Shown: in pieces, positions 1 through 64,000 of the stretch
How positions within the stretch are numbered: the stretch's first letter is position 1
How the letters are laid out: each line of letters starts with the position of its first letter
Origin: Squalus acanthias
Taxonomy: Eukaryota
DNA length: 64,000 bases
Assembly (NCBI GenBank): GCA_030390025.1
Contig: CM059432.1
Location: forward strand, 61,010,001 to 61,074,000
Direction of reading: 5' to 3'
Notes under the pieces: generated by a model
Databases searched by the model: none
What the model was told of the DNA's origin: nothing
Seen by the model: the letters and a program-made list of their open reading frames with translations, nothing else
Made by a program: the position numbers and the translations under genes

Positions 1-410
1 TTGAAAATTGTTTTGCTTTTTCATTGAACAGAGAAAGTTAATCAGGGGCCTAACAGAGGTTTCCACAATTATGAAAGCTTTTGAGAGGGTAAATAGTGAA
101 AGGTTGTTTCCACTGGTTAGTTAATCAGTAATAAGGAAGCATGTACTGAGGATTATCACTAGAAGAACAAAGGAAGAGTTGAAAGAAATATTTTCACACA
201 GAAGATTATTAGAATATGGATTGTTGTACCACAAGTAACTATTAAGGCAGAGACTTGTCTTTAAAATAAAACTGGATAAGTCTTTGAAAAGGAAGAATAT
301 ATAAGAAGATATGGAAAAGGGCAGGGAAATGGAAATAAAGTAGATAGCTCCAAGTTGAAGAGCTAGCACTCCGCCACAGTGAGTGAAATGGTCTCCTTTC
401 GTGCTGCAAT
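1..410 (+). mobile_element. Degenerate CR1 LINE 3' fragment
   Basis: Decayed version of the LFSLEQRRLRGDLIEVFKIMKGFDRV C-terminus seen in other CR1 copies in the window, followed by a decayed 3' UTR. Confidence 0.6.
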
Positions 411-558
411 TCCTATGGTTCTACTAAAAGTGTGGAAAAATTACTTAGGTATTACAAATGATCTGTCGCTTAGAAAAAAATGACATGCTTACATACACTA
501 TTGTGCAGAAGTACATAGTTTCAGGAGTATACACATTGAAAACCCAGTTGTAACTTAC

Positions 559-738
559 ATTAAAAGCTTTAAGGCGCTCAGATTCTGCTCCATCTGAGTC
601 AATTATCTTCTCAACATCATCATGGTCATCCTGGTCATCATCATCTTCAATAGCTCTACTCACAGTCAGATCTTCGGGGCAACCTCCTACACTTTCATTT
701 CTGAGAGACTCATAGCTAGAATAGCTGTGAGCAGGTGA
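559..738 (-). CDS. NOL4: Internal coding exon (180 bp, phase 0/0) of a nucleolar protein 4 family gene (NOL4; NOL4L not excluded)
   Basis: Encodes [60 protein letters not shown]. This matches my recollection of the vertebrate NOL4 segment [25 protein letters not shown]. It is flanked by a polypyrimidine tract plus AG acceptor (minus strand ttttttcccgattcag; CT at 739-740) and a GTAAGT donor (AC at 557-558). Confidence 0.85.
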
Positions 739-999
739 CTGAATCGGGAAAAAACAGACATGAAACACAATTAGCCTACTGTATTAAATATGCTTGATAA
801 AAACAGAACTTCAAATAATTTAGTCTACATAGACAAAAATGATTGCCCTGTTCATTTTCATTTAACAGAATCAGGATGTAACTCATCTTTGAACCAACTA
901 AATAAATCAACTTAACTTCAAAAATGTCAAAATAGGGATAAAAAATAACCTTTATTATAATATATACTTCATAAAAAAAGTTTTATGTTGGGGAATGTA

Positions 1000-1313
1000 A
1001 ATTCAGTTAATTAAATAAATCTGGAATTTAAAAAAAACCCTAGTACCAGTAACGGTGACCATGTAACAACCGTGTTGTTGTAAAAACCCATTTGGTTCAC
1101 TAATGTCCTTTATAGAAAGGAAATCTGCCGTCTTTACCCGGTCTGGCCTATATGTGACTCCAGACTCACAGCACTGTGGCTGACTCTTAACTGCCCTCTG
1201 AAATGGCCTAGCAAGCCACTCAGTTGTCAAGTAGGCGGCTCACCACCACCTTCTCAAGGCAATAAATACTGGCTTTCCCAGCGATGCCCACATCCCGTGA
1301 ATGAATAAAAAAA
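1000..1313 (+). mobile_element. SINE-like element with LINE-derived 3' tail
   Basis: Its 3' end (caccaccttctcaagg..caataaat.ctgg..agcgatgcccacatccc..aataaaaaaa) matches the LINE tail at 4740-4820 and 56605-56700. Confidence 0.55.
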
Positions 1314-2333
1314 GTTTCACTTTATATTCACATTAGAGCAGGGGTGTTCTAACTATAGCGCCAAGACCTGGAAATCAGGCCAATAAAGCCCAGGCAGCTG
1401 AGTCTTATATGTCCTTATATTTCTTTTTCATTAATTTGTTCTGTTTGAATTTTGTGGGCCTAGAATTTTATACATGACTTCTCAGTTGCCTGATTAATGA
1501 AAATATCCTGAATCAGAACACCAACATTTGTTAGCATTGGCAACTTCAGATGTTTGCAACTTAAATGCCATCAGCCTACTCTCAATCATTAGCAAAGTGA
1601 TGGAAGGAGTCATCAACAGTGTTATCAAGCGGCACTTACCAATAACCTGCTCACTGATGCTCAGTTTGGGTTCTGGCAGGACCACTCGGCTCCATACCTC
1701 ATTACAGCCTTGATCCAAATATGGACAAAAGAGCTCTATTCTAGAGGTTAGGTGAGAGTGACTGCCCTTGACATCAGTGTTGCACCAAGGAGCCCTAGTA
1801 AAACTGAAGTCAATGGGGATCAGGGGAAAAACTCTCCAGTGGCTGGAATCATACCTAGCACAAAGGAAAATTGTTGTGGTTGTTGGTGGCCAATCATTTC
1901 AGCCTTAGAACATAACTGCAGGAGTTCCTCAGGGCAGCGTCCAAGGCCCAACTATCTTCAGCTGCTTCATCAATGACCTTCCCTCCATCATAAAATCTGA
2001 AGTGGAGCAGTTTGCTGATGATTGCATAGTGTTCAGTTCCATTCGCAATTCCTCCGATAAGGAAGCAACCCATGCCTGCATGCAGCAAGACCTAGACAAC
2101 ATCCAGGTTTGGGCTGATAAATGGCAAGTAACATTCACACCACACAAGTGCCAGGCAGTGAACATCTCTAACAAGAGAGAGTGTAATCACCTCCGTTTGA
2201 CATTCAATGGCATTACCATCATCGAATCCTCCACCATCAATATCTTGGGGGCCACCATTGACCAGAAACTCAACTGGATCAGTCACATAAATGTCGTGGC
2301 TGCTAGAGCAGGTGAGAGGCTGGGTATTCTGCA

Positions 2334-3150
2334 GTGAGTGGCATATAATTGGCAAATGAATTTCAACAGATAAATATGAGGTATTACATTTTGATAGGAA
2401 GAATAGGGAGGTCACCTATTACTTGGAGGGTGCGAGTCTGGGTGGGGTAGAGGAGCAAAGGGATCTCGGAGTATAAATACACAAATCACTAAAAGTAGTG
2501 ACACAGGACATAAAAAAAGCAAACCAAGAACTGGGGTTTATTTCTAGAGGGATAGAATTGAAAAGTAGGGAAGTTATGCTAAACTTGTATCAAACCTTGG
2601 TTAGACCACACTTGGAGTACTGTGTACAATTCTGGTCGCCATATTATAAAAAGGATATAGAGGCACTGGAGAGGATGCAGAGAAGATTTACAAGGATGAT
2701 ACCAGAAATTGAAGGGTATACCTATCAGGAAAGGATGGACAGGCTGGGTCTCTTTTCTCTTGAAAAAAGGCTAAGGGGTGACCTAATAGAGGTCTTTAAA
2801 ATTATGAAAGGTTTTGATAGAGTAGATACAGAGAGAGTGTTTCCACTTGTGGGGAAGAGCATAACTAGAGGCCATCAATATAAGATAGTCACTAAGAAAT
2901 CAAATAGGGAATTCAGAAGAAACTTCTTTACCCAGACAGTGGTGAGAATGTGGAATAGTAATACGAATAGTATAGATGTATTTAAGGAGAAGTTAGATAA
3001 GCATACGAGGGAGAAGGGAATAGAGGGTTATGCTGATAGAGTTAGATGAGGAAAGACGGGAGGAGGCTCAAGTGGAGCATAAATGCCGGCATGGACTGGT
3101 TGGGCCGAATGGCCTGTTTCTGTACTGCATATCCTATGTAATCCTATGTA
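2334..3150 (+). mobile_element. 5'-truncated CR1 LINE
   Basis: ORF 2498-3049 is a CR1 ORF2 C-terminus (LVRPHLEYCVQFWSP, RLRGDLIEVFKI) and ends in a short (atcctatgta)n tail. Confidence 0.85.
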
Positions 3151-3618
3151 AACCTCCTGACTCCCCAAAGCCTCTCCACCACCTACAAGGCATAAGTCAT
3201 GAGTGTGATGGAATACTCCCCACTTGCCTGGATGGGTGCAGCTGCAACAACACACAAAAAGCTCGACATCATCCAGGACAAAGCAGTCCGCTTGATAGGC
3301 AGCCCATCCACCACCTTAAACATCCACTCCCTCCACTTGTGGTTGCAGTGTGTACTATCTACAGAATGCACTGCAACAACTCTCCAAGGCTTCTTCGACA
3401 GCACCTTCCAAACCTGTGACCTTTACCCCTAGAAGTACAAAGGCAGAAGGTACATGGCAGCACCATCACCTCCAAATTCCCCTCCAAGTCACACACCATC
3501 CAGACTTGGATATATATCACCATTCCTTCATCATCACTGGGTCATAAGCCTAGAAATCCCTACCTAACAGCACTGTGGGAGTACCTTCATCACACGGACT
3601 GTAGCAGTTCAAGAAGGC

Positions 3619-4731
3619 ATAAGAAAATAAGAACATAAGAAATAGGAGCAGGAGTAGGTCCTTCAGCCCTTCGAGCCTGCTCCACCATTCAATAAGACCA
3701 TAGCTGATAACCTCAACACCACCTTCCCTCACTATCCCCATATCCCTTGATTCCCTTAATATCCAAAAATCTACCGATCTCTGTCTTGAACATACTCAAC
3801 GACTGAGCATCCACAGCCCTCTGGGGTAGAGAATTCCAAAGATTCACAACCCTTTGAGTGAAGAAATTTCTCCTCATCTCAATTCTAAATGGCCGGCCCC
3901 TTATTCTGAGACTGTGACCCCTAGTTCTAGACTCCCCAGCCAGGCAAACATCATTCCAGCATCTACCCTGTCAAGCCCTGTAAGAATTTTATATGTTTCA
4001 ATAAGATCACCTCTCATAGGACAATCCCCTCATCCCAGGAATCAGTCTGGTGAACCTTCGTTGCACTTTCTCTGAGGCAAGGATATCCTTCCTTAGGTAA
4101 GGAGACCAAAAGTGTACACAGTACTCCAGGTGTGGTTTCACCAGGGCCCTACATAATTGCAGTAAGATGTCTTACTCTTATATTCCAATCCTTTTGTAAT
4201 AAAGTGCAACATACCATTTGCTTTCCTAATTGCTTGCTGTACCTGCACGTTAACTTTCAGTGATTTGCGTACAAGCACACCCAGGTCCCTCTGAACACCA
4301 ACATTTCCCAATCGCTCACCAGTTAAAAAGTATTCTGCTTTTCTACTTTTCCTACCAAAGTGGGTAACTTCACATTTCTCCACATTATATTCCATCTGCC
4401 ATGTACTTGCCCATTTACTGAACCTGTCTATATCCCTTTGTAGCCTCTTTGCATCCTCCTCACAACTTACTTTCCCACCTAGCTTTGTATCGTCAGCAAA
4501 CTTGGATACATTACATTCGATCCCCTCATCTAAGTCATTGATATAGATTGTAAATAGCTGAGGCCCAAGCACTGATCCTTGTGGTACCCCACTAGTTACA
4601 GCCTGCCAATATGAAAATGACCCATTTATTCCTACTCTTTGTTTTCTGTCCATTAACCAATCCTCTATCCATGCTAATATATTACCCCCAATCCCAAGAG
4701 CCTTAATTTTGTGTAATAACCCCTTGTGTGG
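3619..4731 (-). mobile_element. 5'-truncated CR1 LINE with an internal deletion near 4015
   Basis: ORF 4138-4653 has [14 protein letters not shown] and KFADDTK. The (ttcttatg)n tail lies at 3619-3640. Confidence 0.85.
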
Positions 4732-4839
4732 CAGCTTACTACCACCTTCTCAAAGGCAACAAGGGATGGGCAATAAATGCTGGTATTGCTAGCGACACCA
4801 ATATCCCAAGAATGAATTACAAAATTAGAGATATGAATC

Positions 4840-7143
4840 TAGAATTTATGGCCCCAAAATACCTGGGTCTCCAATGCATGGGCAGAAGCGTGGCGGGTAG
4901 CGACTTCTGCCAGCCAATATCCAAGGATGTTGACCCTATCAGAACCTCGGGGTTAGCTACTTTATATGATGCTGGGCAGGACATGGATGTGAACCCCATC
5001 TGCAGTAGCCCATGTAGGCTGGGGAGTGGGGGTGGGGCTGGTATATTTGGGAAGAGGGCAAAGAAAGGACGCAATTTCTCATTTAAAGGGATGAATCAAT
5101 TTAATGGGTGAGCAGGCTCTGGTAAGAGGGAATACAATGGCAACTGCACAAGGAGGTAAAAGGTGAGCATTCAATCTTGCTGAGGCTGATGTTGAAGTCT
5201 TGCTGTCAGAAATTAGAGAAGCAAAGGATGCAGTTGTTGCAATAGCTGGAAAGATGCCAACAAATGCAGCAACATGGGTCATGTGGAAGGAAGTGGCTGT
5301 GGCTGTGAGTGGTACCTCCATCACCCCAAGGACCCCCTTACGGTGTCAAAAGAAGTTTAATGATGTTATAAGTCAGCAAAAGTAAGTGAGTTCTCAGCTG
5401 AATAACAGGAAAGTTTAGTGAAACACAGAGAGGCAAATGGGTATTCACCGCCCCAATATTCAAGCAATGCCTCAGAAGCACTGTAACCTGCCATCACTCA
5501 TGTCAAATTTCTCACATCCTGTAATACACGTTCACACACTGAAGTCTCAAAGCCTGGTTTCTTGCTTTCTTCCACATACTACTATTATCATAAATTCAAT
5601 GAATCCTGACAGATTGTGACTGCATGATCTGGAGGCTGCTACAGCAAATTAACACAATGCATTCCTCCTGCAGGAAAATACAAGATATTATGCCAAGAAA
5701 TGTTTTTGTAAATAGTTGTAATAAATCACTGGAATTATTGATGCAAGGACTGCTTGGTGCTTGTTTCTCTTATAAGATGATGGGGAATAGGTAATGTGCT
5801 GATGTTGAAACTCAGGTTTAGGTTCTGAAGGCTAGCTGTGAGGAGCAAGATTTTACTTAGATCATGGTGAGGTTGGGGAGAGATGGCAGATCTTTGATTG
5901 GCTGAGACCCCCCAAAAAATATAGGTCTATGAAGTTGTCCCAAATGAGTTTACCTCTCAGTACTCTAGCAGTACTAGTCACTACAACAGCTTCATGTTCT
6001 TCATGACCCTGGTCTACAGAATCAGTAGTGTCATCATCAGCCTTTCTGGCATCCTCCAGATCACTATCACTACTTCTTTACTGATTGCCAAGTTATGAAG
6101 CATAGAACATACTACCAAAATTCATGAGACTGTGCTTGGCACATAATGTAGGAACTTTCGTTTAAGCATCCCAATGACTTGCTCAATTCTAATTCTGTCT
6201 CACCATGCACTTCATCACCATGCGTTTCATTGTAGCGCCCCTCTATAGCACTGGTGGCCGTCCAAAATTATAAAAGGATTTAATAGGGTAAATGCAGAGA
6301 AACTATTTCCTCTAGTATGTGGAATCCAGAACAAGAGGGCATAATCTTAAAATTATAGGTAGGCCACTTAGGAGTGAAATCAGGAAGCACTTCTTCGTAC
6401 AAAGAGTAGTGGAAATCTGGAACTCCTTATACCAAAAGGCTGTGGATGCTGGGTCAATTGAAATTTTCAAGACTGAGATTGATAGATTTTTGTTAGGAAA
6501 GGGTTTCAAGTGATATGGATTAAAGGTGGGTAAATGGAGTTGAGGTACAGATCAGCCATGATCTAATTGCATGGCAGAACAGGCTCGAGGGGCAGAGTGG
6601 TCTACTCCTGTTCCTATGAAGTGCCATCATGAGCCACAGGAGTAGCGGGTTTTACCTGTCACCCAAAGCCATCCTTCCCCTTGCCCCAAAGTTGAAATAC
6701 AGCTGAGACAATGGACTGGCTAAATAAAAAAGCATCATAACAGTTCCTCATGGGTAATGGAGAATGTAGGCAAAGGGTTCATAGTACAATGGTGCAAAAA
6801 TATTTTGGATACCTGCAGTCACTCAAGAAATGGCCAAAAGACTGCAAAAGCAATCTCACTTTCAGCAGCTTTCCTTTAACAACAACTTCTGCCTTGATGA
6901 GCCACAGAAACACCCCTGATCAGGCCCCACTTAAAGTAGCATCAGGATCCTATTGACATCATACAACCTCAATTAGCATTTATGCACGAGTGTCCCGCCT
7001 GAATCCGGCAGATGCTTTATAGGCCGCCAAAAGCAGCGGCATTAAAATCAGAGATCATCAGGAACAGAGCAGAAAACAGAGCCATTCCATTTTAACTGCT
7101 CACCTGCTCCGTTCTCACCAAGTGGGGAAAGTTAAAATTCCCC
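4840..7143 (+). mobile_element. PIF/Harbinger transposon relic with a Myb/SANT-like exon (~5160-5385)
   Basis: EADVEVLLSEIRE..WKEVAVAVS..PRTPLRCQKKFND is the Harbinger Myb/SANT-like domain and is followed by a GTAAGT donor. A TIR-like end gttaaaattcccc lies at ~7131-7143. Boundaries are approximate. Confidence 0.55.
6265..6617 (+). mobile_element. CR1 LINE 3' fragment
   Basis: ESRTRGHNLKI..FFVQRVVEIWNSL followed by the gatcagccatgatc..ctcctgttcctatg 3' UTR. Confidence 0.8.
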
Positions 7144-9861
7144 CTGGAAAGTTATTAAATGCATTTAATAGAAAAGGCAAAGCATTCTATCAAAAAGCAC
7201 TGAAATTCCATTTAAAATATGATTCTGTTCCCAGCTCTGAATGTTGTTTGAACTAGAGTCTCTTCCATTGAAACAATTTTCTAGCAAGGCTGCCAGATAG
7301 CTGAAACACTTCAACAACCAGTGCACTGTTTATCAGTTCCATTATCGGCAGTGAAAGAAGCAAGGTTGAAGGTAGATCCAATTAAAATACTTAAATCATG
7401 GCTGAGCAGAATCAGTAGGGTTTGGAGAGATGTTAATTTGCCATCACAAGTTTGTGTGTGCAACCTACCAGTTTCTATAGAGGTGGGAATACTAGCTTTG
7501 ATATATTCAGAAAATGAAGCCCACCAAAAAGGGAGTCTTTCCTTTATTCCAAATGATCTCACTTCATAATATTTATAGTGCAAATAGTAGAAAAAAATAA
7601 CCCTTTTTGTTGATCTAGTTCCCATGTGCCACTATATTTAATATTAAACTGATTGGCCCCAAATTTCCTCGGACTCCTGCTGGAATTATGGCCCACCAGG
7701 AAATTGCAGGGACCCAGCTACCATCCAGTCCTGCCCACAGGCATCAGAAAACAAATGGGGATTGTTAGATCTGTACTCGGTTTCAAAAGAAAAGAAAATA
7801 ATTGTTGGTTCCAATCACTTATTATGAGTACAATTACTTTATAACTGACACACTGATGTGAGAATATCACAAAAATAAAATGTGAACAAGTTAAATTAAA
7901 TTGAAAACACCTTTTGTTTTTATATCTCAAAATCAGTATATGCAAGTGACAATTTTTGTTATTGCTGCTTTTTGTTACAAGCCATTGCAACAACAAAAAA
8001 CATTTTTATCTGCTTTAAACAAAGGTTGATTTATTTTGTGGGAATTAATTATTGTCATCCATTAACAAAGTGACTCCAATTTAATTATTAGAAATTTAGC
8101 TTTGAATAAGTGCATATTACTAAATACTAAGTACAGTATGGTTGTCATGTTAAGAAAAGGGGTTCTCTTCACTTCCTATTTCAGAATATTAGATAAATAG
8201 AATAACATTTGCTGGATCAAGTTGTCTACACTGTCACATAGCACAGCATAACAGAATTAGATACTCCATTTAATTGTTTCAGTCATTTTCACTTTATTTT
8301 ACTAGTGCATATTACAGTGATTGATTTAACATAAAACATTAATTTTTATTGAATTTTTCATGTTGTAATAAACGCAATCTAATCAAGAGGTATACATAAA
8401 ACATACACAATAGAACAAAAACTAGGTATAGAAATGTAAAAGATAAACATAGTAGTAAATAATCAGATAGATTTTATGAATCAGCACTCATAATGCAGCG
8501 TTTTGGACAACGGAAGCACCTATCGAGAATTTAGACACTGAGGTCCATGTTTCCTGCATGATTTTCTGTTAATGAGATTAATGGATGAAAAAGTAGACTG
8601 ACCGCACACAAATTCCTGATATACGTTCCCATTGTGGAAATTCTGTGCCAGGAACATTGAATCGCAAAATCTAAACCAATTTTACCTCCCTGCATTTTTG
8701 AAACTTTGATGCCATTATGATCACTCTAAACAAACTCCCTTCCTAACCTTCCCCTTATGACCACCTGCTCCTGCAAATAATGATTTTGAGTAACCTGGAA
8801 ACTTATAGAAAACAGGTCCTCACAATAGCATAATTCAGACAAGTTGCTATTTGACCTAAAACCAGAAAGTCGGCCAAATTCTCTGGTATCTTGTTTGTTT
8901 TGATTTCAGGCCACATAATCTTTACCTTATTAGCTAATTTCCAAATAATATATAGTAACATAGGGCTGGATTTTGCCAGCGCTCAGAGGGTGGGTTTGGA
9001 GTCGGGTCAAAGTGTAAAATCGTTTAGATTGACGGCGGGTTGCGATCTCGCCGTTAACCCGCCTCCAAACAATTTTCCCAAATGTCAGGTCCCTGATTTG
9101 CGCACGGACCTGACACCTAGCGGCGGGAAGAGGATTAAAGGCAATTACCTGCCTATTAACAGGTAGTTGCTAGTAGTTGACAGGCTATTTTTGAATTTTG
9201 CCGCTTCTGCCTCGGGTTTCCCGACGTCCGGACACCACGCCAGGTAAGTGTGGTGTGTTGTGAGTCTGCTGTAATGTTTCTGGATTGATGACAGCTGCAG
9301 AAGTGGTGTGAAGGATCCAATGTTGCACTGGTGAGTGTCAGGGGTAAGAAAATGTTGGGAAATGCATTTTTAATACATTTACACATTTCTTTAGGTTACA
9401 AGTTTTGAAATCCATGTCCAGTGCCACCTTATTGGAAGAACCTCTCTTACCAGTGACAGATCGCTTCTGTCACCTCACCTGCAGCTGCCATCTATTCCAG
9501 CCTATGGAGGGAGTCATTGGAGAGCCTTGGTGCAAGAGGTGACCTTTGTGCAGTGATTGTCAGTGTTTGCAGCAACTTAATGCTGTCAAATGCTGTCAAA
9601 CACTGAGAAATCAACTGTCAAAAAAAAATTGTGCGTGGTCCCTTTAAGAAAACTGGCAGATGACCGTTTGTGCCCGAGGAGCCATAAAACTCCAGTGAGT
9701 GGCTCAGGAACTGTTCATTTAAACAATGCACACCTACAGGAACTTCCAATAATGACCCAACAAGATTAGCATCATGAAAGACCACTATATCCTTCATCCA
9801 AATCCCTAACATGCATTGGGCCACCTAAAACTCAGAATTAACAGTGATTTTTAAAAATATT

Positions 9862-10605
9862 GGCCCAGAAATTGATCTCGCTCTGTTCCCGCGGGGGTAA
9901 GCCTTCCCCGCGATCTCTCACCTCGCTTGTGATTTTTCAGATCCAGCTCGCACGAACTTGATGTTCCAGACATCAGCCGGGCAGTGCTTGCGTATCCCAC
10001 CGGCGTAGTGAATTCGTGCGAGCTGTGGGATCACGTGACTCAGTTAGAGCCAATGGCAGCACACCATCTTCCATTCATAAGTTTCACATAAGTGCTGTGA
10101 AATCTATGAATCTTACACCCCCCCAAAATAACAGCTAAACCTCAATTAAATTTAAAAAAAAAACCATCACATTAATAAAATAAGTATAGTTAAATAAATT
10201 AACCATTTTAAATAAAAAATTAAATTTTTGAAAAAATTTAAAATCTTTTAAAAAGTTATAAAAATAAACTTACCTGTCTTTAAAGTCTCTAAAAAAGATA
10301 TACCTGTAAAAAAAAATTCAAAAAAATACTTAATTCACTACTTACCTTGTTAAAAGTGGGTCTTACTCCTCCTTTTTACATTTCTAAAATCTTCAGTACT
10401 TACCTGCGCGTCCAAAGCATGAAGTGCACAGCGTGCGCGCAGCCTGTAGCGCGCACGCGATGCACCGAGGAACCGCCCCCTTTTCAAAAGAGCAATTGCC
10501 AGTTTTCAGCGCATGCGCAGGGCATGCAGAAAACCGGCAATTGCAGAGGGAATACGCGAGAGTATGCACTGCGTACTCTCGCGCACCGGGATGAATTTTT
10601 GGGCC
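9862..10605. mobile_element. Non-autonomous Harbinger-type MITE (GC-rich arms, AT-rich core)
   Basis: TIRs ggcccagaaatt / aatttttgggcc and a 3-bp TSD ATT (9859-61, 10606-08). Related in reverse orientation to 22401-23146. Confidence 0.8.
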
Positions 10606-11091
10606 ATTATTTAGGAGCTGATGGCCTTCAGAATATCAAAGCATTTTTTTTCATTTTAACAAAAGCTACTAGAATCATAGAGCACAGAAGGAAGCCGTTC
10701 AGCCCATTGTGCCTGTGAAAGAGCTATCCAATTAGTTACTATTGATTCCACCACTCTTAACTATGAGGAGGATAGTAACAGACTTCAGGAGGACACAGAC
10801 AGACTGATGAAATGGGCAGACACATGGCAGATGAAATTTAACACAGAGATGTGTGAAGTGATACATTTTGGTAGGAAGAATGAGGAGAGGAAATATGAAC
10901 TAAATGGTACAATTTTAAAGAGATACCTAGGGAGGTATGTACACAAATCTTTGAAGGTGGCAGGACAAGTTGAGAATGCTGTTAAAAAGCATATGAGATC
11001 CTTGGCTTTATTAATAGAGGAATAGAGTACAAAAGCAAGGTAGTTATGCTAAACCTTTATAAAACACTGGTTAGGCCTCAGTTGGAGTATT

Positions 11092-11541
11092 GGGAGGAAT
11101 TTTAACATTAAAAAAATGGGTGGGTTGGGAGTGTGTGGGTAGTTAAAGTGTTAAAAAATCTAAATCCCGACCTGAACCCGCCCCCAACCTGCCCACTCCC
11201 GGTTTTAACGGCGGTGGGACCGGGCAGGCAGCTAATGCGCTGCCAGGAGGTGAGTCGTCTATTTAAATATTATAATGAGGCTGGAAGCCTCTGCTTTAAC
11301 CTCCATTTTGAATTTATCTTTAGCTGGTCGGGTTTTGCAGGCCTCGTGAAACCTGCCAGCTAATGGAAGGCGAGGACTGCTGGATCCAGGAGGTAAGTGA
11401 CTTTACAGTTACCTCCTGGATCCAGGGTCCCTGCCTAACCCACCCCCAATGATCGGAGACACCCCCCATGGGTTTCCCGACCACCTCAGAGCACCACCCC
11501 TCCCAGAGCCCCAACCTGCCTTCCCCATTAAAATTCAGCCC
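11092..11541. mobile_element. Harbinger-type MITE inserted in CR1
   Basis: TIRs gggaggaattttaa / ttaaaattcagccc and TSD ATT (11089-91, 11542-44). Confidence 0.8.
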
Positions 11542-11657
11542 ATTGTGTTCAATTCTGGGCACCACACATTAGGAAGGATGTCAAAGCCTTGGAGAGGGTG
11601 TAGAAGAGATTTACTAGAATGGTACCAGGGATGAGGGACTTCAGTTATGTGGAGAGA

Positions 11658-11880
11658 CTGGTGTCGGGAGCGGCGAGACCGGAGGTCCTGTGAGTATTTA
11701 AACTCACATTCGCGGGCTTTTCTTTCACAGGCTGGTGTCGGGAGCGGCGAGACCGGAGGCCCTGTGAGTATTTAAACTCACATTCGCGGGCTTTTCTTTC
11801 ACAGGCTGGTGTCGGGAGCGGCGAGACCGGAGGCCCATGTGAGTATTTAAACTCACTTTCGCGGGCTTTTCTTTCACAGG
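11658..11880 (+). repeat. Three tandem 74-75 bp monomers at the CR1 5' end
   Basis: Nearly identical units start at 11658, 11732 and 11806. Confidence 0.95.
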
Positions 11881-12167
11881 TATACCAATCTCAGACCGGC
11901 GGCGGCGTTCCAGAGCCACGTCACGATTCAAAATGTGACGCGGGCAGGAGGGAGCAGCTGATTGGGTGAGTACGGCTAGGTAAGTATTTATACTACTCTA
12001 TAGTTTGACAGTTAAGGTTCATAGTTTATAAAGTTTAGAAGGTCTTAATGTTGTGGATATAGTTTCTAGTGCTAGTAACCAAGGGCCCTTGAGTATATCA
12101 TTTAATTGAGTGTAATTGGTGGTATTGATTTGATTTAATTTAAGTTCAATTAATTAAAGGGTAAGTC

Positions 12168-13120
12168 ATGACAGGACAGCCCAGCCCCGAGTTATGCTCC
12201 TCCTGCTCGATATGGGAAATCAGGGACCCTTCCGGTGTCCCTGACAACCATGTGTGCGGGAAGTGTATCCAGCTGCAGATACTGACAGACCGCTTCGCGG
12301 CGCTGGAGCTGCGGATGGATGCGTATTGGAGCATTCGCAATGCTGAGAACCTCGTGGATAGCACGTTTAGCGAGTTGGTCACACCGCAGGCAAAGGGTGT
12401 ACAGGCAGGAAGTAAATGGGTGACCACCAGGCAGAGTAAGAGGTGCAGGCAGGTAGTGCAGGGGTCCCCTGTGGACATTCCCCTCTCAAACAGATATACC
12501 ACTTTGGATACTGTTGGGGGGGATGACTTATCAGGGGAAGGCAGCAGCAGCCAACTTCCTGGCACCATGGGTGGCTCTGCTGCACAGGCTGGGAGGGAAA
12601 AGAGTGAAAGAGCTATAGTGATAGGGGACTCAATTGTAAGGGGAATAGATAGGCGTTTCTGCGGCCGCAACCGAGACTCCAGGATGATGTGTTGCCTCCC
12701 TGGTGCAAGGGTCAAGGACGTCTCGGAGCGGCTACAGAACATTTTGGAGGGGGAGGGCGAACAGCCAGCTGTCGTGGTGCACATAGGCACCAACGATATA
12801 GGTAAAAAAGGGGATGAGGTCCTAAAAGCAGAATATAGGGAGTTAGATTAGTTAAATTAAAAAATAGGACCTCAAAGGTAGTAATCTCAGGATTGCTACC
12901 AGTGCCACGTGCTAGTCAGAGTAGAAATAGGAGGATATTTCAAATGAATATGTGGCTAGAGGAATGGTGCAAGGGGGAGAGATTCAAATTCCTGGGACAT
13001 TGGAACCGGTTCTGGGGGAGGTGGGACCAGTACAAACAGGATGGTCTGCACCTGGGCAGGGCCGGGACCGCTGTCCTAGGGGGAGTGTTTGCTAGTGCTG
13101 TTGGGGAGGGTTTAAACTAA
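12168..13120 (+). pseudogene. CR1 ORF1 (CxxC..CxxC finger, SGNH esterase), frameshifted near 12848
   Basis: CSSC/CGKC, GDSIVRG, HIGTND and DGLHL motifs are split between ORFs 12168-12851 and 12893-13120, which are in different frames. Confidence 0.85.
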
Positions 13121-13164
13121 AGTGGCACGGGGTTGGCCACCTGAGCAGGGAGACAGAGGAAAGC

Positions 13165-16058
13165 GTGTCAGGAAGGGACAGAAGGTATGGAGTAAAAGGT
13201 AAAGTGTTAAAAAAGGAAAAAGCAGGAACTAAGTGTCACAAAACATATTTGAAAGTTCTTTATCTGAATGCACGTAGCATTCGTAACAAAATGGACAAGT
13301 TAACGGCACAAATAACTACGTATGGGTATGATCTTGAGGCCATTACAGAAATATGGCTGCAGGGTGACAACGACTGGGAATTAAATATGCCAGGGTATTT
13401 AACAATCAGGAAGGACAGGCAGGAAGGAAGGGGAGGTGGGGTGGCTATGTTAATAAAGGAAGGAATCACTGTAATACAGAGAAATTATATTGGGTCAAAG
13501 GATCAGGATAATGAAACAGTTTGGGTGGAGATAAGGAATAATAAGGGGAAAAAACACTAGTGGGAGTAGTATATAGGCCTCCTAATAGTTGCAACTCTGC
13601 TGGAAGAAGTATTAATCAGGAAATAGTTGGGGCATGTAATAAGGGAACAGCTATAATTATCGGGGATTGTAACTATCATATTAACTGGACAAATCAAATT
13701 GGGCAGGGCAGCCTTGAGGAAGAGTTTATTGAGTGTATTAGGGATGGATTTCTTGAGCAGTATGTAACTGATCCTACAAGGGGGCAAGCAACCTTGGACC
13801 TGGTCCTGTCTAATGAGTCAGGATTAATTAATAATGTCCTAGTTAAGGATCCCCTTGGAATGAGTGACCATAACATGGTTGAATTCCATATCCAATTAGA
13901 GGGTGAGAAGGTTGGTTCTCAAACAAGCATACTGAGCTTGAATAAAGGAGACTATGATGGTATGAGAGCGGAATTGATTAAAGTGGACTGGGAAAATAGA
14001 TTAACGGGTAAGACGGTACATGAGCAGTGGTGTTCATTTATGGAGTTATTTTACAACTTTCAAAAAATATATATTCCACTGAGGAAAAAAGGGTGTAAAA
14101 GAAATGACAGCCATCCGTGGCTAAGTAAAGAAATTAAGGATAGTATCCGACTAAAAACAAGGACATATAAGGTAGCCAAACTTAGTGGGAGGATAGAAGA
14201 TTGGGAAGTCTTCAAAAGACAGCAAAAAGTAACTAAAGGATTGATTAAGAAAGGGAAGATAGATTATGAAAATAAATTAGCAAAAAATATAAAAACAGAT
14301 AGCAAGAGTTTCTATAGTTATATAAAAAGAAAAAGGGTGGCTAAGGCAAACGTAGGTCCCTTACAGGATGAGACCGGGAAATTAATGGTGGGAAACATGG
14401 AGATGGCAAAAATGCTGAACAAATATTTTGTTTCAGTCTTTACGGTAGAGGACACTAAGAATATCCCAACACTGGACAAACAAGGGGCTCTAGTGGGGGA
14501 GGAGCTAAATACGATTAAAATCACTAAGGAATTGGTACTCAGTAAAATAATGGGACTCAAGGCGGATAAATCCCCTGGACCTGATGGCTTATATCCTAGG
14601 GTCTTGAGGGAAGTGGCAGTAGGGATTGTGGATGCTTTGGTAATAATTTTCCAAAATTCCCTGGACTCAGCAAAGGTCCCGGCAGACTGGAAAACTGCTA
14701 ATGTAACACCCTTATTTAAAAAGGGTAGTAGGCAGAAGGCTGGAAATTATAGACCAGTTAGCCTAACATCTGTGGTGGGTAAAATTTTGGAGTCTATTAT
14801 TAAGGAGACAGTAACGGAACATTTAGATAAACATAATTTAATAGGACACAGTCAGCATGGCTTTATGAAGGGGAAGTCATGTCTGACAAATTTGCTTGAG
14901 TTCTTTGAGGACACAACGTACAGGGTGGATAAAGGGGAACCAGTGGACGTAGTGTATTTAGACTTCCAGAAGGCATTCGACAAGGTGCCACATAAAAGAT
15001 TATTGCTCAAGATAAAAAATCACTGGATTGGGGGTAATATTCTGGCATGGGTGGAGGATTGGTTATCTAACAGGAAGCAGAGAGTTGGGATAAATGGTTC
15101 ATTCTCGGACTGGCAACCAGTAGCCAGTGGTGTTCCGCAGGGGTCGGTGCTGGGTCCCCAACTCTTTACAATCTATATTAACGATTTGGAGGAGGGGACC
15201 GAGTGTAACATATCAAAGTTTGCAGATGATACAAAGATGGGAGGGAAAGTAGAAAGTGAGGAGGACATAAAAAACCTACAAGGGGATATAGACAGGCTGG
15301 GTGAGTGGGCGGAGATTTGGCAGATGCAATACAATATTGGAAAATGTGAGGTTATGCACTTTGGCAGGAAAAATAGTAGAGCAAGTTATTATCTTAATGG
15401 CGAGAAACTGGAAAGTACTGCAGTACAAAGGGATCTGGGGGTCCTAGTGCAAGAAAATCAAAAAGTTAGTATGCAGGTGCAGCAGCTGATCAAGAAGGCC
15501 AACGGAATGTTGGCTTTTATTGCTAGGGGGATAGATTATAAAAACAGGGAGGTATTGCTGCAGTTATATAAGGTATTGGTGAGACCGCACCTGGAATACT
15601 GCATACAGTTTTGGTGTCCATACTTAAGAAAATACATACTTGCTCTCGAGGCAGTACAAAGAAGGTTCACTCGGTTAATCCCGGGGATGAAGGGGTGGAC
15701 ATATGAGGAGAGGTTGAGTAGATTGGGACTCTACTCATTGGAGTTCAGAAGAATGAGAGGCGATCTTATTGAAACATATAAGATTGTGAAGGGGCTTGAT
15801 CGGGTGGATGCGGTAAGGATGTTCCCAAGGATGGGTGAAACTAGAACTAGGGGTCATAATCTTAGAATAAGGGGCTGCTCTTTCAAAACTGAGATGAGGA
15901 GAAACTTCTTCACTCAGAGGGTAGTAGGTCTGTGGAATTTGCTGCCCCAGGAAGCTGTGGAAGCTACATCATTAAATAAATTTAAAACAGAAATAGACAG
16001 TTTCCTAGAAGTAAAGGGAATTAGGGGTTACGGGGAGCGGGCAGGAAATTGGACATGA
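13165..16058 (+). pseudogene. CR1 ORF2 (APE endonuclease + reverse transcriptase) with one frameshift in an A-run at ~13549-13554
   Basis: [27 protein letters not shown] and FADD are present. This copy has A6 where the intact sister copy has A7. Confidence 0.9.
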
Positions 16059-17661
16059 GGCTGAGTTCGGATCGGTCAAGGCCCTGTGGGTGGCGGAGCG
16101 GGCCCAGGGGCTGAGTGGCCAGGTCCTGCTCCTACTTCTTGTGTTCTTTAGATTTGAGGTTAGGATCAGATCAGCCATGATCTTATTGAATGGCGGAGCA
16201 GGCTCGAGGGGCCGATTGGCCTACTCCTGCTCCTATTTCTTATGTTCTTATGTTCTTAAGCTAGGTTTGTTCTCCTTAGAGCAGAGAAGGTTAAGGGGAG
16301 ATTCAATAGAGGCATTCAAAATCATGAATGGTTTTGATAGAGTAAATAAGAAGAAACTGTTTCCAGTGGCAGAAAGGTTGGTAACCGGAGGACACAGATT
16401 TAAGGTGATGGCAAAAGAACCAGAGGCGAAATAAGGAAATATTTTTTTACACAGCGAGTTGTTGTGATCTCGAATGCACTAACTGAAAGGGCGGTGGAAG
16501 CAGAATCAATGGTAACATTCAAAAGACAATTGAATAAATACTTGAAGGTAAAAAATTTACATGTCCAATTAATAGCCCCAGTTTCTGCTTCACACCACAT
16601 CTACCCACAACCATCAACCAACACATTTTACTCAGTATCAAAACCTATGCTCAAGTGAAACTGACAGTAAATGAGACACTTAAGTATGAGCTGCACAATT
16701 ATGTGGCAATATTCGGGTATGACATTCCTCTGTTGTCTGAGGGTTTCAGTGAGCTCGTGATGTGACTGAACTCCTCCCTAAAGCATTTTTATGTTTTGGA
16801 GCAAGACTACGCGAGAATAGATATTGAAATTGACAGCATAGGGGACGATTTACACTAGTGAGATATTGGGCTTAATATATCAGCACACCCTTAGGTTTGT
16901 ATGATTTCACACGCTCTGGTAGTTCTCCAACTTGTAATGATAGTGTATTTGATATATGTACCCTGTGTAGTAAGACTATGATGCATAAGCCAATTGTGTA
17001 CTCATGCCTATGACTAACCAGCACTAACAAATTAATTGAGCACACCGAAAGAGAAGATCCGAAGCAACGTAGAGGAGACCCCAGGTGGGATAAGATCAGG
17101 AAAGATAGAAGAAACAGAGGATACCCCAGGTGGGGCAGAATTGGAACACTGGAACAGTGAATTGAATTTGAGTGAGGGGTCAGAGGTTGCTCCTCCCCCT
17201 CAAAGGAGTGGACTGTAAGAGAGGGGGAAATCTTCATTTCTGAGTCTCCCTACTAACTAACTCCCAAATTGAGAAAGCAATAAGTAAATAAGGGGACCAC
17301 GAGTGGTGAGAAGTAGCCTATAATGTCAGCCAGCATCCTGGGCACACATGATATCAACAGGCCTTGTGGTTGCCCAGTGTCTGGTCTTAATAGTCCTTAT
17401 TAAGATGTCTTGCTATTTGAAACGTCTGACCCTTCAATTGAACCGTCGAACTAACAATTTAGAGCTAACACAATGTATGCAAAATCGTAAATGAGAGGTT
17501 GAAATAGAGTTTTCTCCCTCTCAAGGTCGGGAGTATGTTAGAAATCAAAATGTATATGGTTATGCGAACAAAATTGTGACGCGAATAACACTGTGTTTAC
17601 ATGATGGTTTAGAACTGGAGAGAAAAAGTCTCTTCAGATTAGTATTAGAATAACTAGATAG

Positions 17662-20600
17662 ATAAGAACATAAGAACATAAGAAATAGGAGCAGGAGTAG
17701 GCCAATCGGCCCATCGAGCCTGCTCCGCCATTCAATAAGATCATGGCTGATCTGATCCTAACCGCCAATCTACTATCTATCACAGAAACATCTCCTGCAT
17801 CTAACAGAATTGCACACACGAAATAGGAGCAGAATCAGGCTACACAGTCCCTGGGCCCGCTCCACTACCCACAGGGCCATGACCGATCCGAACCTAGACT
17901 CATGTCCAAATTCCTGCCCGCTCCCCGTAACCCTTAATGCCCTTTACTTCTAGGAAACTGTCTATTTCTGTTTTAAATTTAATTAATGTTGTAGCTTCTA
18001 CAGCTTTTTGTGGCAGCATATTCCATGGACCTACCACCCTCTGAGTGAAGTAGTTCCTCCTCATCTCAGTTTTGAAAGAGCAGCCCTTTATTCTAAGACT
18101 ATGTCCCCTAGTTCTCGTCTCACCCGTCATCGGGAACATCCTCCCCGCATCCACCCGATCCAACCCCTTCACAATCTTATATGTTTCAATAAGATCGCCT
18201 CTCATTCTTCTGAACTCCAATGAGTAGAGTCCCAATCTACCCAACCTCTCCTCATATGACCACCCTCTCATCTCCGGGATTAACCGAGTGAACCTTTTTT
18301 GCACTGCCTCGAGAGCAAGGATGTCTTTCCTTAAGTAAGGACACCAAAACTGTATGCAGTATTCCAGGTGCGGTCTCACCAATACCTTGTACAACTGAAG
18401 CAATACCTCCCTATTTTTATATTCTATCCCCTTAGCAATGAAAGCCAACATTCCATTTGCCTTCTTAATCACTTGCTGCACCTGCATACTAACCTTTTGA
18501 GTTTCGTGCACCAGGACCCCCAGATCCCTTTGCACTTCTGTACTCTCCAGTTTCTTGCCATTAAGATAATAAATTGCTCTAGGATTTTTCCTGCCAAAGT
18601 GCATCACCTCACACTTTCCAGTGCTGTATTCCATCTGCCAAATCTCTGCCCACTTACTTAGCCTGTCTATGTCCCCTTGCAGGTTTTTTATGTCCTCCTC
18701 ACTCACTACTTTCCCTCCCATCTTTGTATCATCTGCAAATTTTGATATGTTACACTTGGTCCCTTCCTCCAAATCGTTAATATAGATTGTGAAGAGTTGG
18801 GGACCCAGCACTGACCCCTGTGGAACACCACTAGTTACTGATTGCCAGTCTGAGAATGAACCATTTATCCCAACTCTTTGCTTTCTGTTAGATAGCCAAT
18901 CCTCTATCCATGCCAGAATATTACCCCCAATCCCGTGATTTTTTACCTTAAGCAATAATCTTTTGTGTGGCACCTTGTCAAATGCCTTTTGGAAGTCTAA
19001 ATACACTACGTCCACTGGTTCCCCTTTATCCACTCTATATGTTACTTCCTCAAAGAACTCCAGCAAATTTGTCAAACATGACTTCCCCTTCGTAAAACCA
19101 TGCTGACTTTGTCCTATTAAATTATGATTATCCAAATGTCTTGTTACTGTTTCCTTAATAATGGACTCCAAAATTTTACCTACCACAGATGTTAGGCTAA
19201 CCGGTCTATAGTTACCAGCCTTCTGTCTACTGCCCTTTTTAAATAAGGGTGTTACATTAGCAGTTTTCCAGTCTGCCGGGACCTTAGCGGAATCCAGGGA
19301 GTTTTGAAAAATTATTACCAATGCATCTACAATCCCTACCGCCACTTCCTTCAAGACTCTAGGATGTAAGCCATCAGGTCCAGGTGATTTATCCGCCTTG
19401 AGTCCCATTATTTTACCGAGTACCACTTCCTTAGTGATTTTGATCGTGTTTAGCTCCTCTCCCCCTATAGCCCCCTGTTTGTCCAGTGTTGGGATATTCT
19501 TAGTGTCCTCTACTGTAAAGACTGATACAAAATATTCATTCAGTGTTTTTGCCATCTCCATATTTCCCACCATTAATTTCCCGGTCTCATCCTCTAAGGG
19601 ACCAACATTTACTTTAGCCACCCTTTTTCTTTTTATATAACTATAAAAACTCTTACTATCTGTTTTTATATTTTTTGCTAATTTACTTTCATAATCTATC
19701 TTCCCTTTCTTAATCAATCTTTTTGTTATTTTTTGCTGCCTTTTAAAGTTTTCCCAATCCTCTGTCCTCCCACTAGATTTCGCTACCTTATATGCCCTTG
19801 TTTTTAGTCGAATACTATCCTTAATTTCTTTACTTAGCCACGGATGACTGTCCTTTCTTTTACACCCTTTTCTTTTCAGTGGAATATATTTTTTTTGGAA
19901 GTTGTAAAATAACTCCTTGAATGTACACCACTGATCATGTGTCGTCTTACCCTTTAATCTATTTTCCCAATCCACTCTACTCAATTCCGCTCGCATACCT
20001 TCATAGTCTCCTTTATTCAAGCTTAGCACGCTTGTTTGAGATCCAACCTTCTCACCCTCTAATTGAATATGGAATTCAACCATGTTATGGTCACTCATTC
20101 CAAGGGGATCCTTTACTAGGACATTTTTAATTAATCCTGTCTCGTTACACAGGACCAGATCTAAGGTTGCTTGCCCCCTGGTCGGTTCAGTTACATACTG
20201 CTCAAGAAACCCATCCCTAATACACTCAATGAACTCATCCTCAAGGCAGCCCTGCCCCATTTGATTTGTCCAATTAATATGATAGTTAAAATCCCCCATA
20301 ATTATAGATGTTCCCTTATTACATGCCTCAACTATTTCCTGATTGATACTCCGTCCAATAGAGTTGCAACTGTTCGGAGGCCTATAGACTACGCCCACTA
20401 ATGTTTTTTTCCCCTTATTATTCCTTATCTCCACCCAAACTGTTTCATTATCATGATTTTTTGACCCAATATCATTACTCTGTATTACAGTGATTCCTTC
20501 CTTTATTAACATAGCCACCCCACCTCCCCTTCCTTCCTGCCTGTCCTTCCTGATCGTTAAATAACCTGGTATGTTTAATTCCCAGGCATTGTCACCCTGC

Positions 20601-21533
20601 AGCCATGTTTCTGTAATGGCCACAATATCATAACCATATGTAGTTATTTGTGCCATTAACTCGTCTATTTTGTTACGAATGCTACGTGCATTCAGATAGA
20701 GAACTTTCAAATATGCTTTGTGGCACTTAGTTCCTGCTTTTTCACTTTTTACCAGTTTACCTTTTACTCCACACACTCTGTCCCTTCCTGCCACGCTCTG
20801 ATTTGTGATTCCCCTACTGCTACCTATGTCTATGACCCTCTCTGTTGTCATTTTTATTTTTTGCTCTCTTGAAACCTCCCCCCCACTAATTAGTTTAAAG
20901 CCCTCTCCACAGCCCTAGTTATTCGATTCGCCAGGACACTAGTCCCAGCACTGGCCAAGTGAAGTCCGTCCCAACGGAACAGCTCTCTCCTGCCCCAGTA
21001 CTGGTGCCAGTGTCCCAAGAAGCAAAACCCATTTTTCCCACACCAGTCTTTGAGCCACGCATTCAACTCCCTGATTTTATTTACCCTAGCCAAATTTGCT
21101 CGTAGCTCAGGTAGTAATCCAGAGATTATTACCCTCGAGGTTCTGCTTTTTAATTTGGCCCCTAGCTGCTCAAACTCCCTCAGCAGAACCTCTTTCCTTG
21201 TCCTATCTATGTCATTGGTACCAACATGGACCACTACAACTGGATCCTCCCCCTCCCACTCCAAGTTTCTCTCCAGCCCAGAGGAGATGTCCTTAACCCT
21301 GGCACCGGGCAGGCAACACAGCCTTCGGGACTCTCGCTCTTGGCTGCAAAGAACCCTATCTATCCCCCTAATGATACTATCCCCTACCACTACAACATTT
21401 CTTTTTACTCCCCCCACTTGAATGGCCCCCCTTACCACGGTGCTGTGGCCAGGTTGCTCATCCTCCCTGCAGTCCCCGCTCCTATCCACACAGGGAGTAA
21501 GAGCCTCGAACCTGTTGGACAAGAGCAAGGGCA
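17662..21533 (-). mobile_element. Young 5'-truncated CR1 LINE
   Basis: Tail (ataagaac)n at ~17662-17685, intact ORF2, and ORF1 truncated at ~21533. Confidence 0.92.
17900..20851 (-). CDS. Intact CR1 ORF2, 983 aa: APE endonuclease + reverse transcriptase
   Basis: Uninterrupted ORF with [37 protein letters not shown] and FADD. Confidence 0.92.
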   Translation of the reverse strand: MTTERVIDIGSSRGITNQSVAGRDRVCGVKGKLVKSEKAGTKCHKAYLKVLYLNARSIRNKIDELMAQITTYGYDIVAITETWLQGDNAWELNIPGYLTIRKDRQEGRGGGVAMLIKEGITVIQSNDIGSKNHDNETVWVEIRNNKGKKTLVGVVYRPPNSCNSIGRSINQEIVEACNKGTSIIMGDFNYHINWTNQMGQGCLEDEFIECIRDGFLEQYVTEPTRGQATLDLVLCNETGLIKNVLVKDPLGMSDHNMVEFHIQLEGEKVGSQTSVLSLNKGDYEGMRAELSRVDWENRLKGKTTHDQWCTFKELFYNFQKKYIPLKRKGCKRKDSHPWLSKEIKDSIRLKTRAYKVAKSSGRTEDWENFKRQQKITKRLIKKGKIDYESKLAKNIKTDSKSFYSYIKRKRVAKVNVGPLEDETGKLMVGNMEMAKTLNEYFVSVFTVEDTKNIPTLDKQGAIGGEELNTIKITKEVVLGKIMGLKADKSPGPDGLHPRVLKEVAVGIVDALVIIFQNSLDSAKVPADWKTANVTPLFKKGSRQKAGNYRPVSLTSVVGKILESIIKETVTRHLDNHNLIGQSQHGFTKGKSCLTNLLEFFEEVTYRVDKGEPVDVVYLDFQKAFDKVPHKRLLLKVKNHGIGGNILAWIEDWLSNRKQRVGINGSFSDWQSVTSGVPQGSVLGPQLFTIYINDLEEGTKCNISKFADDTKMGGKVVSEEDIKNLQGDIDRLSKWAEIWQMEYSTGKCEVMHFGRKNPRAIYYLNGKKLESTEVQRDLGVLVHETQKVSMQVQQVIKKANGMLAFIAKGIEYKNREVLLQLYKVLVRPHLEYCIQFWCPYLRKDILALEAVQKRFTRLIPEMRGWSYEERLGRLGLYSLEFRRMRGDLIETYKIVKGLDRVDAGRMFPMTGETRTRGHSLRIKGCSFKTEMRRNYFTQRVVGPWNMLPQKAVEATTLIKFKTEIDSFLEVKGIKGYGERAGIWT

Positions 21534-21534
21534 A
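20890..21534 (-). pseudogene. CR1 ORF1 C-terminal SGNH esterase domain, 5' truncated
   Basis: GDSIIRG, HVGTND and DGLHL are present. The N-terminal finger region is missing. Confidence 0.85.
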
Positions 21535-22400
21535 ACAATAGATGCTTAGAATCTGCTTGTGTTTTGGTTCTCTGCGGATGTTATAGCATTCTGCAGTGTG
21601 ACGGTCATATATAATCTTGTTTCCAAGCTAACTATCTGCTGTTTTCAAGTTGGGATTTCAACTTGTTTATGTATCTCTAATTGGACCAACTAAGGCTCAA
21701 TGCCTACGTTTCTTCTATTATTACTAATAACCATGATATAATGCTAAGGTAGGAATTGGAGTTAACATAACAAAACTGCTTGTGAAGATAATTAAAAGTT
21801 AATTAGTATAAAAGACATAGAATGAAAGGAATTTGGGGAGATTAAGGTATCCATCTTAGGATGGAGCCGTTTGCTAGATGAAAGTGTACCCGGGAGGTTA
21901 GGGACCAGGGAGATAAGACACAAATTCCAAAGGAAGAACCTTCAGAAAAATTAAACAATAAGACAAATTGGCTGAGATCATGAGACCCTGTAGGGGAAGC
22001 TTTCATCCAAAAATCGAGACAAAAAACTCAACGCCACATTGGGTACTGAGGTTTTAGGGGAACCTCTATAGGTTAAATGGTCTTGTCAATAATTTGGCCT
22101 CAGGCCCACCCCTAAAAAGAGAATAAAAGTAACACCCTGAGGGCTTGCCCACAGAGATGGTGGAGGGGAGAGCCAAGCAGAAGTTAGGCTGGTCGAATGC
22201 TCTATCAAGAGTGACCCCACGCTCACCAACTCGGAGGTTCTAGACGAGAGGAAGAGAGGCCGCAAGCCAGAGAACTGTTCACTGCACGCCAGCCGTCTGT
22301 CCGATCGGGACTCCCCGGTACCAGCTGCTTGTCATGGTCATATGTTTTTGCTGCATAGCTAGCATGTTATATTCTGTCTTAAACTCTGATTAAACACAAT

Positions 22401-23146
22401 GGGGCAGAAATTCGTCTGTTGTCGGGTGAGTACGCACTGTGTACTCACCCGTGGACGGAACGAAAGTGCCGGTTTCTTGCATGCACTGCGCATGCGCGGG
22501 AAACCGGCACTTCCGTTCCCCTGAGGAAAGGGGTTCAGAGGTCGAACGCGCACGCGGAGGGCCAGCGCGTTCGCCTCGCACTTCGGGTTTTTTTACAGGT
22601 TCCTCCGTGAAGGTAAGCACAGAGAAGATACACTTTTTAAAAGGATGCGCAAGGCCTTCTTTTAACAAGGTAAGTGTTGATTTTATTAAAATTTAAAAAA
22701 ATATTTTCACAGATTTATCTTTTTTAATTACTTTAAAGAAAGGTAAGTTTAGTTTTAGCCCCGTTAAAAAATGTAATTAATTTTTTCAAAAATTTACATT
22801 TTTGTTTAAAATAGTTAATTAATGTAATTTATAGTTGTTTTAAAAATGTGATGTTTTTTTAAAATTTATTTGTAGTTTTAGGGAGGTTTTGGGGCCGATT
22901 TGTATTCATGTCAAATCTATAAATGAAAGATGGTCTGCTGCCATTGGCTCTCCATGGCCCACGTTATCCCAGGGGACGCATCGCACTAACTACGCCCCTG
23001 GGATACACAAGCAGTGCGCACCGGCAGCTGCAGGAGGCCCAGGAGCTGAAGTCCCCGTGGGCCCAGAGGTCAACGGCAGGCGCAGTAGGTAGGTGCGCGC
23101 GCGATCCTTGCACCCGCGGGAAGCCAGGGAGCCTAATTTCTGGGCC
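22401..23146. mobile_element. Harbinger-type MITE
   Basis: TIRs ggggcagaaatt / aatttctgggcc and TSD AAT (22398-400, 23147-49). Confidence 0.8.
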
Positions 23147-23281
23147 AATATACCCACCATATTGGTTTGCAGTCGATCCTGATTATTTGAAAGACTAGCG
23201 ATAAGCTACTGATTGGCTTAATCTCTACACTGGGAGGCCAAGAATCATATTCAGCCAGCAAACCAAGTCTCTGCATAATTT

Positions 23282-25330
23282 ATGGAGTTCTCCAGGAACT
23301 AAACCCTTAGGGGGAAAAATTGGGTCGCTAGCTACTTTTAGCACCCCGAAAAAATTAGCGCGCCCGAAATTCACCAGTAGCGCCCCAAGAGAGAGGCCCC
23401 GCCACCCTCTTGGGGCGCTGCGAGCCAATATCGCGGCGCAACGTGCCGCAACGCCACGCTCTGCGGCACTTCGCGCCGTGGTACTGCAGGCCTTCCTCCC
23501 CTTATTAAAGGGGAGGGGCCTAGCGCAGCGCGACCCGGGGCCCAGCTGGGCCACCAGGGATCGGAGTGCCGGCAAAAGAGCCCAGCACTCGAGAAGTGCC
23601 GGGCTCACGGAGCGCAGCTGGCACCCTGCGGGGGGGGCTGCAGAGAAGGCCGGGGATGGCAGAGGGGGCAGGTGCTGGCAGGCATCTAGCAACGAAAATG
23701 GCCACTCGGCACCTCCCCTTTAATTAGCACCGCCCTGGCTGCAGGTAGGCCCCCCTGACCCTGTTGGACATAGCGTCCAGCGGTAAGTCAGGGAGCACTA
23801 CCGAAGATCGCAGCCGGGGTGCTGCGCACAGCGATGATGTCATCACCGGCGGCGCAGCACCACGGGGCGCTAATGGTTACCGCTGCCGCAAACCTCCTGC
23901 TGAATTTTGCGGGAGGCGTTGGCAGCGCCGTGCCCAGGCGCCAGTTGCTTTGCGCCCTTAGGGCGCTAACGGGAACGCAAATCAACCAAATTTTTAGGCC
24001 TTAATTTTATGGATAGCAAAGTAGAAGTGATGGTCCATGAAGTGGAAGCAAGGATGATTGCCCTCTTTGGCATATCAACCCACCCTTCACTGAGGTCAGC
24101 ATAGCAGCATATATTGGAGGAAGATGCAGAAGAAGATGGAAGGTCTTAAGAAAGCTGCCAATGTAAGGCTACCTAATAGCACCAAATAGCAGGTTGATGG
24201 ACCAAGATACATGCCACAAATTGCTGCCTGCTCCAAACAAAACACTCACACAAGCATACAGCTCTTTCACTGTTTACTATGTAAGGCCATGATTAACAGG
24301 AAGGCTGCTCGTCACTGTAGTCTTCCATGGAATGTGTGCCAACTCCCAGCGCATCACCAATGGAAACTGCAGTGGTAGAGGTCCTAGGACAAGGCAGTGG
24401 ATCTCTTGTGAATGCTTAGACAGATACGAGAATGTGCTGCAATAGTCTTCTTGGCTGGAGTGATGTTTCTACAGTGATGTTTCTGCATTCTGCTCTGACC
24501 TTGTGGGGTGAATACCTTCTCATGGTTAGACCTCTTTGTATTGCAAAATTGTGCAGCTTACAGCACAACCATGGTGTTCTTAGAGACTATAGCTGGGTAC
24601 TCTGTGAGGAGAACCTTGATCTGTTGAACTATCTGAAGCACTTCTTCAAGATCCCAATGATATGGTCTATAATGATTCTAGTAGCTTTGTAGGTCTTGTT
24701 GTACATGCACTCTATTTCTGTATGTGGCTGGAGCATTAACCCTTGATGAAGAGGGTAGCCTTGGTCTCCCAGATGCAACACTTGCAAGCTGCCTTTGCCC
24801 TCCATTAAGAATGGCACAGATGATTGTCTTAGAATGAAAGCATTGTGACTGCTTGGGAAGTGGACATAATCTGGTGTTCCTAACCAGCTGAACATTGATG
24901 AAGTGGTATCCCTTTTGGTTCATGCAGATGATGGGATTGTATCTGGTGTTCATTGGCCACATGGATGCTATCAGACATTGGAGAATTCGGCAATGTGATA
25001 AAATTGTGTCAGTGAGAAAGGCACTTTAAGTGCTGACCTTGCTGAACAATGCATTAATCACTAGCACATCTGTAGGCAGCAAATTGGTTGATATTGCATA
25101 TGTTCCCTATGCTAGCCTGGAAGGAGACACAATCATAACAGTTGAGCAAGGAGGTGACTTCAATTGCCACTAGCAGTGCTGTGCCTCTGATGCTGGTTGT
25201 CTGCAGATGTCTTTGCATCAGATAGCTCAGCTCCATAACTGTCTCCCTGCTGACTTACAGAGGCAGCTCCCTTGGCCATTATTAGGTAGGTATGCCAAAA
25301 GCTGCAGATGTGGTTTACGGCATAATTGTG
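23282..25330 (-). mobile_element. PIF/Harbinger relic: transposase pseudogene on minus (~24500-25300), Myb/SANT start on plus (23282-23309 + 24001-24170)
   Basis: Transposase fragments NVQL, HNAFILRQSSVP, LGDQGYPL and IGILKKCFR are on the minus strand. FMDSKVEVMVHEVEAR..LFG is on the plus strand. Confidence 0.7.
23310..24000. mobile_element. GC-rich Harbinger-type MITE
   Basis: TIR-like ends gggggaaaaattggg / ccaaatttttaggcc, TSD TTA, repeated TAGCGCC motifs, and an inverted relative at 49357-50006. Confidence 0.8.
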
Positions 25331-25559
25331 GGTGCAGGCAGTCAGGCTCTGGTCCCAACTGATCTTTGTGGCAGGTCTTCACTGATCCCTTTCATCTTTA
25401 GGCATTAAAACCTATGATAGGAATGATTTGAAAACAAACCCCATATTTAATGTAAGATTGCTGTTGTAAAAAAATGATGTCAAATCCTTTTAAGAGATCA
25501 CCTCTTCACATATAACACTGTGGCACTATGGAGAAAATGATTTCCTATGGGGGGATAAA

Positions 25560-26670
25560 AGGAATGGACCACAAGGATAGGAGGATGGTAATGGTGGGCG
25601 ATTCTATAATCAGGGGAATTGCCAGTCTTTTTTGCAGTGAACCATGTGTCCTGAAGGTTATTTTGCCCCCCTGGGTACTAGGACGAACGATATCATAGGA
25701 CAGATGGTAAAAGTTCTGGGAAGGGAGGGAGAACAATTAATAGTCTAGGTTCATGTTGGAATAGGTAGATGTACATTTGAGCTGCTGCAAAGGTAGTTTA
25801 AGGAGCTAGGCACTAGATTGAAAAACAAGACCTCAAGGGTAGTAATCCTCATACTGCTTCCCATGTCACAAACTGGACAGATTAAGGAAAGGCAGATTAC
25901 ACAGGTTAAAGCATGGCTGCAGGGCTGGTGCAGGAAGGTAGGGTTCATATTCTGGGTGCACTGGAGCAAGTTCTGGAACTAAGGAAGACTATACCGAAGG
26001 AACAGCTTTCATCTGAACTGAAATGTACTTGCGGAGAGGGTAAATAAAGCAATGAGGGAGAATTTAAACTAGTACAGCAGGAACTTGGGAAAAGTCTAGG
26101 CTTGGGTCTAGATAGAGAGAGAGAGATTAATAAAGCTATTGGAATAGCAGCTTAAATATTGAAAAAATATTACAAGGAGAATGGAAAAGCGAGAGGCTTT
26201 GAAGTAGCAAGAGATAAAAAAAAGCACTTGTAGAATGGGCAAGGGATTTGAAAAAGTTAAATGAGAAAACTTGGGAGTCAGGATTTACCAGTATGTATGT
26301 GAATGCACAAAGCATTCACAACAAAATTGGAGACTTAGAAGTATTAATAATTATGGAAGGATGTGACATTGTTTAGGTTTGGACTGGAAATTTTATATTC
26401 CTTGTTATAACTTTATCAGGATTAATAAAAGATTTGATCACAGCAGTAGAACATGAGGTTGTTCTAGGGATTTGTGTTGAACTAGAATCCGCATGTACAG
26501 AGTTAAGGAGCAGAAGGGTAAGTGGTACCATTCTCAATGTGCAGTGCAAGCTACCAAACAGTGGAGATGAGATAGAGGTGGATATCTGTAAACAGTTTAG
26601 AGAGAAAAACAAGAACAGGGCAATAATATTGGATGATTTTAACTATCCCAAGAAAGACTGGGATAAAGAA
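25560..26670 (+). mobile_element. Old CR1 ORF1/endonuclease fragment
   Basis: Decayed VGDSIIRG, TSRVVI, YVNAQSI and ILDDFNYP motifs. Confidence 0.65.
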
Positions 26671-26959
26671 AAATAAAGAACTTGCATTTATTTAGTGTCT
26701 TTCACATCCTCAGGAGGTCCCAAAGTGATTTACAGCCAATGAGTTACTTTAAAAGTATTCACTTTTGTTTTGTAGGCAAATGCACCAACCAATTTGTGCA
26801 AAGCAAGGTCCCACAAACAACATAAGAGGAGAAGCATTGAGAGGAGAGGTGGTGGCCCAGTCTTAGCTCATTCCCATCCATAAACGTGGGCCTGCAGACC
26901 AGGGTCCCAAAATAGTGATCATCTACGGCACATATGCATTCAGGAAAAGATGTCAGTCT

Positions 26960-27230
26960 TGCCTTGGCAGCATTCTTGCATCTAAGTCAGAAGGTTGTGG
27001 GTTCCCATTCCAGAGACTTGAGCACATAAGCAATGCTGACACTATAGTGAAATACTGAGGACACGCTGCACTGTCAGAGATGCCGTATTTCGGATGCAAT
27101 GTTAAACTGAGGCCCCATCTGGATTTGCGGGTGGATATAGAAGATCCCATGGCACTATTCGAATAACAGGGGAGTTTTCCCGATGTCCTGGCAAATATTT
27201 ATCCTTTAACCAACACCATTAAAACAGATT
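26960..27230 (+). mobile_element. DeuSINE-type (SacSINE1-like) SINE fragment
   Basis: Shares the tgccgt.tttcggatg..gttaaac..agatcccatggcactatt core with the other copies. Confidence 0.7.
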
Positions 27231-28530
27231 GGCTTAGAAATTCATTAGCGCCACACCCATTTTATTAGCACTACACCCATTTTATTAGTGCCACGCCCAT
27301 TTTATTAGTGCCACACCCGTTTTATTAGTGCCACACCCATTTTATTAGTGCCACAACCATTTTATTAGCACTACACCCATTTTATTAGTGCCACGCCCAT
27401 TTTATTAGTGCCACACCCATTTTATTAGTGCCATGCCCATTTTATTAGTGCCACAACCATTTTATTAGCACCACACCCATTTTATTAGTGCCACACCCAT
27501 TTTATTAGCGCCACACCCATTTTATTAGCACCACACCCATTTTATTAGCACCACACCTATTTTATTAGCACTACACCCATTTTATTAGCACCACACCCAT
27601 TTTATTAGCACTACACCCATTTTATTAGTGCCACACCCATTTTTCAAGCGCATCCAATATGGCAGCTGACTGATGTTTGAGCTACTGCAAAGGTAGTTTA
27701 AGGAATTAGGCACGCACCGGAAGTGCGCCACTCGTCATATTGGATCGGGCTGCTCCGTAGGCTTCCAGAGTACTTGCTGGAAATATGTTAATTAAAATAT
27801 TTAAATAAGGGGTTTATGCTTGTTGTAGGACACTTTTGTGATATTGATCTGCCCCAGCGCCTGACTCGCCATGTATAAACTCACTTAGCAAATTGTGGCA
27901 CTAAAAGGCAGGAAGGACCCTTCAGCAATGCTATTTAAAAGGCTCATCCACTACAAATAGGTTAGTAGCTGATTTGTCCTTTTAGGCTGCTGGATAACTT
28001 CTGTGCGTTCTTTGGCCTGTTTTCTGACTTACAAAACTCAATTCTGACTTCTGAGAAGAAGTTTTTGCTGGTGCTTCACAGTTTTTGGCTGCCTTCAAAA
28101 CAGTTTTACTGCAGTCACAGGTAGTCTGGTAGGGCTGCCTTTGGGCTGGAGGACGAGGGGCTACGTCATCTGCTGCAGCCACAACTCGAGCCTCGAACCA
28201 GGGCATGGACAACACTGTCTGTGGCAGTCAAGGTCACTGTGGCCCTTAACTTTTATGTAACAGGCTCCTTCCAGGATGCAGCAGGTCACATCTGCGACAT
28301 TTCACAGTTTGCAGTACACGATTGTATCATGGAGGCCACCGAGGCTCTCTAAGCAGGAGAAACACCTACATCTCTTTCCCCATGGACAGAGTGAAACAGG
28401 ACAAGAGAGCATTAGGCTTCTCCCACATTAAAGGCATCCCCTGGGTCCAAGCTGCCATAGACTGTACCCTTAGGCAGTATCAGGCAAGTCTGTACCTGGT
28501 TTCCTGGCAGCAGTCATGATGCATTCATCC
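27231..28530 (+). mobile_element. PIF/Harbinger relic (left end plus transposase fragment 28185-28530)
   Basis: TIR-like ggcttagaaatt, then LSVAVKVTVALNFYVTGSFQ..ICDISQFAVH and GIPWVQAAIDCT. Confidence 0.7.
27244..27640 (+). repeat. Minisatellite, ~20 copies of a 20-bp unit (ATTAGYRCCACACCCATTTT)
   Basis: Strict 20-bp period with no spacers. Confidence 0.95.
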
Positions 28531-29589
28531 TGCACCTGTCCTCTGTACTGCCTTTGTCAGACTTGGCCAGCCCTTAATGTGTGGATTGTTCAGTGAAATA
28601 AATGTATAAGAGAAATGTTCAGAAGCAACATGAATTAGCACTCCAGAGAATATAAATCCAATCTTCAGAGTCAGTGTACTGTTAGCTGAGTCTACAGAGC
28701 AGAGAGCGCAGCAGTGCTGCAACTAGTATCCTTATGGGCAGATCTGACAAGTGACAAACACAGCATACAGTGGGGTAAAAACTGGCAATTCACTTAATCT
28801 GTTACAATATTGTTTATGTATGTCTCAATACTATTTCAATATGCAATACACACCAGGATAAAAGCTGGCAGTTTCCATCTATCTGGTATGATAATGCTAC
28901 ATTTACAATAGTGACTAAACTTCAAAAGAAATTAATGGGCTGTAAAGCTCTTTAGGATGTCCTGAGGTCGTAAAAGACACTATATAAATGCAAGTTCTTT
29001 CTTTGAAGCTCACAGGTGTCTCAATGTAGCTCCTATGCATACACAATACAAGCTGTGGTAAAAACTGGCAATTCGCTCTGGTACAATGTACACATTTATA
29101 AATTGGTCTTATATGACTGTGATAGCTGGCAAACTGCTAATTGAGAGCAGGACAAGCTGTATAGATGATAGAGGAGCTGACATTCTTTTGGTACCTCCAG
29201 TATGTACCAAAGCAATGTAAATGATGTATGTCGATCATAGAAGTCATGTATCACTCCTGTACATAGTAACTATGCATATGCAATAATTATCTATCTCCAT
29301 CAATGGCTGGAGACGGTTCACACAGTTCAGCATTAGTAAAATCACTTTCCTGGTTTTCCAATGTGTTCTGGTGGTGGGTTAGGTACATTGCCACGAGTGA
29401 GGACTCAGACAATGTACTCAATATTACAGACAGATTGTGCAGAATCAGTGGATAGGCCAATTCATGAATGACGAATGGCCAATCCCATACAGCTAGGTCT
29501 ACGAAATTCCAGTGGGGGTGGGGGGCAGTGGAAGAGGGCAAATATTCCGCCTGTACTCTTCCCACATGCCTGGGTGAGATCCCAGCTAG

Positions 29590-30040
29590 GGCTCAGTTGG
29601 TAGCACTCTCACCTCTGAATCAGAAAGGCCGTGGGTTCAAGTCCCACTCCAGAGACTTCAGCATAAAAATGTAGGTGGCCACTCCAGTGCAGTACTGAAA
29701 GAGTGCTGTAGTGTCAGAGGTGCTGTAGTATCAGATGAGACATTAAACAGAGGCCCTGTCTGCTTTCTCAGGTGGATGTAAAAGATCCCATGGCACTATT
29801 TCAAAGAAGAGCAGGAGAGTTATCCCTGGTGTCCTGGCCAATATTTATCTCTCAATCAACATCAATAAAACAGATTATCTGGTCATTATCACATTGCTGT
29901 TTGTGGACCTTGCTGTGTGCAAATTGGCTGCCGCGTGTCCTACATTACAACAGTGGCTACGCTCCAAAAGTACTTCATTGGCTGTAAAGCACTTTGGGAT
30001 GCCGTGAAAGGCACTATATAAATGAAAGTTTTTCTTTTTT
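29590..30040 (+). mobile_element. Near full-length DeuSINE-type SINE
   Basis: tRNA-like head with B box (gggttcaagtccc), Deu-like core and L2-like tail (ggcactatataaatg). Confidence 0.75.
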
Positions 30041-32389
30041 CCCCGAGCTACCCCAAGAATTCTGCATAGTCCACCCTCGGTAAGCCTCAGAAGAACTTAC
30101 TTCGGCTGAGAGTTGGCATGAGTCCTGTAGAGGCCCCAGAAAAGGTCATCAGCCAAAGGTAATCGATCCCAAAGGGAATCAATTAACTTAAACAGAAGTG
30201 CCAATAAATCCATTGGGATCTTAACTACCTTTTGTCAGACTTTCCTGGGGCCCCTCTTCTGCTCTTGGAGCGGTGTAGTGCTGCTCCAATTTTCTGTGCC
30301 CCCATCCAAACAGGCGCTGCTGATGTGCCCTTATAGGCACAGGCCATCACCTCACATTTGCAGATATCCCTGTCCCTGATGTTTGGACCAGGATCTGTGT
30401 CTTTGCACATGGGCATACTTAAGGCCCATACCACCACACTTCCACCAGGGGAGTGGACTGATTGGAATTTCGGCCCTCTGATGTTTGATTTCCGTTCATG
30501 CACAACCCCTTAAATTACATTTCTTTAAATGTAACATTAATATAATGTTTTTATTGTGCATTATTATAATAGATGATAGTCATACAAGGCAAAACTTAAC
30601 AAAAGGAAACTCATACTTCACTAATTGAAGATGGTACTTTCTGCTTTAGCATTAAATTCAGAGGCAGATTTCACAGAAACCAGAAGTATGCTTCAAATTT
30701 CCGGCCTATTTTTGTATGATTTGCAGTTGTGCAATGCCCTTGTACATTTTTCTTTCTCCACAAAGACGCTGGTCTCCTCCTCGATCTTGAAAAATGTTTC
30801 TTCTATAGATCCACAAAGCTCTTTCACTGGTATGAACTTGAAAGTATGGACCAACAAGAAAACAAATTATCTCAGTATTTTCAGAACAGCTGTTTAATTT
30901 TGTGTAGAGGAAAACATGACTGGGGTGTGCTGAATAGAAAATAAGCTATGGCTGGGACTGAGAGTGAACAAAATCTGACCCTTGACAATGTTGCAGCCTC
31001 GAATGGACTTCCAAATATATCTAGTTGCTTTTTAATAATACATACATTTCATTATTGCTTACATGTCATGAAAGCATTGATGTTGGATTTGAGTTCATAT
31101 TAGCCTTGAAGTATTTGTTGGTGAGTTGTTGAGGGGTTAAATGAATGTTACTTTGAATTTTTAAGCATTAGAAAGAAAGCTGCTTAACACATGATTATCC
31201 TGTTTTCAGTAGGTGAGCTAAAAAGTGACTTTAACTCCTTCACAGCAGGACAGCCATTGAAGTGGAAGAAGCAATTATCCTCATAATCAGCTGTAAACTG
31301 CAATTAGGAGACATTTAAACAGGAAATAGACCTGGGAAGGCCACGGTAGCAGTTAACTGAGAAAAACTGCTGAAGAATGGGTGTTGCAGGATGAAGAGAG
31401 GTAGATTTATTACCCAGATGCTGGAAACCCTACACCTAGGTTAGGAAGAGAAGGAACACACTATGAGACTGATGATGATGTCCCCACAATAGTATCTTGT
31501 TTCATGGCATGAAAGGAGGTGGCAGAAAGCAGTCAGCCACCACAGTACTGGATTTGTTTGACTCAGCTATAGAACCCTCTCAATGGCCCAATAGTACCAT
31601 CAAAATTCCAGTTAGCTGTCAGTGAAAGCCTGCAGCTAGCCAGCACTCAAGAGGCTAAGTGCCACATGTCTGAAACAAAGTAGAAGCACAAAAGGGCAGC
31701 AGTCTGCCAAATCAGACTGACATTCAATTACTACATAATGGATGAAATACATTTACTACACTTGTTTTGCATTAATTAAAATAAAATAGCAAACCAGCAT
31801 AAGGTGGTAATAAATGGGATTGGAAAAACTAAGCATGAAAGTGGAAGAGAAAGTTTGGACAAAGATGGGATTTTCAGCTTTACGAAATATGTTAGCTGTT
31901 ACACCCTGCTACTTCTTGGGTTTTTTCTAACTTTTTTTTATACCAGATTATTTTGGCTTTCATATCTTAGATCACTACATGGAAGCCTGGGCCACTGATC
32001 CTTTTCCTTGAATTTCTTACCACTGTGGGAAGCTAATTACTCAAAACTGATTAATGACAAACTTTCAGTGATATACAAACTCAATCAATCAAACAAAGTT
32101 AAGTTTGAATTATTTCTCTCTCTAGCCTGCAACACTGCATCAAAATAAGCTTGGTACAGGAATCTGCTCTGTAGGCCCTTTTTTACAAACTGCTTATGCA
32201 CTGCGATTGGATTTAAAGGGACAGACACTAAATCAAAACTAGACAAAAATATTGCATTTTTGTCACAATCATTGGAAGGTATGTTGAATTGGTGCCTCAC
32301 GCACCAGTTTTCTGTACTGCATTGCGGATTCAGAACTAATTTCTCATCGTCATTTTCACCCTCCTACTCTGCCATGGCTTTGTCATCCA

Positions 32390-34080
32390 TAGAAACATAG
32401 AAAAATAGGAGCAGGAGTAGGCCATTTGGCCCTTCGAGCCTGCTCCACCATTCAATATGATCATGGCTGATCCTCTATCTCAATACCATATTCCCGCTCT
32501 CTCCCCATACCCCTTGATGCCTTTTGTGTCTAGAAATCTATCCATCTCCTTCTTAAATATATTCAGTGACTTGGCCTCCACAGCCTTCTGTGGTAGAGAA
32601 TTCCACAGGTTCACCACCCTCTGAGTGAAGAAATTTCTCCTCATCTCAGTGCTAAATGTCCTACCCCGTATCCTGAGACTGTGACACCTTGTTCTAGACC
32701 CCCCCGCCAGGGGAAACATCCTCCCTGCATCCAGACTGTCTAGCCCTGTCAGAATTTTATATGTTTCCACGAGATCCCCTCTCATTCTTCTAAACTCTAG
32801 TGAATACAGGCGTAATCGACCCAATCTCTCCTCATACGACAGTCCTGCAATCCCAGGAATCAGTCTGGTGAACCTTCGCTGCACTCCCTCTATGGCAAGT
32901 ATATCCTTTCTTAGGTAAGGAGACCAAAACTGCACACACTACTCCAGGTGTTGTCTCACCAAGGCCCTGTATAACTGTAGTAAAAAATGAGAAGTCGCAC
33001 AACACCAGGTTATAGTCCAACAGATTTATTTAATTAAATAAATCTGTTGGACTATAACCTGGTGTTGTGCGACTTCTCATTTTTGTCCACCCCAGTCCAA
33101 CGCCGGCATCTCCACATCATAACTGTAGTAAGACATCTTTGCTCCTGTACTCAAATCCTCTTGCAATGAAGGCCAACATACCATTTGCCTTCCTAACTCC
33201 TTGTTGCACCTGCATGTTTGCTTTCAGTGACTGGTGTACAAGGACACCCAGGTCCCTTTGTACATCAACATTTCCCAATCTATCACTATTTAAATAATAC
33301 TCTGCCTTTCTGTTTTTCCTACCAAAGTGGATAACTTCACATTTATCCACGTTATACTGCATTTACCATGTATTTGCCCACTCACTCAACTTGTCTAAAT
33401 CGCCTTGAAGCCTCTTTGCATCCTCCTCACAACTCACAATCCCACCTAGTTTTGTGTCGTCAGCAAACTTGGAAATATTACATTTGGTTCCCTCATCCAA
33501 ATCATTGATATATATTGTGAATAGCTGGGGCCCAAGCACTGATCCCTGCGGTACCCCACTAGTCACCGCCTGCCACCCCGAAAAAGACCCATTTATTCCT
33601 ACTCTCTGTTTCCTGTCTGTTAACCAATTTTCAATCCATGCCAGTATATTACCCCCAATCCCATGTGCTTTAATTTTGCACACTAACCTCTTATGTGGGA
33701 CTTTTATCAAAGGCCTTCTGAAAATCCAAATACACCACATCCACTGGTTCTCCCTTATCTATTCTACCAGTTACATCCTCAAAAAACTCCAGTAGGTTTG
33801 TCAAACACGATTTCCCTTTCATAAATCCATGTTGACTTTGTCTAATCCTGTTGATAGTTTCTAAGTGTCCTGTTATCACATCCTTTATAACAGACTCTAG
33901 CATTTTCCCTACTACTGATGTTAGGCTAACCGGTCTGTAGTTCCCGGTTTTCTCTCTCCCTCCTTTTTTAAATAGTGGGGTTATATTTGCCACCCTCCAA
34001 TCTGCAGGAACTATTCCATAATCTATAGAATTTTGGAAGATGACAACCAATGCATCCACTATTTCCATGGCTTCCTCTTT
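32390..34080 (-). mobile_element. 5'-truncated CR1 LINE (RT to 3' end) with frameshifts
   Basis: ORF pieces 33691-34068, 33363-33740, 33117-33362 and 32480-32935 tile CR1 ORF2. The tail is at ~32390. Confidence 0.9.
32984..33118. mobile_element. Penelope-like terminal fragment inserted as an inverted duplication
   Basis: 13-bp TSD ATAACTGTAGTAA (32971-83, 33119-31). The sequence is shared with 45071-45139. Confidence 0.7.
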
Positions 34081-34319
34081 TAGTACTGGTTATCAACCTG
34101 CATGGTGAGGCCTGCTTGCAGGAAAAAGTTATGGAACATGTAGCAGATGGTAGTTATCTGCCTATAAGGCACCTCCAATCAGTCAAGACATCTGAAGTGT
34201 TGCTTCAAGATTTCAAACTGTGTGTTCAATAATAATTCTGGCTGTAGCATAAGCTTTGTTTTACCTGCACTCTAATTCTGTCCATATTTGGTGTAAGGGT
34301 GTATTAGCTATGACTGCGG

Positions 34320-34700
34320 CAGGTAGCCTTGCTCTCCCAGGAGCCATCCTTTCATTTTTCCATCCCCTGTGGTACAGATGATTGTCTTAAAATGAAGGTA
34401 TTGTGACAGCTTCCAGGCAAATAGATCTGTATGATTCTATGCTGTTGCTTACATTTTAGCTGGACATTGAGAGAATAAAATCCATTTGAACTCATACGGA
34501 GCACAAGATTATCACAGTGGACCAAATGAGATGGCACTGCTCTGTCACAGCCTGCCTGCTAAATCTCAACCTCCGTAGACTCATTTCTTCTGTCATTCCC
34601 AGGTAGCTGTGCCTATAAACCTGTTGTGTTATGTAACGGAGGGGCCTGACGATATGCACTGTGTGCCACTTGATATCACAGGCAGACCTTTCCTACTCTT
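34320..34700 (-). mobile_element. PIF/Harbinger transposase fragment
   Basis: GFYSLNVQL..PGSCHNTFILRQSSVP. Confidence 0.65.
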
Positions 34701-36896
34701 GCTAGTCCTCCTCTGCCAATTGTAGTGCTAGTGAAGCACCAAATCCAATCTTCACAGTGTGCAAAGAAATTGAAGTTTCAGTTAAAATATGAAGCAGCTC
34801 TCCTTTCACTAAACAGTCCAAGACAAAAACTGCAGCCTCTACAAGCAACAGTGGTTCAGTGTCCGGGCTAGCAATACATCGCACATGCAACACTTTAGCA
34901 ATGGAATATGGTGTGCTATGCTGGGAATAACAAGGTTAATGACCATTATGCATGTCTTCAACACTGTAGCGCTCAAAACCAACTTTTATTTCATTACAAT
35001 TTTATAAAATTTAGGAAACAGGCAGTAAGTAAGGGCTAAACAACACTTATTGATTATCCCAACAGCAATTTCCAGGCTATTCTTGCATTGCTGCTGCTAA
35101 TCAACAAATCAAAATGAAAATATTTGTAAGTAAAATTCCCTGTTTTTAAGGTATGCTCTTGCTGTTCCTTTTTTTTGGAGAGTCCCTATGTCATGTCTCA
35201 TTACTGGATAAAAAGACAGCAGGCAAATTGTTCCCAGGGCTGTCCTAATGCTGCTCTGGAACTGATTGTAATTTTTTTTATGCATCTCTGTAACACGTTA
35301 TGATATACAAGGTCTTGGTGGCCCTATTGCTTCAACCACAAGCATTGTGAGTGCTTTGCAAACATCACATCAAAATGTTATCCAGTTTGGGTCACAAATG
35401 TATTTCACCACAGCTGCTGAATTTTTTGAAGTCCTTTGTGAGGGAAGGGACAGAGGGGGACTTTTAAAAGTTGGAAGTGCTTTTCAATACCAAAATGATA
35501 ATGCAGATTTTATCCTTGTTCTGTGCCAAGTCAGCTGATCTCAGTCAGTCAGCGGTGGGAGTACTAAATTGGCCTCAGCAGCCTCGAGGGGGAAAAATTG
35601 GCTTCCACTTCTGATTGCTGTCAACAAATACCTGCTAGAAATGCATGAATGGACAATGGGCAAGGATGGGATTGGGCTCCTCTGTGATACACCCCACAGT
35701 CAAACATACAGCCAACACTCACTTTAAAGACTCACACATGAATATGGTTACTGAGGAGAACTACTGCAGGGAACCTGATGTCTGTGCATCAGCAAGGAGT
35801 CAACACCTTCAGGAAAAGAGAGAAAATTAGCAGGGGGTAAAAAAAGAATACCCAGTAGAAATCTGTGAATAGCAGGCTCAGTATTAATGAGTTAATCAGG
35901 CAATGCTGATGAAATTCTGTCCTGTGTAAGGCGGTGCACTTGGCAAACCACTATTATTTTATGGAGGAATGGTGCCATGTATTTTAAAAATCATTCTGCT
36001 TGATTACATTTTGAAAAACTGAACTAAATAAACATTATGCAAAAAGGACTACACAGATTTTGAACTTAAAAAAAATCCTTTAGGCTTTCCAGAACAAGCA
36101 GGGAGCAGCGTTCATGCATTTATGCTGTGCCACAAGAAGTCAACTCTCTCGTGGAATTTCAGTTCAAAATTGTTAGAAAAAATGGATCATAATGTGTCAT
36201 TTCATATTTATTCAGTAGTATAAAACAGAGTTTCATGCTGCTGAATAAAACAGTAAGAAAACATTGCCTTGAGAAAGAGTGTGTCAGCATTAAAGCTCAA
36301 CCTAGTAGTTAATACGATATAATAATGCTTAAAGGGCAAGGAAACTCCACAGGTAATATTATAAATGTTATGTTGTTACAACAATACATGTCCTACATAT
36401 TTGAAAACAACCCTAAAAAAGGCATCTCAAGATTAAATAAACAAAAAACATGCACACTGATGTTAGGAAGTGGATACAGTCCAAGGGGATTCCTTTGACC
36501 AACACCAGTGAAATAGATCTCCTTCACTCTTTCGTTCAGCAAATAGAGTATTTATAGTAGCCTGCAGAGAAGACCTTAATCATGGGATTATTAGAAAAAA
36601 AATGTATGGAACACAATAAGCAGTACATCTGTGAATTCTCAGTATTTACTCAGTGTTTCCTTCACTTCTAAAAAATATAAAAGGAACAGAAACTAAAATC
36701 TTTATGTGACTGAATAAGTACAATGAGATTTTGGCTGATATTCTCTGATGAAGAACAAGTCCTTAACCATACCTAGAAACATAGAAGTATAGAAAAAGTT
36801 CACCAACAGCTTAGACAAATGCTGACAGGGCCTCAGAAAGCTGACAACTCAAAAGCAGCTCTGGTTATGGACCTATATGAAAACAATTAGACTTAA

Positions 36897-37388
36897 AGGT
36901 TCACTAGATTGATTCCTGGGATGAGAGGGTTGTCCTATGGGGAGAGATTGTGTAGATTGGACCTATATTCTCTGGAGTTTAGAAGAATGAGAGGTGATCT
37001 CATTGAAACATATAAGATTCTGAGGGGGATTGACAGGGTAGATGCTGAGAGGTTGTTTCCCCTGGCTGGAGTGTCTAGAACTAGGGGGCATAGTCTCAGG
37101 ATAAGGAGTCGGCCATTTAAGACTAAGATGAGGAGGAATTTCTTCAATCAGAGGGTTGTGAATCTTTGGAATTCTCTACCCCAAACAGCTGTGGATGCTC
37201 AGTCTTTGAGTATATTCAAGGCTGAGAGAGATAGATTTTTGGACTCATGGGAAATCAAGGGATATGGAGATCGGACGGGAAAGTGGAGTTGAGGTCGAAG
37301 ATCAGCCATGATCTTATTGAATGGTGGAGCAGGCTCGAGGGGTGGTATGGTCTACTCATGCTCCTATTTCTTATGTTCTTATATTCTT
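36897..37388 (+). mobile_element. CR1 LINE 3' fragment
   Basis: ORF 36909-37292 is a CR1 C-terminus followed by a (ttcttatg)n tail. Confidence 0.88.
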
Positions 37389-38059
37389 AAAGCACAGTGG
37401 CACATGGGCTTGCGGTATTTTAGCAGTAGGTATATCCAACATTTTATTAATTGCACTGCAGGGAAAAATACACATTAAAGCACAGTCTGTAGCAACAAAT
37501 TTAGACATTTCTGAAGGAGAGGACAAGATCTGAAGCCATTAGATTTAATTTCTAGGGGAGTCTAGACATGAGCCCTGGCGAATTTTGATATTTGACATTT
37601 TGGGCTCAAGTTTTCTCTACTATGCCTCCTGAAATCAGGTGGTATAGGGCAGGAAATGGAGGAAAATGAGGTAGGGAGGTCTATTGTTAGATCACCGCAC
37701 CTGCGCCTGCAAAACCGGCCGATTTCCCTGCTTTCCCACAGCAGTACTGCTGACTCCAGCTACCTGCACAAAAAGGGTGGTCATACAAGCCATGCAGCTG
37801 AGAGAAAAAACACACTGACAGCTATTGTGTGGCGGGGAGAAGACCTGGTCCTGGCCACTTTATCTTCTCCCAGGCCATCCTTATGCCAGCTGCAGCAATT
37901 TTTGTTCACGTAAAGACTTATTCCAAATTTTTTCTTGATCTCCAGGGCCTTTTCTCCCACCTTATTAAATCACTGCCTCCTTCTGGTGTTGCAGCAAGTT
38001 CCCCACTGCAGCACTGCTGAAATTCCCTGTCTTGCAGTGGTCGGCTCCCTCTGTAAAGG

Positions 38060-38460
38060 AAAGGAGCGCTTTTCATGACCTAAGAACATCTCAAAGCACT
38101 TTAGTCATGAAGTACTTTTGAAGTGTAGTCACTGTTGTAAATGTAGGAAATGCGGCAGCCAACTTGTGCACAGCAACGTGCCACAAACAGCAATGTGATA
38201 ATGATCAGGTAATCTGTTTTAGTGATGTTGGTTGAGGGATAAATATTGGCCAGGACACCGGGGAGACCTCCCCTGCTCTTCTTTGAAATCGTGCCATGGG
38301 ATCTTTTACATCTGAAAGAAGGCACCTCCGACAGTGCAGCACTCCATCAATATTGCACTGGAGTGTCAGCCTCGATTTTGTGCTCAAGTCTCTGGAGTAG
38401 GACTTCAACCCACAACCTTCTGATTCAGAGGCAAGAGTACCATCCACTGAGCGATAGTTG
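38060..38460 (-). mobile_element. DeuSINE-type SINE with an internal deletion
   Basis: Reverse complement of the 29590-30040 family. Confidence 0.72.
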
Positions 38461-39280
38461 GCTGGGAACAAAGATCCCAGTGGGAACCCACCTTGCATCT
38501 ATAATGAGGCCCGATCCACCAAAATGGATCATGGTCGAGGTGGTGGGCAGTTGCCTTACCCCAACCCACCTCCGGCACCGAACTTGCCCCAGAGGAAAAT
38601 CCAGTCCTTTATTTGTACATTTTCCAGCATTTTGAGGTCTATTGCAATAATGCCTTTCATAATTTCTCCCGGAAGGATTACAGGTATTTAAAAAAGAAAA
38701 TAAAGTAGCTTTACAGTACAACAGAACACAGTCCAGTTCCTGTCCTGCTGAGCATGATGCAGCAGCACACCTGAAAACTGACAGCAGTGGCTAATGGAGC
38801 ATCTCTGAGCAGTGCAGGAGCCTAGACGTTTGAAAGGAGCCAGATGATTTTGAAGCGCAAATGTGAGTAAAGCAGATGAGTGGCCAAATACTAGCTGTTA
38901 CATATGAATTTGTGCCTTATTGTACCAAGTGACTACACCAATATAGAACTAGTAAAGTACCTAGATAAAAAAAAGCAATGTAATAAATGTATCTAAACAC
39001 AGGGGTCGAAATTTTGTGGGGGTTCCACTGGTCTCCTGACCGTTACAGCAAGAGACCAGTGGAATATGGTTCCCAACCCAACTGCCGCAGGGAGTCGCGA
39101 CTGCATGGAACACAGTCGACAGAGGGCTGGAGAGTCAGGAATCGGGAAGCTTGGGAATTGCGGGTATCTGAACTTGTGAGCACTCTGAGATTGCGGGGCT
39201 TGATATTGTGGGGGGGGGGGGGAGCGCGCTCTGAAATCATGGAGGCTCGAGAGTGGTGGAAGAGAAGGAGACTGGGGGAT

Positions 39281-39985
39281 CAACAACAACAATTTGCATT
39301 TATATAGCACCTTCACCATTGTAAAATCACCCAAGGCAATTCACAGGAGCATTATCAAACAAAATTTGACACCGAGCCATGTAAGGAGATATTAGGACAG
39401 CTGACCAAAACCTTGGACAAAGAGGTAGGTTTTAAGGAGCGTCTTAAAGGAGGAGAGAGAGGTAGAGGGGCAGAGATATTTAGGGAGAGAATTCCAGAGT
39501 TTAGGGCCTAGGCAGATGAAGGACGACAATGGTGGAGCAATTAAAAATCGGGGATGCACAAAAGAGATCAGAATTTGAAGAACACATAGATTTTCAAGGC
39601 TTGTAGGATGCTACAGAGATGGGGAGGGGTGAGGCCATAGAGGGATTTGAAAACAAGGTTGAGAATTTTAAAATTGCAGCCTTGCCAGACCTGGAGGCAA
39701 TGTAGGTCAGCGAGCATAGGGGTGATGCATGAACGGGACTTGGTAGAAGTTAGGATACGGGTAGCAGAGTTTTGGATGAGCTCAAGTTTGTGTAGGGATG
39801 GGATGCCAGCCAGGAAAAACAAAGGCATGGATGAGGGTTTCAGCAGCAGATGAGCTGAGGCAGAGGTGAAGGTGGGCGATGTTAGAGGTGGAAGTATGCA
39901 GTCTTGGTGATAGAACAGATATGTGGTTGGAAGCTTATCTCAGTGTCAAATACAACAGCAAGTTGCAAACAGTCTGGTTCAACGG
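39281..39985 (-). mobile_element. L2-type LINE 3' fragment
   Basis: LHKLELIQNSATRILT..ITPMLADLH..FKILNLVFKSLYGL and a tail tatataaatgcaaattgttgttgtt. Confidence 0.75.
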
Positions 39986-40200
39986 GAGACTGGGGATCAG
40001 AGGGAAAGATGGAGATTGGGGAATCGGGGGAGAGATGGAGACTGGGGATCAGGGGATAGATAGAGACTGGGCAATGGGCGCTTGGGGGGAGAGATGGAGA
40101 ATGGGGGATCAGGGGGGAAAGGTGGAGACTGGGAATGGGGGCTCAGGGGGAGAGATGGGGAATCAGGGGATGGGAGGTCGTGGGAGAGAAGGGAACTAGT
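39985..40200 (+). repeat. Purine-rich degenerate tandem repeat (ggagactggggatcagggg-like)
   Basis: Strong G/A skew with recurring gagatggagactgggga units. Confidence 0.7.
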
Positions 40201-40744
40201 GGTCGGAGGATTGGGGCTCAAGTGAGGGGAGGAAATGGGTTTGGGGTGGGCCAAGAGCAGCAACAGCAAAGTGGTGAGTGGGAGCGGTACTGAGAGAGGG
40301 GCAGCCAGTAAAGGGGTAAGTGAAACCCAGAGACCTTACTGTGGGTAAATAGTGAAAGATTATTTCCATTGGTAGACGAATGGGGAACTAGGGAACAGAA
40401 AATGAGGATTCTCACTGGAAGAAACAAGAGGGAAAGGAGGAGGAAAGTTCTTGAACTGAGGGCTATTAGACTGTGGGATACTTCACTACATGTGGCTATT
40501 TGAGGTAGAGACTAAAACTTTGCTGCAAAGGGAATGGGACATATATTTGAAAAGGAGGAATATAAAAAGATCTTCGTGGGGTGGAATGAGATTACAGGAG
40601 ACAGCGCCAGCACCGGGAGCTGAATGGCCTCATCCTGTGCTAGAAAATCTATAATTTTATGAAAACTTTCCTGCTTCAAGTCCGAGCTCAGGGAGTGGTT
40701 TAGAAATGTTGGCGCTCAGCTGAGTTTAGGACCATGAGCCCCAC

Positions 40745-41118
40745 CTCAATTTTAAAATCCTCATCCTTGTTTTCAAATTCCTCCATGGCCTCGCCCTACA
40801 AGCCTTTAAGATCTCTGCACTCCTCCAATTATAGCCTCTGGCACATCCCCAATCCTAATCGTTCCACCATTGGCAGTCGGGCTTTCAGCTGCCTTGGCCC
40901 CAAGCTCTGGAATTCCCTCCCTAAACCTCTCCACCTCTCTCTCCTCCTTTAAAGATGCTCCTTAAAACCTACCTCTTTTACCAAGCTTTTGATCAGGTGT
41001 CCTGATATCTCCTTCTGTGGCTCAGTCTCAAAAATGATTTGATTGATATCGCTCTTGTTAAGCACCTTGGGATGTTTTGCTATACTGAAGGCACTATATA
41101 AATGCAAGTTGTTGTTGT
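40745..41118 (+). mobile_element. L2-type LINE 3' fragment, opposite in orientation to 39281-39985
   Basis: RSTIGSRAFSCLGPKLWNSLP and a tail tatataaatgcaagttgttgttg. Confidence 0.75.
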
Positions 41119-41854
41119 GTGAAGTGCCCCAAACACCAAGCCCGTGCCCTTTGTGCAATCCCTTGGTTTGGTTCAGGTCAGTCTGTGCCACCCAGTTTTT
41201 ATATGTGAAGTCCAAGTACAGATCAGCTCTGACTGAGGTTCCCAGTTCAAAGTTGTCACCCTCAAATGGAACCAGAGTCCAAAGAGATAGGGAGAGAGAT
41301 TGGAACTGTTAAAAGTGGGGAGCCTAAACGCACCTTGTGCAGTGCAGGGAGATTCTGGCTATGGTTTTAGGGTGAATATCATGGGGTTATAGGATTACTA
41401 CTAGTTACAGGAAGGATATCAGGGCATTACACCTATTACTACCAATTACATATAGACTATCAGTGAGTTATTATATTACTGTTGGTTATGATCAGAATCT
41501 GAATATTACCAGTATTACAATTAGTTATCAGCACAAGTTCAGTGAGTTACCCTTAGTTACTGGTGGAATCAAAGTTCCTCCCACCTCTGGTTTCCCCTCT
41601 GCAAATCACTCCCCCACCATCAAATTCCCTGCCCTCGGTTTCCCTTCTTCACCTGCTCACAAATGACCTCTTGGATCTTCTCACACAACTACACGAGACC
41701 CAACCTTTATAAGGTAAATGCAGAAACATTTGTTGAAGTCATGTGATCAGGTCACATGGTCATGTCATGTGGTCAGGATATCACGTGATCAAACCTCCAG
41801 GAATGCCTCCAACCAGAGTTGTTAACCCTATAGTGGGAGTGGAAGTCCTGTGTA

Positions 41855-42107
41855 TTCTTTTGATTGGGTGCACTAAAACAAATAAACTGTAACTAATAAA
41901 ACATTAAAGGAAACTTAACAACTTAAATTAAAATTTGATTGGCCGGGATGATGCACTCCAGTCCCTGCGGTGCCCACCGGTCGCGGAAGGCCTCGAGTGT
42001 GCCACTGGACACCGCGTGCTCCATCTCCAGGGCCACCCAGGCGTGAACATGGCCGCAGAAGAGAGGCATGCAGTCGGGCCGAACGACCCCCTCAACCGCC
42101 CACTGCC
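41855..42107 (-). mobile_element. 5'-truncated L1/Tx1-type LINE end
   Basis: Perfect 14-bp TSD GGAAGTCCTGTGTA (41841-54, 42108-21). The minus strand reads ..VALEMEHAVSSGTLEAFRDRWAP..ILI* followed by a T-rich 3' UTR. Confidence 0.7.
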
Positions 42108-42224
42108 GGAAGTCCTGTGTAATTTCAGCCTCAGAACTTATTCTCGTTATTTCCTTTTATTATTAATTTCCAGGTATAATTTACTCACCTCTTGGAGATC
42201 TGTCATAAAACTAGTCAATCTCCA

Positions 42225-42570
42225 GGTCTTGCATTTATACCACGCCTTTCACATCTTCAGGATGTCCCAAAATGTTTCACAGCCAATTAAGTACTTTTGA
42301 AGTGTAATTGCTGTTGTAATGTAGGAAATGCGGCAACCAATCTGCGTACAGCAAAGTCCCACAAACAGCAATGAGATAAATGACTAGAATCATAGAATTG
42401 TACAGCACAGAAGGAGGCCATTTGGCCCATCATGTCTACGCCAGCTGTTTTAATGATGTTTAAATATTGGCCAGGACACCAGGAAGAACTCCCTTGCTCT
42501 TCTTTGAATAGTGCCATGAGATCTTTTACGTCCACCTGAAAGGTGAACAGGACCTTAGCTTATCGTCTTA
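42225..42570 (-). mobile_element. DeuSINE-type SINE fragment interrupted by a short CR1 tail (~42386-42445)
   Basis: Family core sequence with a tagaatcatagaa CR1 tail inside it. Confidence 0.65.
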
Positions 42571-43024
42571 TCTGACTGGGATATATTGTGACTGCACGTG
42601 TGCAACCGAAGATCACGTGCACAAAAAAGCTTTGCCATAGCAATTTATGGGGCAAACTTTGGTAATGTGGGAAGTTTAAATCCTGCATTGATTTTTTTGC
42701 TAAGTTAAGAAACGCTGAGTGTCTGCGGAAAATGTGAATGGTTGGCATGTAGTTGCGCAGTCTATCACAGCTTGATCAAAAATAGGCCTATGTACTGTCA
42801 TGACAAATACAATGCTAGTTAACAACTCCTGATTATACTAATCTGACCACCTGAATTTCCAATTGTTCACTTAAAATTGTTAAACACAAAAAAAATTCTA
42901 AATTTTTAAGACAATGACCTTGATTAAGGCAAAAACATGGTGGATCTCTGGTCAAAGAACTAGAAAATGGGGTATAACTTATTTCTGTTGGGAGTCTGTC
43001 CCATTTCTTCCAGTTAGCTGATTT

Positions 43025-44155
43025 CTAGAATCATAGAAATTTACAGCACGGAAGGAGGCCATTCGGCGAATCATGTCCGCACCAGTCGACAAAGACAAAG
43101 ACAAAGAGCTATCCACCCTAATTCCACCTGCCAGCTCTTGGTCCGTAGCCTTATAGGCCATGGCACCTCAAGTGCACATCCAAGTTCTTTTTAAATGTGA
43201 TGAGGGTTTCTGCCTCTACCACCCTTTCAGACAGTGAGTTCCAGACCCCCACCACCCTCTGGATGAAAAAATTCCCCCTCAAATCCCCTCTAAACCTCCC
43301 ACCATTTACTTTAAATCTATGCCCCTTAGTTGTTGACCCCTCTGTCAAGGGAAACAATTCCTTCCTATCCACTCTATCTAGGCCCCTCATAATTTTATAC
43401 ACCTCAATAAGGTCTCCCCTCAGCCTCCTCTGTTCCAAAGAAAACAACCACAGCCTACCCAATCTTTCCTCATAGCTAAAATTCTCCACTCCAGGCAACA
43501 TCCTCGTAAATCTCCTCTGTACCCTCTCTAGCGCAATCACATCTTTCCTGTAATGTGGTGACCAGAACTGCACACAGTACTCTAGCTGAGGCCTAACTAG
43601 TGTTTAAGTTCAAGCATAACCTCCCTGCTCTTATATTCTATGCCTCGGCTAATAAAGGCAAGTATCCCGTATGCCTTCTTAACCACCTTATCTACCTGTC
43701 CTGCTACCTTCAGGGATCTGTGGACTCCAAGGTCCCTCTGTTCCTCTGCACTTCTCAGTGTCCTACCATTTATTGTGTATTCCCTTGCCTTGTTAGCCCT
43801 CCCCAAATGCATTACCTCACACTTGTCCGGATTGAATTCCATTTGCCACTGTTCTGCCCACCTGACCAGTCCATTGATATCTTCCTGCAGTCTGCAGCTT
43901 TCTTCTTCATTATCTACCACACGGCCAATTTTTGTATCATCTGCAAACTTCTTAATCACACCCCTACATTCAAGTCTAAATCATTGATATATATCACAAA
44001 AAGCAAGGGACCCAGTACTGAGCCCTGCGGAACCCCACTGGAAACAGCCTTCCAGTCACAAAAACATCCATCGACCATAACCCTTTGCTTCCTACTTCTG
44101 ACCCAATTTTGGATCCAACTTGCCACTTTGCCTTGGATCCCATGGGTTTTTACTT
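43025..44155 (-). mobile_element. 5'-truncated CR1 LINE (different subfamily)
   Basis: [21 protein letters not shown] and QFWSPHYRKD in three frameshifted ORFs. Confidence 0.88.
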
Positions 44156-44280
44156 CTGTTAGGGAGTATGTCTGGGGAGTTCCTGGGCTATCCCAAGAAT
44201 TCAACCCATTATGCCCTGATAAGGCCTCAACAGAGCTCTCGCCTGCTGAGGGCTGGTGAGAGTTCTATTGAGGGCTGTGA

Positions 44281-44755
44281 GAAGAAAGAAAAAGAAAAGA
44301 AAGACTTGCACTTACACAGCGCTTTTCACAACCACCAAGCGTCTCAAAGCGCTTTACAGCCAATGAAGTACTTTTGAAGTGTAGTCACTGTTGTAATGTA
44401 GGAAACGCAGCAGCCAATTTGCACACAGGAAGGTTCCACAAAAGCAATGTGATAATGACCAGATAATCTGTTTTTGTGATGTTGATTGAGGGATAAATAT
44501 TGGCCAGGACACCGGGGATAACTCCCCTGCTTTTCTTCGAAATAGTGCCATGGGATCTTTTACGTCAACCTGAGAAAGCAGACAGGGCCTCGGTTTAACA
44601 TCTCATCTGAAAGACGGCACCTCTGACAGTGCAGCACTCCCTCAGCACTGCACTGGCATCCTAGATTTTTGTGCTCAAGTCCCTGGAGTGGAACTTGAAC
44701 CCACAACCTCCTGACTCAGAGGCGAGTGTGCTACCCACTGAGCCACAGCTGGCAC
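44281..44755 (-). mobile_element. DeuSINE-type SINE
   Basis: Full head, core and tail with a (tctt)n end. Confidence 0.75.
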
Positions 44756-45070
44756 TGTGCCCCAGAAGGCCCCAGAAGCAAGGGACTGATTACCTTAATA
44801 AATTACTGCTACAATCTGGTGATTTTATCTTTGGCCCAGGAAAGACCTCAGGGAATCTCTGGCAAAGTGGGATCAGGTACTGCTGAAATGCCCTTACAGT
44901 TGCCAGTGGCCTGTTCCAACCGTGCAACTGACCCTGTCCCCGCAATTTGGGGCAGGTCTGCGGCTATCAAGATGGGAGGACGGCTGTTTGGCACCATCGT
45001 ACTTGTACCGGCAGACTGGAACTCCCAAAATTTCAGCCTCTATGTTTTTTCCCTTTCCACTCATTCCATG

Positions 45071-45472
45071 ATGCGGAGATGCCGGTGTTGGACTGGGGTG
45101 GACAAAAATGAGAAGTCGCACAACACCAGGTTATAGTCCTATAGGGATATCGGGTTCATGTCACGCTACAGAACGTGACTCGACATTGTTGTCTGTCTTT
45201 CCAGTTTTTAAAAAAAAATACTAAAAAAAACAAACCCCAAAAAAACAAAAAAAACAACTGCAGACAGCAGGATTTGACACGTTGGACCCCCTGTGACACA
45301 TCTCATTGTCTTGGCTGTGCTCTGGTGTGTCTTTGATGTAAGGACACCTTCCCTGAAAGATTGTATCTCTGCAGTTTCTGTGTTTATATACTGTGTAATG
45401 TTGTAGATTCACTCACTGTACCTTTGCCTGACGAAGGGGCGACAGCTCCGAAAGCTTGTAATTTTAAATAAA
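45071..45472 (+). mobile_element. Penelope-like element fragment: inverted terminal piece + ORF end + pseudo-LTR
   Basis: 15-bp TSD tccaYtcattccatg (45056-70, 45473-87, one mismatch). RDIGFMSRYRT* resembles the GLNRDxGFMSHY end of Penelope-like ORFs. A hammerhead core and AATAAA follow. Confidence 0.72.
45424..45461 (+). ncRNA. Minimal type I hammerhead ribozyme motif
   Basis: ttgc-CTGACGA-a-ggggc(gaca)gctcc-GAAA-gc-TT-gtaa. It has the conserved cores, a 5-bp stem II, a short stem I and a palindromic AAGCTT stem III. Confidence 0.7.
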
Positions 45473-45982
45473 TCCATTCATTCCATGGTATTGTTTTCAT
45501 GATATTGGCTGCCCTCCTGTATCTTGCCCAAGTGGCCATTCCTTATTTGTGAGACTAGACAGTGTGGGCAGGATTTTAACTCGGAGGCTGGGAGAGAACG
45601 GGGAGGCTGGATTGCGGGCGGGAAACCCGGGAGAACGGGTTTCCCTAAGGCCCTGCCAAATTTAATGGCAGGGCCTGATTAACATTTTTTTTCTCTGTTT
45701 CCCGCCTGCAGCCAGCCAGATTTTGGCGTTAAAATACCCCCATGTGTCAGTAAGCTACTTGACAATTGAAAACATCACAGCCAGCCAGATCTGCCATCCG
45801 CAAACATGCACTTTCCAGTGAGGCCACTGATACAGAAAACCTGGTTGACTGTAGCATTCTTACAGCTGCTTCCACGGAGATCAACAAATCTACCACAGAC
45901 CTGGGAATCAAAAATGGGACTTTGATGATCTGTACTGCTCACTTCTACACTGAGCCACTAGGGGAGATAGTTAAACGCTACA

Positions 45983-46731
45983 GGCCCAATTTTAACCCCT
46001 GCGCCTGAAAAGAACGAGGTATGCGGGGGTTAAAATTTGGAGAGTGTGATACTCGCCTTGTTCACACCGCACTCATGCGCCACACCATTTTAACAGGCAC
46101 GTTTTGGGCAGTGTCAGAGGCCCTCGCCCCAGGCCCACCAGCAAAACCTGGCACGAAGCATAAGCAGGCCCAGAAGAATGGCGAGAGGGTAATTTTAAAA
46201 TTTTTATGAGTTTCATTGCTCCTCCAGGCCCAACAACGAAACCTTGGGCTTTCCCTGCCCCGAGCTTTCCCCCTCCTCCCCGACCGTGATCACCTCCAGA
46301 CCTGCCCCAATCCACTTACAATGTGTTCCCTTTACGCAGCTGTGCAGCTGTCTGGAGCTCCCACCCAGCCGGCTCACTGGCTTTTACATGCAAAAACCGT
46401 GCATGCGAGGACTTTTTAATGGGCTACACATTCCCTGAAAGCGGCCACGTGGCCCAAAAAAAAATTAGAGGGAACATTGCCCACTTACCTTTGTTCCGTG
46501 CATCATTCCTGTAGGCCCTGGCAGCATCCTCCTACCGCCTGAAATCCCACTTCTGCCCACCAGGCAGGGAATCATTTCTACCGGGATCAGCTGGGAGATT
46601 CATCTGGGAAATTATATTGAGGTCAGGGAGTTAAAATTACTTACCGGGCCTTACTCGAGCACTGCAATGCGAGCTTGACGCTCGCCACGCCATTCACACG
46701 CCAAACCCCTGCCCCAAATTAAAATCAGGGC
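45983..46731. mobile_element. Harbinger-type MITE
   Basis: TIR-like ends ggcccaattttaa / ttaaaatcagggc. No clean TSD. Confidence 0.55.
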
Positions 46732-48274
46732 TTGCAAAAGATAAAACACAGCATTCAGAAGAAATGGCAAAAGACTTCAAATTCAGCTAGGAGGGAATAA
46801 TGGTCTGACTCCAAGCTATAAATTCATCTGAATTTCTGTGAAGGTGGGTTTTTCTTTCTTCTGTTATTGAAGTTGCTGCACATTAATTTTTGTAATCAAA
46901 GCACAGAAAAAAATTCGCATCATAAGCCTTCACTCATGCCAGGCTCATTACCCCACCATGAATGCTTTTCTCTTAAACATTTTCATTTAGAATGGTTTTC
47001 CATTTCATGTAGCTCAGTGCTACAATTTAAATCAAGTAAGGCAGCCATGGAATTTTCCACAACTCGCTGAGGTCTTCCTGCATTAGAAATGAGACCTTTC
47101 ACTTGATCCACTCACAGAAGAGGACTGTAATCAATGGCACCCCCATACCCAGCCCTCATTAAAGCTTGGCTGTAGTCTGCCTTGAAGGTTCCAGCTTAGC
47201 AACAGACTTGACCTTTTCAGTTGCTTCTAAATTTTATGTGATTCTGATTTTACTTTTGTTCTTCTACAGTTACTTATCTGGAATAGCTATGTAAAGCTTG
47301 TCTGGCAGATTGAGAAACATCATCGAGACCTATCTGCTTTTTAATTCCTACCCTATTGCTCAGGTCTCCCCGACACCAACCTGCTCTCAGATTTTTTATC
47401 AATGCCATTTTGTAGCCTGACTACAAAGAGAAGGGCATAACCGGGTCAGGCTAAGTTGCCCAACTAATTTTCCCTTCTCCCTCTGGGGAACTGTTTTGAC
47501 TCTAATCATGGCCTCATCCTTTTAGCATGGCTGAAATAAGGAACTTGCATTGTGAGGAATCACAGAGGCAAACAGTGCTGGATCCCTTTGGTGTACAGGT
47601 TGTCAGAGCAGCAACCTGCTGTGGCATTGTGATTTCCAATTCTGTCACGTATGGTGATGATAAATTAGTTATATGCATTTACAGATTGTCTGGTAGGTAC
47701 GCTTGGTCTCACGAGGCGTGCCTCTGCTGGCAACACACCAGGCCCCACTGAGAGTTGTGGAAGCGGTAATTCCTGTTCTATGGAGTCCCTGCCCCCAGCA
47801 CCCCTCCACCCACCCACAACGATTGCCATGTTTCAGGCAGGTGGAAGCCCTGTCCCAAAAGGCCATCCAGGATACTTCAACACCGGGCTGGGAACCTGTG
47901 CATCTGGGTGTCAGTCTAGTTTCCAGCAGACTAGTGCCCAAGTTACTGTGGGAGTAAGGGCTTACATCTTTAAAAAATATATATTTTTCAATCAGATTAA
48001 CTTACAGCAAATGAGCATTTTAAGATATTTCTGTGAGTGTGACCCCTCCTGAATTACATATATCTGCTATAGGCAGATGTGAGCTTGTATATTCTTTTCA
48101 GATATAAATTGTGAAAATACGTTTACTGAAAGAAAGACTTGCATTTATATAACGCCTTTCACGACCACTGAACGTCCCAAAGCACTTTATATATGCTATA
48201 AAACAAATTTTGAAAGTCATTTAGAATTCAACATCCAGGTATCCTCTGATGTTTCAGTGAGTTTATCCAGCAAA

Positions 48275-48560
48275 TAACTGAGTCACACAGATCAGGAAAG
48301 TCCCATGTTCAGTCCCTGGTCTGTGCTGAGTTAGCTGGCCTCAGCCAGGATCACTGAAGCCATACTACAACTGGCTTTCACAATTGGCCTCAGCGTTATT
48401 GGGTTAGGAAGGAGAAAACTGGCACGTGTCTTGCTCCTAATGATTATCCAGTGACCCTTACTGGAAATGTCCATGTGTGGGCATTGGGTGAGGCCAGGAT
48501 TGGGCTTGGCTGAGATGCCACCCACGCTGACATTCAAGATTCACAGATAACGGTCACTTG
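48275..48560 (+). mobile_element. Ancient SINE-like repeat, second family (other copies ~35510-35830, ~50130-50330, ~54390-54600, minus ~56990-57230)
   Basis: Recurring tgctgagttagctg..tcag..aattggcctcag..tcctgat..ctatccagtg motif. I cannot name the family with confidence. Confidence 0.5.
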
Positions 48561-49356
48561 AATGAGGTACTCAAACTTTCAGCCATGGGCAATAAGGAAG
48601 GTTAGCCCTATACCAAGGCGAGGGCCATCCTTCAGTAAAAAAAAATTACATTTCAGACAGGCCTCCCCTTCAGTGTCAATGCCTTCAAGAGTGGAGAGGA
48701 GCAGAGGAGAGGAAGCAGGGAAAAAACAAATTAAGTTCATGTCCATTTCTTGTGTCATTCAATTTGTGGGTTGTCAAATAAATTGTAGAATGATCATCCT
48801 GCAGCTACGATCTTCAATCTCTTCGATCACACTGCCTACATTTACTTATTATCAGTGAATCTACATTATTATTCATGTTGTTCCAAATTTTGATTAGTCC
48901 TTTCAGCACTGAAAAGACCGTTTCAGTTTTGAAAGATACTGTACATATTTTTCCATTCATGTAACAGAAATTGTCTGAAAAATTGAACTAGTGAACTCCA
49001 GAATAACGAAGAACATTTCTTAATTCATAATTTTTTGGAACAAGCTACAATAATGTAAATCCATTCTACAGTATTTTGATTCTGATGCAGACATACCACT
49101 GTGGGACTCAAAACTGTAATACAAAATAAACTACCAATACAGATAAAACCACAGCTTCTGCATCTGTAATTAAGGTCAAAATTGCACAGTTATATGGAGG
49201 TTACAACTACTGATTTTGGGCGAACACTTTATGATCCAATGCAAACAATCATCTGATAGCTTGTCCATTATTATTACAGTCTAATTGTAAGTAGCTGGAG
49301 AGGAAGTAGTAATTCCACTGCTCAAAAGCAAAAGTCACATTGCAAAGCAATCACAA

Positions 49357-50006
49357 GGGGGCTAAATTCGGTTGATTTGCGCCTCTTAGGGCGCTAACGG
49401 GGCGCAAATCAACTAGCGCCTGGGCGCGGCACCGCTAACGCCTCCCGTGAAATTCAGCGGGAGGTTAGCGGCGGCGCTAACCATTAGCGCCGTGCGGCCC
49501 GTCATCGCCGTGCGCAGCACCCTGGCTGTAATATTGGGTGGCGCCCCCCGACTTACCGCCGGACGCTATGCCCGCCGGGGATCAGGGGGCCGAGGCAGCG
49601 CTACTTAAAGGGGAGGTGGCGAGCCACCATTTTTGTTGCTGGCTGCCTGCCAGCACCTGCCCCTGTTGCTGTCCCCGGCCCCCATGAAGCCCTCCCACGG
49701 GGTGCCGGCTGCTCTCCGTGAGTCCGGCACTCCTCTTGAGTGCCGGGCTCGTTTGCCGGCACTCCCGATCCCTGGTGGCCCAGCTGGGCGCTGGGACGCG
49801 TTGCGACAGGCCCCTCCCCTTTAATAAGGGGAGGAAGGCCTGCAGTACCGCGGCGCGACGTGCCGCAGTGCCACGATATTGGCTCGCAGCGCCCCAAGAG
49901 GGACGCGGGGCGTTTCCGGTAGTGCCCCATCTCCCTCTCGGGGCGCTACCTGGGAAAATCGGCCACGGGGCGCTAACTAAAGGGGGCGCTACCCAATTTT
50001 TACCCC
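49357..50006. mobile_element. GC-rich Harbinger-type MITE, inverted relative of 23310-24000
   Basis: TIR-like ends gggggctaaatt / aatttttacccc and collinear reverse-complement similarity. The TSD is imperfect. Confidence 0.75.
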
Positions 50007-51795
50007 TTAGACTTTGAGTTTGATGATTTAAACAGTTTCAGTATATGTGACGTTTCCTTTCCTCCCAAAAAAACAAGAGAGAAATTCTTTAGAAAAAAAG
50101 TGCTCACTGGATACATGCACAATTGTGTGTGTCACTGAGTCATATAGATTGAAATGTCCCAGGTACGATTCCTGATCTGTGGTGAGTTTCAGGCAGGGCA
50201 GTAGTGGATGGATTACAGTGGCCTGAACATACTGGCTAGAGATGGGGAGACAATCATCGAGGCGTCCTGTTCCTGTGAATTCTACTGGAAATAAATGTGT
50301 GGGCATTGGGTCCTAGCAAATCGGCAGGGTACGATCCCAGCAGTTATGTCAAAATCACAGTTGTTACAGAACTCCACCAGTGAACCCACCAACATTTGTA
50401 ATATCAAGAGTAGAGGCCTCCAGGAGTAGATCTTCAGCAGTGTGGGGCTCCATCTGCAGCCCCCCACCCCCACCGATTGAACACACCGGAGACAATAATG
50501 GAAGTTGGTCAACCTAGGGGGCGAAGGGGTGTCAGGTTCCTCCCACCCCAGAGAGATGATGAGGATGGCCTTAGATTTGAGGAGATACACTTTGTCCCAC
50601 CTGCACTGATGCTACACTGGGTCCAAACTGAGGGCCAGGAAGTGGGAGCTCTTGACTTGCATGTCGCTGCCCTTGGCCCCACTCCCATACGTTGATAACC
50701 TTGTAGGGGCAGACATAGCTGCCGCCCTACAAGCACATCCAGAAAATGGCTGCAGGATGGGACCTTGCTATGTCAGACCCCAGTCAAGTCTGCAGTTTAT
50801 AGGATAAAACTACACAGTGATAAACCCATGGTGGAACAGCTTGTTCACACACTATCCAGAATGATCACTTGGGTGAAATGCCAGAAATGAAACCATCCCC
50901 CAACTTCAGTATTTGCCTTCAGAAGAAAAAGGGTTAAAGGGAGGGGTAAAAGTGACAAAGGAAACCACACAGGCCTGGATTTTCCAATCCCCTAGGAATC
51001 CTGTTGGATTGGTGGCTGTGCAACCTTTGCTCCCACCCATCTCTCAGCGCTCTAATCTCAAGGTATCTTCCGGTATTAATTTTTACGACAGGCTCCCGCC
51101 AGTATTTCCACTGACACTGGATTGCCCGCCTCAAGTGGGGAGAGGAAAATCGCTGTGGCAGTGTGCTGGTTGCCCCCCCTCCCCCAAGATGTCACAAGTA
51201 AAGATGTTTAGAAAGCACATGTATGGGTGGCTGTATTCAGCATGTATCGGCCCTTTCAGTGGAAAATTCCACTCGTGGCAGTGGGAGCTGAGGAACTGGT
51301 GGAAAGGCTCCCTGATGTACTTCCCGTTCTCTCCTAGCCCAAAGGCACCCCAGAACAGGCATAACAACATCAAAAAATCTTGGCCAAAGTGTTTAGAAAG
51401 AATTCTTCACGTAGGATCAATGTCCTGGCACTGTCATACAAATGCAGCAAATTGTGATGAGCTGATTTCACATTAACATCACAATGTCCTGACATTATTT
51501 CTAACCCAGCGAGGTTTGTCTGGAAGAAATTAGCCCAGGCACACTCACTCCCAGTCAGGCACATTTCAGGTCACTTTAAAGTCTCATCATCAAACAGCCA
51601 GAAATAATTATGACTAACTTTAGCATGCTTCTTTTCGATTTTTGTTCATTTGTCAAATACTTTTGTGTAAATAGTTAATGCTGATGAGAGGGGAGCGAGC
51701 GAGAGTTGCAAGACCAGATAATCACTGAATTGCTTTCAGTAATTTCTTCAAGTTAGTTTCCCTCAATGATGTCTGCATTACTCACTATATATTAT

Positions 51796-52519
51796 GGGGC
51801 TGAATTTGCGGTTAGAGGCTTCCCGCGGGCGGATACCTCCGACAAGCAAAAAATCTATGAACTTATCTTCTGCCTCGGGATCCACGGAGACTTGTGCTTT
51901 GGACCTCTATGCATAGGCCTGCGTAGAGGCCCACGTATCCCAGGGGCGCATGCGGTTCGCAAGCGCCCCTGGGATCACGTGGGCCGGCCCAACCAATCAA
52001 AGAAGGGAATCCCCATTCATGCTTATGGAGGTTCCGTATCTCCGTATGTACGGAACCTCCATAAGCATGAATGGGGATGACATAAAAATGCATTTAACAT
52101 TACAAATAAATTTTTAAAAATTACATATTTAAAATTAATTAAAATGCACTATAATTAAACATTTTAAAAAAAATAATAATTTTTGAAAAATAAATGTAAA
52201 TGTTTTAAAGGGGCTAAAAATAACCATACCTTATCGTACATGTGTTTTAATGTTTAAATGAATGAAAAAAAATTATTTTTATGTTTTTTAAAACTCTTAC
52301 GTTGGTAAAAGCAGGCCTAAGAATTTCACGGGCATTCGCTGTGTAGAAGTTGGGCAAATAGCCCAACTCTCCGCCCACGGAGGCCCTTTTCCCGGGGATG
52401 GCAATGATTTATTAAGAAGATTCTTGACAGATCACAAGTTCCGGGTTTTAGCGTATGCGCTTCATATGCCTAAACCCTCGTACGTTGTACGCACCCGTAG
52501 GGGCCGCAAATTATGGCCC
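51796..52519. mobile_element. Harbinger-type MITE with AT-rich core
   Basis: TIRs ggggctgaatttgcgg / ccgcaaattatggccc and TSD TAT. Confidence 0.8.
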
Positions 52520-52669
52520 TATGTGTTTAAAAAATGTACATAATTTGAAATCAACAAAAGGACTAATAGAACGAAAAGGGTACTAATACCAATTAGAATT
52601 CTTTGTGCTACTTTAAAAAAAAAGGGGTAATGATGATGAAACTCTATTTAGACGTACAATAGCATGAAT

Positions 52670-53065
52670 CAGAGACTTGAACACATAATCTAGGCTGACA
52701 CTCCAGTGCAGCACTGAGGGAGTGCTGCACTGTCGGAGGTGCCGTCTTTCGGATGAGACGTTAAACCGAGGCCTCGTCTTCCCTCACAGGTGGGCGTAAA
52801 AGATTCCTCGGCACTCTTTCGAAGAGGAGCAGGGGAGTTCTGCCCGATGTTCTGGCCAACATTTATCCCTCAACCAACACCAGTAAAAAACAGATTAATT
52901 GACACATTGCTGTTTGTGGGAGCTTGCTGTGCACAAATGGCGGCCGCCTTTCCTACATTACAACAGTCACTACACATCAAAAAGTATTTCATTGGCTGTA
53001 AAGCGCTTTGGGATGCCCTGAGGGCGGGAAAGCACGATATAAATGCAAGTCTTTCTTTTTCTTTC
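52670..53065 (+). mobile_element. DeuSINE-type SINE lacking its head
   Basis: Core gtgccgtctttcggatgagacgttaaaccgagg and tail ataaatgcaagtctttc. Confidence 0.75.
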
Positions 53066-53193
53066 AATTAATCCATTTCATCGAGCACTGACGCAGCACA
53101 TTTTTTTATGTCACTATGAATGTAGTATTAAGCAAAACAATGAGATATGTGAAATTAAGATGGCTAAGTAAAGAACACTTAATTTTTAATGTA

Positions 53194-53556
53194 CAGGAAA
53201 CTCTTTATTAACCGGCACTGACGGGACCGGCGTGGTGCCGGTTAATCAAAAAGTCCGGATAATGGAGAGTTATATCTCCCAACGTACGAGAGCCCCGTAC
53301 ACATTGACATGCGCCTGCATTCGGAGCTCCGTCTCCCCGGGCACCGGCAGCTGACCATCTGTCGTGTCCGCTGCCTACCCGGGCTGCACATTCCCCTCCC
53401 AATCTACACGCTCCGATACAAGGCAAACGCCTCGGGTTTTTTTTAAAGTTAATTTTAAACGAGAGATGAAGGAAAACCCCGGTTACCTACTCAAGAATTT
53501 TGCCGGTTAAGAGAGATTTCCGGATATTTGGGTGCCGGTTAATAAAGAGTTTCCTG
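53194..53556. mobile_element. Tc1/mariner (pogo/Tigger-like) MITE
   Basis: Perfect 25-bp TIR CAGGAAACTCTTTATTAACCGGCAC with a TA TSD on both sides. Confidence 0.88.
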
Positions 53557-56500
53557 TACTTCTAAAATACCATTCTCAGGACTCTCCACGGAGCCCTAAC
53601 CTGGCATAACTGAAATCAGAATATTTGGATTATAAATTAATAGGAGAAATTATTCATAAGGGTACATCATGCATTCAGAATCTTTTTTCATTTCTCATTT
53701 AAGCTGTCTTTTTGCATAGCTCAGCTTCTGCCTTAGTCTTTAATGTTTACAGCACAGACAACACAAGTTGGCAGCTTATTTGCATTTTGACCTAACTTAT
53801 AGTGACACCAAGAGCCTTCCTTTCTGGCTTGTTGATCGATGGCCCAGTTGGCATATCCTGCTGAATTCAGTACATATGCTAGGAAGCCTCAATAACTAGA
53901 GTATCTGAGAATGGAGATACCCATGTATTACTGATTTCCCTTAATTAAGGAACATTTCTGCTTATAAGCAGAGACTAGAAAATTTTACCAGCAAATATTC
54001 CCCAGACCTTTCGCTACAAACTCATTTTTTGATTCCAGTACCTGAACTCTGATGACTTTTTCAATATTCCTTTATCTGTAAAAGTGGGAGATTCCCTGAA
54101 AAATATAGCTTTAGTAGCAGAGTAACACAAAAGAAAAGGGAAATAGTAATGCCCTACATTAAGTAAAGCTGTACAATTTATGAGAATTTGGTCATTACTG
54201 TTTAAGTAATTAAACTATCATGGGTCCATTTTTGAGAAATAAGAGATAATCACTTAATAATCATTTGGCAATTTATTAGGGAGTCAATCACAGTAAATTT
54301 ATATAATCTGCCATTTTCTCATATATAAATTCATTCTTGTATTGTGAATCACAATCCAAACAGCTCTGATGATATCCTAGTATCCTAGCATAGTACTGAG
54401 CCATACTGACTCAGAAAGTCCAAGGTTCAATCCATAGTCTTTGCTGAGTTAGCTGATCACATTGATTCGTGCATTGGTGTGGACAGTACAATGGATCTCA
54501 GTCTACTCAGATTTGAAAAATTAAAATTGGCTGAAGTTGCTGTTCCTGATTGCTATCTGGTAGTGTGTTGGACATCCTGGAGAGTTGTATGCTGGACATC
54601 TTGGGGAGGAAAGGGTTAATAATCAAACTTCCTTGTATCTTAGAGCAACTGACTTTCCAAGATAAACAGGATGGCTTTGAAGTGTTGTGAGAAGAAAGCA
54701 TAGCTTGTCTTCTTCTTTTAGTATCTGAGTGTTATATACGAAAAGTGCTTGTGCAAGAAAATACGTGACACTAATGAAGTCAGCCATGAGTGATTGAAGT
54801 GTAACTTTGGTGGCTAGGGTAATAAACATAGGTAGAGGGATCCATTAATTATAGTATAGAAAGATAACCGTTAATAAAGCCTGTTCTTCAAAGAGGTTAA
54901 GAACAGTTATGTCAGGAAGTCTTGTTTAAGGGAAATAGCTTTTGAGTAAACAACTACAACTGTTTACATGAATAGACCGTTTTCAAAGGATTCAGGAATA
55001 GATATGTCATGAGGTCTATCTGTTATATGTACCTTTTATATATTCCCACATTACAACAGTGACTACACTTCAAAAGTACTTCATTGGCTGTAAAGCGGTT
55101 TGAGACGGCCAGTGGTCGTAAAAGGCGCTATATAAATGCAAGTCTTTCTTTCTTTTAGGCAAAATATGATGTATAAAGGAGCACGGTTTTCAACAGGTCT
55201 TCAGAGAACTCCAAAGATACGGAAACCGAAAATATGCTCTCTCTAGTTGAGCCGATCACTCATACTAGACATCAATAAAGTCTGTTTCATATACTCCACC
55301 ATCAAGTGTCTTGTGCTTACTCAAAATGTGTTGTTGTGAACCAGTGGAGGAAGGAGGTGGAATGCTAACATAATGCCCAGTGGAAATGTGCATGGTTGAA
55401 TATCAGATGAAGACATGGTAACATTTGGCTATCATTGTTCATAAATGGCTGCTCGGGTTAAGCATAGAAGGGTTACTGACATCTGGGAAAAACCACACCT
55501 CATCATGCATTGCTGTCTATTTGAGGAGAAAAAAGTAATCAAAATCACTTCTTAATTTCACACATTGCAAAGACTTATTTATTGTTAATTTTTAATATTA
55601 ATTTTATTTCACTAAGTTATACATAGTGATTTAAATATTTTAAATGCATATATACATTTTGAAATGTAAGACAGTCTTTCAGTTACGACAGTCTTTCAGT
55701 TACCTGTCAATCTGATATAATTATTTTAATAAATAGTTCATCATTTTGTAGTCCAATTACCTCTTTTCTGCTTTGTGCCCAAATTTTGTACCCTTGTGAT
55801 AAAATGATGTATTTTTATCTAATGTTGGTTTGGTAGCTGTCACTTTAAAACACAATCATTGTGCAAAGGGAGTTTTACAGCCAGCTAAATCCTATCCCGA
55901 TATAATGTTGGGTAGTTTGTTGTATAGTTTCCCTGGTAGCGTACTTTAGAGGAAATTTTACACACTGCATGATTGGCTCAAATTGTATTTGACTGACTGT
56001 TCCTTTTTCAATTTAAGTGGCTCGATATTAAAAATCCAGATGCCATGGTTACTCTTTTCTGGGATACAAAAGAGACAATTGGAAATTCTCTTAAAAGAGG
56101 GAGTATCAAGGTTCTCTTAAGGAAGGCAGTTAGAAGTTGGAAAATCTCAAAGAAGCCATTGGAAAACGTCAAAGTAACTAAGAGATAGTTTGAGAAGAAG
56201 CCAAAGGTTGAAAGTCTTGAAAGAAAAAAGAAATATAGGGGATGAAAATGGAAAAGAAAATCAAGTAGGATGTAAAACGGGCTGCCTGCTGATTCGCTAT
56301 TGCTTATTTTGCGCTATCGCCGAAGACCAATATCACCAAGTTGTTTATAAAATATTAGATTAGTTGTCAGGGATCAAAAATCCATGGGGCCAACATTGTA
56401 AGTGCTGGGATGGATCCACTGGAAATGTCTGCCACTGATTCCGCCAGACTATCAGGAGGTTGCCTCTTTTAAATGTTCCTTGTGGGCGCCCATGGCACTA

Positions 56501-56604
56501 TGGGCGCACCTTGGTTTACAGTGACTGAATAAACATGGGATTATGAGATTTTACCAATGTTTGGGAGATGGGATTTCAAATCAGTGATCTTGTTTGTTTA
56601 TTTA

Positions 56605-56960
56605 TTTTTTATTTGTTCTCGGGATGTGGATGACGCTGGCAAGGCTGCATTTACTGCTATTCCTAGTTGCACCGAGAATATGGTGGTGGGCCTTTTTCTT
56701 CACTGCTGCAGTCCTTGTGGTGATGGTGTTCCCAAAATAGAGTTAGACAGGGAATTCCAGAATTTTGACCCCGTGACAATGAAGAAACAGGCAATATATG
56801 TTCAAGTCAGGATGGTATGTGACTTGAAGGGGGACTTGGAGGTGATGGTATTTTAATGACATTGCTGCCCTTGTCCTCCTAGGTGTCAGTGTTTCAAGAT
56901 GCTGTTTACGTAGGCTTGGTGAGTTGTAGCAGTGCATTAGGTTCCTTATGCAGTACATAC
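56605..56960 (-). mobile_element. LINE 3' fragment of the same family as 1565-4820
   Basis: Reverse-complement similarity to 3350-3618 and 4729-4820. Confidence 0.7.
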
Positions 56961-57739
56961 ATACTATGAGTGAACGTTAACAATGTTGGCATGGCATTTG
57001 AGTGTAACAGCCATCACAGCCATGCTTCATCCTGTCCCGACCAATGCCCACGTGTGCACTTTTTTTAGCAGGGTGCACTGGATAGCAATCAGAAATGAAG
57101 CCAAATGCAGCATCACAACTGTCACTCCACGTTAAGGTCACCCAAGTCAGCAGAGACCAACAATCAAACTTGGGGCCTTTTAATCTATACGATTTAGTAT
57201 TAGACTGGGTGCTGTCTTGACATCCCAGGCCATTATGGAGACTTATGTGTAGATTGAAAACCTGCCGCATGCTGTCTGTTAATTCTTCTATATGCAGTTC
57301 CGAGGAGATCTTAGATTATTCCATCATATGCTACACTGCTTTATCATCTGGGTCCTTTGGATTATCCTTTTATGCAGAGGACAGCTTAACTTTTGCAGTC
57401 ATGTTTAAGGGGAGAAGATAAGTAAGAAAAGCTGGGTCCTGCAATACACTTGTACAATTCTTTTTACCTTTGCACTATTCAGATGTTTCAGTTAGAAGTG
57501 CTGCTACAAGTATATATCTACAATACTACTTGGGACAAACTACAGGTGAAGTGCTATCTAACGCGTTAAGAGCAACAAAATGTGAAAAGAAGTTTTAAAA
57601 TCTTACTGCATTAAAGTCATAATTTCAATACATGAATCCTGATTTTTTTTGAATAACAATAAATCTTTTAAAGCACCAGGATTCTGAAACTGTTCTTTCA
57701 ATATTTTGGATTCCTCATTACTGCGGAGCCAATTGTTGT

Positions 57740-58510
57740 TGACCCCTACTGCTGATGACCCAGTGCTTTGTGATGGACAACTCTCCCAATTTTGGCACCA
57801 GTCCCCAGATTTTAGTGAGGACGTGGCTGGGTCGACTGGGTTGGGGGTGCCTTTGTCGTGTCCTGAGATGCATTACCAAATGGTTCTCACAACCAAGCAT
57901 CAGGTTCTCTTCTGCAGTCTGTGGGTGGGACCTCCATGATGATGCCTCTTTGCAGGGCAAGATTGTGCAGCATCCAGAAGATTACCACGATCCTTAAAAC
58001 CTTAGCTAGGCTGTATTGCAGGATTTCCCGAGATCTATCCAGGCCCCTGAAGAGTTGTTTCAACATGCTAATAGTATGCATGATGATTACTCTGGTGGAA
58101 GCATTAACTTCATTATACCCATGTTCAGTTGGTGTCCTTAGATACTAGAGATTTTATGAGCCACTGCTGCAGACTTACTACCCTGACATTTGTCTTTTTG
58201 TGTCAAAAGTGATGGGATGATGGATTGCTTCAAAATGAAGACATCATAACAGCTGCCTGGGAAATGAGCACTGACATGTATAATGTGGTGCTGATTGTTG
58301 CAACTGAGAGTAGAATCCTTTCCTATTCATGTAGATATTTGAATATGTGAGGAGGCATAAAGCGCCACAGGAATGCAATCCATAACCCCGTGGACACTGG
58401 AGAATCTTGCCACTCTATAAACCTACACAGCTCTCTTATGCTACTGTTGGTTGTCAAATCGGGAAGGAGATGAAATTAATTGCTTGAGCAAACAAGGCAT
58501 CAGTCACTTT
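57740..58510 (-). mobile_element. PIF/Harbinger transposase relic
   Basis: TISMLKQLFRGLDRS..LQYS..IVVIFWMLHNLA and an upstream HFPGSCYDVFILKQS. Confidence 0.7.
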
Positions 58511-58836
58511 CTTTCCTGTTCTTCCCTGCACCTGGACATCCAGGGCAGTTAGCGACTGCTTTTTCTGTAAATAGATTTAAAGGGCTCTATAAGGTAGGAG
58601 CATTTGGAGGCTGCTTCTGCCCCAGTTTTCTTGTTTTTTTCCCCCCTTTAGGTTGTTAGGAACCTCTGGGGCAGTTGTTTCACCCATTTGCTTTATTTTA
58701 ATTATCACCAGAGTAGCACATTTTAAGGGGTAACAAAAAACCTTTTTACCAATCTAAAGGGTATCCAACCACCAACCAAAGCCTCCAGAAGATATATGAA
58801 TGAATCAACACTTCAATCAAGACATTAAGGAAGAAT

Positions 58837-59729
58837 GGAGGAAAAATTCAGTTGGTTGCGCCTCCCGTTAGCGCCTTAAGAGGGTGCTAATGGGGCGCAA
58901 AGCAGCTAGCGCCCGGGCGCGGCGAAGTTTGCGCCGCTCGCGAAATTAACTAGACATTTTGCGGCGGCGCTAAACACTACCGCCACGATCTCCTGCACCG
59001 GCAGATCATGACGTCACTCGAGTGCGCAACGCCCCGGTATCGCCCCGGAGCGGATATTGAGTGGCATCCCCTGCCTTACCGCCTGACGCTAGCAACGACA
59101 GGTTGAGGGGAGCGTTCTGCAGTCATGAAGGGAAAGGGGGAGCGCTATTTAAAGGTGACCGCTTCCTGCCTTTTATTGTTGGTGCCATTTTTGAACTACG
59201 CATTCTGAGAGAGAGAGGTAGAGACTTCTGGAGAGATTCAACGTTGTGTGAAGGAGTTTTGGGTACTGAGCAGCACTTTGCAGGTTCATTTTGATTTGCC
59301 ATTCCTTGTATCGATTTAGCAGAGACTGTGGGGGCTGCACTCTGAGCTCTTGGCCTGGTACTCTCCATTGTTCTTTCCAGCAGATTTGATGTGCAGGTCT
59401 CTCCAGGCCGAGATTCAAGGCTGCAATGAGCAGGATGTGGATGGAAAGCAAGATTAACCATCCCCTTTAAGAACTGGCCCGTGCCATTGTGTGTGTGTTC
59501 CATTGCTGACTGACATTACATGAGCTTCGCCAGCGCTCTGAGGTAGCGCCTTGCTCCTCGGCCTTTGCGCCTTAAGACAGGTGTGAAGCGCCTGATTTAG
59601 CACTGCAATCACCTCCAGGGGCGATAAAAGTGAAGTTTGCAGTCGGTGGCGATAATTAGCGCCAGGCGCTAATCTTTGCGCCCGGCCGATATTTGCGCCC
59701 CAAATGGGGCGCGACTGAATTTTTCCCCC
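58837..59729. mobile_element. Young Harbinger-type MITE, copy A (893 bp)
   Basis: TIRs ggaggaaaaattcagt / actgaatttttccccc and TSD AAT (58834-36, 59730-32). Confidence 0.88.
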
Positions 59730-59814
59730 AATGTGTCTGATTTGAAGAAATATGCCATGAAGCACAATTGTCTTATACCAGTGTATATGAATGAGCATCA
59801 CTAATACATTAGCT

Positions 59815-60945
59815 TGTGGCGGATCACCACCTAAACGGGCATAATCCACTCTTCCGTCCGTGGACAATATATCGAGCACCTTCCCTTTAAGGCACCTTGG
59901 GGGAAAAATTCAGTCGTGCCCCGTTTGGGGCGCAAATATCGGCCGGGCGCAAAGATTAGCGCCTGGCGCTAATTATCGCCACCGACTGCAAACTTCACTT
60001 TTATCGCCCCTGGAGGTGATTGCAGCGCTAAATCAGGCACTTCACACCTGTCTTAAGGCGCAAAGGCCGAGGAGCGAGGCGCTACCTCAGAGCGCTGGCG
60101 AAGCTCATGTAATGTCAGTCAGCAATGGAACACACACACAATGGCACGGGCCAGTTCTTAAAGGGGATGGTTAATCTTGCTTTCCATCCACATCCTGCTC
60201 ATTGCAGCCTTGAATCTCGGCCTGGAGAGACCTGCACATCAAATCTGCTGGAAAGAACAATGGAGAGTACCAGGCCAAGAGCTCAGAGTGCAGCCCCCAC
60301 AGTCTCTGCTAAATCGATACAAGGAATGGCAAATCAAAATGAACCTGCAAAGTGCTGCTCAGTACCCAAAACTCCTTCACACAACGTTGAATCTCTCCAG
60401 AAGTCTCTACCTCTCTCTCTCAGAATGCGTAGTTCAAAAATGGCACCAACAATAAAAGGCAGGAAGCGGTCACCTTTAAATAGCGCTCCCCCTTTCCCTT
60501 CATGACTGCAGAACGCTCCCCTCAACCTGTCGTTGCTAGCGTCAGGCGGTAAGGCAGGGGGCGCCACTCAATATCCGCTCCGGGGCGATCGTTGCGCACT
60601 CGAGTGACGTCATGATCTGCCGGCGCAGGAGATCGTGGCGGTAGTGTTTAGCGCCGCCGCAAAATGTCTAGTTAATTTCGCGAGTGGCGCAAACTTCGCC
60701 GCGCCCGGGCGCTAGCTGCTTTGCGCCCCATTAGCGCCCTCTTAAGGCGCTAACGGGAGGCGCAACCAACTGAATTTTTCTCCCCCTTACCTTTAAGGCA
60801 GGAGTGGGCGGGGCCTCAGGGTTTTTCCAGAGAATTCTGGGAGCTTGCTGTTCAGCCATTTTGTACCATGCAGTGGTATTAAAAAAGTCTCTTGTTTTCC
60901 GCACATGGATTCAGCCTTAATTTGTGTTTCGCGGTAGCCTCAACA
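59815..60945 (+). mobile_element. 5' LTR of Gypsy element 1 (~240 bp once the MITE is removed)
   Basis: TGTGG start and CAACA end directly before the primer-binding site, with ATTAAA at ~60878. The 3' boundary is firm and the 5' boundary is inferred. Confidence 0.7.
59899..60785. mobile_element. Young Harbinger-type MITE, copy B (887 bp), inverted to copy A and inserted in an LTR
   Basis: Near-identical reverse complement of copy A, with TSD CTT (59896-98, 60786-88). Confidence 0.88.
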
Positions 60946-60946
60946 T

Positions 60947-60960
60947 TGGTGACCCCGACG
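60947..60960 (+). promoter_or_regulatory. tRNA-Trp primer-binding site
   Basis: TGGTGACCCCGACG is complementary to the 3' end of eukaryotic tRNA-Trp (..CGUCGGGGUCACCA). Confidence 0.85.
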
Positions 60961-60985
60961 CTCAGAACGTATTCCGAGCACTGCA

Positions 60986-62408
60986 ATGGCGGACACGAAC
61001 GCAGTTTCCGTGAAACTGGCAGAGTTTTTGGAAAACCAGCCCGAAGCCTGGTTTCTCCAAGCTGAATCTCGCTTCCGGCTGCGAAACATCACCACAGACA
61101 GGACGCAGTACGACTACCTCGTCACATCACTGGGTAGCGCCACAGTTTCGAAGGTTTGGACAGCGCTGCAGAACCCACCAGAGGAAGGCAAGTACGCACA
61201 TCTCAAGACAGCGCTCCTTAAAAAATTTACGGCCTCGGCATATCAGCGAAACTGCCACCTCCTCGACCTTCCAGGCCTCGGTGATGCCTCACCGTCAGAC
61301 CTCCTCTCCCACATGCTCTCCCTCACCGACGAGAGCCCACCCGGATCCCTCTTCCGCACGCTGTTCATCCGCCAGCTCCCTCTCAGCATCCGCCCAGCGA
61401 TCGTGGCGTCCGGCCTCACGAACCTGGAAGCCCTGGCCGATGAGGCCGACAAGCTGCTGTCCGCTCACTCCAGCCGCGACGTCACTCCGGACCTGGCAGC
61501 CAATGCCTGGGCGCGTCCCTCACCGGCCACCACGCGGCCACAAGGGCCTGCCACCAGGCCAACGGGGCCTTCACGCCCCACTAACCCGGGCCACTGTTAC
61601 TACCACGCACGGTTCGGCGCCAGGGCACAACGGTGCAGACCTCCCTGCTCTTTCAAGTCCGCCCCCGTACCAGCCCCCGCGATGGCTGTGGGCCACGCGG
61701 GCTCCCTGTTGCTTGTCACGGATGACAAAACCGGCCGCCGGTTCCAGTGCGACACTGGGGCTCAGCACAGCATCATCCCGGCCTCCTCCCTCAACATTCA
61801 AAAGGGCGAACGAGGACCGGCGCTGGCTGCTGCTAACGGCTCGGAAATCCGGACGTATGACACCCGGACAGTCACCCTCGACCTCGCTGGTCGCTGCTAC
61901 CGATGGGAGTTCATCACTGCCAAGGTGCTCTCCCCTCTCATCGGCGCAGATTTCCTGTGCGCCCATGGCCTACTGGTAGACATCCCCCGTCACCGCCTCG
62001 TGGACATGAACACCATGTCCCCCATCCTGGGCGCCATGGCCCCCCGTCAACCCGCCGACATGGCGTCACAGTGCCACGCCCGGGCCACGGATGACTACTC
62101 GGCACTCCTGGCCGAATTCCCGGCCCTTACCAATCCGACCTTCTTCGCGGAGGCCGCCAAACACGGGGTGGAACACTTCATCCCCACCACAGGCCCCCCA
62201 GTGTACGCCCACGCCCGCAGGCTGGACCCGACCAAACTGGAGATCGCGCGGACCGAGTTTGCCACCATGGAACAGCTCGGCATCATCCGCCGCTCCAACA
62301 GTCCCTGGGCCTCCCCACTCCACATCGCCCCCAAACCAGGCGGAGGTTGGCGCCCCTGCGGGGATTACCACCGCCTCAACGACGCCACCACCCCTGGTCG
62401 GTACCCCG
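60986..62408 (+). pseudogene. Gypsy (CsRn1-like) gag-protease-RT polyprotein, interrupted in RT by a second LTR element
   Basis: Gag VKLAEF..PEAWFLQAE, CHCC motif CYYH..FG..A.RC.PPC, protease CDTGA and RT SPWASPLH..WRPCGDYHRLN. The frame breaks at RYPV, where a new LTR begins. Confidence 0.9.
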
Positions 62409-62602
62409 TGTGGTAACACAATACAGCTTCCTGTGACTCGAACTTTATTGCATCACTTCCTGTGATTAGTCCAGGATAAATACTGGACTGAGCAGTTGGA
62501 TCCTGGAGAGGCATAGAGTAAGACCTCTTTTGTATGTAGCACCTTTTTAGTTGATTAAAGCTTACTTTAAGTTCACCACGCGTAAGGCTCATTCTTACGA
62601 CA
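62409..62602 (+). mobile_element. 5' LTR (194 bp) of Gypsy element 2
   Basis: Termini TGTGGTAA / TTACGACA are a 7/8 inverted match. It begins exactly at the break in element 1, with ATTAAA at 62554-59. Confidence 0.8.
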
Positions 62603-62680
62603 ATTTAATCAACTTTGAAAAACTTCGCACTCAAACTTTTTGGACGAACTCGGAACTAAGGACCCAGGGAATCACCCATC

Positions 62681-64000
62681 ATGGAAAACATCCTTAAACC
62701 ATCGCGTCTTGACTTGGACCCAAACACCCCAGCAGCCGGTAAGGTGTGGAAACACTGGTATCGCACGTTTGACAATTTTCTCGAATATTGCAAGGCTGAT
62801 GATGACACAAAGTTGCGGATACTCATCAACTGTGTCACTCCGAATGTATTTCAGTATGTTGAGGAATGGGGCAGTTACGAGGAGGCAATTCGGACGCTTA
62901 AAAGACTATATACTAAGACACCGAATGAGGTCTATGCCAGACATCTACTAGCTACAGCCCAACAAGGGCCGGAGGAATCCATTGATAAATTCCTCCAAGA
63001 GCTTCGCAGACTTAGTATGGACTGTAACTTTCAGGCGGCCTCAGCTGAGCTGTACCGTGAAGAAATGATCCGTGATGCTTTCATCTGCGGGCTTGCCTCC
63101 CCATTTATACGCCAGCGTCTACTGGAAAGTAAGACACTTGAGCGTCAGAGAGCTTATGACATGGCTTGCTCTCTAGATCTGGCAAAAAGAAATGCAGACC
63201 TTTATACAGTGCCCAGACCTCGGTCTGCTGCCTTAACTACAGTCAGGCAATTTAAGAGGCCACAGGTGAACTCTATTAGGGAGGACTTTATTCCTGATGA
63301 TCAATCTGATGACTTCACTGATGAAGAGGATGATGACCCCACTGTGGCAGCCTCTTGGCAATCTAAGAAATGCTTCTTTTGTGGTGATGAGTTTCACCCT
63401 CGGAAATTCTGCCCTGCTCGCAATACGTTTTGCAGTCATTGCAACAAAAAGGGTCATTTTGCAAAGGTTTGCCTATCAAGAGCCTCTACGAGGGCTTATC
63501 AAGCTAAGTCCTACCGAACTGCCCCGGTAAGGGCCTATCAAGATGTTCCGGCTAAAATCTATCGTGCTTCCTCTCGGGTTTTCTCTCGAAGAAACACACC
63601 TAGAGTTTCAGCCACTCTTTGTGCAACGACACCAATTACAGCTGCTTGTCCTCAGAACCTATTCCATGCAGCTACAAAAGCATCAATTAATGGACATACT
63701 TTAGATGCCTTAATTGACTCAGGTAGCACTGATAGTTTCATTAGGGAACAGATTGTTGCAGAGTTAAAGCTACATGTTTTCCCATCGGACCAGGCAATTG
63801 CGATGGCTCAGTCATCACTTAATACCAGAATTTCTGGCTTTTGTATGGTTGAAATAACACTTAATGGTCACAGGTATCCCTCCACCCGGCTTTCGGTGCT
63901 CAAGGACTTATGTAGTGATCTTATCTTAGGGCTGGATTTTCAAAAGCAGCATAAGAAGCTCACCATTGAGTTCGGCGGATCCAAACCTGAACTCACTATT
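62681..64000 (+). CDS. Gypsy element 2 gag-protease polyprotein (Mag-like, two CCHC knuckles), open to the window edge
   Basis: Hand translation gives 440 stop-free codons, absent from the ORF track because there is no stop: MENILKPSRLDLDP..WKHW..IRDAFICGL..IRQRLLE..CFFCGDEFHPRKFC..CSHCNKKGHFAKVC..LIDSGSTDSFI..ILGLDF. Confidence 0.9.
   Translation, partial: MENILKPSRLDLDPNTPAAGKVWKHWYRTFDNFLEYCKADDDTKLRILINCVTPNVFQYVEEWGSYEEAIRTLKRLYTKTPNEVYARHLLATAQQGPEESIDKFLQELRRLSMDCNFQAASAELYREEMIRDAFICGLASPFIRQRLLESKTLERQRAYDMACSLDLAKRNADLYTVPRPRSAALTTVRQFKRPQVNSIREDFIPDDQSDDFTDEEDDDPTVAASWQSKKCFFCGDEFHPRKFCPARNTFCSHCNKKGHFAKVCLSRASTRAYQAKSYRTAPVRAYQDVPAKIYRASSRVFSRRNTPRVSATLCATTPITAACPQNLFHAATKASINGHTLDALIDSGSTDSFIREQIVAELKLHVFPSDQAIAMAQSSLNTRISGFCMVEITLNGHRYPSTRLSVLKDLCSDLILGLDFQKQHKKLTIEFGGSKPELTI

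Follow-up and report, generated by a model that had tools for sequence, protein, structure and literature searches.

To our knowledge, self-primed reverse transcription has been shown experimentally only in the chromoviruses of fission yeasts, and it has been predicted for their kin and for one plant Copia lineage. Some animal Gypsy families are labelled self-primed in Repbase Reports. Minus-strand synthesis has to start no more than one or two bases from the end of the LTR. A different use of base pairing is known from retroviruses, where it may occlude the 5' poly(A) signal by hiding the hexamer, as in the polyA hairpin of HIV-1.

Tf1 pairs its first 11 bases with the primer site, and RNase H cuts between bases 11 and 12 (PMC7175516). 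A chromodomain and a three-duplex 'pretzel' have been defined as features of the Tf1/sushi group (PMC10085805). A sequence criterion for self-primers, namely a complement of at least 10 bp in the 5' LTR, starting 0-5 nt after the LTR, has been given together with predicted plant self-primers of the Tcn1 (Gypsy) and TAR (Copia: Houba, Osr-1) lineages (PMC6317226). Under this criterion the Gypsy element described here is a predicted self-primer, with a complement that comprises 11 bp and starts 1 nt past its LTR.

The element and its boundaries

The window, by which we mean the whole 64,000-nt stretch of Squalus acanthias DNA that was analysed, ends within an LTR retrotransposon. Its 194-bp 5' LTR (TG...CA) occupies positions 62409..62602 (+). 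The ends were fixed from assembled contigs of other copies, which cannot show RNA starts. In three contig runs out of four (X2, X4, X6), the loose end that precedes 62409 is a polypurine tract, and in contigs of X2 and X9 the interrupted older element resumes behind 62410. On the right side, contigs end at 62602 in X9 (records 29 and 30), and in X4 a diverged copy departs from the window at the same position (record 11). The 3' LTRs of two-LTR relatives confirmed an LTR end at the CA before A-T-T-T, in agreement with the CA at 62601-02 proposed in the first-pass annotation. A longer LTR, to which contig ends at 62604 might point, was rejected, because these ends arise from two LTR variants that merge after 62574. 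No second LTR copy was found within the 64-kb window. Positions 62404..62408 (+) are probably the left copy of a 5-bp target-site duplication, the right copy of which would lie beyond the window; duplications of 5 bp were read by eye at five of six two-LTR relatives.

The LTR is followed by the Gag-protease part of a single Gag-Pol ORF (62681..64000, +), which is open for 440 codons up to the window end. The two CCHC knuckles previously noticed in Gag were both found, at 63371-63412 and 63431-63472 (+), with an aspartyl protease at about 63677-63940 (+). Searches of the ESM Atlas matched generic Gag clusters only, and no relatives of the element were present among the viral contigs scanned. 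Most words of the element were found in 20 runs among those listed, under seven organism codes. Over 62409-62790, the window copy has only two listed differences from the main subfamily (62492, 62663). Given these and the 440 open codons, the element is young. The TG...CA LTR, the polypurine tract, the short target duplication and the domain order of the relatives (PR-RT-RH-IN) assign it to the Ty3/Gypsy LTR retrotransposons by sequence features; the domain order was read from 12 relatives, as the element's own RT is located beyond the window end.

The insertion interrupts the RT of an older Gypsy element on the same strand (60947..62408, beginning at about 60800 at its widest; ORF from 60986), which encodes a DUF7041 Gag with a C-H-C-C knuckle. 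We take this older element to be CsRn1-like. It provided an internal control, with an ordinary TGG primer site at 60947-60960, presumably tRNA-Trp-like, whose best self-complement within 400 nt is 8 of 11. A 1.94-kb stretch that is its own inverted repeat at 94% identity (58841-60780) stops directly in front of the older element. It probably represents a fold-back DNA transposon, and its ends are similar to 23736-23995 and 49388-49491 (68-76%). A short ORF is located at 57887-58144 (-), and its translation, to judge by its motif, resembles the C-terminal part of a Harbinger-type transposase. No tRNA was found within the 64-kb window.

A putative primer site complementary to the element's own LTR

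No TGG primer site follows the LTR of the element. Positions 62604..62614 (+) were instead found to be the exact reverse complement of 11 nt inside the LTR, at 62549..62559 (+), and both observations bear out the first-pass annotation. We refer to the LTR segment as the arm, the proposed first 11 nt of the RNA if transcription starts as in Tf1, and to its complement as the putative primer-binding site, a designation supported by sequence, fold and clade-wide pairing. The primer site is separated from the LTR end by a single A (62603), which is unpaired with the base after the arm. The ATTAAA described as lying under the duplex is indeed inside the arm, where it forms the 3' half (62554..62559, +) and resembles a poly(A) signal. 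A second exact reverse complement, 62581-86 versus 62594-99, forms a U5 stem of six Watson-Crick pairs and one G-U (62581..62599, +).

In the predicted fold of the element, the pair probability was 0.7-1.0 for ten of the 11 pairs and 0.43 for the innermost pair. The 11-bp duplex dominated the fold at every start tried (62411-62549). The 77-nt segment 62549-62625 folds with -15.4 kcal/mol (z -2.84), and two of 200 shuffles were equally good. Taken on its own, the 11-mer of the window outdid every one of 40 shuffled versions of the 203-nt stretch preceding Gag.

Pairing and covariation among relatives

The covariation analysis proposed in the first-pass annotation was performed with a set of 57 loci, comprising the window and 56 of 60 loci fetched (four with less than 107 nt before Gag were dropped). 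In a search without any anchor, 44 of the 57 loci had a perfect inverted repeat of at least 10 nt within the 203 nt preceding Gag; the longest such repeat averaged 6.3-7.4 nt in shuffles and measured no more than 9 in Gag controls. With a cut-off of 8, an initial anchored score let every one of the 57 loci pass; it was considered too permissive and dropped. The rule finally applied required an 11-mer after CA and 1 nt, with at least 10 of its 11 positions paired. It was passed by 46 of 57 loci, in the same register and with different 11-mers, compared to none of 108 control windows. A TGG directly after the CA of the LTR, the mark of tRNA-primed Gypsy elements, was found in none of the 57 loci.

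At the level of Gag families, 19 of 25 passed the anchored rule (median identity among passing families 47%), and these 19 families have 19 different 11-mers. Mean pairing with the own LTR was 10.84 of 11, compared to 7.16 across families; over positions 5-11 the corresponding values were 6.89 and 3.52 of 7, and none of 342 cross-family pairs was perfect. Six families failed: two had 9 of 11 at the same anchor (L024, L052), two are apparently decayed (L036, L050) and two have no visible LTR (L051, L060). Two of these 46 passes should be treated with caution: in L054 the anchor is incorrect, the true duplex being preceded by TA, and L037 is ambiguous.

With L037 and L054 excluded, 23 distinct primer-site types were scored. 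Watson-Crick pairs occupied 251 of 253 duplex cells, and G-U pairs none. When G-U was counted as a full pair, 12 G-U cells appeared in 53 loci; four chance alignments accounted for 11 of these, and homologous duplexes for one. The duplex stops on its inner side, with position 0 paired in one of the 23 types and unpaired in 22. On the other side, the excess of own over cross-family pairing persists to about position 16 and fades by 17-18. The arms are 11-16 nt long; they are located 24-68 nt upstream of the primer site in the same LTR and are oriented with the 3' end next to the LTR end. By its position in these alignments, the duplex ends where the 3' end of a primer belongs.

A variant LTR subfamily of the window's own family has 10 substitutions in 62498-62602, none of them in the arm or the two stems; the chance of substitution-free elements is 0.019 for the arm plus two stems and 0.31 for the arm alone. 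This variant also carries an additional A in front of the arm, which makes the duplex one pair longer. Judged from the aligned loci, the self-priming signature is real and clade-wide, and the self-priming suggested from the window alone is now well supported by covariation in a fixed register throughout the clade.

Relatives and phylogenetic position

A search with the Gag-protease sequence returned 264 proteins, between 771 and 2200 aa in length. Most of the 120 best matches are single Gag-Pol ORFs with roughly 1150-1330 aa. No chromodomain or SH3_Tf2-1 hit is listed for these 120, and the named relatives among them come from shrimp, woodlouse, corals, sea anemone and a tunicate. An RT search added ray, hagfish, cockroach and nematode, at 57-68% identity. 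Two-LTR relatives measure 4.0-4.5 kb. All 12 full-length relatives scanned have the order PR-RT-RH-IN and lack a Chromo or SH3_Tf2-1 domain. Their integrase follows RNase H, and the Gmr1 order (integrase before RT) was not seen in any of the 12. The RT motif of the relatives is often YLDN. The element and its relatives form a clade of compact, single-ORF Gypsy elements of about 4-4.5 kb that is widespread in animals. Six loci (L055-L060) are animal retrotransposons from contigs that had been assigned to bacterial genome bins, which represents host contamination of these bins; L060 additionally carries a Gmr1-type element, with integrase before RT.

A quick RT-RH tree of 47 rows, from which three rows had been dropped for short coverage, recovered the clade with support of 100. 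All 13 chromodomain-bearing rows formed a separate group (support 99). In topology tests on 31 of the 47 rows (LG+G4), a grouping of the clade with two fungal chromoviruses was rejected (p-AU 0.003), and a position as sister to the whole chromovirus group was not (p-AU 0.19). The RT tree called for in the first-pass annotation thus supports the clade and separates it from the chromodomain-bearing rows, with Tf1 and sushi not among the rows. By the features tested, the clade appears to be non-chromoviral: it falls outside the chromodomain-bearing elements in the RT tree and has no chromodomain itself. An independent origin of its self-priming is likely, and is put no higher than that because Tf1 and sushi are not in the tree.

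Anatomy of the arm and side structures

The arm consensus reads, 5' to 3', (A/T)-G-Y-Y-n-n-n-T-A-A-A. A canonical AATAAA or ATTAAA is present inside the arm in 13 of 19 families, and few canonical hexamers were found elsewhere nearby. In L001 and L055 only 23 nt of LTR are left after an AATAAA-ending arm, which makes for a minimal R plus U5; any poly(A) element further downstream would need to be located beyond the LTR.

The window contains an initiator-like TTAGTT (62547..62552, +) with its putative +1 at 62549. For a pattern resembling the TCAKTY initiator, as named in PMC3601003, the best of 91 registers placed +1 at arm position 11, with 12 of 23 types matching at least 5 of 6 positions; the match is loose and the LTR is T-rich. 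A TATA box at -30 was rejected, as TATA sequences upstream of the arm (5 of 23 types) were no more frequent than in control windows. The TATA-like GATAAATA at 62476-83 is too far upstream for a start at 62549; it extends across the centre of a U3 inverted repeat (62463-62494; 15-nt arms, 80%).

Splice-acceptor-like sites upstream of the arm were found in 9 of 23 types versus 5.3 expected (p about 0.055). With this borderline enrichment, a splice acceptor was not adopted as a clade feature. A pyrimidine tract plus AG of this kind is located within 70 nt before the arm in L002, L017, L021, L034, L053, L057 and the window. We may speculate that an acceptor in the 3' LTR could serve a spliced gag-only RNA, a source of excess Gag in a single-ORF element.

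A predicted hairpin opens straight after the arm, at the putative cut site (62560..62572 in the window, +), and is the side stem conserved in the clade. It was detected in 15 of 23 types versus 5.3 expected, and with the first 5 nt held fixed in 14 of 23 versus 2.8 expected, the window scoring via a different pairing. The window's own hairpin is weaker, with five pairs including one G-U and one G-C, and G-U pairs make up nine of 70 across the types. The 6-bp U5 stem pointed out in the first-pass annotation is real in the window; as a clade feature it was rejected, being present in 5 of 23 primer-site types versus 6.2 expected. The pretzel of Tf1 was likewise rejected, since its side duplexes scored 5.39 versus 5.28 across families and 5.28 in shuffled sequences, and 4.52 versus 4.35 and 4.23, respectively.

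Proposed mechanism and alternative explanations

We consider it quite probable, from the sequence comparisons and the parallel with Tf1, that these elements use Tf1-like self-priming in a separate lineage, with the duplex probably also hiding the 5' poly(A) signal. The arm is the proposed primer because it is the only complement in sight of the site where minus-strand synthesis must begin. By analogy with Tf1, transcription would start at or just before the arm (about 62549), and the arm, at the 5' end of the RNA, would fold back onto 62604-14. The RNase H of the element would cut after the arm, at 62559|62560, the junction with the conserved hairpin, and RT would extend the freed 3'-OH across 62603 and U5-R. 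Plus-strand synthesis would then copy the primer back into the primer site, as in retroviruses, whose plus strand carries a primer site copied from the primer itself (PMC7472051). Exact complementarity without wobble would follow, because copy-back carries mutations of the arm into the primer site. The same duplex would probably bury the hexamer at the 5' LTR and leave it free at the 3' LTR; masking of the 5' signal is probable because the last six bases of the arm are a poly(A)-signal-like hexamer.

Other explanations of the duplex were considered. The single 11-mer of the window gives a modest signal (z -2.84), which a chance inverted repeat in an A+T-rich LTR could produce, but the recurrence of the pairing in one register, absent from all control windows and built from differing sequences, refutes chance, whose probability we regard as negligible. 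It is highly improbable that a host tRNA half or another small RNA primes at 62604, the LTR arm being a secondary look-alike. Priming by tRNA halves does exist in other LTR elements (PMC6317226, PMC10886601). A host RNA would, however, hold the site constant, and the 23 types have 23 different primer-site 11-mers, each tracking its own LTR; furthermore, Rfam gave no match over 62350-62750, which is a weak test for 11 nt. The duplex might also act only as a mask of the poly(A) signal in the 5' LTR, with priming by something else. The arm ends in T-A-A-A in most types and mostly contains a canonical hexamer where few others are near, and the duplex can form solely at the 5' LTR. Yet a structural helix should tolerate G-U, as the adjoining hairpin does (9/70, compared to 0/253 in the duplex), so that a G-U-free duplex is not what a merely structural helix predicts, and such a helix need not start one base past the LTR end. 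In addition, six of 19 families have no canonical hexamer in the arm, and since none of the 57 loci has a TGG site, no alternative primer is apparent. Poly(A) occlusion, which the first-pass annotation had offered as an additional or alternative role, is therefore plausible as a second function; as the only one it is quite unlikely, leaving both the missing tRNA site and the absence of G-U unexplained.

A further variant keeps self-priming and replaces the capped 5' end with another primer: one cut from a longer leader, the 3' R copy of the arm, or a second RNA molecule. Poly(A) addition after the hexamer would put the arm at both RNA ends, and perfect runs from the anchor extend over 10-17 nt in 17 of 19 families, so that the start of the primer is not fixed. 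The remote TATA-like GATAAATA and the borderline excess of acceptor-like sites also fit an RNA with a longer leader. Set against these observations, the initiator-like register peaks at arm position 11, own-specific pairing stops at about position 16, as expected if the RNA begins there, and loops of 24-68 nt suit fold-back in cis. We regard a primer other than the 5' end as unlikely.

The preferred reading, self-priming by the 5' arm, can be extended to a wider model, which we advance tentatively and with some doubt. In this model, tRNA-free priming would have arisen independently in a large animal Gypsy clade, in a form unlike that of Tf1, with the first 11-16 nt of the RNA combining initiator, poly(A) signal and primer. 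The duplex would block premature 3'-end formation and set up priming, and the hairpin would replace the pretzel and position the RNase H cut. Copy-back would free the primer sequence in each family, allowing escape from silencing by tRNA fragments.

Comparison with known systems

The masking proposed here resembles that of the HIV-1 polyA hairpin, in that the hexamer would be hidden at the 5' LTR only. In the clade, by contrast, a tRNA site is lacking, and the masking partner would be the primer site itself, located beyond the LTR. Among animal elements, Cigr-1 of Ciona intestinalis, also known from molluscs, combines short LTRs and a Mag-like Gag with one ORF of some 1210 codons. The clade described here, some members of which come from a tunicate, is compatible with Cigr-1 in size and architecture, and Cigr-1 or one of the MolGy clades is a lead only for its name. 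Cigr-1 and 16 MolGy clades are listed in PMC6238403, the main text of which contains no match to PBS or primer and the supplement of which gives Cigr names only. The main text of PMC2774666 has no match to Cigr, PBS or self-prim. The Saci2 clade is tRNA-primed, and no mention of self-priming was found in its paper. We found no description of self-priming in this clade in the literature searched, which was that outside subscription journals and Repbase Reports. The signature is probably a version of a known mechanism in a lineage for which that literature holds no such description.

If the proposed reading is correct, it implies more than one origin, or more than one survival, of self-priming, here built on another RNA scaffold. 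It would also provide dozens of natural primer variants for studying RNase H cutting of an RNA-RNA duplex, and it predicts elements beyond the reach of host tRNA fragments. Such elements would be annotated as having no PBS because they are self-primed.

The closest parallels are the predicted plant self-primers and the Tf1/sushi group. The clade shares the sequence criterion with the plant Tcn1 and TAR lineages, which extend predicted self-priming beyond fungi and beyond a single lineage; of these, Tcn1 belongs to the chromoviruses and TAR to Copia, whereas the clade consists of animal non-chromovirus Gypsy elements. With Tf1 and Tf2 of Schizosaccharomyces pombe, Tj1 of S. japonicus and the Tf1/sushi group it has in common a post-LTR site that complements a segment of the LTR, with an 11-nt core (PMC4600332). 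The clade differs from Tf1/sushi in the lack of a chromodomain and SH3_Tf2-1 (12 of 12 full-length relatives), in a separate RT-RH branch (in a tree whose rows do not include Tf1 and sushi themselves), in two CCHC knuckles and in an RT motif that is often YLDN. Compared to Tf1, it lacks the three-duplex pretzel and has a hairpin directly after the putative primer, which ends in a poly(A)-signal-like TAAA.
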